Part shown: piece by piece, positions 1 to 53,715 of the stretch
Layout of the letters: each line of letters begins with the position of its first letter
Position numbering within the stretch: position 1 is the first letter of the stretch
Source: Diploschistes diacapsis
Lineage: Eukaryota
NCBI GenBank assembly: GCA_023645945.1
Contig: JALAIB010000009.1
Location: 1 to 53,715, forward strand
Direction: 5' to 3'
DNA length: 53,715 bases
Made by a program: the position numbers and the translations under genes
The notes under the pieces: generated by a model
Told to the model about the DNA's origin: nothing
Seen by the model: the letters and a program-made list of their open reading frames with translations, nothing else
Databases searched by the model: none

Positions 1-1031
1 GCACACCCCCCAGCCGCTGCCCCTCCTCCTCCGCCTTCCTCGCCTTTGCGCTCCTCTCCACCAGCTTCCTCGTAACGACGCGGAACACCTCCTCTATCCC
101 TTCGCCCGACGACGCCGAGATCTCGTGGCAGACATCCCACCCCACGTCGTTGCCCCAGAAACCGCTGCCGGGCCGCTCGTTCGCGCCGCCGCTGCAGCTA
201 TCCAGCAACCCGCTCGAGCCTCTGCTCCGACTTCTACTATTGTCCTGGCCCTGATCCCGGCCGCGGCCCCTTGCTCTCCTGTTTCCAGCCCACCCACCCT
301 CCGCACCGCTAGTCGTTGGCGCCTGTTGTCCGAGCATCCCGGTCCAGCTCCCCGCGCTGGGAGGCGGCGTGTGCGCGGCGTCCGGGAAGAGCGCCTCGGC
401 GACATAGGCGATGCAGCGCTCGAAGGGCACTTCGCGCCGCGATGCGTCCTTGGCGACGAGGTCTGCTTTTGTGCCCACCACGTGCAGGATCACGTCGTCG
501 CCGAGGTTATCCCGTACTTCATTGAGCCAGCGTCCCATTTCCACGAAGGAGGGCTCGTCGACGACGGAGTAGACGAGGATTACGGCGGAGGCGCCGCGGT
601 AGTAGAGCTGTTGCTCTTGGGGGTTAGTTCTTGTGGTTGAGGTGCAAGGGGGAATGGGTGGTGGGTGACGGACTTTGGTGATGCTGTGGAAGCGCTCTTG
701 GCCGGCTGTGTCCCAGACTTGGAGGCGTACGGTGGTGGAGGTTTCGGGGTCGAAGACGCGCTTTGTTAGGAAGGAGGCGCCGATTGTGGAGGCAGGAGGG
801 TGGTTGGGGGAGAAGGTGGATGTGAGCCAGCGGTTGACGAGGGAGGTTTTGCCGACGCCCGTTGCCGGACGGTAGAGGTTAGCTGATTTTGAGCCAGGAG
901 AGGAAGGGCCGTCGAACCCCAGGTTCGGAGTGGGAGGGCAGGAGGAGGGAGGCGGAGAGCCTACCTTGGGCGCCGAGGACGCATATTTTGGCTTCAAGGT
1001 TGTTTGTTATTGAGGTACCGGTAGAGGACAT
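1..1031 (-). CDS. Rab-family small GTPase (3' end runs off the window). Exons ~1031-965, 858-674, 607-<1
   Basis: Manual minus-strand translation gives MSSTGTSITNNLEAKICVLGAQ/GVGKTSLVNR (G1), STIGASFLTK (G2), RLQVWDTAGQERFHSITK/LYYRGA (G3), VVGTKAD (G4) and HEISASSGEGIEEVF (G5). Both introns have CTAAC branch points. Confidence 0.93.
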
Positions 1032-1430
1032 ACTGGGTGTTGGACGATGGGGATTATGAGAAGACAGACTGTACTCCGGCCATACTATAGTCAGTCTATG
1101 TAGAAAATTGGGACAGTCAATGGCGTAACGAAAGATAGACGCGGCTGAATTGGAAATGAGAAAGACACGCGGTCTGCAAAGAGCGTAAAAGACTCTTGAA
1201 ATGAAGCACGACAGAGAGATTATGCTCTAACAGCTTCGGTCAACGTCGAACTGAGCTGAGCGTGGTCGAGTCTATGAGGCGAAAGATTTAAGGATGGCGC
1301 ATGACTGTGCCTGTCGCCTTCTTGCTGGACGTCATCTTTTGAAGTCATGTCTTTTGATCCTTTTGCAGGTCTGAAGTGCCGGTGCTTCGGTGCTTCACAC
1401 AGGTAATTACATTGAGGCCGCGATGGCTTA

Positions 1431-1601
1431 TATGAAGTGACCCCCAGAACAGCACCGCGGCTAGTCGACGCCACACAAGCAGGGGTCCTTCACCATATAT
1501 CTTTCAGTGAAGAGGACACGTGGAGCCTTTTTTTGTGTGCAAAACACCCCTGCTTGTGTGGCGTCGACTAGCCGCGGTGCTGTTGTGAGGGTCACTTCGT
1601 A
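1431..1601. mobile_element. MITE-like element: 56-bp inverted repeats (1431-1486 and 1546-1601) around a 59-bp spacer, TA at both ends
   Basis: Left arm tatgaagtgacccccagaacagcaccgcggctagtcgacgccacacaagcaggggt matches the reverse complement of the right arm at 53/56 positions. No coding capacity. Terminal TA fits a Tc1/mariner-type target duplication (inference). Confidence 0.7.
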
Positions 1602-1772
1602 TCAAACACCTACAGTACAAACACAGTGTTTTATGGGTCTTGTATGTCAGCTACTATACTGTACTCGACATGTACTTAGCCAGCCCTGTATTGCTCTTGA
1701 TTTGACCTGACTCGAGATAAATAAGACCTGCTCTATTTGATAAAGGCTCCTGCTTCCCCTGACTTTTGCGCA

Positions 1773-3635
1773 ATGGCCATCTTCAGCTTCGAAAATCTCG
1801 GTCAACATCCGGTGAATTTGGGTTGGAAGCCAACCGCTATTCTCTTTCTTGTTCTGCCGTGCGCTCTCACGTATCTTTTTACGTATCTCAGATGTCACTT
1901 CCAGTTACAGAGCAAAGTAACTGGCCGTGAGCCGCCAACGGTTCCTTATGCCGTTCCTTTCCTGGGCCATGCATTGTCTTTCACTCGGGACTTTGCGCCT
2001 TTCCTTCGCGGATTGACGTATGTGATTCTACATTTTTCACGGACTCCAAGGCCGATGCCCTGATGGCTAGTGTGAAACCATCGGTTCTTCGTAGCTAACC
2101 ATATGATTTAGTTCGAAATATGGCTACTCTCAGCCTGTTGCGATTGCGGCTGGTCCTTTCAAGATGTTCGTGCCGAGCGCTCCTCAACATTTTGAGATCC
2201 TGCTTCGATCCTCCAAGGAGTTGTCTTCAAAGACAAACCAAGTCATCGCCCTTAAGAATCTATTCGGCGTGCCAAAAGGTGCCTTGAAATACTATGAGGC
2301 AGATGACTCTGGATCCCAACCGAAGCCTCTACCGGGCAGCAGTATCAAACCTGAAAACCGTATCTTTTTCCACCAACATCAGAGTACGCACAAATACCTT
2401 AATGGGCATGCTTTGAACCTTATGACCGAGCGTTTGGTGGAAAGTTTTTCAAAGCAGTTAAGGCAAGCTCAAGACATCACGGAAGAATGGACGGACATGC
2501 CGGATTTTTGGCTTTGGTTTCGTGGAAACATGTTTCAAGCATCCGTGGAAGCACTTTTCGGTAAGCATATGCTTCGCTTGAACCCTTCCTTAGTGGATGA
2601 CTTTTGGGAGTATGATCGCCAGGGTCTGTCCATCCTCAAAGGCTTACCCCGTTGGATGAATCCTAGTGGATATGCTATCAGAGATAAAGTCATGAACTCA
2701 ATCAAGAAGTGGCACAAATTCGCCAGCGATCATGTAGACGCTACCAAAGTAGCAGCCAACGACCCTGAATGGGACGAATATTGGGGGGCTAAGGTCTTTA
2801 AGGCACGCCAAGAGTACATGGCTGCCATGCATTTCCTGGACGATGATGCTAAAGCTGGAGAGGACTTGGGGTTCATGTTCGCATCGAATGCCAATGCGAT
2901 CCCTGCCGCAGGCTGGATGGCGCTCCACACCTTTCTTGACCCTGCATTGTTAGAAAGGGCTCGGAAAGATGTGGAGGACTCCCTGCAGCCCAGTTCTGAC
3001 GCCGGTGCGCCCGAAACCCTGAACATTCCAAAGCTCTGCTCCAAACCTCTCCTACAAAGCATGTACGCAGAAGCTCTTCGCCTTAATACTGGCATTGTGG
3101 TGGGCCGTACGCCTTTTAATGGACCCCTCAGGGTAGGAGAATGGCTTTTCCCCAAGGGCCAAATGATTCTACTTTCCTCAAGGACAGCGGCGATGAATGC
3201 CGAGATCTGGAATACTGGGACGACGGACGAGCCCCACCCGCTGGACACGTTTTGGGCAGATCGATTCGTCGTATATCCGGATCGTCCCCAAAGTGGACCA
3301 TTGAAGAACCCAGCTCCACAAGCCGAGAAGCTTGAGGCTCCTGAATACTCGATGCGGGGCCTTAGTGGCGCGTGGTTTCCCTATGGTGGCGGGCTTGGGA
3401 TGTGCCCGGGAAGGCATTTCGCGAAGCAAGAGGTTATTGCTGGGATGGCAGTTCTGGTTGCCTCTTTTGATATCGAGCTAAAAGTCCCTAACGGATTTGT
3501 ACCGCAAGCAGATATGAATTACTTTCCCGTGAGTTCTTCGTTGCAATCTGTAGGCTCAATGCTAATTTAGTCGCTCAGATGGGAATTCTTCCGATAAAGG
3601 ACAAGATACCATTTCGCATCAGGAAGAGGGTATAG
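1773..3635 (+). CDS. Cytochrome P450, CYP7/CYP8-like. Exons 1773-2017, 2112-3528, 3579-3635
   Basis: N-terminal membrane anchor, then PPTVPYAVPFLGHA, EALR (ExxR) and heme motif FPYGGGLGMCPGRHFA. The I-helix reads ASNANAIPAA. Both GT-AG introns have GCTAAY branch points and restore frame. Confidence 0.95.
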
Positions 3636-4056
3636 TTTTGCGCTGAATTCTGTCCTGTGGTCAATGCTTTAGCAAACTTATATTCAGAAGCTATGCAGGC
3701 ATATGGGTCTGGGTATTTTATGCTTCTACAAACCATCTGAGTTCCTTTGGTCTCCCTACACTGCCTGCCTGCCGCGTACAGGAGATCATGTGGTTCGTTG
3801 ACGCGAGAGCACGTGATAGCTCCCTCGGTAATTTCATCTCCCCACCATCGCCGACTTATGCCCCCGCAATTGCACCTGCCGGTGGATCTCCTTTGGGCCG
3901 TTGGCCCCTAGCATCTATCTATCTGTCATCTTGCTGTATATTAAAACTTGAGACACTCCTTTGCTGTAGCTGGCTGTATATATACTTAGAGTTCGCTCCC
4001 CTTACTCATCGCATGTGTATACCGATTCGACGTTCAACTTTCTCCAAGGCCGTACA

Positions 4057-5684
4057 ATGAATCATGACGAGCAGACGCAGCCCGATGAGCAAAAGCTACG
4101 TGGAGATGAAGTACAGAAGCACAACAACAAGGACGATTGCTGGGTCATCATACACGGAAAAGCGTACGATGTTACGGAGTTCATGCCTGAACATCCAGGT
4201 CAGTCGCCCGATACCCTCGTATATTGCACTTCCTCAATCATTCTGTAGGAGGACCGAATATAATCCTCAAATATGCCGGCAAAGATGCCACGGAAACCTA
4301 TGACCCGATACACCCCCCCGATACCCTCACCAAGTACCTAGACAAGTCGAAGCATTTGGGCGATGTAAATATGAGTACAGTCAAGAAGGAGCAGGAAGAG
4401 GAGGACCCGGACGAGCAGGATCGGCAGGAGAGGATAAAGAATAAGCCAATTCTAGAGCAATGCTATAATCTCATGGATTTCGAGGCGGTGGCAAAGCAAG
4501 TCATGAAGCGGACTGCTTGGATGTATTACTCGAGTGGTGCTGATGATGAGATTGTAAGTCGGCACAAGTCTCCCGCACTAACGCTAGCTAATGACATGTA
4601 ACAGACATTGAGAGAAAACCACTCCGCATTCCACAAGATCTGGTTCAGACCACGGATACTTCAAGATGTAGGAAAGATTGACATTTCAACAACTATGCTA
4701 GGAACCAAGGTCGACATACCTTTCTACGTCACGGCTACTGCGCTTGGGAAGCTCGGGCACCCAGAAGGCGAAATTGTTCTGACGAGAGGCGCAAAGAAGC
4801 ACAATGTGATACAGATGATACCTACCTTGGCAAGTTGCTCCTTCGACGACATAGTTGATGCGCGCGAAGGCGACCAAGTGCAGTGGCTCCAGCTCTATGT
4901 CAACAGCGACCGCGAAATAACCAAGAAAATCGTTCAGCACGCGGAGCAGCGGGGTTGCAAAGGCCTGTTCATCACGGTCGATGCGCCTCAGCTCGGTCGG
5001 CGAGAAAAGGATATGAGGACAAAGTTCAGCGACGTTGGCTCGAACGTCCAGAGCAGCGATGGCGACAGTGTGGATCGGTCGCAAGGAGCTGCTCGCGCCA
5101 TCTCATCCTTCATCGACACTACGCTGAGCTGGAAAGATATCCCATGGTTTCTTAGTATTACGAAGATGCCCATTCTTCTGAAGGGCGTTCAGAGGGTCGA
5201 AGACGTTATAAGAGCGGTTGAGTCTGGCGTACAAGGCGTGGTGCTATCAAACCACGGAGGTCGCCAGCTCGACTTTGCAAGGTCCGGCGTAGAAGTTCTT
5301 GCGGAGGTGATGCCCATTCTGCGGGAGCGGAATTGGGAGGATCGTATCGAGATCTATATCGACGGCGGCATTCGACGAGCAACGGATATCATCAAGGCCT
5401 TGTGTCTTGGCGCGAAGGGCGTTGGAATTGGCCGACCGTTCCTCTATGCGATGAGCTCCTATGGCCTAGCTGGCGTAGACCGCGCTATGCAGCTGCTCAA
5501 GGACGAGATGGAGATGAACATGCGCCTCATCGGCTGCACCAGCGTGGACCAGCTCAACCCGACGCTGGTGGATGCCAGAGGGCTCAGTCTGCATTCGACA
5601 TTAGTGCCGAGCGATACTCTTGGGCAGACAGTCTATGATCCGCTCTCGTCGCCTGTCAACACGGCCAACAAGGCCAAGCTCTGA
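4057..5684 (+). CDS. CYB2: Flavocytochrome b2 / L-lactate dehydrogenase (cytochrome b5 + FMN-dependent alpha-hydroxy acid dehydrogenase). Exons 4057-4198, 4249-4553, 4605-5684
   Basis: Cytochrome b5 motif [32 protein letters not shown]-domain motifs [30 protein letters not shown] and [10 protein letters not shown]. Confidence 0.93.
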
Positions 5685-7056
5685 GGTGAGGTTGTCGTTG
5701 ATGTATATGATAGTCTTGCTGTTGTTTTTTTTCATCTAGTGTATATAAGTTTGAAACAATAAACGTAAATCACTCGCCTGTAGTTAATTTGCAGCTTATA
5801 CATCATACCTTGCCTTGTCATGTAGTGTCTCCATCTGTTCTCTTACATGCTGTGGTATGTCTCCGCAGGTCCATACGGAGCTATCCAGTGCGTAGGTATT
5901 CAAGGTCGATGGTCCTCACCAGCCACTCACCGGCGCTGACAAAGCGATGCTCTCCGGATCGATTACTGATCGCCATCAACCGTACATTACTTGAAGTAGA
6001 ATACCGTCGATACCTCGGCGGTGACCCTTTACAGAGCTGTGTATCTCTTTCATATAACCACGATTGCTTTCCTTTCACCTCGCCAGTTAATGTCACTGCT
6101 ATCAGCTATCAACCAGGTTCGGCCTTCGTTCCACGAACAGCAGTTCGTTGTCGGGTTCTCGCAGTTCTCGGAAGTCGCATGTCACAGTGACATCGCTCGG
6201 TTCTTATTACAGGCCGGCGTGGTTCGCCGAATGGCGAAGGTCGCAGCAGCTTGAACGTCCGTGGAAACGGAGGAAGATTCTAGCGGCCTACCAGAAGAAT
6301 CATTTGCGCATCACGGGCACAGCGACAGAGACGATAGAAGGTCGAAGCTTCTCTAGCGCAAAGGATCAACGGGTATAAGAAACGGGTGTTATTGGCTGCT
6401 CTCTCACCTCGCTCCCTAGAGCCGGCTTAGTTTACTCAATTTGCTTCGTCCTCCTTTCCTGGATGCAACCCTATCAGCCAACGGATATGGGGTGCGCCAC
6501 CCATCGAATGAGGCTCGTTTGTGCTTTGGACGTCGTGGCCCGGGATTATGGCACTTTGCGAGTCGGCTTGGATGGCACACTTCGGGGTCATGTCATGAGG
6601 CGTGACCACTTTCCAGGCAATTAGAAGTCTCGTTGCAGCTTGCGAAATCACTGTCTTCTCATTGGTGAAAGGACAGATGTTCAAGAAGCAACCGTCACTT
6701 GACAGACTAGCTATCAAACCAAAGTCTCCGTCTTGCTTGAGCATGACAAACCCAAATTCACCACTACGGTTTCTTATCAGACACAGAGTTGGCGCCGTTC
6801 AATAGCCTCCAGTCATCTTTGTGCTTCATCCTAATTTCCTGTCTCCTCAACCTCTGCAGAAGCTTCATCTTCTGCAGTTATACTTCCAACTTCGCATAGA
6901 GAAGCAAGCGCATTAACCCAGACCTCTACGTTACTTGCCCGTTCTCTCTATACTCATAACGATTATGCTAGCTTAGTCCTGTCTGCGCATTTGCCTCCTA
7001 ACGTTACTAATCCAACTCATTTCTTCTAATTGACTTTAAGGCAGAAGACAGTCAAA

Positions 7057-9401
7057 ATGGGGCAACCAGTTAAGGAGCATGTTAGCCACATGAAAGGTTT
7101 ATACCATCAGGCCTTTGGCGGCCTGAATGCCATCAGAACCAGCATTAGAATGGAAGCCAGCGCTACCGCGGAGCAGCTGGAGGAAATGCATCGACTTGAC
7201 CGTTCATTGAATAGGGGCCCAATCTCGTTCGGAAATTTATACTCAAAGTTCGCAGAACAAGAGGTAAGTTAAAGGATCCGTTTGATTTAGAGTTTGCATA
7301 GAGCTGACCCCAACCAAAGCCGTTGAAATATCCAGGGGGCGATGGTAAGCCTTTGTCGGTCCTCTTGTTCGGATATAATATCTGCTAATATCATTCCGTA
7401 GCACACGCGCTAGAGCAGGTTGGTCTGCCAACGACATGCGCTTTGCACTGATCCGCTAATGCTTTCTATCAGTTAGGGAGAGGAGCCAGAGCATTCGACA
7501 TTGATGTTATCCAGGCTTTGCAGAAAGCTGTAAGTAGTACTTATGACTTTGGCACCAGGTACCGGCTGATCTCGATATAGGAGGATACATACACGCACGC
7601 CGACTACAATCATCTCACGGAATGCTCCGACTTCCACCAAGACGAGTATGTGAACGAGCTAACCAACCTCATGGAGCGGATTGAGCAGGCTCCCCAGCCT
7701 CGTGAGGCAGGTTTCGTGCCTGCTAAGAACCCCGCCAGAAAATACTGCCAGCCTTTGAGTACAGAGGCTCCAGTTAAACGAGAGGAGGCGTCGAATTACG
7801 CGGGAGAGGCTGGTGCGCAAGGCTCATCTAGCGGATATTATCTTGAAGGTCTCAAGACAAATCCTTTTGATAGCCGGCCCCCAAGCTCGTTCGAGCCATT
7901 CACACTACTCCGGCCCCCGAACTCATTTGAGCCATCCCCAACACTTGGAAGCGAATTCTTCGAAGAACTCGACAGAGAAAAGATGGATCCGTCGCTCCAG
8001 CCAAGACCATTGACGATTAATACGCAACCCGGACCACAGCGGGCGAGTTTCACATCCAATAGCTCCAATGAGCTGGAGACACCAATCACGCCCGCCTCGA
8101 TGAGTTTCCCATCAAGACATCACTCACATAGCTCAAATGCGCAAAGGAAAGCATCTATGGAGGGCAAAGTTCGTGGTTATGATGTTGGAAGTCAAGAGTT
8201 TCGAGACGCAGTCACCGGGAGGGCCGTCAGCTTCTCTTCGCAGCACTCCGGCACACACACTGAGCGACTCACTGAGCCAACTAATCCACCACAAACTACA
8301 AGTCGTGGGAAACTGATTGCCAGAAAGAACAGTTACGTCTTGTACAAGCCAGATCCTCAACAGCCTTCACGTCAGAAAACGCTATCTTCTACGCAACGGG
8401 GGAATATCACCAAAGTAGCTTTACCAGCTCCGCCAGTCTTGGTAAATCTGTCAAGCAGCGCTCCACCACTACCGCCTAATTGGAGATCGGTAGCAGTCCA
8501 GGGTGTGTCACGCGAAAACATTGAGCGCTCGCCGCCTTTGCCACCAGGTCGTCCCTCAGACTTTGCAAATGAGCAATCTTCCACGAAGCCCGTGTACCCT
8601 TCCCACTACAATCCCAGTGCTGGACGCGTTCATCCTATTCTCCAAGAGCCCCGTGTAAGTGCAGAACAAGTGACAGCTCCAATGTCGACCTCGCTCGAAA
8701 GAAGTTCGACGACAGGCTCTCGCATCACAACTATTCGGTCGATGCCGCACAACTCCAACATTATATTTCAACCTCTTGGATCGAAGCCACTCACTCTTCA
8801 GATTGACGGTTCCTGTCGTTCGATCGAGCCAGGCAGAGAATTTAGCCACAAAGAGAAGTCGGTCTTTGGGTTTGGCACGAATGCAGAACTTTCCGCGAAG
8901 AATGGCGCAATCAAGATCTGCTCTGGCGCCGTGAGGCTCCAGGAGAAGAAGCCGGACAAGGCATATGCGCTTGAACTCGTCTTACAAGGCTTCTATACTA
9001 ATAAAACCCACAAGTATAGCAAGTGCCGAAATTGCTGTTTCGAGGGCAAAGCGGTGCCCAGAGCCGGTCCGGGCGTCAACAACACAATGTGGGACATCGA
9101 CAAGTCCGTCTACGAGTCCGACGGCATCCTATACCGCTGGGAGTTTCTCTTCCGCAGCCACATCAAGCAACGCAATCCCATCCCACACCCCGTCGACGCA
9201 CAATTCGCGTGCATGTTCTGTTACGCCGACGGCAGAGGCACCCCGGTCTTCGAGGGTGTTGCTCGCCTGCTCAACCACCTGCAGTCGCACCGCACCGGCA
9301 AGTTGGACGCGAAGGCAGTCGAATACATGAAGGCGATTGTCGGCCGCAGCCCTGACATCAGCGAGGATTTTGCGATCGCGATTCCTCCGCTCTACATCTA
9401 A
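7057..9401 (+). CDS. Fungal hypothetical protein with S/P-rich middle and C-terminal Cys/His-rich domain. Exons 7057-7263, 7320-7344, 7402-7418, 7473-7529, 7581-9401
   Basis: Four GT-AG introns with CTRAY branch points join five exons into one open frame. The C-terminus has KCRNCCF, YRWEFLFRSH and FACMFC...LLNHLQSH. Confidence 0.75.
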
Positions 9402-10254
9402 ATGGCAGAACATCGACCATCCCCTCGAGAACAGTGTTACGGTTTAATGAGTACGCATATCTGAAGACACGAAACCGGCGTTAGCACGGAAGAGAGAGCC
9501 TCGTCTATTAGATAGAAGGCCAAGGATTTTCCAAGGAGGGTTTCTAATCCGAGGAGTGGGAACGATAGGCCTTGATGAGCCTTGCTTGATCCAATCCTGG
9601 ACAAAACTATACTTGTACTTACTGAATCATGAATGCATGGAAGCGAAAGATCATCCGTTGCTTGCTTGCGTGATTTGTGGTGAAGAGTTGTACTCTGTCC
9701 CTTGTAGTTACTGCATCGTAGCCGGATCTGCCCCATGTGTCCAAGGAGTGCTGCCGCATCGGAGCGCTCTCGATACACGTCTGTTTGATTTGCCCAAGGA
9801 GAGCTGGCATATCGAAGCGCTCTTCACACCCATCTATACAGCTATTCCCTGGATTGACTATACTAGCGAGATCTTGGCAAGCATCAATGTTAAGGGAGAC
9901 ACAGCCTGATAATTCTTGGTAGAGCACGCCCTTCGTCTCTGTACTATGTCCAAGGACAGGTTTATGACAATAGAGTCACAGAGATCGGCTTCTCAGAACA
10001 CAGAACGAACTTTCCGAATATCTGTATCGATTGCTCCGAATGCGAGGGAAAATGTGACTATACACAGCCCACAAACGCCTACAACAGTCCCGCTTCCTGC
10101 AGGCAACTATGCATGATAACGAGCAGACTCTCTCCATCTTTTCCATGCAGTTTCCCTTGCACGCCTCTGGTGATCATAAAGGGTTTGACCGCATCCACTA
10201 AATCAAACCCCAAAATAAGACGATGCCTTCGAAGACCCGAGAGGAGCGCTACAG

Positions 10255-11205
10255 CTACATGACGGCACAACAGCTGTTCTGCTTCTTCGCCTGTTTGAAA
10301 GCGGTCAGCCAATGTACTTGCTGAAGGAGAAAGGTGGTAATGAAGTGGCCAGCCTTCGCCTCAAGCTGGGCAGACAGCCTATCTGAGCTCCCAAAATCAA
10401 CGACCGGCAACCACAAAGCCCCAACCAACGCACAAAAACAAACCTTCTACACACATACCTGTGTATAAAACATGCGACTTTGGCTACTCAAATCATTACT
10501 CTTCTCCACCAGCATATTAATACTCTCCCCACGCTCCAACACGCTCTCGATCGTCTTGTGCAGCACAATCTTCGTCTCGTCCAATTCTCGCTGGATCTTC
10601 ATGATACTATCCGCCTGCCCCGGATCCTGGTATTTGGCTAAATACTCCTTCAGCGCCGGGAAGCTCAGGCTGTTGGCCTGCGTCGAGGGCGCAGCGAACG
10701 AGGCCTGCGGGTGCTGCGACAGGAACTCGTCAACGATCTTGGAGAGCAGCTGGTGCGCGACCAGGGCCGGGTAGTCTTTGTCGCTGATTATCAGCCCGCA
10801 GATGCCTTCGCTGCGGGCGTACGCGTGGAAGGTGTAGTCTTGTTCTTCGATGTCTTGGCGCTGCCCCGGGCGTGTGCGCTCGGCGACGGTTTTGGAGAAA
10901 AGGGTCATGAATTCGGCATAGCTGTAAGGGGGAAGGGGGGGAAGGTTAGTGGAGGAGGGGATGGTGGGGTGAAGGAGGAGATGAGGATTTTGGAGCGGTG
11001 ATGATAGCGAGCTGGATTGGGGTTTGAAAGGGAAGGGGAACGAACTTGTTTCTTGTGAAGCGCGAGTAGCTGCTTAGATCTTTCTCGACTGCGAGCTCGA
11101 CGGCGGGTTTGCTCTCGTTCTTTATGATCTGAGGAGGATTAGCATGCTGGAGTATCCATGTGAGCGGGGAGGAAGTGGGCTTACGCCGATATAGAAGAGC
11201 TTCAT
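10255..11205 (-). CDS. YKT6: R-SNARE Ykt6 (longin + SNARE, C-terminal CCAVM prenylation signal). Exons ~11205-11185, 11128-11046, 10921-10459, 10290-10255
   Basis: MKLFYIG/IIKNESKPAVEL...DLSSYSRFTRN, then QADSIMKIQRELDETKIVLHKTIESVLERGE. The last exon encodes AKKQNSCCAVM-stop. Confidence 0.96.
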
Positions 11206-11530
11206 GATCGTAGGTCGTATAGGTGTTCAAAAAGGCAGCAGAGTAGATCGGACAGTGAGTTATTCTTGGTGTGCCTATATAACAACGGGAAATGTTCATT
11301 TGGGTGTCTTGCTGGGCGGGACTGAACATCATGTCGTCGGAGCGGAGAAAAGAAAGCTCCGTTCGCCGAGAGACATATGTTAGTCACATATCGACAATGA
11401 ATTGATGGGTTGAACATAAAAAGGTAAGTGTGCTGAAGATTTCAAGGTCTGTCACAATTGTCGAAACCTGGAAAGAGAGTTTCGCTTCGAAGAAAAGTAC
11501 TATACCCACTTGACTGAAAACAAGGCCAAG

Positions 11531-14500
11531 ATGTCTCCAGCGCTGCAGGCAGCCGAAGCAGAATGGCTGGCCCAGTTAGCGAGTATGCGCAAAGCTATAC
11601 AAGATTTAAAGTTGGATCAGCAGAGCTTTAAAACTAACGCTTATCTAAATGACGATTCTATCACGGATGATGATCTAGGAGGCGGTAGCAGTGATGACAT
11701 CTGGGATATCAGTGACAATGAGTATGAATACAGCAGTGACTCTCTGGAGGAGTCGGATGGAGTCTTAACAAATGGCTCGAAACCGGGGTCTTTTGGTAGA
11801 GATTGGCTTCGGTCTAAGTGTGCAGACTTTGGGCGTAAGAAGTCTGGACTGAATGCTTCTGAGCTGGAGCAGCAGGTCGTGGCCCTTTTGGCATCAGATA
11901 GTCAAAGTAAGTTATTCATGGTACGCTTTTTACAGAAATGTTCTTACAAGTCTTGTAGATGATGAGCTCCAGATGTCGCTTGCAGACATCATTGGTTACG
12001 ATGACCTCGATTTGGTTATAGACTTGATTTCACATCGCCAGGAGATCTTGACTGCGCCTATTGAGAATGGTATTGCCAAGGATCGCCGTGATGGCCCCTT
12101 AGGGCGTCTTCAGACGAAACAGGAGCGTGAAGAGTCCTTGAGACGTCAGGACTGGCAGCATAAGAATGCGGCGTTGGCTCCAGCTGCGAGCCGCGGAGAC
12201 CCAGAGTATCCCCATGTCTACCGAGCCCACAAAGCCAACAATCTTCTTGCTCCTGGAGGTCATAAATATGCTTTACCTGTAGGCAGCGAACGCAAGGAGC
12301 ACGACAAGTACGAGGAGTACTTGATTCCAGCTACCAAGGTTGGTACTCTCGGTACAGGACAGAAAATTATCGAAATAGCAGACATGGACGGTCTATGTCG
12401 CCAAACTTTCAAAGGCTACAGGTCCTTGAACAGAATGCAGAGTCTCGTGTTTCCTGTTGCGTACAGGACGAGCGAGAACATGTTGATCTGTGCTCCGACC
12501 GGTGCGGGTAAGACTGACGCTGCGATGTTGACTATCCTGAATGCCATCAGCCACAACATTATACCCAGTCCGCAGGAACAACGCGATGCTACTGACTTTG
12601 TCGTCAATACAGAAGACTTCAAAATTGTTTACGTGGCACCCATGAAGGCGCTCGCTGCCGAAGTCACAGAGAAGCTAGGTAAGCGCCTGGCCTGGCTAGG
12701 CATACAGGCACGAGAGTTTACGGGTGATATGCATCTTACGAAAAAGGAGATTGTACAGACGCAGATCATTGTCACAACCCCTGAAAAGTGGGATGTGGTG
12801 ACTCGAAAGAGCACTGGCGACACCGAGCTCGTCCAGAAAGTGCGACTACTGATCATCGATGAAGTACATATGCTTCACGACGAGCGAGGAGCAGTGCTTG
12901 AATCACTTGTTGCTCGAACCCAGCGACAGGTCGAAAGTACTCAGTCGCTAATCCGCATTGTCGGCCTTTCCGCTACGCTTCCTAATTATGCTGATGTTGC
13001 AGACTTCCTCAAAGTCAACCGATACGCTGGAATGTTTTACTTTGATGCTTCGTTTAGACCTGTCCCGCTTGAGCAGCACTTTGTCGGGGTCAAAGGCAAA
13101 GCTGGTACCAAGCACTCAAAAGATAACCTCGACTTGGTCGCTTTTGAGAAGGTCAAAGACATGCTCCAGCACGGCCACCAAGTCATGGTGTTTGTACATT
13201 CACGGAAAGACACGGTTGCGACGGCAAGGACCTTGATATCCATGGCAGGCGAACATGGCTGTGAAAATTTACTTGACTGTTCTGGTGTTGAAGGCTACTC
13301 TAACGCCATCAAGGAATTGAAGACAGCTAGAGGCCAAGAGGTCAAAGAGCTTGTGCCAAAGGGCTTCGGAACCCATCATGCCGGAATGCCTCGAACCGAT
13401 AGAAACAGAATCGAAACATTATTTCTTCGAGGTCACATCAATGTTTTGTGCTGTACGGCGACCCTAGCATGGGGTGTCAATCTTCCCGCAGCTGCCGTCA
13501 TCATCAAAGGTACACAGCTGTACAGCGCGGAGGCAGGTAAGTTTGTGGACCTTGGCATACTGGATGTTCTTCAGATTTTCGGTCGTGCTGGGCGTCCGCA
13601 GTTTGATTCCACCGGCACTGGGTTTATTCTAACATCGCAAGATAAGTTGCAGCACTATCTTTCTGCCGTCACGCAACAGCATGACATTGAGTCCAACTTC
13701 TCAAAGAAGTTGGTGGATAATCTCAATGCGGAAGTTTCGCTGGGCACAGTAACTTCGGTCCAGGATGCCGTACAGTGGCTCGGTTACTCGTATCTCTTTG
13801 TCAGAATGAAACGTAACCCATCCGCTTATGGCATTGACTTTAACGAGATTCAGGATGACCCACAACTAGTCCGACGAAGGCGAAAGCTAGTAATCGAAGC
13901 CGCAACAACTCTTGAGGCAAGCCAGATGATCATCTTTAATCGAACTACCGAGGATCTCAAGATCAAAGATGTTGGACGAATAGCGAGCCAGTATTACGTT
14001 CTTCACTCAAGTATCGATATGATAAACAAGGAAATGAAGCCACTAAATGGCGAGGAAGACATCCTTAGAATGGTCAGCATGAGCGGAGAATTCAGCCAGA
14101 TTCAGGCTCGCGAGAGCGAAGCAAAGGAGCTTGAGCGTCTGAAGGATGAATTTACAGAATACGAAGTTAAAGATCGCAGCGCGTCGCCAACGGGTAAGAC
14201 GAATGTCTTGCTGCAATCTTACATTTCAAGAGCAAAGGTCGAGGATTTTGCTTTGATCTCTGATACTAACTATGTTGCTCAAAACGCGGCTCGCATTTGC
14301 AGAGCCTTGTTCATGATTGCCTTGAATCGGAGATGGGGCTATCAGTGTCTTCGACTACTATCCCTTTGCAAGGCTATCGAAAAGCAGATCTGGCCTACTA
14401 TGCATCCTTTCCATCAGTTCGATCTTCCAATTCCTATACTACAGAATCTTGACAGGAAAGGCACTACCGCACATGTCGACTCTCTCAGAGACATGGAACC

Positions 14501-17500
14501 CGCTGAGTTGGGCCAGTTGGTCCACAACCGTGGCATGGGCAGGACTCTCTCAAGGCTTCTCGATCATTTTCCGACTCTAAGTGTCGAGGCGGAGATTGCT
14601 CCGCTCAACCGTGATGTGCTGCGAATACATCTATACCTTATGGCTGACTTCCAATGGGATAACAGGCATAATGGCACGTCAGAATCGTACTGGATCTGGG
14701 TTGAGAACTCGGAAACCTCTGAAATTTATCACCATGAGTACTTTATTCTCAACCGCAAGAAGCTCTATGAGGATCATGAGATGCATTTCACCATTCCCCT
14801 ATCAGATCCGCTACCTAATCAAATCTATATCCGTGCAGTATCGGATCGTTGGTTAGGCGCAGACACCGTTACACCTGTGTCGTTTCAGCACCTCATCAGG
14901 CCCGATACAGAAAGTGTTTATACAGACTTGCTCAATCTTCAGCCTTTGCCGGTTACTGCGCTTAAGAACCCTCTTCTCGAAAAGATTTACAGCCAGCGAT
15001 TCCAATTCTTCAATCCTATGCAGACCCAAATCTTCCACACGCTCTATCATACGTCCGAGAACGTCCTTTTGGGTTCTCCGACCGGTAGTGGTAAGACCAT
15101 AGCTTGCGAGCTTGCAATGTGGTGGGCCTTCCGTGAGAAGCCTGGGTCAAAGGTTGTCTATATTGCTCCGATGAAGGCTTTAGTTCGCGAAAGAGTGCAA
15201 GACTGGAGGAAGCACCTAACTCAACCCATGGGCTTGAAGCTTGTCGAGCTGACAGGTGATAACACACCCGATACTCGAACGATACGGGATGCCGATATCA
15301 TTATAACAACGCCTGAGAAGTGGGATGGCATTAGCCGTAGCTGGCAGACGAGAGGCTATGTTAGACAAGTAAGTCTTGTCATTATTGACGAAATCCATCT
15401 TCTGGGAGGAGACAGGGGGCCGATTCTAGAAATTATTGTCTCGCGTATGAACTACATTGCATCTCAGTCAAAAGGGTCCGTGAGGCTTGTGGGCATGTCG
15501 ACCGCCTGCGCTAATGCCATGGATCTTGGAAACTGGCTTGGTGTCAAGCAAGGCCTCTTCAACTTCCGGCACTCGGTCAGGCCGGTACCCCTTCAGATCT
15601 ACATTGATGGCTTTCCTGAGCAAAGAGGGTTCTGTCCCCTGATGCAGTCCATGAATCGGCCAACGTTCCTAGCGATCAAGAATCACTCGCCTGAGAAGCC
15701 AGTGATTGTTTTTGTTGCATCAAGAAGACAGACTCGCTTGACAGCAAAGGACTTGATCAATTTCTGTGGGATGGAGGATAATCCGCGCCGCTTCGTGCGA
15801 ATGTCTGAGGATGACCTACAATTCGTGCTGACTACTGTCAAAGACGACGCGCTCAGAGAAGCTCTCAGCTTCGGTATTGGCCTCCATCATGCCGGTCTCG
15901 TTGAGTCAGATCGTCAGCTTGCAGAAGAGCTCTTCGCAAATAACAAGATCCAGATTCTCGTCGCCACCAGCACACTAGCTTGGGGTGTCAATCTACCAGC
16001 CCATCTAGTGGTTGTGAAAGGTACACAATTCTTTGATGCAAAGATTGAAGGCTACAAGGACATGGACCTTACCGATGTATTGCAGATGCTTGGTAGGGCC
16101 GGACGTCCGCAATTCGACACGTCCGGAATCGCGCGAATCTTCACACAAGATGCGAAGAAAGACTTCTACAAGCACTTCCTCCACACTGGCTTCCCAGTCG
16201 AATCCTCGTTACATAATGTCCTTGACAATCACTTGGGCGCTGAAGTATCAGCTGGTACAATTATCACGAAACAAGATGCCCTAGATTATCTAACATGGAC
16301 ATTCTTCTTCCGCCGCCTTCACAAGAATCCTTCATACTACGGTCTCGAGATCTCTGCAGAAGAGCATAACTCAACGGCCGCGCAGACTCTCGCTAATGAG
16401 TACATGATCTCGTTGGTGGATAAATCCCTCGAAGCCCTCGCTGAATCGAGCTGCATAACCCTCTACTCGAATGGCGACGTCGACTCCACCGCCCTCGGTA
16501 AGATCATGTCCTACTACTACCTCTCACACTTGACAATCCGCCACCTCGTCACCCATGCCAAACGTAACGCCTCCTTCACCGACGTGCTCTCCTGGATGTG
16601 CTCCGCTACCGAGTTTAACGAACTCCCCGTGCGCCACAACGAAGACCTTATCAACGCGGAGCTAGCAAAGCACCTACCTCTCCCTGCTTCTGCCATGGAC
16701 CAATCAAACATGGCGGATCCCCACGTCAAAGCCTTCCTTCTGCTACAAGCCCACATGTCCCGCATCGACCTCCCCATAAGCGACTACGTTGGAGACCAAA
16801 ACTCGGTGCTGGACCAGAGCATCCGAATCATTCAAGCCTCCATCGACGTCCTTACAGAACTCGGCTTCTTCCCCGCCTGCAAAATGATGATCACGCTCCT
16901 CCAGTGCATCAAATCCGCGCGCTGGCCAACCAACAACCCTCTTTCCATCCTCCCAGGCATCGAGCCCGAAGCCCCTCTCACTGAAGACACCTCAGAAGGT
17001 ATACCAAAAGACCTCGTCGCTCTCGCCTCCTCAACCACACCCTCAGCTACGCTCCTATCCACCCTCCAAATCCCCGCCTCCCAGCGCACCCAAGCCCAGC
17101 GCGCCCTCTCCTTCCTCCCGTCCCTCAAGCTCAACCTCCCGCCGTCAGCGCCGTCGTCCATCGGCGTCGTGCTGTCCCGCGCGAACGCGCACCCTGCGCC
17201 TAACGACTTCCACGTCTATGCGCCGCGATATCCGAAGGCGCAGAGCGAGGGGTATTTCGTTCTGGCTGTTGATCCGGCGGGGGATGAAGTCGTTGCTTTG
17301 AAGCGCGTGGGGTGGAATAGTGGGGCTGTGGCGAGGAACAAGGGTGCTGCTAGGAGTTCAGGTAGTGGAGGGGCTGGTGCTGGCGTGGGGAGTTCAGGGC
17401 CGAAGGCGAGGCCCAGTGCCAGGACGACGTTGAAGATTGGTGACGGTGGTGGTAGTGATAATACCGGTGGCGCAGGCGAAGGACTAGGCAAAATTGGAAG

Positions 17501-17651
17501 GGATGGAAGGTTCATGGACGTATACGCGCTCAGTGATGCGTATGTGGGGATGGAGTGGGTTGTTAAGGGCGTGGAAGTTAAGGCGATGCCGGAGACTGTG
17601 GTGGTTGAAGGGGCTGAGAAGGGAAAGGGCAAGGGTGAGGGTCGGGAGTGA
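11531..17651 (+). CDS. SLH1: Ski2-like double-cassette DExH helicase Slh1/Rqt2 (ASCC3 ortholog). Exons 11531-11906, 11959-17651
   Basis: Two helicase cassettes (APTGAGKT/DEVH and SPTGSGKT/DEIH), each with a GRAGRPQFD motif and a Sec63 region. About 2000 aa, one intron GTAAGT...TAG. Confidence 0.93.
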
Positions 17652-17975
17652 GCTGTTGCGCTTTCTACGGTTTGGGGGTTATCTTTTGGCTGCGGTGACG
17701 GTCTTAGTGATGATGAAATAAATATGCTCACTGGGTTATATTATAGAAAATTAGGTTAGATACGTAGAGATAGATACGGCGCGCGGTTGCATGAGCGAGG
17801 AAAATTACTGGTGCAAGCGCGAGCATGAGTATTATATATTATATGGGTTTGAGCAATTCAAATCATAGTCATAGAGTCATCGAATTCGTTTAGCTCGACC
17901 TTTTTACCATACACCCCAAACGATAGACTTATGGCCAAAACAATAGGTATCTTCTGCCGCTAACTTACAGACATC

Positions 17976-18005
17976 CCAAGCCAAGCCAAGCCAAGCCAAG
18001 CCAAG
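17976..18005 (+). repeat. (CCAAG)6 microsatellite
   Basis: Six perfect tandem copies directly upstream of the NC2-beta ORF. Confidence 0.95.
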
Positions 18006-18020
18006 CCCCCACAGCTAACG

Positions 18021-18452
18021 ATGGCGGCAGCAACGGACGACCTCTCGCTGCCGAAAGCGACGATGCAAAAGATCATCCTCGAGATCCTGGGCGACAAGGC
18101 CGGGCTCAGCTTCGGCAAGGACGCGCGGGACCTGCTGATCGACTGCAGCGTCGAGTTCGTGACCATGGTGTCGAGCCAGGCCAACGAGATCGCGGAGCAG
18201 GAGGCCAAGAAGACGATCGCGGCCGAGCACGTGGAGAGGGCGCTGCGCGAGCTGGGCTTCCCCGAGTACGTGGCCGAGGTGCTGGCGGTCGCGGGCGAGC
18301 ACAGGGAGCAGCTGCGCACGCGCGAGAAGCGCACCAGCAAGATGGAGCTGTCCGGCCTGTCCGAGGCCGAGCTGCTGCGCCAGCAGCAGGAGCTGTTCAA
18401 GTCCGCCACGGAGAAGTACCACTCCGGCGAGGCGAAGGAGGAGGGCGCTTGA
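18021..18452 (+). CDS. NCB2: Negative cofactor 2 beta subunit (Ncb2/Dr1), histone fold; true start possibly on an upstream exon
   Basis: DDLSLPKATMQKII, DARDLLIDCSVEFVTMVSSQANEIAEQEAKKTIAAEHVERALRELGF and SGLSEAELLRQQQELF. Confidence 0.92.
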   Translation: MAAATDDLSLPKATMQKIILEILGDKAGLSFGKDARDLLIDCSVEFVTMVSSQANEIAEQEAKKTIAAEHVERALRELGFPEYVAEVLAVAGEHREQLRTREKRTSKMELSGLSEAELLRQQQELFKSATEKYHSGEAKEEGA

Positions 18453-18947
18453 AGAAGAAGGCGTGGGAGAACGTCGGGGTAGAGGAGCCGTTGCCTGTTT
18501 TTTAGCTGGATCATGGCGTGTGTTCTTTGCCGGGAACTAGTGGAGGGTGGGGGGGAGTTCAGCGTTTTGTGGGATTAAGGGCATGCATGTTTTCGGGGTT
18601 GCGTGGTGGTACGGGGATACGTTTTTTCAGCATACATGGCCCTGTAGTAGCAGCGCCCTTTTGGGACCAATTTTTTATACCCCCAAAGCGAAGTTTGTAC
18701 AAGCACGTAATCAACCTATATTTAATGCAGTCGTTCATTCATTGTCGTATTGTCATTCCTTCTATGGGAGGAAAAAAGCCAGGATGTCTGTGCGCCACCA
18801 CCAGAAGGGCCAGGTCGAGCACCGTAGCCTTCTTAAACCTGTTGTTCCAATACTGTACAACGCCAAATCAATGCATCACGCCTTCTGCTAAGGAATCTCT
18901 GTCTGCCGCTCCTGTGATACGTGGTGTCCGTAGCTTTGCCTGCAACC

Positions 18948-19875
18948 CTAGCTTCTCAAAGCTCTTAATCGCTCTCCAAGGCCATCCTCTTCCACCTCCG
19001 TAGGGCCCGTCGTAACCTTCTTCGGCGGCTCGGCTTGGTTCATTTCCGTCTGTAGTTCTACACCAGCTTCGTCCGCGACTTGGTTCATGAGGGAGTCGAC
19101 CGCATCCTGCGGCGTTCCCACGGCCGTTGCCTGGGAGGTCGCGTTCTCGTAGTACCCTGTTGCGACATCGAGGTCCTCGAATTGGGTTTCGAACCTGTCC
19201 ATCACATTCGAGATCTATATCCTCGTGTTAGTAGAAGGGCCGGCCTGGGTTAAGCACGCAGACGGAAGAGGACAGAGTGTGGAGCCGTTCAAGTGCGGCG
19301 GCATCTTGACTTTGAGCGCAAACACTGGTTGAGGGAGGATTGTACCTTCTCTAAATCCATACTCTTCATCGCACCATCCATACCCCTTACAACGTTGGCC
19401 ATGCTGCCCGTAACTTGTCGCATCGTAACGGCAGTCTGCACCCGGCTGGAAACAGCATCTATTCGGCTCGCTAGCCGTAGCAAATTGAGCTTCTCGTTCT
19501 GCTTCCGTATCGCATTTTGCGCATAGATCTTGGCGATGTCGGTATGATTTTTTTGAATAGCCTGTAATTGGAAGAGCAGAGACGTTAAATACTCTGCCTG
19601 TTTAGAGAGTGGGGTCTTGGGGATGGTGCCCAGCAGGAGGGGTCTGCGGGGACGAGGGATGAGACGAGGAGAATGCGAGAGCGAGACCGCTAGACGGATT
19701 TCCACATACGGACTTCAGCTTCGCCTTCTCGGCTGTTTCGTCTTTACCAGCTTTGGCGGCTTGCCGGTTGAGCTGCTTTGCGGTGAACTGGCGACGTTTT
19801 AGCAGAGCTGGCCAAACATAGCGGGGTTCAAGCACAAGCCTTGAGGTTGAAGAGGGCCTTTTCGAGGCCTGACAT
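18948..19875 (-). CDS. DID2: ESCRT-III associated Did2/Vps46 (CHMP1). Exons 19875-19840, 19787-19710, 19561-19346, 19214-18948
   Basis: [57 protein letters not shown] and C-terminal MIM-like [13 protein letters not shown]. Confidence 0.95.
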
Positions 19876-20271
19876 AGCGATAAAAGAGCTCAGATCTGGT
19901 CGAAAAACTAGGTAAACCTTCGTTGTAAGAATCTTGAGGAAGTAAGGTTGCTCGGCAGGCAGCCAATCTATTTGACTGTCCCATGCGTGAGAATGGCACC
20001 ATGCTTCGTATGACGCCAGACCACTAAGAACGCTAAGCCAGCCCAATGATAGCAAATCTTGAGGAATCTATAGGGTAGATTTTTGTATTATAGACCTACA
20101 AACGCTCAGCTACTCTACATCCTCTAAAAACCCCCTTCGATGCGCTAAAGAGTGTGGTGAGTAATATGCAGGAATCATCAACCAGATACTCCTTCCGAAA
20201 GCATGGGTATACCAAGTGCAAACCGACGTGGAAAGCTTTCCCTAACCCACACAGAACCGAATGAAAGCTGT

Positions 20272-21223
20272 CTAATGGAGCTTGTCTAAGTCGTTAAAGA
20301 ATACAACCTGCACAGCAACATCGTCCCAAACCTTCCTGCTAAGGGGCGGCAGAGCACTCATGACTCCTGTGAAGAGCTCCCTACGATTCCCACCAAAGGC
20401 GTTGCGGATAGCTGCGTTCTCGTCTTCGGCCGCAATATACTCCGACTTTACCTGCCAGTCCGGCTTTCCAAAAACGTCCGGTGGCATTCCCGGCTTCCCC
20501 GTAGTCTTCGGATCCCTATTTTCCCCTTGCCGTCAGCCATCGCTCGACGTATTCGGCAGCAGCCTCATTGGACATGGTGAATCCAAAGCCCATCGCCAGC
20601 CATGGTCAGAACATCGCCCTTCCGGACCTTCGTGACAATCACTTCTGGTTCAGCAGTTAGATATGGCGGACTCGTGAACTTCGGCCTGGCTTCGTGTCCA
20701 AAGTGGTTGTCGTGCATGGTTTCAAGGGCCTCGAGCGGATACTTCCACCGGCCGTCGCCGAACGCATGCGTGACGGCCAGGCCGACCAGGCGCCCCGTCC
20801 TGTCGTCGATACAGTCGTACTCTCCAGGGTATGCATCCCTGATACGCCTTGCCTCGGCGTCGCTGAAGCCTGTCTGGTCTACCGAGAGCGGCATCGCGAT
20901 GCGTTTGCCATTAGCGGCTTCACGTACTAGCACCGCGCGCGAGTCGCTGATGCAGGCGGTGTATGGAGTGGAATATGTCTTGTCGTGGAGACAGACCAGC
21001 GCGCATGAGCCGGAGTAGAAAGGGGCTTGCGCGTGGAGGGCTTTGCTAGGGCATTAGGAACGCTCTTCTCGGTTAGAGAGAGGGAGGCGAGGAACTTCTC
21101 TAGCAGGCCGTTGTCGAGGGCAATGAAAGCGGCTTCGATTGCGGCTATGATATTGCTTATGAAGCCGGATGAATCGTGGGAGTCAATTGTGGCCTCTTGA
21201 AGGCTTGATAGTGCGCTTTCCAA
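20272..21223 (-). pseudogene. Degraded PP2C-family (pyruvate dehydrogenase phosphatase-like) gene
   Basis: PP2C motifs are spread over shifting frames: AIEAAFIALD, FYSGSCALV, ISDSRAVL, LSVDQTG, GLAVTHAFGDGRWKY, PPYLTAEPEV, MAGDGLW, MSNEAAAEYVERWL, IRNAFGG and WDDVAVQVVFF. Frameshifts near 21045, 20580 and 20490; premature TAG at 20516-20518. Confidence 0.85.
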
Positions 21224-22712
21224 ATCTTGGAACCATTTCCTTTCGAGGGGTTGCCGATGTTGCAGAACCGCTACCGCGTACGGACATCAGCGTAGTGCTC
21301 GGCCTTGGAGTTCGAAAAGGCACGCTCGAATTGAGGAAATACCTCCGACTTAGAGCTCGATATACACTGAGGCCATGTATTATGGGAATGAGAACTTTAG
21401 CCTCTTTATACTATACTCTCTCATCAATATCATGGTTTGCATAATGGGATTGAATAGACTCCTCGTTAAGTATTCTCATACTTCACCACATATGCACGCT
21501 GGACAGGACAGTTGGCTCCCGGAGCCTTTCTAGCCTCTTGAAAGGAAGAAATCGCTCAAGACACAATATCCCGGCCACCGCCTTTGAAACGCAAGCAAAT
21601 ACAAACGAGGTAGAACACGATGCAAGCACGGTTTTTTGGACTGGATTGGAGGCTCTACAGGATACCTATCTCGTGGGATGTGTACAGGTCATCATGTCTC
21701 CGTCACTGATACTTTATGATGCCGTGAAAGCGTTGGAGCATTCGCTTCCTAAAGAAGGTAGACAAGTAAGTCGTCGGACCAGCCGTTTGGAAGAGAATAT
21801 TGTTGGAAATGAGAGGAAAGTTCAAGTAAGGAGTATTGATTGCGCAGTGCAGGCTGCGGTGGAACTTCTCTTGGGTAATAATTACCTGCGCTGACTAGAT
21901 ACGGACGACCAGGCGCGTGTTTGGCGATCGATACTTGGGGTACAGATGTTGTTTCCTGGCTTTTCCATGGTCGTCGTGAATTCTTTTATTCAATTCAGTG
22001 AACATGGGGAACAAGAGGCCCATGTGCGAATTAATACTAACCATCCGGAATCTTCGAGGCCGAGTAAGAATGAGCCCAGTCTGATGGTATTAGAATTGTG
22101 AAAACAAGTCTGATGGTATATTCTCATTTGTTGCTGAATTGCACAAAATACAACTGGCGATAGAAAGTAATGGTAACGACTACCTGGCCCAAACGGAGAA
22201 GCTTTTATTTTCCGCTGCTTCCAGCCAAGTGGCTACCTAATACCTAAGAGCACCTGTAGTCGAGCAACTTCCACATCATCATCTGGTGGTGGCGAATTGA
22301 TGAGTATGCCCCCCGACGCCACAATCGCTCGATATGCAACTCCCTCAAAACCCCTCGCCATGCAGTGAACAATCATTCTCGTAAAAGTGTTGTACAGACC
22401 CGGTTACCTCGACCACTCTTTTCCATTTGATGACGACCATACATTGGATATGCTTAGCGATTTCCGTTGCCCCAGCGCCCATGACGATGATTTCTACGAT
22501 CTCAAACATTTTCGACACGTCAACTCACTTTGTGAACCTCCTCCTCCCAAGGTAATAAGCTAGGTTCCACCAGACCTGTCGCGGAGCGCATAGCTAGTAG
22601 CCAAATGCACGCCGGGAAGATCGCATCCCCAAAATAAGGGGTCGCGCTCGTTGCCCGGGTGCAAAGCTGGACACTTCGCTTAGCAAGCTGGTGCGAGCCG
22701 ATCCGGCTGAAC

Positions 22713-23840
22713 CTAGGTTTCACCCGAGAAGATGACAAAATGGTCTTGATCGTGGAAATCGTGTTGGTCGAAGTTCACAAAGTCTTCTACGCTGTGCTTG
22801 CCCATGGTGAGGGGTTCGACGTCAAAGTCCACCATTGCGTCAAAGAGACCGTCGGTGGTATTTTCGGACTTGAGTGGGCCGGCTGCGGAAAAGGTGTCCT
22901 CGAAGCCGGTGATAGTGGGCCCAGGCGTGTCCACGGCGGTGCCGAAGAGATCGCCAAAGGTGTTATCGTAATCGTCGCCCGGGACAGGAGAGGACAGGGC
23001 GGTGGACGCTGTGGTGAGGGAGACGGAGATGGAGCTTCGTCGCGACATGGATAGCGAATCCTCGACTCGTGAGCCGGAGCTACCTCGGACTGACACTGCA
23101 GGTCTTCACAACATCGCTGCAGGATGTTGTGTCATATCCGAGGAGACGGCGAAATCTTGGATATCGGTCGCTGGCGACGACGGGGTGGGGGAGGGTGATG
23201 AATCGCGGTGATCGACGCTGTAGGAGCCATCCGATAATGGTGGCGAGGGGATAGAGTGAAAGTGTTCTGCTTCTTGCTTGAATTGCTGTTCGGTGGTTTC
23301 GGGTTCCTTGGGTGATAGGCCGAGTTTAGCCCTCAAGGAAATATTTTCTTCTTGGAGCTCTCGGTTCTTGCTCGCGAGAATGGCGAGTTGTTGCTTGAGA
23401 CGTTGATTTTCCTCCTCGACGACCCCTTTTTGATCTTCAAGGCACTCAACCTCCTTCCTCTTCCTTTCCCGAGACGAGTGAGCGGCCAGCCTGTTGCGGA
23501 TGACACGCTCTATCCGCCGCTGTTCCTTCTCCGCTTCGGTCTTGGCTCGTTTCCTGTTGTGCGTTAACATCAGTTGCGAACAGGGGGTTCGCTCTGTTAA
23601 ATCGTACCTTGGTGGAAGGTTGGTGGTAGGGGTCGGAAGTTGTTGACCCCATGACCTTCGCTTCTTAGTTTGCTTCTCGTCCTTCCCCTCCGTCTGGCTG
23701 GTGGGCGATGTTGGTGTCAACAAAGTGGTCGCTTCTGGCGAGACTGTGTTGTCAAAGTCGAGTGATTCTCGTGTGAAAGTGTTGCTGTAATTCTTGAAGG
23801 CTGCGTCGAGGCTGCCTTGGTTGATGAACTGAGTTGCCAT
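22713..23840 (-). CDS. HAC1: UPR bZIP transcription factor Hac1/HacA. Spliceosomal intron 23607-23554, unconventional intron 23119-23099. About 350 aa spliced, 226 aa unspliced
   Basis: KKRRSWGQQLPTPTTNLPPR/KRAKTEAEKEQRRIERVIRNRLAAHSSRERKR bZIP, then MTQHPA followed by two CTGCAG Ire1-type loops. The spliced frame continues HPAVSVRG into an acidic C-terminus. Confidence 0.95.
23092..23131 (-). other. Ire1 cleavage stem-loops flanking a 21-nt unconventional intron (23119-23099)
   Basis: mRNA CACAACAUC-CUGCAGC-GAUGUUGUG forms a 9-bp stem with a 7-nt loop, followed by GAC-CUGCAGU-GUC. Both loops fit the CNG/CNGN consensus and the CTGCAG copies are 21 nt apart. Confidence 0.92.
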
Positions 23841-23869
23841 GGTAGTTGAAGATCAGTCGAGAGAGCTTG

Positions 23870-23897
23870 TAGGCAGTAGGCAGTAGGCAGTAGGCAG
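23870..23897. repeat. (TAGGCAG)4 tandem repeat in the HAC1 5' leader
   Basis: Four perfect heptamers 30-57 nt upstream of the HAC1 ATG. Confidence 0.9.
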
Positions 23898-24070
23898 CAA
23901 GCGGTAGGCAAAAGTCGGGTAACAATAAATGGTCGCTTGCTGAGAAGGCAGGAGAAAGCTATCGCTCTTTGTGTTTTTTAGCTGCCTAATCGTGTGCGTA
24001 TACCCTTTCGACCTAAGAAGTGGAGCAAGGATTCAAAGGATGCCAGAGCAATAAGGAAGGGAGACGGAAA

Positions 24071-24082
24071 GGCCAGCGTGTC
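24071..24082. promoter_or_regulatory. UPRE-like element upstream of HAC1
   Basis: GGCCAGCGTGTC matches the yeast KAR2 UPRE core GGACAGCGTGTC at 11/12 positions, about 235 bp upstream of the HAC1 ATG. Confidence 0.55.
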
Positions 24083-24571
24083 CTCTTTTTTCAACTATAT
24101 TACATAAGTAATACGGGACACGGGACACGGGATACGAGATCCGAGATCCGACTGCTCGGGATGTTATCCACAAACGGTGTTTGATTGCGCACGTGTTTGT
24201 TGTGTTTTATGCAAAGAATGTGAGCAGTAATGAAAATAAATAATAATAATGATAATGATAATGCAGATGCATAAATCCATACAAGATGTCCTTAGTCTCT
24301 TCGAAGAGCAGAAAAAAAAAGAAAATAAAGTTGGAAACATGGAAAAATGGAGGGTCTTATATCAAGCCTCGAATCGGCTGACCTGCGGCATGGGGCCTTA
24401 ATATTTATTATTATTACATTCCTTGCTCGCCGTGCGCCGCACAGGTTTCTAAATCTGACTCCTGAAAGTGGTGGTCGAACTTTCTCAGGTAAAAGGAGAA
24501 AGATGTGCGAGGACTGCGAAAAGGGGGGGTGTGCGAGCATTGATGGATGATCCAAGGGGTTCTGGGCTGGG

Positions 24572-24607
<36 letters not shown>
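24572..24607. repeat. (CTA)12 microsatellite
   Basis: Twelve perfect copies. Confidence 0.95.
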
Positions 24608-25908
24608 TAGCTACTAAAAAGCACTAAAAGCTGAGCCTCCTGTGTACAATTTGTGCAGTGCTTGTACACCCCATGGATAAAACCACCTCCTTGATTTGTA
24701 CACCAGAATTATCGTTAAATTTCTCCAATGTTACATACCTGTTCCTCATCCGTTATCCTATCTCAACTCTCTGCTTGAGAAACATGAGCCATCCGGATGC
24801 GTCCATCGGTAACACGCACTTCCGCCGCTCTCGCTACACCCACTTAGTCCAGGCCCTTGTACGTACACAGGTATCAATTAACGGAGGTCGGGCGGTTTCA
24901 TCGGTTGAAACCATGTTCGTCGGGAAAGAAGATTGTCTTGTGTGTGGGCTGTCGGACGTTCTCAGATGGCCCCCCCATAGAGTTGGAGACGCGGATACTC
25001 CAGGTTTAGAGTCTACCTCGAGTGGATCGCGCGTACCTCGATTCATGGGAGAAATATGCATATTCCCATACTTTATGAAACTTTGGACCTGAGCACCTGC
25101 GCAGTATCTCGCGAAAAAGCTGTAACGATGCCCACAGGCGGTGGGCGCCTTATGCTCGCTTCTCTTGGCTGGTGTGGAAAAAACATCGTGCGGCCAGAAG
25201 GGGCTGACGTGAGTGGGTGTGAGGCTCGGTCTGTTCACAGCGATACCTCAGCTATCGACAAGATATTATTGGCAATTGGATGAAAAATCTGGCGGAAATG
25301 GCTACTACAGAGGCAGTATCTCCTTTGTCCCCAAAATATTAACTGTTCTCCCCGGAGTTCAAATGGCAAGTTCGTTGTTTTTTTCAAGTTTCAACATCAA
25401 TTCGTTCAACCACCATCCAATCTGTTGAAAACCACCGGTTTACGGATTAGTCGAGCACTCCGTATTAGTGAGACTCTCACCAAGCTCGTGAGCATATAGC
25501 GATGTTGTTGGATTACATTACACAAAGCGCAGGCCAAGAGAAGCTGACATCCCCTGACAAGCCGTCCACTGTAAGCTCGTCAAATCAGCTCTGCAGAAAC
25601 ACATTCCAAACTTTTCTGATCGGAGCCAATTGGTATCATTGTTCCAGCCGGTCCTGGCGAGCAGTCAATAGGATGAAGACGCACATGGCTCGAAAAGGGA
25701 AATAATTTGGTCGGCACAGGCTGGCCGCCACATTCAGCCCCCTTCAAGGCTGTACAGCTTGTACAGAATCTCGAGTTGTTTGAGTATGAAAATTTAGGCT
25801 GCCATTATATGCGCAGTAAACAGTCGGTGCGCTCCGATATTGTACAACTATGCTTTCCCTCTTTGTGCTCATCTTGTACAGCTTTGTGCGCCTGGAGATG
25901 CTCGACAG

Positions 25909-25909
<1 letters not shown>

Positions 25910-25933
<24 letters not shown>
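25910..25933. repeat. (GGT)8 microsatellite
   Basis: Eight perfect copies. Confidence 0.95.
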
Positions 25934-25939
<6 letters not shown>

Positions 25940-27515
25940 CGAGGAACAGGTCTGAAACCTTAGCCACGCCCAAAACCGCTCTCGAGACATCGCTTCTGTT
26001 GGCCGGCCATGCCGAACTTCGGTCCATCTACAGAAGAGTATATATACTACAGAGTACCAAGTTTCCGCGCACTCGCCAAACCCCACGTGCAAATTTGCCA
26101 TTTTCCTGGAGCAGGCCCCATCACGCAATTATGAATCATGTGGAATAACTGCCATTTGCATCTCCTCACCTCTTTCCGTTATCGAGCCTGGAGGCTGGAG
26201 CGACACCCTGCAGCTGATGCGACCCTATATTCATAGGGAGTTTTCTAGATCTGCAGCTCTTGTTTCGAACTTGTCCGGAGACGCACGTGCCTTCCTGCTA
26301 GCTAAGTTAAGTTACGGCGGCCGCGGCCCGCTGCGATACGGAAGGAGCTTTTGACTGCTCAAGTCATGCGAGTAAGACCATTACTGAGTGTTCTCCTAAT
26401 GGCCGTTGAATGTGTCTCTTGCATTGCATGAGGGAGAGGAGCGGTGGAAGCAAGTGCCGCAGGCCCTCGAAGCAAGTACAAGCGCCGCCTTGCAACGATC
26501 CTGGTGAAGAAGAGGCAAGCTTGTAGGCCTAGCATCTGAGAATGCATGTCCACCAACGTAGGATCAAGAGAAGGAGTGCTGGGCCATACACGAGGAATTG
26601 CGCAAGTAATTTCCAAAGTAGGCTTGCCACTGAATCGGCGTCCTGGGGGCAAGGGACAACTGCACCCCATCGAGCAAGGAGCTGCATCTGGCGATTCTAC
26701 TGTGGAACAGGGCCGGCTCAAGCATCCGGGTACCTCGTACGGGCACCACAAGTTGCGGCAATTAGACATTACTATTAAAGTTGTGAGAAATGCCTAATCG
26801 GAACTGCAGGAGACAAGCTGCCCCTTAGACGTTATCGATAGTTATGGCGTTTAAAGCTAGATTCGTATCTCCCACATAGATGCTCCCTGCTCGCATCGTC
26901 TCCTCGAGAGGTTCTGCCGCTTTGTTCATGGGGCTCTAATTGACTAATCCCGGAGATTTTGCCACCTCACAGTCGGAACAATGGGCTTGGCCTTCCTCAG
27001 CAGCATTCATCTTAAGTACGGGCAATGTTGCTGTACGGTGGTCTTCCTCAAGGGAATAAGCCCTGAAAATCTGAGGCGAGCTTGAGTAGCGAGTAACCCT
27101 CGGAGGTAGGATAAGAGGCATCAAGTCATGGAGGCTTGGAAGGCAGCTTCAATGTACGCAACTCCCGGATTGTCCAATGGTATCCCACATTGGACTCGTC
27201 TTGTCCTCATACCAGGCTTTCTCTATACATCTGAACTCGTGGCAGCAAGTATATCTATCCAATAGCGGTACTCTTAGCACAAGCAAGTGCGCTTAAAGTG
27301 ACTTTCAAGATTCTCGATGCTGAAAGCAGTTCGTAAGTATTGACGATTGACCCATCAATTTCATACCGTGTTTACCAGTCGCCCCGCAGATGCTATTTGC
27401 CTTACCGTATGCTGATGCAAGTTATGGTAAAGGTCAAATACTTCCATGCTATTACTATGAGCACTGGGACCACCAATTGGACCTGGAATAGCAATCAAGA
27501 ATGAACTTGAATCGT

Positions 27516-29000
27516 TCAGGTAAACTCCATCATCATGGTGTCATCGCCGCCATTGTGTACATCTTCCTGAACAGGCACTCCTCTACCTCTCCCAGCAAGC
27601 AGCTCCCTTCGGACCTCTGAGCTAATGTCTTTGTGTGACTGGACAAGCAGGAGATCCAGGAGGGCTTCTCGTTGGTCTTCACTTATATCCGACTTATACC
27701 GCTGAGCGAAGGCAAGGAGTGTCTGATGCCACAATACTGGAAGTTTTGTGTCCTTTGTGGATGCCTGAGCCTGATTGCTTGGCATACCACGGAATCGCAG
27801 AAAGTGAAAGACTAGGTGATCTATGACCTTGTATGGCAGCGCATAGTTCTTCTGGATCAGGGTCTTGAGGAAGATGTTTATCGCTCCACCACTCTCTGTC
27901 GAAGCGGAAGCCTGTTCAGCGGCAATGTCCGTAAGCCGCATTAAAGCAGCTGCTGAATGTAAGGGTGGAATTGAAGCTCGTGTAAGAACGCCAGAGATCA
28001 CGTGCGCTTCCCTCAGCGTGCAAGAGTCGGATTCAACCAAAGCGAAGAGAAACCCTTTGAAGAAAGCCTCTGGTTTGTACAGGCATCTCTGAAGAGCTTT
28101 GAATAGATGGACGTTGAGTCGTTTGCTTTCGTGTATTTCACTGCGACAGCGTTCTAACAGGACTGTCTCGATGAATTTCCGAACGACAGTCTTGCTCCCG
28201 CTGACGAAGATGCGAGTGGCTTCATAACAAGCATTAGCCGTCCAAGCCTCTGGTCGAGTGATAGCAAGAAGATCTTCCCACTGCGGTAGATTTGGCAGAA
28301 CTTTGAAGGGTCTAAGGGATGGAAATGTAAGTAATAGCCAGGAAATGAGGTGTACGGGCGTGACTTACTTCGGCAACTTGCCCGATTTGTACCTGGATAG
28401 TATAGTACCTACCTGCTGATATACTTCGACAACTTTAGCTGGGAGCTCTACCGCGTCGTCGGGAAGCCCGCCACCAATGATATCAGGTTGTCCAGACTGC
28501 TTAGCTTCGTGAGCTGCTATTTGGCGTAGGATTAGGTCTGCTAGGTTTGTTCCTTGTTGTTCGACTGCCTGAGGCTCAGCATTCAAATCTAGTGTCGGCT
28601 CTTCGCCTGCAGGCATGAACTTGTTGAACATATGCAGATCATTCGGGTCGACCTCGATTTCCTCAACAATCTCATCTTCGTCGCCCCACTCCTCTTCGTC
28701 ATCATAGTTTGTCTGATCTTCCTGACCGCTTTCGCCTCCATCAAATCTGGATTCAAAAGCGAACGCAGAGGTGTGTTGGGTTGCTTGCTTAGCTTTTCGC
28801 TCTTCTTCCTCTAGTTCTTGGCCAATCTTCAGAATCTTGCGGGAGGATTTCGAATCGACATAACCATCCCCATCCTCAGCATCATCTCTCTTGGCTTTTC
28901 TTTTCTTGGATGCTGTTCGTAAGGGCCCAGACGCTAGAATACTGTTTTCTAAAGGGGCTTCGTGCCGGTATCGCGCAGCACCTTTAACTGTAGAAGGCAT
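27516..29000 (-). CDS. ENP1: Bystin / Enp1, pre-40S ribosome biogenesis factor. Exons 29000-28369, 28311-27516
   Basis: GYVDSKSSRKILKIGQEL, ILSRYKSGKLPK/PFKVLP, CTLREAHVISGVL, NYALPYKVID and LPVLWHQTLLAFAQRYK. Confidence 0.96.
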
Positions 29001-29418
29001 CGTGAGTAGAAAAATAAAGCAAAAAACACCGTGACCAAGGGGAGATTGGATCTTAGGCGCAGAGCTTTACAACGGTTATTATTTATTATTTGCACACATT
29101 TTTTGTGCATCCAGAGCCGCTTATCGGCTTATCTCATATGCGGGGCCGAACTTAGCGTGGATGGGGGCTGTGGCTGGTGCGTGCTACCTGATCGGCGGCT
29201 GTGGCTGATTTGAAACCTCCAACAGCCATAGAAAGAACTTCACAACAACTCTAAACACTCTGGCAATTGAAACATCTGTGCTATGTAGATAGTCTGAGGT
29301 TATTTGTAATTTTCATTGCAGCTTTATCTCAACCTATCGATGTTCGTAATTATAAAGTTGTGCTTCGGTGCAGCAAAGCTGGTCTTCACATCATAGGCCA
29401 AAAACTTAATTCACAGAG

Positions 29419-31320
29419 ATGGCAGAAACATCACCGGCACCGAGAGGTCCGGCGCCGGGCTCGGTGATCCCCCAAAAGCGAGGACTCGGTCTGGAAGATG
29501 ATCAGCATGCGCCAGCAGTATCATCGCCCCTTAATCCCGATTTTGCCAATGCGCGCGCGCGCAAAGCGCCGCCAGCTAGGGAGCAACGAGAGAAAAAGGA
29601 GTCCCTGAAGAAACGGGAAGCGAAAGGTGTGGACAATGCACGCGGTGGTACGCCAGACACCCAAAGTCATGGACGAGGAACGAAAAAGAAAGGTCAAGAG
29701 GCTGCTACAAACTCGCAATCCCTCATCAGATACACTATCCCACTACCCAAACGGCACGACTTCGATCCACCCGGCCCACCTGTTTTGGTACCCAGCATGG
29801 TAAGAGCGGGGCGCCAGTTCTACGAGTCTCAAGAGCACGTCTACAACAGAAAAGGCTTCCGTTACACACACTGCATCGCCGACCCCGAGTTCCGCTTCAC
29901 CCAATACCATCGGCAATCCGAAACCGAACCCTTCACCGCGCGCTTCGACTACGAAGACTCCTCCTCCCACATACGCTTCGACAAAGCTGGGCGGGCTGTC
30001 ACAACGGAAAAGGGTTTCCGCATGGCACGCGCCAACGTGGGCATAAGAGAAGGCCGCTGGTACTGGGAATGCAAGGTTGTCCGCGGCGTCAAGAACCCCA
30101 ATAACCTCAGCCCCATGGACAGTGACACGGGTGGGCACGTACGCATGGGTATCAGTCGGCGGGAAGCCCCGCTCGAAACGCCCGTCGGCTTTGACGCCTA
30201 CAGCTACGGGGTTCGAGACCTTGCGGGCCAGAAGGTGCACCGGTCGCGCCCGCAGGACTTTTTTCCAACTAGTGAATCAATCTGCGAGGGTGATGTAATC
30301 GGCTTCGAACTCCAGTTGCCTTCTCTTGCCCTGCACCGAAAGGTAGTAGACGGGACGTACAACAAAGCCGTCGACGTCTCCGACGATGCAGACCCGCACG
30401 CTCTCGAGGCACCAAACATAATCCGCGACAGACTCCCCATCCGCTACAAGTCGCAGCTCTACTTCGAGCAATTCGAGTACACAGCCATCAAGGAAGTCGA
30501 AGAACTCACCTACCCCCCTTCATCCACCACCACCGCGCCCGCGGGCGCAGCAGGCCAAGCCCCGAACCCGAACCACCCACTCGCCGTGCTACGCACGCTC
30601 CCCAACTCGCGCATAAAAGTCTACAAGAACGGCGTCGACATGGGCACGCTCTACGACAACCTCCTCGCCTTCCTCCCGCCCGCCTCTAAGCCCGCTATCC
30701 AAAGCGGCGTCGTCGGCGCCCGGGAAGGTCTCGACGACGGTATGCTGGGCTACTACCCGTCTCTCAGCGTCTTCCAAGGCGGCTCAGCCGAGGCAAATTT
30801 CGGGCCGAGCTTCTGGTTCCCGCCACCCGAGCTCTCCCAATCAACAGGACCAGCAGCAACAGCGGCGGTGATAGGCGACGAGGACGTCGACATGGTCGGA
30901 GCCCATGGCACGAACGGCGCCGCGTCCTCATCCACAGCGACAGCGAGATCCACCGCCACCGCGGCCGCTAGAAGAGGTGTGACGACGCTGAATGATTGTA
31001 TGGCGGAGCTCAAGCGCCTGCGCCCCCTATCGGAGCGCTACGACGAGCAGATCGCAGAGGACGTGCTCTATGATTGCCTGGACGAGGTGGATCTGTGGAT
31101 GACGGATGGGGGGGACCTGGATGCTAGGCCGGGCGTGAGTAGTAGCGGGCCGCCGCTTGCGGGGCCGGTGGATCCGCAGGGGAGGCAAAGGGTGGCGGGG
31201 TCGGGAAAGGGGCTGGAAATGGCGATTGGGATGGATGTGAGGGATGGTATGTTAGGGGTGCAGCAGGCGGTGGTGGGGGGGAATGGGGAGTTGAATGAGA
31301 TTGTGCAGGATGAGGAGTAG
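29419..31320 (+). CDS. BRE2: COMPASS/Set1C subunit Bre2/Ash2 (cclA-like), SPRY domain
   Basis: YNRKGFRYTHC, KGFRMARANVGIREGRWYWECKV, GHVRMGISRREA..PVGFDAYSYG, DDGMLGYYPSLSVF..G.A.ANFGP and ERYDEQIAED. Confidence 0.93.
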   Translation: MAETSPAPRGPAPGSVIPQKRGLGLEDDQHAPAVSSPLNPDFANARARKAPPAREQREKKESLKKREAKGVDNARGGTPDTQSHGRGTKKKGQEAATNSQSLIRYTIPLPKRHDFDPPGPPVLVPSMVRAGRQFYESQEHVYNRKGFRYTHCIADPEFRFTQYHRQSETEPFTARFDYEDSSSHIRFDKAGRAVTTEKGFRMARANVGIREGRWYWECKVVRGVKNPNNLSPMDSDTGGHVRMGISRREAPLETPVGFDAYSYGVRDLAGQKVHRSRPQDFFPTSESICEGDVIGFELQLPSLALHRKVVDGTYNKAVDVSDDADPHALEAPNIIRDRLPIRYKSQLYFEQFEYTAIKEVEELTYPPSSTTTAPAGAAGQAPNPNHPLAVLRTLPNSRIKVYKNGVDMGTLYDNLLAFLPPASKPAIQSGVVGAREGLDDGMLGYYPSLSVFQGGSAEANFGPSFWFPPPELSQSTGPAATAAVIGDEDVDMVGAHGTNGAASSSTATARSTATAAARRGVTTLNDCMAELKRLRPLSERYDEQIAEDVLYDCLDEVDLWMTDGGDLDARPGVSSSGPPLAGPVDPQGRQRVAGSGKGLEMAIGMDVRDGMLGVQQAVVGGNGELNEIVQDEE

Positions 31321-32297
31321 CGTTTGAGTTTGAGGGAGACGGCGAGAGGCGAGTTGGTAAGCGGTCTTGCTGGTCCATTGAGGTGTTCTGAAGCTGAAGT
31401 GCTTCGGAGTAATTGCACATACCATGGATGAAGGAACGCTTCTGGAGCATTCTTCTTTTGCACCGATGTTGGGCTAATCCGCCAACGAGATAGTTGAGCC
31501 GAGTGTTATACTAGAACAAAACCTAGTGTTCAAGATGATAATGGAAATCTAGATTAACTCTCCATATGAAAGTGTTCCTTTACGAATGGCCTAAGGCTGG
31601 AAAGTGATTATTTACTACGTTCCGGCAGACTTCAAGTCTGGAGGTCTGACTGCCTCTGAGTGTCCGAAGAGTTGTTTGTTTTTGCTCTGACTATCACAAT
31701 GCGCTGGTTTTGAATTAAATCAGTAGGCTGATAACCGCTCAGGGGTAGAGAGAGGTATGGGAGAAAACTGTTATTTGGAATCACTTAATTGGATACGCAG
31801 AGGTTCACTTATAACTTCTTTTACAGGTGCTGAAAGGGGAAGCGAGCGATTAAGATCCCATTTGCAGAACGGTATCTTTTCTTGCGAGGTCAATTAAAGT
31901 CGATGCTGTACTTTGACGTACCGACTCTGCTTATGCTACTACGAGGCGCAAAACCAATATCGTTTAGAGCTAAGATCCGACTAAATGCCCCCTAGCAACG
32001 GCGAGACGATGTTGTTGAGTTTGATTGTTTGTCCTAGGACATCCATCCCAGAGCATTATATTTTCCTGTTATGTACAACTTCTTGTGGCCCTCTCAACTG
32101 ACACCCGATTTTGCGTGCCTCACGTGGCTAATGCGAGCAATACATTCACCATGGCTGGGCCGCTAATAAGCAGGATCTGCAGGTAGCCTTACCGAATCAC
32201 TTGAGGTCTTCTGAGTGGACCCTTCAGCGAGGTTGCCACACTGACAGTCTTATTCGATGCTCCACCGACTATAGCCATCTTGCAAGCTGCTGTTTGC

Positions 32298-34585
32298 ATG
32301 GCTGCCTCACAATCCAGGGTGTGGGCCCCGCACTCTGTGTACCGTTCCTCGAGAAAGAAAGCAGCCATGCCACCACCTGTGCCAGAGTCGAGTTCGGAGT
32401 CAGATACTATATATGTGAATGAAGTGCGAGGAGCTAGAGCGAGGGTTTACAGCAGAACACCAGAAGTACGCGTGATGGATAGCGGATTCGAAATGTTAGA
32501 AGCGACGCATACTCCGGAAGCAAGACAAAGAGGGCAGCGCTCTAATGCGAGGTCCAACCCCCTTAGCGGTGTCCTGAATAACGATGGAGAGGCACCTCAT
32601 CACCCTCACCCCCACCATAGGCGGAGGCGGAAAAAGCGAAGATCTACGGAAAGCGACGAGGACTTTGTATACGAACGTGTCCAAAGGAAGCCGAGGGCTG
32701 AAGCTTCTCCTTGGTCAGGAGAAAAGTTACTTCGTCCTGTTGCGACACAGCCCAGAACGAGCTCTGCACCTACACCTGAAAGAGTGCAGATTCTGCGAAC
32801 CTTAGGGCTCGAGACACCTAAGCGCTCGAAATCACATCGAACACGGAAATCAAGTTTAGATTATCTGGTAAGGACGGAGGTTGGAGGATCAGAATCGGTT
32901 AGCGAAAGACAACGGGGGAAAGATGTCGAATCTACAGTCGATCCAGAGCCCTCCCAAAATCGTCCGCGAAGGTCGGTCTCTTAGGATGTAGCAGTAATGC
33001 TATACTAACGTAGCTACAGAAGCCATTCCTTGCAGGAAACCTCGAGTAAAAACGCGTCTCGATCGAGCATAGGCCGAAGCCAAACCACCACCCGTCGAAC
33101 CAAGCCTTCATCTGTCCTTCCTGCTGTTGTCGAGGAGTCCAAGACCAGCCCTTCCAAGGGTGTGCAGCGATCTGCAAGTGTCTTTGGGTCAATATTCGGA
33201 CCCCCAAGACCCCCAGTGCTAGAGGAAAAGTAAGCCATTCAAGGGTCCGAACTATTCAATGCTAACAGTCTGGTTGATTTAGTGTTGAGTGTCTGACCTG
33301 TCTTGACGATGTGCCCATTTCTCGAGCTCCGCGATTGGCTTGTGGCCACCGAATGTGCCATGCGTGCCTGAAGAGAATATTCACCATGTCTATCACCGAT
33401 CCGGCACACATGCCCCCCAAGTGCTGCACGGAAGACTGTATACCGCTTAAATATGTCGACAAGCTCTTCGACACGAAATTCAAAGTGAAATGGAACAGAC
33501 GCTATCAAGAATACACCACAAAGAATCGCATCTACTGCCCAGCCAAAAAGTGCGGCACATGGATCCCTCCCAACGACATCAAGGTCGACACTACCGGCGG
33601 CGCCAATGGCGGACGGAAGTATGGCACTTGCCCTCGTTGCAAGACTCAGGTTTGTGCCACCTGCAACGGCAAGCGGCACAAATCTCGCGAATGCCCCAAG
33701 GATGAATCTACCACTCGCCTTGCCGAAATGGCCAAAGATAACGGCTGGCAGCGCTGCTACAACTGCTCCGCAACGATTGAGCTCAAGGAAGGCTGCAACC
33801 ATATGACCTGCCGCTGTACAGCCGAGTTTTGCATGATCTGTGGCTCCAAATGGAAGAGCTGCGACTGTCCCTGGTTCAATTATGCAACCGTCGAAGCCGA
33901 CAGGCTTGATCACATGAACATCCCGCAAGTTCGTGAGGCGGTGGCTAACGGTAATCCGGCCATCAACCAGCCCAGAGCTTACCAAGAGGAGCTTGAGCGC
34001 CGCCGTGAGCAGGAACAACGGGACGAGGAGCTAGCGCGCCGTATGCAGAGGCTCGACTTCGTGCTGAACAATCGTGCCAACCGACTTGGGACTTGGGGCG
34101 TCGGCACTGGCGCAGGTCATTTTCTGAACGACGACTTTGTCCAGCGCGCAACAGGTATCTTGACTGGTGCTTACAATCCCGAGCAGCGGACCGCAGCGGA
34201 CCGCTTGGTAGCAGAGAGCAGAAACCAGCAGCGCGTCAATGCCAGCGCTACAGGTATGGAAATTCCAGTACCCAATCCGCCTGTGGCCGTACTGAATCCA
34301 GCGCGTGATACTGCAGCGCAACCATCACCTCCTCCACTGCGGACAGATGTTCGACGCTCGGCTACGGTGCATAGGGCCGTTGCTCCGAGCCGACGCAGCG
34401 TACAGGACCTCGCACAGGAGGATCCATTCACAGACACTGCGGCGCGTGATGGAGCGCCAACGTCAGAAGCACAGCGGCGCTCGGCGGTGCTGGCGGGGCT
34501 CACAAGAGGCTCGACAAACGGGAGGGTCGATGCTTGGAGGCGGTATGTTAGCGGCAACGATGGTAGTGTCGAGGTGGTGTTCTGA
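32298..34585 (+). CDS. RBR (RING-IBR-RING) E3 ubiquitin ligase with disordered N-terminus. Exons ~32298-32971, 33020-33229, 33283-34585; start uncertain (32298 or 32367)
   Basis: RING1 ECLTCLDD...CGHRMCHAC...PPKCC, IBR YCPAKKCG...CPRCKTQVCATC, and RING2 QRCYNC...EGCNHMTCRCTAEFCMICG. Intron phases are consistent. Confidence 0.9.
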
Positions 34586-36108
34586 GTATTTTGTGGACTT
34601 GCTTTATGGCCTTTTGCATCTTGTATATGGAGCCTAAACTTTACAGACAGAGAAGCTCCTCATTCGATAGCGAAGATTGATCTTGTCTATAAGCTTTCCG
34701 AGTTCTGCCATATCCAATTCGCATTACATATACCTCAGCAGAAAATATTGAGCTATAAAAATAGATATCGAACAGACAGTCGCTGTTTGCAAGCACCACC
34801 ATCGCTCATAATCAGCGCCTATAAAAGATATCGACTTGATAGACCAACGCCCCCATATCTACAGCCTTCAACTCACCCTCTTCCCATCCCCTACCGTCCT
34901 CTGTGTCCAGAAAAATCTTTCCAAAAATCTCACCCAGCATCCTCCTTTCCACCCCACCGACCCAACCTGACAGAAAAGGAATTACCATACCTATGAATAA
35001 CACTAACCGTGATCTAGTATCTCCCATCAAGTGAACAGAACAGGGTTGAATTCTCCTTCCCCCTTTTGCTCTCCATTCCTCATCCTCCGAGCCCCCCCGA
35101 CAAACAATACCCGACCATCCGACGGCCAATACCATGTCCGCCTCTCCTTTTCCCTTTCCCTTCCTAACCCAATCCGCACCACCACCACCACCACCCCTTT
35201 TCTGCCTAATCACAGCTTGCTATTTGTAAGCGCATACACTATAAACCCTAATCCCCAATCACCCCACCAATCCCGGATATCCCTAAGCAATTTTTCCTCA
35301 TTACAGGCTATTTTCACGGGTATCCCGGCGCCAGAACATCGCTTAGAGTTAGATGGCGCGCTAGCCGGAACAGGCAAGTTTTTCGGTCTCCTGCGCAGAC
35401 CCCCCCCCCCCGGGGTTTTGGGTTCTTGGGGAAGGTTAACGTCCGTGGAGATAGGGTTTATTGTGTTTCCTATTTTTCTTTTTATTGGCCAGGTGCGCCA
35501 TGATTTTCATGGTATTGCCTTGGCATCTTATTGTGGAAGTGTGATTTGGGTGCGGTATGGTACTAATGTTGGTTACAAGGTGTGTGTGTGACAGCTATTA
35601 GTGTAATGCGGCCTGGAGCTGCCGCGTGTTAACGACTACAAACGGAGCTGGGAGTCCCATGGTTTAGGGGGACTCAGGGTAGAGTCAGAAGGACGCTTTG
35701 TTGCTGCCTGGGGCTACGGACGGAAAAGAAAAGATGTAGAGAGGTTTTGCCCTTGCTGGCTGGACGGGGGCGGAATGGGGCGAGATGGATGGATTAGTGT
35801 CGTTATAATTTTGGGTGATTTGGGGAGTAAGGGGGATGATTACGGTGTTTATATAAGGGAGCGAGGAGCTCCTATATTGCTCGGGGGTACAGAACAGACA
35901 GACAGGCAGCACGCCTCGCATGAAGTGCCTGTTATCTAACGCCGTACACAAAGCCCAGATACAGCACACGGAAGCCGGTTCTTCTCTGGCTTTCATCCAC
36001 GCTTGTTGAGCTCGGCGCTTTCCCTCCCCGCGTCGCGGCCAGTATCAACGTACCCCGACTTGTTCCTCCACGTCTCCCTCCCGTCCCATCACCTCTTTCG
36101 CCGCCAGC

Positions 36109-37113
36109 ATGTCTATCCCATCCTTTGTCAAAGGCCAGATCTTCGCCAACCTTCCCGTCTCCAATACCTCTTTCGCCGGGAAGACGATAATCGTCACGGG
36201 CGCCAACACCGGTCTAGGACTCGACTGCGCGAAGCACCTCGCCCGACTGGACGCTTCTCGCGTCATCCTCGCTTGCCGCTCCGTGGAGAAGGGGGAGAAG
36301 GCCAAGCAGGCCATCGCTACGGCGCACAGATCTAGCAGGACCAAGGTCGAGGTGTGGCAGCTGGACATGGCTTCCTACGCGTCCGTCCTCGCTTTCGCAG
36401 ACCGCGTGGACGCCGAGCTGGACAGGCTGGACGGCGTGGTCGAGAACGCGGGCGTGTCACTTAACCAATTCACACTCGCAGATGGCGACGAGACGACGCT
36501 CACGGTCAACGTCATCTCAACCTTTTTGCTCGCCATCTTGCTATTGCCAAAGCTGCGCGAAACCGCGGCGCAGTTCAGCATCACTCCACATATCGCCGTT
36601 GTCGGATCTGTAGTACATGCTTTTGCGCAGAAAAAGGAACTCACCGCTCCCAAAGATGGACAGATTCTCCAGACGCTGAGTGACGAGAAGACAGCGCAAA
36701 TGAGCAGCAGATACTACCTCAGCAAGCTTCTCGTCATCCTGTGGGTGCGAGAGCTCGCAGCGAGAATTGAAACGTCAGGCAAAGACCAGAGTAAAGCGTT
36801 TGTTGTGGTGAACAATACAGCTCCGGGATGGTGCAAGACTGAGCTGTTCCGGCAAGAGTACGCTAGCTGGCCATTGCCGCAAAAGTTACTATTCAATGCA
36901 ATTGGGAGAGAAAGTGAAGAGGGCAGCCGGACGTTGGTCCATGCGCTAACAGCGGGAAGAGAGTCTCATGGACAGTATTTATCGGAGTGTCAGGTCAAGG
37001 CGGCGAGCTCTTTCGTGAACAGTAAAGAAGGCGGTGCAACGCAGCAAAGGATATGGGGCGAGTTGTCGGAGAAGTTGGAAGCAATTCGACCCGATGTCAT
37101 GGCGCTGGTATAG
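36109..37113 (+). CDS. Short-chain dehydrogenase/reductase (retinol dehydrogenase-like)
   Basis: TGANTGLG Rossmann motif, LDGVVENAG and YYLSK catalytic motif. Intronless, 334 aa. Confidence 0.93.
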   Translation: MSIPSFVKGQIFANLPVSNTSFAGKTIIVTGANTGLGLDCAKHLARLDASRVILACRSVEKGEKAKQAIATAHRSSRTKVEVWQLDMASYASVLAFADRVDAELDRLDGVVENAGVSLNQFTLADGDETTLTVNVISTFLLAILLLPKLRETAAQFSITPHIAVVGSVVHAFAQKKELTAPKDGQILQTLSDEKTAQMSSRYYLSKLLVILWVRELAARIETSGKDQSKAFVVVNNTAPGWCKTELFRQEYASWPLPQKLLFNAIGRESEEGSRTLVHALTAGRESHGQYLSECQVKAASSFVNSKEGGATQQRIWGELSEKLEAIRPDVMALV

Positions 37114-37350
37114 CCAACAATGTACGGAACAGGATATTTGAGCTGCCATCATATATCTCTTATGCGAGCCCCCTAGGTTTGGTGACTGTGGTTGGCTACT
37201 CTCGTGTGAAGCTCTTGTTAGATTCCTCTTGGGTGGATGTACGATAGTCCCGTCCTAGTTGCTCCCTACTAAAAGGACTAAAAGCAGCAATACACTTTGT
37301 GCGGTAGGCTTCAAGTCCTGCGAAGCATGTGCAGTGGGAAAAGAGCAGCT

Positions 37351-39783
37351 TCAGCGATGGACACCCAGAGTTTGCTCCATCGTAGAGTTGCCGTCTCCGT
37401 TGAGACAGCTCATGTCGAACTCATCCCAGTCAATCTCAATGTTCGGGGAAGCAACTCCCATCAAGCCCTGGTCTATTATGCTCTATATTAAAGATTCAGC
37501 GAAAGTATCGGCATCGCAATAATTGACTTACCCAATTAATGTCGTCTGAACCATTGAAGAGGCCATCAAACTCACTGCGAACCGATGGCGTCCCGTTCGC
37601 GATTAGTGTAGGTGCTGCAGGACGAGATTGAGCAGGTGCGCTGTTAGTAGCTGTGGCTTGCGAAGTTTCGTCGCTAGCTCTTGAAGGTTCGACCTTTTTC
37701 AAGATTAATTCCAGAGCCGAATTGAACCGGGCGGCTTCGCGAGACTCTTCTTTCATATGCTCTGTTATATCTAGTGTCGTGCGCAACAAGCGAATGATCT
37801 CGGTCCTGGTGTCGGCGTTGCATTCTTCTTCGTTAGTTAACAGGATGACCTGGCAGAGAATGACGGCTGCCAGTAAACAGTTACTCAAATGCAGCGATTT
37901 GCTGAACCAGAGATCCCGAGACAGTTGTCCGCCTGGCTTGGATTCGTTGTAGATTGTTTCTTGATGAGTCAAGACCTGCATACCAGCTTGTGCGCAACGA
38001 TCAATGGAGTATTGCCGTCTCGGAACTGCCGTTATGTAATTTCTGTGGAGAACACAAATCGCTTTCAGATATACCACGTTGCAGGTATAACGATACATAA
38101 CCAGCCACCCCGGATCCGAGAATGATTGTGACATCGATTTGAATTTTAGGGCCTCAGGAGTATTATTGTGAACATGTTCTAGCTCTGCGTCGAGTCTCAA
38201 AACGTCGTTGTCGTAAGAAATCGATCTCGATGTGAACTGCTGATGCAAAAGTTTCTTTTGAACTTTCATGATGTTTGCCTTTGCGGTGAAGAACTGAATG
38301 AGAGTAGGGTCCAATTCTGATCTATTAGCAGGCAGCTCGATGGTGGACTCATCAAAGTCGAAATCATGCAGGCTTCGTGGATGCGCAGTGTCCCATTCAT
38401 CGTCAGTGTGCAAATTAGCTGGAAGACCGAGCTGGAAGGCTGTCAAGCTATCGAACTCGGTAATCATGAACCAAGTTCTGCGGCGCATCTCGCCATCAAA
38501 AACGCTTATGTGTGGGAAATGCTTTGGGTCGCGATGGTAGCCAAGACGCAAAGCTTGCCGCGTCATCAGTGCAAACAGTAGCCAAGTCTATATGCAATCA
38601 ACATGGTGTACCGGGACGGGAGGATTCCTAGCTTACCTCGCCTGCCGGATCAAAGCTCGCCATACCTTTGGATTGGCAATATAGAAACAAAGCCTCAATG
38701 AGAAACTTCTGTGGTTTGGTGTAGTCTGCTAGTACTAAACATTGAGCAGCGGCGGTGGTAAAGGCCCCCCGCGATTGCAGTATCTCATCGGACCAATGTT
38801 TGGACTTCCCATTGAAAGCTCCAGTGGTGTCTTTAAGCACTGTAGAGATACTGAAGATCGAAAATAGCTGGGCTATCCATAGAACGGGCATATCGTGAGG
38901 CTTTCCCCAGAATTTCTCGTACTGGAAGCAATCAGTGACGGTTCAAGAGAGAGGGGTTCTCCTCACCAGTCGATGAAATTGGCCAACATGTACCAAAGCT
39001 GTATGGATTAGCCAACATGACCAATGTTCCTCTTTCTCAACTTACGGACGGAAAAAAATTTCGATTTAAAATAGAAAGAGAGGATCCTATCTGCTACCGG
39101 TCGATCCGGCAGGGCGCGCAAGATATGGGCCAAACTTGGAGGACGCTGTGTATAGAAGAGGCTCTCACTCTGAAAAGCTTTCTTGTCGCTGGTACCTGCC
39201 CAGATATTGCCAGAGCTTTCCTTCGCTTCCAGCTCGCTTTTAAGACCGTGTATCTACCACGCTGTAAGCAGTAGCTATCACCTGACCGGGCCGTTATCGA
39301 ACATACGGTCTCTAGGATTGCTTGCCAGTGTGTTGGCCCAACGTAGCTTTCCTCTGTTTCAGACTGCCTATACGAGCCTCTGAGTGCCTGGCCGGAGCCT
39401 GGTGAACCTGTGGAAATCTCAATACTGCTGGCACTATCCTCAGGACTAGCAAGCTGCGAGGGAGTCCTTCCAACAGGCAATTGGACGTTGTTTTGGTCCT
39501 TGGCTTGTATCATCTCTAGAAGCAAGTCCTCGAGATGATTGAGGCGGTCTTGTGGACTGATCTTGGATGGACGCTTTACATCCGACTTGCCATAGGTGCA
39601 AGTAGTCCCATGCACCTTGCAGCTTCCACAAGGCTGCTCTCTGTCGCATTTTGACTTTTTGTTCCGGCACTGGAGGCATGAAACAGCAGCTCGGTTTCTT
39701 TTCCGCACCTTACCAGAGTTATCTGGTTTCACGCTTTTACTTGTAGCCCGAAATTTATGCTGATAAGAAGATATGTCGGCCAT
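37351..39783 (-). CDS. Zn(II)2Cys6 transcription factor with fungal-specific TF domain (multi-exon)
   Basis: CLQCRNKKSKCDREQPCGSCKVHGTTC, YVGPTHWQAIL and ALRLGYHRDP...GEMRRRTW...LGLP. The last exon after DDINW/ reads SIIDQGLM...VHR-stop at 37351. Confidence 0.9.
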
Positions 39784-40200
39784 GGCTTAAACCCTAGCGC
39801 TGTATAGAACTTGACGTTGAAGCTAGATAGGTAACAACGAGTACAATGAAGATTATATAACACCACTGGGATGAATCTGCGAATAATAAAGTATGTACCT
39901 TACCGTGGCCTGACTTATCAAGCTCCTTGGGGAAACCCATTGATTATAGACATACAGCCTCTTTCATCGTCCCAGATATTAGCTTGCTTCATAAGTTAGC
40001 TCATTAATCCCTATTTATTCCAATTTGTCCCACAAGAAGGAAGTAATACATGCTAACAGTTGGACAGCAATAGGGGGCTGTATTGTTGATCATCGTCCGT
40101 GGACCGCGGCTTAAAATAGGCTCGATCGTCCCAAAGACCACTCACTGCCTATTTATCTATATATAGCATCTCAATAAGCCGTCCTACCACGCGTTTCTGC

Positions 40201-41217
40201 ATGCGATCACACTCTCGTCACCGCGCCAGCACCATGTCCACTTCCAGCGGGCGCCATCCCTCCGGCGTCCCAATGCAGGAGCTCGACCCATCCCCCGTGA
40301 CCGACTCCCCCATCTCCATCTCAAAAAGCGACTACTTCGCACCCTCAACATCCTACACCTCCCAACCCAGCCAACCTCCCTCCTCCTCCTCCTCCTCCCA
40401 CTCCTCCTTCTCCGCCGCCCTCTTCCCCACCTTCTGGCAGCGCTGCTTCCCGCACTCGCCGCCCTTCTACCTCCTCCGAACGCAGCGCTACTCCAGCTAC
40501 CTCCTGTCGTCCTTCCTCGGCCTCCACATCGCCAACACCTCGCTCGTCCCGCTCCTCACACGGTCCGTGGCCACGAGCGAGCCCTATCTCCTCCTGACAA
40601 GACCCTACTACCAGTCCCCCCTCTTCGAGCCGCTCCTCGTCCTCGGCCCGCTCGCCGCGCACGTCGGGTCCGGCGTCGCGCTCCGGCTGTACAGACGGCG
40701 GCAGACGGTCAGGAACGCCGGCGCCGAGAACAGGGCCGAGCGGAAAAAAGTGGCGTGGCCCAAGGTCAGTGGGATCAGCTGGTTGGGATATGCGCTGTGG
40801 CCGCTGCTGGCCGCCCATGTGTTCGTGAACAGGATCACGCCGCTCAGGATCGACGGCGACAGCTCGGGCGTGAATCTGGGCTACGTGAGCCACGGCTTTG
40901 CGAAACATCCCGCCGTCGCCTTTACCACCTACGTGGCACTGGTGGGCGTCGGGGTGTGGCATATTGTATGGGGATGGGCCAAGTGGTTGGACTTGACGCC
41001 GGATACGGCGAAAGGAGAGGATGGGGCGGAGAGGGGATTGAGGCGGAAGAGGAGGTGGTATGCGGTTAATGCGCTTGCGGCACTGACGACTGGGGTATGG
41101 ATGGCGGGAGGTCTAGGAGTGGTGGGAAGAGGAGGGGAGAGCAAAGGGTGGGTAGGAAAAGGGTTTAACAAGCTATACAGGAGTGTCCCGTTGGTGGGAA
41201 GCTGGTTAGTGCAATAG
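40201..41217 (+). CDS. MCP1: Mcp1/DUF1691-like mitochondrial membrane protein
   Basis: QRYSSYLLSSFLGLHIANTSLVP, YLLLTRPYYQSPLFEPLLV..P..AHVGSG and GDSSGVNLGYVSHGF, with several TM segments. Family assignment is from recalled motifs. Confidence 0.75.
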   Translation: MRSHSRHRASTMSTSSGRHPSGVPMQELDPSPVTDSPISISKSDYFAPSTSYTSQPSQPPSSSSSSHSSFSAALFPTFWQRCFPHSPPFYLLRTQRYSSYLLSSFLGLHIANTSLVPLLTRSVATSEPYLLLTRPYYQSPLFEPLLVLGPLAAHVGSGVALRLYRRRQTVRNAGAENRAERKKVAWPKVSGISWLGYALWPLLAAHVFVNRITPLRIDGDSSGVNLGYVSHGFAKHPAVAFTTYVALVGVGVWHIVWGWAKWLDLTPDTAKGEDGAERGLRRKRRWYAVNALAALTTGVWMAGGLGVVGRGGESKGWVGKGFNKLYRSVPLVGSWLVQ

Positions 41218-41270
41218 ATGAAGTAATAGAGGTGGAACTTTGATTGGTGTATATAAGGGCACGCTCGTGC

Positions 41271-42975
41271 TTATCCGTATGATAACTCAGGATCCGCTTC
41301 CAAATTCTGCAGGAGCTTGGCCGCGTGGAAGACCATCTCATCGTCGCCATATTGGGCTGTAATTTGAAGACCTATATGCTTGCAGTGCTCTTGCTCGCAC
41401 AAGGCGGGCTCGAGTTTTACCACCGGGATACTCATCGCTGGCAGACCTGCAAGGCTTGCTGGCACGGTCAGCACATCGTCTTGATACGAGTCGAGGGCTG
41501 TTCGAGCAGACAAGTCGGAAAGCCTGGGAGGTAGCGAGGGTGCAGTAGGCGACAGGAGAACATCTACACCCTCCACTCCAACATGTGAAGTGAGCTTCAG
41601 CTCCTGGTCAAGGAGCGGATTCGAAAGTGCAAACACCGTGTCAAAATCGCGTTGGACTAGCCTCCTGACCCTCTGCGCCTTGATAAAGTAATTGTCAACC
41701 GCGGACGCGCTCAACGTAAATGACCCAAGCAGGATACGCCGACGGACTTCTTCACCCAGCCCTGCACCTCGTGTAGTAGCAAAGAGAACATTTTCGGGAT
41801 TCTTTGGCGTAGAAGCTGGATTACCATATCTAACGCCGTCGTACTTCGCTAGGTTCGAAGACGCTTCGGCTGGAGCCAGGATATAATATGCAGAAAGCGC
41901 AAGCTTAGTCGAAGGGAGCGAAACAGGGACTATAGCGTGTCCTTCACGCGCAAGTGTAAGAAGAGCCCTTTTCCAAATAGTTCGAACGGGATCAGCAAGT
42001 TCAGCTATGTTGTACTCAAGAGGAACTCCAATACGAAGGTGGTCCCGCGTTGGACGCCGACTGACTCGTTGGTTGATACGTTCCCGCGTAGAGGGAGAGA
42101 GACTGGTCGGGTCTTGCGGGTCGTGAGCCCTTACGAGTTCTAAAAGAAAGGGTCAACTCTGTATTTGTGGACACGTCCAATGGGCTGGACTGACTGAATA
42201 GCTCATCAATAGGCCTCCAGTCTTGAGCCATTATCCCCACAGTGTCAAGCGAATTGGCGTAAGCCACAACTCCGTGTCGAGAGACGATACCATAGGAGGG
42301 TTTGAACCCATATATGTTGTTGTATGCAGCTGGTAGCCTAACCGAGCCGCCGGTGTCTGTCCCCAATGCTCTGGGAATTTTCAGCGTTTCGTGCAGTAGA
42401 CGCGCATTATTCAGTCTTACGCCCAGCATTGACTCGTTGCGACTGCTATAGCACTGCCGCCTGAGCTTCCCCCAACGGATAGTTCGCGATCCTCATGGCG
42501 TTGGTAAACAGGCCCAAACGCAGAATGCAATGAATGCGATCTATGCCGCTGAAGTTAGCATTTCCATCCGAAACCAAAATGGGTACGCACCCCATGCCAA
42601 ACTCATCAAGGTTAGTCTTCCCAGCTATTATCGCACCAGCGGCTTGAAGCTTCTGAACCACCGTGGCCGCGAAAGGGCTGATGAAGCCCTCTAGCATTCT
42701 GGAAGCGCATGTTGTTGGCTGGTCGGAGGTGCAAATGTTGTCTTTCACAGCAATCACCTCCCCATCGACCAAGGATTTCCGTTTACCTAAGAAACGATCA
42801 GAATCGGCAAGGCTTCTTATCTAGGTTCCAAAAACTTACCGGCGGAAGCGCGAGCTTCGGCCTCTGCGGCTGCTGCTTGGATAGCCGCGACATCCTGCGG
42901 TGTATGAACGAAAGCGTTGAGAGCCTGGCAAGCTTTTTGGTTCAAAATATACTGCCTTGCTCGCTGAATTGACAT
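41271..42975 (-). CDS. HER2: Mitochondrial glutamyl-tRNA(Gln) amidotransferase subunit A (GatA), 5 exons
   Basis: Amidase signature [26 protein letters not shown] and [15 protein letters not shown]. GatA-type [24 protein letters not shown] and [13 protein letters not shown]. Confidence 0.93.
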
Positions 42976-43591
42976 AGGCGCATATCTTCTTGGATGGCTG
43001 GAAGCTGGCGTAAAGTTTTATGGGAGGCCCTGTGGGTGAGCTTCGGACCTGTTACGGAACGATGCCGTTCCGTGCTGAGACACTAAACACCTCTTTTATC
43101 ACTTATGCCTACGCAATAGCTCTAAAATATGCTTCAGATTGGTTATGAGATGGTTGGAGAGGTGTTCAGTATGCCAATTATCATTAATGTCGCCTTGCGA
43201 AAACGAGGTCACTCCGGGGAAGTTCAGCATTTCAGGTATCAGTTTCATCAGATGCTGCTAAGTTGAGTTTCCATGCCAATAGACATTCAAATTCTGCATT
43301 ACGCTGTTAACCAGGTCTCCCCGATTCATTTACATGAACGGTTACATCAAAATGAGGCCTCGAATCCCAATTACTCCCCCTTCTTCCTTGGACCACTTCA
43401 CCAAAATGCTGTACCCTAATGTTTGTCGTCCTCAAAACGTAATTCAAGTCTGAATCGGGGTCCAGTCCCCTATCTAAGCACCCATCGCAACTCATCTTGG
43501 GATATGCAGTAAAGCTAGACTGCTCAGACTTGCCACTGAATGAGGTCGGGCATGCTTGCGACGTCTTGGGATGCGAAACCCCTTGCATCTT

Positions 43592-44657
43592 TCAAGCTCT
43601 GAAAGGTAGGTGAGTTCTTACTGGTGGGTGAACTCTTGTTTCCAGCAGATCCATTCTTGGACGAGGCTTGCGCCGCTGCAGCAAAGGTCCCAAGACTGGT
43701 AAGCAGATACAGATGACACCGACGCTCTCCTGAGTCATGGACCAGATGATGGCGTTAAAGGAACCCCAAGGCACATCGTCGAAGTATAACCCGCCAAACA
43801 CAATAAGACGGGCGATAGTAAAAAAACCTCAACTGAATTCGTACATTGGTGCAGAACCAGTCGGTAGTGTATCTTTTACTTACCTAGCTCCAAGCAACAG
43901 GGCGCCCGTGATGGCCCACTTCTTTTTTGCGCTCAGCTTAAGCTTCCATGTCGCCTCAATGGAGTCACGAGATAACGACATCGAATAGGGCATCTAATGC
44001 TGTTGATGCAATGAAAAAGCTGGATGTATCGATGCATTCCTATCCGGAGCCGTAATGTCCCAGGCGTCTGAGACTCGCAAACCGCACATGAATAGAGTAG
44101 GAAAGAACACTGCAAAACCCCAGATCCCTATGCATCCCAGGACAGCATAGCAGCAGAAGCAAAGCGTCTATTAATGCCGAAAAGCCTTATATAAAAACAG
44201 ATTATGCTGCATTTGGCAAATGTAATGATAAAAGGGTACAGCATGAAGGTGAAGATATGTCGCCCGCCTCCGATAAGGGGGAAAGCAGCAATTATGATGA
44301 TGATGGCTTTTGCAGATAGAAAGACCTAGCGAGTATGATTTCCCGCGACGATGGATGATTTGCTGACCGCGGCGACAATGGCAAACCAGCCATCCCAAAG
44401 AAACTTCATTCGAGCAAGCTATCTTGATAGCAATCGAAGACCCAGCGCCAGAGCAGTGAGAGCCCATAACGTCGTGACAATCCCAATGACTAAGGGACCT
44501 CGATCCAACACCTTTCCGGGTTAATGGACGGTTGTGGTCCCTGGAGAGCTCCAGGGGGATATGACCCTAGTGAACCCGTAGGAGCATTAGGTGCAGCGTT
44601 TGGCAAGACACCGGGTCGAGGACCTCCTGCAGGGGATGCTAGAGGGAAGTTCGACAT
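43592..44657 (-). pseudogene. Degraded Pth11-like (rhodopsin-domain) integral membrane protein
   Basis: Motifs lie in several frames: PAGGPRPGVLPN, WDGWFAIVAA, FAKCSIICFYIRLF, WGFAVFFPTLFMC..AW, LDALFDVVI, WKLKLSAKKKWAI..LLLG and WSMTQESVGVICICLPVLGPL. At least four frameshifts; intron donors are still visible. Confidence 0.8.
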
Positions 44658-46729
44658 ACTCGAGGACTTTGGAAACAAATGTGTTTGGAAATCATCATAA
44701 AAACGGCGGCGATGCTTCTGTCATATGCCCCGCTATACACGGTCAAAGTGGCAGTGTACCATTGACACAGACATTCTCGTTGCTCCCTTTTCTTCTACTC
44801 CGGGAATCTTGTGAGGAGCAGCAACTGTTCAATATTTGGGTCAAGCGAAGGCCGGCATTTCTGGATTTTGAGTTTCTCGCACCGACACACATTTCACTGT
44901 GCCTCCGTCTAGGATCCGAATATCGCACTCTGGACAGTAGAGACTTTGCTTTGAGGGCCGGTTCTGGTCCCGTTCCCGTCCCGTCCCAGCATGTAATGGC
45001 TTACTTACCATACAGATGACGCCACACTAAGGTTAATCAAGCTGCTAAGTTGATGGATCCCCTTGAGAGAACGAAATATCAAAGAACAACAAACCTACTT
45101 GGATAGCTACCGCATAATATCAACGCGAGGGTAGTGCACCTGAGCGACGACATCCCGTTACGCGGGTGTTTTTGAGCCACAACCCGCACGGTTATAGAAT
45201 ACATTGGTGGTTCCTTCTCATCCCGGCCTTCCGTACAAGGAGATCAGGCTTTTCTTTCGCAATTAACCACACCTTTGCCTCGATTAGAGCCTGTGGTGCA
45301 CCTTTTTGCCTACCATGAGAGAATACGGTGTAAAGGACGTCAATTCTGGGATACGCAGTGGTTGTTGCGGTTAAGCACAGTAAAAGATTCGCTTCTTATT
45401 GGCACTGGTTCAATGGCAGAGTTGTCTTTTCTGTGGTACCTTCAACTGCGTTGGTATGACTGTCAAACCTCCTTCCACGCATCTCAGCTACCGTTAACGA
45501 ATTGGGTCTCGAAAGCGGTCTGTTGAGTATCGGATCAAAAGAACGAGTAAAAGAGGGACGATAACTTGGCTGGAATGGATTCAACGAGGTGCGAACTCCT
45601 GCGGATCTCTCCAGCAGAGCCCAGATCTGCCCACTTAACCACTCCCCAAAGAATCCTTGCCACTTTGGCTTGTATCTGTGTATATCCTTTTCATTCCTAG
45701 TATGAAGAAGACTGAATTGAGCACTGACTGCTCTCGCATATCCGCTCAGAGGCTGCCGAAACTAGAGGCCTAATACATGTTGGATCACTTCAAGTTTGAT
45801 GTGCGTGTTCTGCTAGAAAGACGCTGCGCTTCTCGGCTGCCACCAAGCTCCTGTACTAACATGCTTATCTGCCTTTTACCCAATAGGCTCACAGGCCAAA
45901 GACGGACATTGATTAGCGAAACATAGACGTGAATCTAAGGTCGGGGTTATGAAGACACCTCCCGCTGAATGCTTCATGAACCTTTTTCGTGTGAATACCG
46001 GACACGTCCCGGTTTTCTAGGTCAAGCCAGCTTGTCAAGGTCTTCTTGTTATGCCTTCCGAAATAGTGCGTAAGTATATGACATCTCGCCTTCCCACGCA
46101 CCTTCTGTTTGCGATTCGTATCAGCTGCAGCATGCCGCGAAGCTAATGGAAGGCTGTCTTGGAGAGTTTTCTAACAGTAGAGTGCGGGATAAAGATCTTC
46201 CATCTCTACTCAGTCTTTCTTAGGCAAATTTCGAAGCCTGTCCTTTCAATAGCGAATGCTGACATGTGCTGAAAGACTTCAGCAAGACGTTGTCCGGTAG
46301 GAAGGACTTATTGTTTGTATAGAATAGGAGACATGAGAGCGCTTAAGGCGATGTGAATGCCGCCTGAACAAATTTTCAGACCGCAATAAAGCCCCTAAGA
46401 ATGCAAAGGTGTCTTTGAGTGGAATAAGATGTGCCCGCGGCTGCTTGCATAAGGGACGGGGTAAGCATTGGGAGAACAAACAAAGCGCAATGTGAACAAG
46501 GAAATGGGAGTTTTGTTTCCATGATATGATGAAGTGAACACGTCCTTAGTTCGACTTCTTTGACCAATCTACAGAAAGGTAACAACATTTCTTGTATATT
46601 TCAACTTTGAATTTCTTCCTGGAGCTACAATTACGCTGTTTCCTTTGCGCAAGAGACCTGTTCTTCTACAGAGCGGATAAGAAGCCGATATGCCAGTATT
46701 GAGTGCTATTGCATGGTAAAATAGGCTAT

Positions 46730-48665
46730 ATGTCTGTTTTTCGTAAGTCATTCTGTGCTAACGATAACGCCAACGGCGAGGAGACGGCTTGCAAGGAGCA
46801 GGCTCGCCAGGTATGTGGTAGCTGTCATCTGGTGCAGGTACGTTGTCCCCACGAGAGCCTAATCAGAGCAAATGACCGACCTAAAGTATACAGTACTGCT
46901 CAAAAGCTTGCCAAACCAAGCATTGGGCGAAACATAAGCTGGATTGCAAATCCCCACTCTCGAAAAAAACATGGAGAACACGCTGGGAGATTGACCGCAG
47001 AACTCCCGCATTCATAAGCAACAGCAGTGAGCCTGCAGTCTTCGGCGTCAAGAAATATCTGTGGGGGAATATGCCTGCTATAGACGTCTGCTGTCTTTCA
47101 AGCAATGAGGGGATGCTGTGGGACAAGGATCTTCGTTTGCTCTTCGCAGGTGAAAGCGCCCTAGTTACCTGGTAATACAGTGTATACAGAATACTAACTA
47201 GCATAGCTTCCGGAGATCTTAGGAACGTTGTGCAGACCGTGGCAGGGCTCCCCAAAGAGTTCGCTCAACGCTGCGAGGTGCACATCAACGACATAGAAGA
47301 AGATGTGGTTGTGCGGAACGTGATCCTTCTACTCACAGCTCTTTCCTTTGATAAGAATTCGGCGGCAGAAGCAATGCTCCATCTCTGGTATTCGGCCCTC
47401 ATCCCTCGGTGGGTTCTTTCAAGCCTCGAAACAAAGGTGCTTCCTTTGATCAAGGACGTATGCAACAAAACAAGAGACAAGCCTGATCACACATTACTAG
47501 GAAAGACATGGCAATTAGGCACTTGTGAGTTGCGAGTGGTCTTCACAAAGCGTCAATGGGGCCGCCTGTTGCATCATCTTCAAGTTCCGTTCGGTCTAGA
47601 TGGCACTAAAGCACTTGCCGTTAGGAAGACTACCACATCGGCACCTACGAGGATCGACTATGTTGATCGCTCCTGGTGCTGCCAACCACCTCTTTGGAGA
47701 GTCGCAAGACAGAAATTTAGAGAAGATGGGATACTGTTACCATTCGGTGCATCCAGGGCAGACTTTGATACTCCAAATCCGTAAGTTTCCCCGCAACCAA
47801 CCAGGCATGAGCTAATATAAGCCGCAACAGAACATTGTTCCAAACAGCAGATTCGTGGCCAATGATGGACAGCGCCGACCCTCTGGCAGGGTGGCCGATT
47901 GATGCGCCTTCCAAGATGGCCAAGCCTGCGAAAAATGACATCTACGGAGGCTTGCATAGGCATGTAGGCGGTATCTTGCAAGAATTCTGCGAAAGAGTTG
48001 CGGCTCTCAAGATATATTTTCATGCGACCTGCTTCAACGCAAAGGATCTCCCGGATAAGTTGCATTGGTCTCCAAATTCCAGGAACTCATTTGACCGGAT
48101 TGAGGTATCCTACACTATCTCCTATTAAAGAGGCTAATTTGACAGCCAATAGGTTTCTAATATTGTCGATAGATGGTGTCTAGGTCTCCCGCTGACACTA
48201 GCGATATTTGGTCCGTTACTCAAACCATTGAACCAGAATCCCTATGCCACTCTCATCACACTCTTCTTAAATGCAGTTGTGGAGGTGTCTTGTGAAGAGT
48301 CGGACCAGGTGAATATCAGAGAAAGGGAGATCAAACGAGCGTTGCGCTTTCTTCCCAAGTCTACTCGCGCATGTGACACATGCATGTACAGCATGGACCA
48401 CATACGATTCGCAAGCGCCTTAGACTTCTTCAAGGACTTTAAAAGACTCTTCGACAAGTACATGCAGCAGCATAATCTTGCGGAAATCCGTGAAGTTGTT
48501 GGGATTGTGCCCAAAGCCAAAAACACAGTCATCGATCCATGGCCTCTGCAACTGAAGCGGAATGCCAGTCAGGAAGAGTTTGAGGCTGTGATGGCATCAT
48601 GCTGGACCGGGTGTGAGCGATACATGGAATGGCAACGCGATGGCGCGCCGAAGCTGACCGGTTGA
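46730..48665 (+). CDS. MYND zinc finger + DUF4470 domain protein, 5 exons
   Basis: CGSCHLVQ/YCSKACQTKHWAKHKLDC (MYND), YLWGNMPAID, LLFA/ASGDLRNVV, GILLPFG, WPMMDSADPLAGW, FDRIE/VSNIVD and ERYMEW. Four GT-AG introns with consistent phases. Confidence 0.88.
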
Positions 48666-49934
48666 ATGGAATGCAAGTCCTGCTCTATCGGGTTGATATT
48701 ATTTGATTGAAGCGGATGTCATGCGTCTTGTTGCAGAGGGCCATCTTTAATAATACAGCCAGGATTGCATGCGTGTTGAATTAGAAGGCCTTGAGGTACT
48801 TGGAAAGTTCACTAGATAATCAGCAACATAATGAATCTAATCGACCATCGCGAACGTTGGGGAAGACCGTGGGAGCATCTTAACACCTGAGGCTCCTTAA
48901 TAACAAGCCATTTCTCTTCTCTTGTAATCTATCCCATCTCCCAAAGCTCGAATCCTGATACGACCGATGGCGGCTAAATCGGACGTGTATGAATCCAATA
49001 ATCCCACCACCGAAAACGCTGAAGGTACAATAGGGAGTATTGTATCCACGTAAGGGATAATCTCGCTTTCTAGAAGACCACCCAAGACAGAAAACCGATG
49101 CAACTAACTATAGGAGTCAGCCAGGACGTCAAGATCGATGTCAGCCATCACAGACATGTAACATTTATGTTGAAGCGACTATTTTGCTTTCGTGGTATAA
49201 ACATACTTGCTGTCGCCTAGGGATGATGAGTTGCATGGTGCTTTTGGGGAGTACCCTGGATGCATAGGGTATGAATACTATAAGGTGTGGTGTAGTAGCA
49301 AGTGCCATGGCTGCACTTTTTTGTATATAGACGTACTCAACATTTTTGGCCCTGACACTCCACGATTTATCTAGCTATTGCCTTAATTATGTTTCGCTCT
49401 GCTTCAAGTACGTTTCTAAATCCGCAGTAGATTAATCGCTGACGCCCAGAGGCCGAGGTATCAGAATCGTATCTTTGAGTGGTTAAAAACTTTGGCTCGC
49501 GAGTATCGAGCATCGATACTCTTACATAAGTGACATCCTCGACCGCGCGATGTGTGATTAGTTCGAGGGTGAAGTGCAACACAAAGACTGTGAGAAAGAT
49601 TTGAAACATGTAACAAATGCGATGAAGCCAATAGAACAGGCTATACTTGTAAAGACGTCACGCCAGCAAAAAGCAAAACGACGGCTAGTCTAGATGAAAC
49701 GTCGAAGAAACCTAGGAAATATTCAAAGTGCCTCTCTTTAACCGACACATTTACAGTCCAGAAGTACTCACCCCATTGCAGGGCCTAACGAGCCCATGCT
49801 GGTTTACAGTAGGAAATAATGATTCCAATAGCCGTGGCGATGGCCATAATGGTCAAACTTTGTTCAAATCTGCTTTTGCTCAATCGGATCGATTGGCTGT
49901 ACAATTTCGTTGTACTGCATTTGATTGATAGTCA

Positions 49935-50530
49935 GTCAGGATTTTGAAGGTGGAAAGAGATAGATACCCCTTAGATCGCTAATGATCCTCCCACATTCCT
50001 TGTATCTACTTCGCCAACATTTCTGGATGATGCACGCAACTCCTTACAGAGAGACCCGGTTTCGGGAAACATGCAATTCATGTACCGGGAATTAATTTCT
50101 CTCTCAGCCAAGTCGTCGTAAGGAGCGTATCCAGTCATGCCTTCGTAACACATGGAACCGATGGCAATTAGATCGCCCTGCACGCTCAAGGGATTTCCTG
50201 GATATTAATGGCTAGCGGTCACGGCGACGAGGAGTAGAGAAGTGTCTATTGATGATACAGCAAAATCGGCAAGCTAGCATTCAGGTTCTCGTCCAAAAAG
50301 ACATTGTGGCATGTAAGATCTCCGTGAATGATGCCGGCTTGGTGGACAAAATGGAGCGCTCCCGCTATCTAAAGGGTCCCACCACAGGCGTTGTTCCTTT
50401 TGTTGTATGTGTTCATGTTATGCTTCGGCGCGTACTCCAGGCGGATACCGGATTCGAAGACTCCATGGTACAATAAGATCCCGCGGTGTCTTCCACGGCC
50501 GGTAAGTCGTTATAGATCTGTCTCTCTCTT
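49935..50530 (-). pseudogene. Protein kinase pseudogene fragment (fungal HGD...LADF type)
   Basis: ERQIY-RL...ILLYHGVFESGIRLEYAP, IAGALHFVHQAGIIHGDLTCHNVFLDENLNA-LADFA, GDLIAIGSMCYEGMTGYAPY and IIQKCW. Stops at 50369-50371 (TAG) and 50205-50207 (TAA), plus about three frameshifts. Confidence 0.88.
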
Positions 50531-51020
50531 AACAAGAGCTCGAATTCTGACATCAAAGAATTGAAAGCGATGACAAGAGGGGAAACGAGGTTATTGCGCA
50601 GATAAAAAGAATTTGCCCGTCGACTCTTGGAATCTGAGTTTAGGGCTGAATCACAAGCAGCCCTATAAGCCATTGGTGGCCATTACTGAAGAATTTGTGC
50701 GTTATAGTCTTGGACATAAGCAGCTTGAGGAAGATAAGTTAAGTGCGTAGAAAACCCAAACAAAGAGTGAATATATGAAGGCGTTCCGATAATATGATTA
50801 GGGTGGATGGATGAGTAGGAGTCGAGCTTTGGGTGCGAGCAGTTAAATTCAGATGCGTGATGTGATACTATTAGCTGTCTACGTCATTCCACATGTAGAG
50901 CTTTAATCTTCTCTATTACACGCCTACCTTTAGTATCAAAAACAACGTAAAATGCCTTTCATTGTATAATCTCCGCTTTTCTGCTTATTCTTATATGCAG
51001 CCCACGATCTCTACTTATTC

Positions 51021-52971
51021 ATGTTGCTCCCAATAGGTTTTGCGCCGGCCTTGCTGGCAGTGGCGCGCGCAGCTCAGCCTTCAGCGCCGAAGCCGGTTGC
51101 TGCACCGTTAAGGGACCTTCCTATAGGACAGCTCAATTTCTTACACACAACAGACACTCATGGTTGGCATGCAGGACACTTGCAAGAGTAAGCTCTAACG
51201 GCTCGCTCTGTTCGGTCCTGACTTCTCTTCACCAGGCCTTCGTTCAGTGCTGACTGGGGTGACTACTACTCGTTTACAGAGCGCTTGCGCCAGAGGATAG
51301 AGGGAGAAGGCCGTGATCTACTTCTTATAGATACTGGCGACAGAGTAGAAGGTAATGGCCTTTACGATGCTTCGAATCCACAGGGGAACTATACTAGGGA
51401 CATATTCCAGCAACAACACATGGACGTGATATGTGTAGGCAATCACGAGTATGGAAGGCCTTCAGTATCCCCTTGCCGCAAGTCGAACTGATCTTATTAG
51501 GCTGTATAAATACAACACATCGGATCATGAGTTCTTTGGCATGGTCCCTGGCTACAAACAGAACTATCTTGCTAGCAATGTTGACTTCCTTGACCCAAAG
51601 GACGGCAAGAGAAAACCGTTCGCGCAACGCTATAGAAAGTTTTCGACCAAAATTCATGGGGTGAGGGTGCTAGCATTCGGGTTCTTGTTTGACTTCACTG
51701 GGAATGACAAAAACACTGTGGTGCAGCCCGTTGAGGATACGATCAGGGAGCAGTGGTTTCAGGATGCGATCCGGGATCGGGATGTGGATCTCTTCGTAGT
51801 GGCTGGCCATGTCGGGCTAACCCAAGGAGAGTTCGAAAACTTATACCGAGCAATAAGAGATGTGCAGTGGGATGTGCCTATTATGTTTTTCGGTGGTCAC
51901 TTGCACATCCGCGACTACAAAAAGTTCGATGACAAAGCCTACGGCCTTGCGAGCGGTCGATATATGGAGACAATTGGCTTCCAATCAATTTCGGGGCTTC
52001 CTAGCCACAAGGAACAGGACGAAAGTATGAGCGTACAGCTGGTGCAGCCGAACTTCGCTCGCCGCTACATCGACAACAACCTTTACTCTTTTCAACACCA
52101 CACTCATTTGAATGAGACGACCTTCCCAACTGATCGTGGACGGAATATTTCCTCAATGATAGCTAAAGCGCGCAAAGAGCTCGATCTTGACAAGCGTTAC
52201 GGGTGCGCTCCCCAAGACTACTGGATGACTCGAGCCCCCTATCCTTCCGAAGACAGCATCTTCACCTGGCTAGATTCGCATGTCGTACCCGACAAGGTGG
52301 TCGAGCCCAGGCGCGCCGACAAACCTCGAATCATTATCGGCAACACAGGCGCCATGCGCTTCGATATATTCAAAGGCCCCTTCAACAGGGACACAGAGTT
52401 CATTGTATCACCCTTCACCTCTGGATTCCGCTATATCAAGCACGTACCCTACAGCACCGCTGATCGGCTGCTCGAGGTCCTGAACAACGCTGGCCAATTC
52501 TTCTCCAGCTCTTCCTCTGAACTTGGCACGAAAGAACTTGCTCCACCCGAAGAAGCCTCAACTCGCTACACCAAAGTCCTTCCCCCATCATCGTCAAAAA
52601 ACCATCTGCACCTCCAAAACCCTGAGTACCCAGGCTCCCTGTCTTTGCTCTCAAGAGAGCCTGGCCTCACACCTGGCTATACTACTATCGACGACGCCGG
52701 TACCGACGGCGACGACACCATTCATTCACAGCTCGCCTTCTACAAAGTTCCGCCCTGTTTTGAGTCGAGGGTAAATGTCAAGGATTATGTTAAGCCCGAG
52801 GAAACAGTAGACGTAGTGTACCTTGACTTTATACAGCCATGGGTGCTAGCTGCAATGAGGTTTCTAGGTGCGGAGTACAAGGATGGGGATACGGCGCCTT
52901 ATGCGGAGGGAAAGAGTTTTACGCGGATGATAAGGGAATGGGTGGAGGAGAATTGGAAGGGTGATTGTTGA
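51021..52971 (+). CDS. Secreted/vacuolar calcineurin-like metallophosphoesterase, 5'-nucleotidase-like (YHR202W-type). Exons 51021-51187, 51236-51448, 51501-52971
   Basis: Signal peptide MLLPIGFAPALLAVARAA. Metal-binding motifs HTTDTHGW, DTGD, GNHE, VAGH and GGHLH, plus SGRYMETIG. Confidence 0.9.
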
Positions 52972-53715
52972 ACTAAGGAAGAGGAGTTGTAAATGGAGTA
53001 CTGGCATAAGGGATTTACGAAAGGCGCATTCAGAGAAATGGGCGTGCATGGGCGGATTATTCCTGGAACATCATTTCGTAGGAGGAATCGTGCTGGCTGG
53101 TAGTTGTAAATGTCTGTATCCAAACATAGTTTTTCCTACATTGAGCATTTGTGTAGGACAAGAAATTCCTCTGCACCTGAAGATATTGTCGGTCAGATTC
53201 AAATGTAACGGGATCTTCAGTTAGCTGTCCAGCTTGCCTGGTTACCAGCGCACACCGGTCCTAGTGATCTTATTCATTATCTGCACCGTTTCTTCGCTAC
53301 AGCGTGTCGGCTTCTACAGAAGTCCAAAATTGTCGAGCACGATGAGACCAACCAGCCCATAACCTACAGCCACTACTACCCCACACTGTTGATGTCCAGA
53401 GCTCTCAGCAGGCCGCCACACAGCGCACGGTTGAAAGTGCAAGTTACCGAAACGGAGCGCACAATCGAGTCGACGCTCAAAAGCTCCTTGGCCAGTCGTT
53501 CCAAGATCCGCTTACGCTTATACATTCCCGGAACGCAACACCTTATTCGTTATCGGTGACCTCCGTGATAAACGCATCCGCCCCCCCCCAGATGCCCCCA
53601 TCCGCGGCAAATGATGGAGCGCAAAGCCTCTGAGACCGTAGTGGGGATGCCGTCGATGGCAGGGTTTGCCCGTGTCAAGGGGTCGAACCGTTGCGATATC
53701 CCGAGTTCCCCAGCC

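Follow-up and report, generated by a model that had tools for sequence, protein, structure and literature searches.

The HAC1 messenger of the lichen-forming fungus Diploschistes diacapsis is probably a substrate of Ire1 with an intron of 21 nt that leaves the reading frame unchanged and holds the stop codon of the unspliced frame, an arrangement which would have come about in two steps. The gene lies on the minus strand of a stretch of 53,715 nucleotides, referred to here as the window. Diploschistes belongs to the order Ostropales and the family Graphidaceae (NCBI taxonomy).

Judged by its encoded protein, the locus is the HAC1/HacA orthologue of this organism, i.e., its UPR transcription factor gene. 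The product features the Pfam domains bZIP_1 (37.1 bits, cut-off 27.6) and bZIP_2 (33.8 bits, cut-off 22.3), and a protein search retrieved 379 relatives at E <= 0.001, including proteins named 'transcriptional activator HAC1' and 'bZIP transcription factor HacA', with which it has the motif SWGQ.LPTP.TNLPPRKRAKTE in common. The original prediction had named the gene HAC1, and both the domains and the names of the relatives bear this out. The coding region consists of three exons (Table 1). The motif SWGQQLPTPTTNLPP(R) at the end of exon 1 is kept in the models of Thelotrema (P0127) and Gomphillus (P0010) as well as in canonical HacA models, and removal of the conventional 54-nt intron restores the junction ...NLPPRKRAKTE... 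found in the same models. Prokaryote-style ORF callers read through this intron (P0001, P0003, P0004) because it is in frame and free of stops. The public model of 210 aa (P0002) uses another conventional intron, which deletes 16 conserved residues (SWGQQLPTPTTNLPPR) at 23554-23840, and lacks the entire C-terminal exon. Upstream of the gene (23841-24340, minus strand) there are short tandem repeats, with CTGCCTA repeated directly in front of the ATG, as well as runs of CCCGTGT and of ATT/ATC; four ATGs in this region open ORFs of 58, 38, 21 and 1 codons.

Table 1. Positions in the window of the coding parts of HAC1 and of its putative Ire1 intron.
Feature	Positions	Strand	Description and basis
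Coding exon 1	23608..23840	-	ATG 23840-23838; 3' end is the conserved ...SWGQQLPTPTTNLPP(R) motif
Conventional GT..AG intron, 54 nt	23554..23607	-	In frame, stop-free
Coding exon 2	23120..23553	-	bZIP basic region, leucine zipper and linker to ...MTQHP(A); Pfam, HAC1/HacA relatives
Whole Hac1/Xbp1 intron RNA element	23079..23147	-	RF04247 match, fold
8-bp exon-exon 'zipper'	23143-23136 with 23090-23083	-	RF04247 alignment, constrained fold
5' hairpin	23107..23131	-	9-bp stem 23131-23123/23115-23107, 7-nt loop CUGCAGC 23122-23116; Rfam alignment, constrained fold
Predicted Ire1-excised intron, 21 nt	23099..23119	-	CUG|CAG cuts in two 7-nt loops, after each G
TGA of the unspliced frame	23106..23108	-	Inside the 21 nt; frame reads ...HPAAML-TGA
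3' hairpin	23092..23104	-	3-bp stem 23104-23102/23094-23092, 7-nt loop CUGCAGU 23101-23095; Rfam alignment, constrained fold
Coding exon 3	22713..23098	-	127-aa acidic tail (VSVRG...SGET) and TAG; translation, tail alignments

The hexamer CTGCAG is found on the minus strand at 23117-23122 and again at 23096-23101, i.e., with a spacing of 21 nt. Single copies of the hexamer are not enriched (24 in the window, 19 expected), while a pair at exactly 21 nt occurs once against an expectation of 0.01 in 100 shuffles. Both this spacing and the in-frame stop at its reported place, within the 21 nt, had been described in the original prediction and were reproduced. The U and G of the TGA take part in the final two base pairs of the stem of the 5' hairpin, and its A is the first base of the spacer between the hairpins. 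This spacer comprises 2 nt, the A of the TGA and an extra A at 23105. Downstream, the ORF at 22713-23105 is in the same frame as the upstream HAC1 ORF, and, as the frames read, exon 3 is reachable only after loss of the 21 nt. Its 127 aa include 22 D+E and 6 K+R, in agreement with the acidic exon in the same frame that had been foreseen. Translation from the ATG at 23840 with the 54-nt intron removed likewise returned the two expected products, 226 aa for the unspliced message and 350 aa with the 21 nt deleted.

The loops had been interpreted as Ire1-type, and the Rfam model that represents the Hac1/Xbp1 intron of non-canonical type (RF04247) agrees with this, as it matches over its full length (positions 1-72 of 72) at 43.9 bits and an E-value of 6e-07, above its gathering score of 41. 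All features of this family are present, including the two 7-nt C-N-G|C-N-G loops, their closing stems and the pairing of the flanking exons. When applied to 14 other fungal HAC1 loci, the model passed nine, at 43.3-58.5 bits, so the value for the window falls within the canonical scores, near their lower limit. The five failures included all three 26-nt loci tested; since these score below the gathering score, the model under-detects longer spacers. The twin-hairpin fold with both 7-nt loops kept open has -26.9 kcal/mol compared with -28.3 for the free minimum, a gap of 1.4 kcal/mol, and the corresponding gap in twelve canonical loci is 0.5-4.3 kcal/mol. In the free minimum the palindromic CUGCAG loops pair with each other instead of forming twin hairpins, which is the same in the canonical loci. 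The sole structural difference is the spacer, with AA in the window versus a single C or U in introns of the 20-nt type and more nucleotides in the 23- and 26-nt types.

For comparison, 80 HAC1 loci of other fungi were taken from a metagenome scan, whose relatives, all of the canonical kind, do not exceed about 48% identity across the whole match. Twin loops were recognised by rule in 71 of these, 65 with an intron of 20 nt, five with 26 nt and one with 23 nt. A slightly laxer rule added two loci of 20 nt (L044, L045), which results in 73 scored loci: 67 with 20 nt, five with 26 nt (L003, L024, L027, L029, L030) and one with 23 nt (L047). All of these lengths are of the form 3n+2. An intron length divisible by three was found in 0 of 73 loci, and neither was a stop within the intron (0 of 73). 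The prior statement that the short introns of moulds act by frameshift is thereby supported. The surveyed loci are not independent, because many represent the same species seen repeatedly; the 71 loci scored by the first rule comprise 30 distinct sequences, of which 26 have 20 nt, three 26 nt and one 23 nt. Seven loci were left unscored. One of them is cut in the 5' loop (L028) and one has no recognisable 3' site (L058), and five others (L036, L055, L069, L073, L078) show no twin loops by the rule and have matches that cover part of the query only. L058 contains a stretch resembling the 5' site (..CATCATGCGAAGATGTTGTG.., 2860-2950) with no recognisable 3' loop within 60 nt; in this HAC1-like locus the intron may be long, or the lineage may be of yeast type. 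A pattern scan for the TGA-type intron in bacterial and archaeal genome contigs gave two chance bacterial matches.

The closest relatives suggest that the stop is older than the 21-nt spacing. All nine of the closest ORFs (P0003-P0010, P0013) end in ...HPA[A/E]ML, and by this end Thelotrema, Gomphillus and six to seven other relatives are carriers of the stop. P0010 is the protein of Gomphillus americanus, and P0005 clusters at 90% identity with a protein of Thelotrema lepadinum. Like Diploschistes, both genera are members of the Graphidaceae (NCBI taxonomy). The models of other Ostropomycetidae (Xylographa, Schaereria, Circinaria, Loxospora, Bachmanniomyces) continue with ...LCGLQ or ...LCDL, which is canonical. 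Moreover, the tail ORF of one relative (P0123) starts M-RPAVSV. This start points to a spacing of 20 nt, in which a GTG inside ..TTGTGA.. directly precedes RPAVSV as a start codon, whereas the window arrangement has TGA in this place. P0123 and P0006, the latter ending in ...HPAAML, are linked only by contigs of equal size (23,514 bases). Taken together as one relative, they are most simply read as a TGA combined with 20-nt spacing, although the M-RPAVSV start may also result from a spacing of 23 nt or, in a contrived arrangement, of 24 nt. The stop is thus probably shared across the Graphidaceae and earlier than the extra A. As it is family-wide and one relative seems to keep the 20-nt spacing, the change would not have happened in one step. 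Besides, the nine closest ORFs have the basic region ..KTEAEKEQRRIERVIRNRLAAHSSRERKRKEVE.., where other Pezizomycotina (P0011, P0012, P0018-P0048) have ..KTEDEKEQRRIERVLRNRQAAQSSRERKRQEVE.., and these changes adjoin DNA-contacting residues of the bZIP domain.

The tail encoded by exon 3 corresponds to what is known from canonical genes. Every canonical locus has a spliced-frame tail that begins with VSV, VSI or VSA and carries a motif of the F..D..VDFD type; the tail in the window features VSV and F..D..VDFD, and the canonical cuts at the window site recreate the canonical HPA|VSV junction. An exhaustive profile-free search identified four homologues of the tail; a search among proteins of similar length added one relative, and a search among longer proteins none. 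Identity amounts to 52-68% across five tails of Graphidaceae (Thelotrema, Gomphillus and three other relatives) and to 47% for the more distant P0125, and the C-terminal block ...DFVNFDQHD.HDQDHF.IFS is well kept among the homologues. A tblastn search of the 80 loci with the tail yielded one match (L017, frame offset 2). Since the tail is too diverged for tblastn, the frames of these loci were translated directly. The tail ORF stays open in those Graphidaceae relatives which carry the stop. It is conserved, open and without a start of its own, and the only route to its translation is removal of the stop, which argues that the tail is expressed.

These observations also bear on whether the locus is merely decaying, with a stop that truncated the gene for good, an element that is no longer spliced and a downstream ORF that is a relic. 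The RF04247 score, just 2.9 bits over the threshold, would agree with such a loss, and so would the variants of the tail, whose pattern is not clearly selective: among Diploschistes-like contigs six are synonymous and seven non-synonymous at 13 distinct sites, weak evidence for purifying selection. Decay is nevertheless unlikely given a tail ORF that is open and 52-68% identical across genera of Graphidaceae all carrying the stop. Furthermore, the element is intact in its two loops, its two stems and its zipper, and even a contig diverged by 4.4% shows no difference in 23096-23122.

If the element is functional, Ire1 might still use a different register or a different 3' site, so that a piece of some other length than 21 nt would be removed and a frameshift would persist. 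The exact cut is indeed unreadable from DNA when CTGCAG flanks both ends, an ambiguity remarked for other filamentous fungi as well (in excerpts of PMC4488935). Whichever register within the repeated hexamer is used, however, the loss is 21 nt and the product is unchanged. Regarding other sites, the covariance model aligns both loops canonically, and only the 21-nt join yields the conserved HPA|VSV junction together with the homologous tail frame. A different excised length is therefore regarded as very improbable.

A bypass of the stop by a spliceosomal intron has to be considered as well. In the annotation of Thelotrema (P0127) the stop is bridged by an invented GT..AG intron, which joins ...HPAEM to FSISVSL..., and an equivalent GT..AG pair is present in the window (GTGAAG...CGAAG, 23109-23035), where it would span 75 nt in frame. 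Gene predictors choose any GT..AG pair that extends an ORF. Such an intron would cost the tail its conserved VSV... beginning and take no account of an Ire1 element that is conserved throughout; moreover, its donor, read by eye, is without the usual G at +5. There is accordingly hardly any probability left for this bypass. In Gomphillus, the annotation splits HAC1 into two neighbouring genes, 002679 and 002678 (P0010, P0124).

The 21-nt spacing depends on the second A at 23105-23106, and four DNA runs (X1-X4) were compared with this site. X1 is identical to the window and the probable source run. X2, from another study, contributes a contig of 439 nt at depth 84 that spans 23031-23469 with four mismatches and 0 gaps, and X4, from a third study, one of 295 nt that spans 22992-23286 with 13 mismatches (about 95.6% identity) and 0 gaps, with no listed difference within 23096-23122. 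Both contigs bridge the AA without an indel, and the spacing of 21 nt is present in at least two independent samples, one of them diverged by about 4%. From the rock metagenome X3, a Diploschistes-like contig of 749 nt was left out of the count because it ends at 23119 and leaves the site unbridged. A separate unitig of X3 (47 nt, 23088-23135) lacks one base at 23106 and has two mismatches. Its depth is 26 as opposed to 6.1 for the Diploschistes-like contig, and it probably derives from another lichen fungus with a canonical 20-nt intron, e.g., a lecanoromycete of the L004 type. A two-base homopolymer in a metagenome-assembled genome and the X3 unitig short of one base might suggest that the second A arose from faulty sequencing or assembly and that the true intron measures 20 nt. 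This is scarcely credible, as two contigs from two other studies cross the site with 0 gaps, and the unitig carries two mismatches to the window and differs in depth from the Diploschistes-like contig of its own run.

Based on the DNA anatomy, the match to the RNA model, the 21-nt spacing and the comparative pattern, we infer excision by Ire1, ligation and stress dependence. The two 7-nt loops with their CUG|CAG sites, held together by the exon-exon zipper, would form the Ire1 substrate. The unspliced mRNA would be translated into the 226-aa protein, which has the bZIP domain and is without the activation tail. Under ER stress, cleavage of the two loops by Ire1 and joining of the exons by tRNA ligase would delete the stop and fuse the acidic tail of 127 aa in the same frame; the resulting form of 350 aa would share the HPA|VSV junction of other fungi.

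The order of the two mutations is conditional to the same degree. In the first step, a TGY in the inter-hairpin spacer would have changed to TGA in an ancestor of the Graphidaceae, and this would have removed the long alternative-frame tail which other Pezizomycotina encode in the unspliced mRNA. With the stop already upstream, the length of the intron is without coding consequence and affects neither product. In the second step, an insertion of one base, the second A, would have been fixed in the Diploschistes lineage. Among the surveyed loci, the alternative-frame tail of the unspliced mRNA comprises 158-270 aa in 48 of 50 distinct tails. In the window, the frame which unspliced mRNA of canonical fungi uses (QCQS..., 22787-23131, minus strand) is still open for 103 codons past the 3' cut and no longer reachable. 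It is shorter than those 48 of 50 canonical tails, and its best hydrophobic stretch of 19 aa reaches 1.08 versus a canonical median of 1.55. Shortness and low hydrophobicity are consistent with a decay of this frame after the stop arose.

Compared with hacA/hac1/hac-1 of moulds, the Diploschistes gene is alike in most respects: it is the orthologous bZIP gene and has twin 7-nt loops with CUG|CAG sites, a 5' stem of 9 bp, the zipper, the HPA|VSV junction and an acidic tail. According to excerpts of PMC13703316, the introns of Aspergillus, Trichophyton and Trichoderma have 20 nt and those of Neurospora and Myceliophthora 23 nt, and Aspergillus features a long conserved tail in the unspliced frame. 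The 23-nt intron of Neurospora is accompanied by a change of frame (excerpts of PMC4488935), and introns of 19-22 nt are given for some Candida species (excerpts of PMC6222058). The introns of moulds are of 3n+2 length, act by frameshift and are linked to a long unspliced tail, whereas in Diploschistes the length is 3n and the stop lies inside. The Diploschistes spacer has 2 nt versus 1 nt in the 20-nt type of moulds, and the unspliced protein ends four codons past the 5' cut. Introns of the frameshift type are 19-29 nt long and not divisible by three; in Diploschistes the length is 21 nt and the frame is the same on both sides.

The unspliced frame of HAC1 in Saccharomyces cerevisiae stops inside the intron. 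This intron has a length of 252 nt (excerpts of PMC6222058 and PMC4488935), and a stop of the unspliced frame inside the HAC1 intron is also given for Kluyveromyces lactis (excerpts of PMC6116095). The likeness of S. cerevisiae and Diploschistes consists in an intron of 3n length, a stop within it and a C-terminus that is swapped or extended without a frameshift. The intron of S. cerevisiae is, however, twelve times longer than the 21 nt of Diploschistes and, by base-pairing with the 5' UTR, prevents translation. In the window, the pairing of an assumed 500-nt 5' leader with the intron region amounted to -22.4 kcal/mol, whereas shuffled sequences averaged -25.2 and equalled or surpassed it in 255 of 300 cases. 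Of the yeast-like logic with a minimal intron that had been proposed, the stop in the intron stands, while a yeast-type pairing between 5' leader and intron was not found. The metazoan XBP1 resembles Diploschistes in its short Ire1 intron, twin hairpins and RNA zipper. It works by frameshift, and its unspliced product, XBP1u, has a functional C-terminal region, whereas no alternative-frame tail would be made in Diploschistes. The intron of XBP1 measures 26 nt (excerpts of PMC8558229), and its twin hairpins and RNA zipper are described in excerpts of PMC4687415.

In the literature searched, no report was found of a short Ire1 intron of 3n length, with the main survey (Hooks and Griffiths-Jones, 2011), which may list one, lying outside this search, and nothing relevant was found on HAC1 in lichens. 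An in-frame short Ire1 intron thus appears to be new and modest in scope, with a mechanism that is itself textbook, and priority is not firmly claimed. If the reading is true, Diploschistes would provide the first case of a short Ire1 intron with a length divisible by three; none of the lengths so far described (19, 20, 22, 23, 26 and 29 nt) is of this kind, and neither is any of the 73 surveyed here. It would also represent a natural experiment, according to which the periodicity of 20, 23 and 26 nt is set by coding and not by the geometry of Ire1 or the ligase. Given the in-frame case of 21 nt, the rule that short introns are not divisible by three would be imposed by coding and would cease to hold as soon as the unspliced frame terminates within the intron, and the spacer between the hairpins would tolerate 2 nt. 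In practical terms, public annotations truncate HAC1 (Diploschistes, 210 aa), split it (Gomphillus) or bridge its stop (Thelotrema), and for this reason annotation pipelines need a step for Ire1 introns.

For the family as a whole, there is a somewhat better than even chance that the Graphidaceae gave up the HacA-u tail by means of the spacer stop, which would have freed the intron length from 3n+2, and that Diploschistes then fixed 21 nt. Whether the HacA-u tail has a function is an open question raised in a review (excerpts of PMC13703316), and a family of fungi in which no long HacA-u tail is produced would be relevant to it. If the proposed history is true, the HacA-u tail would be dispensable in this whole family of fungi.
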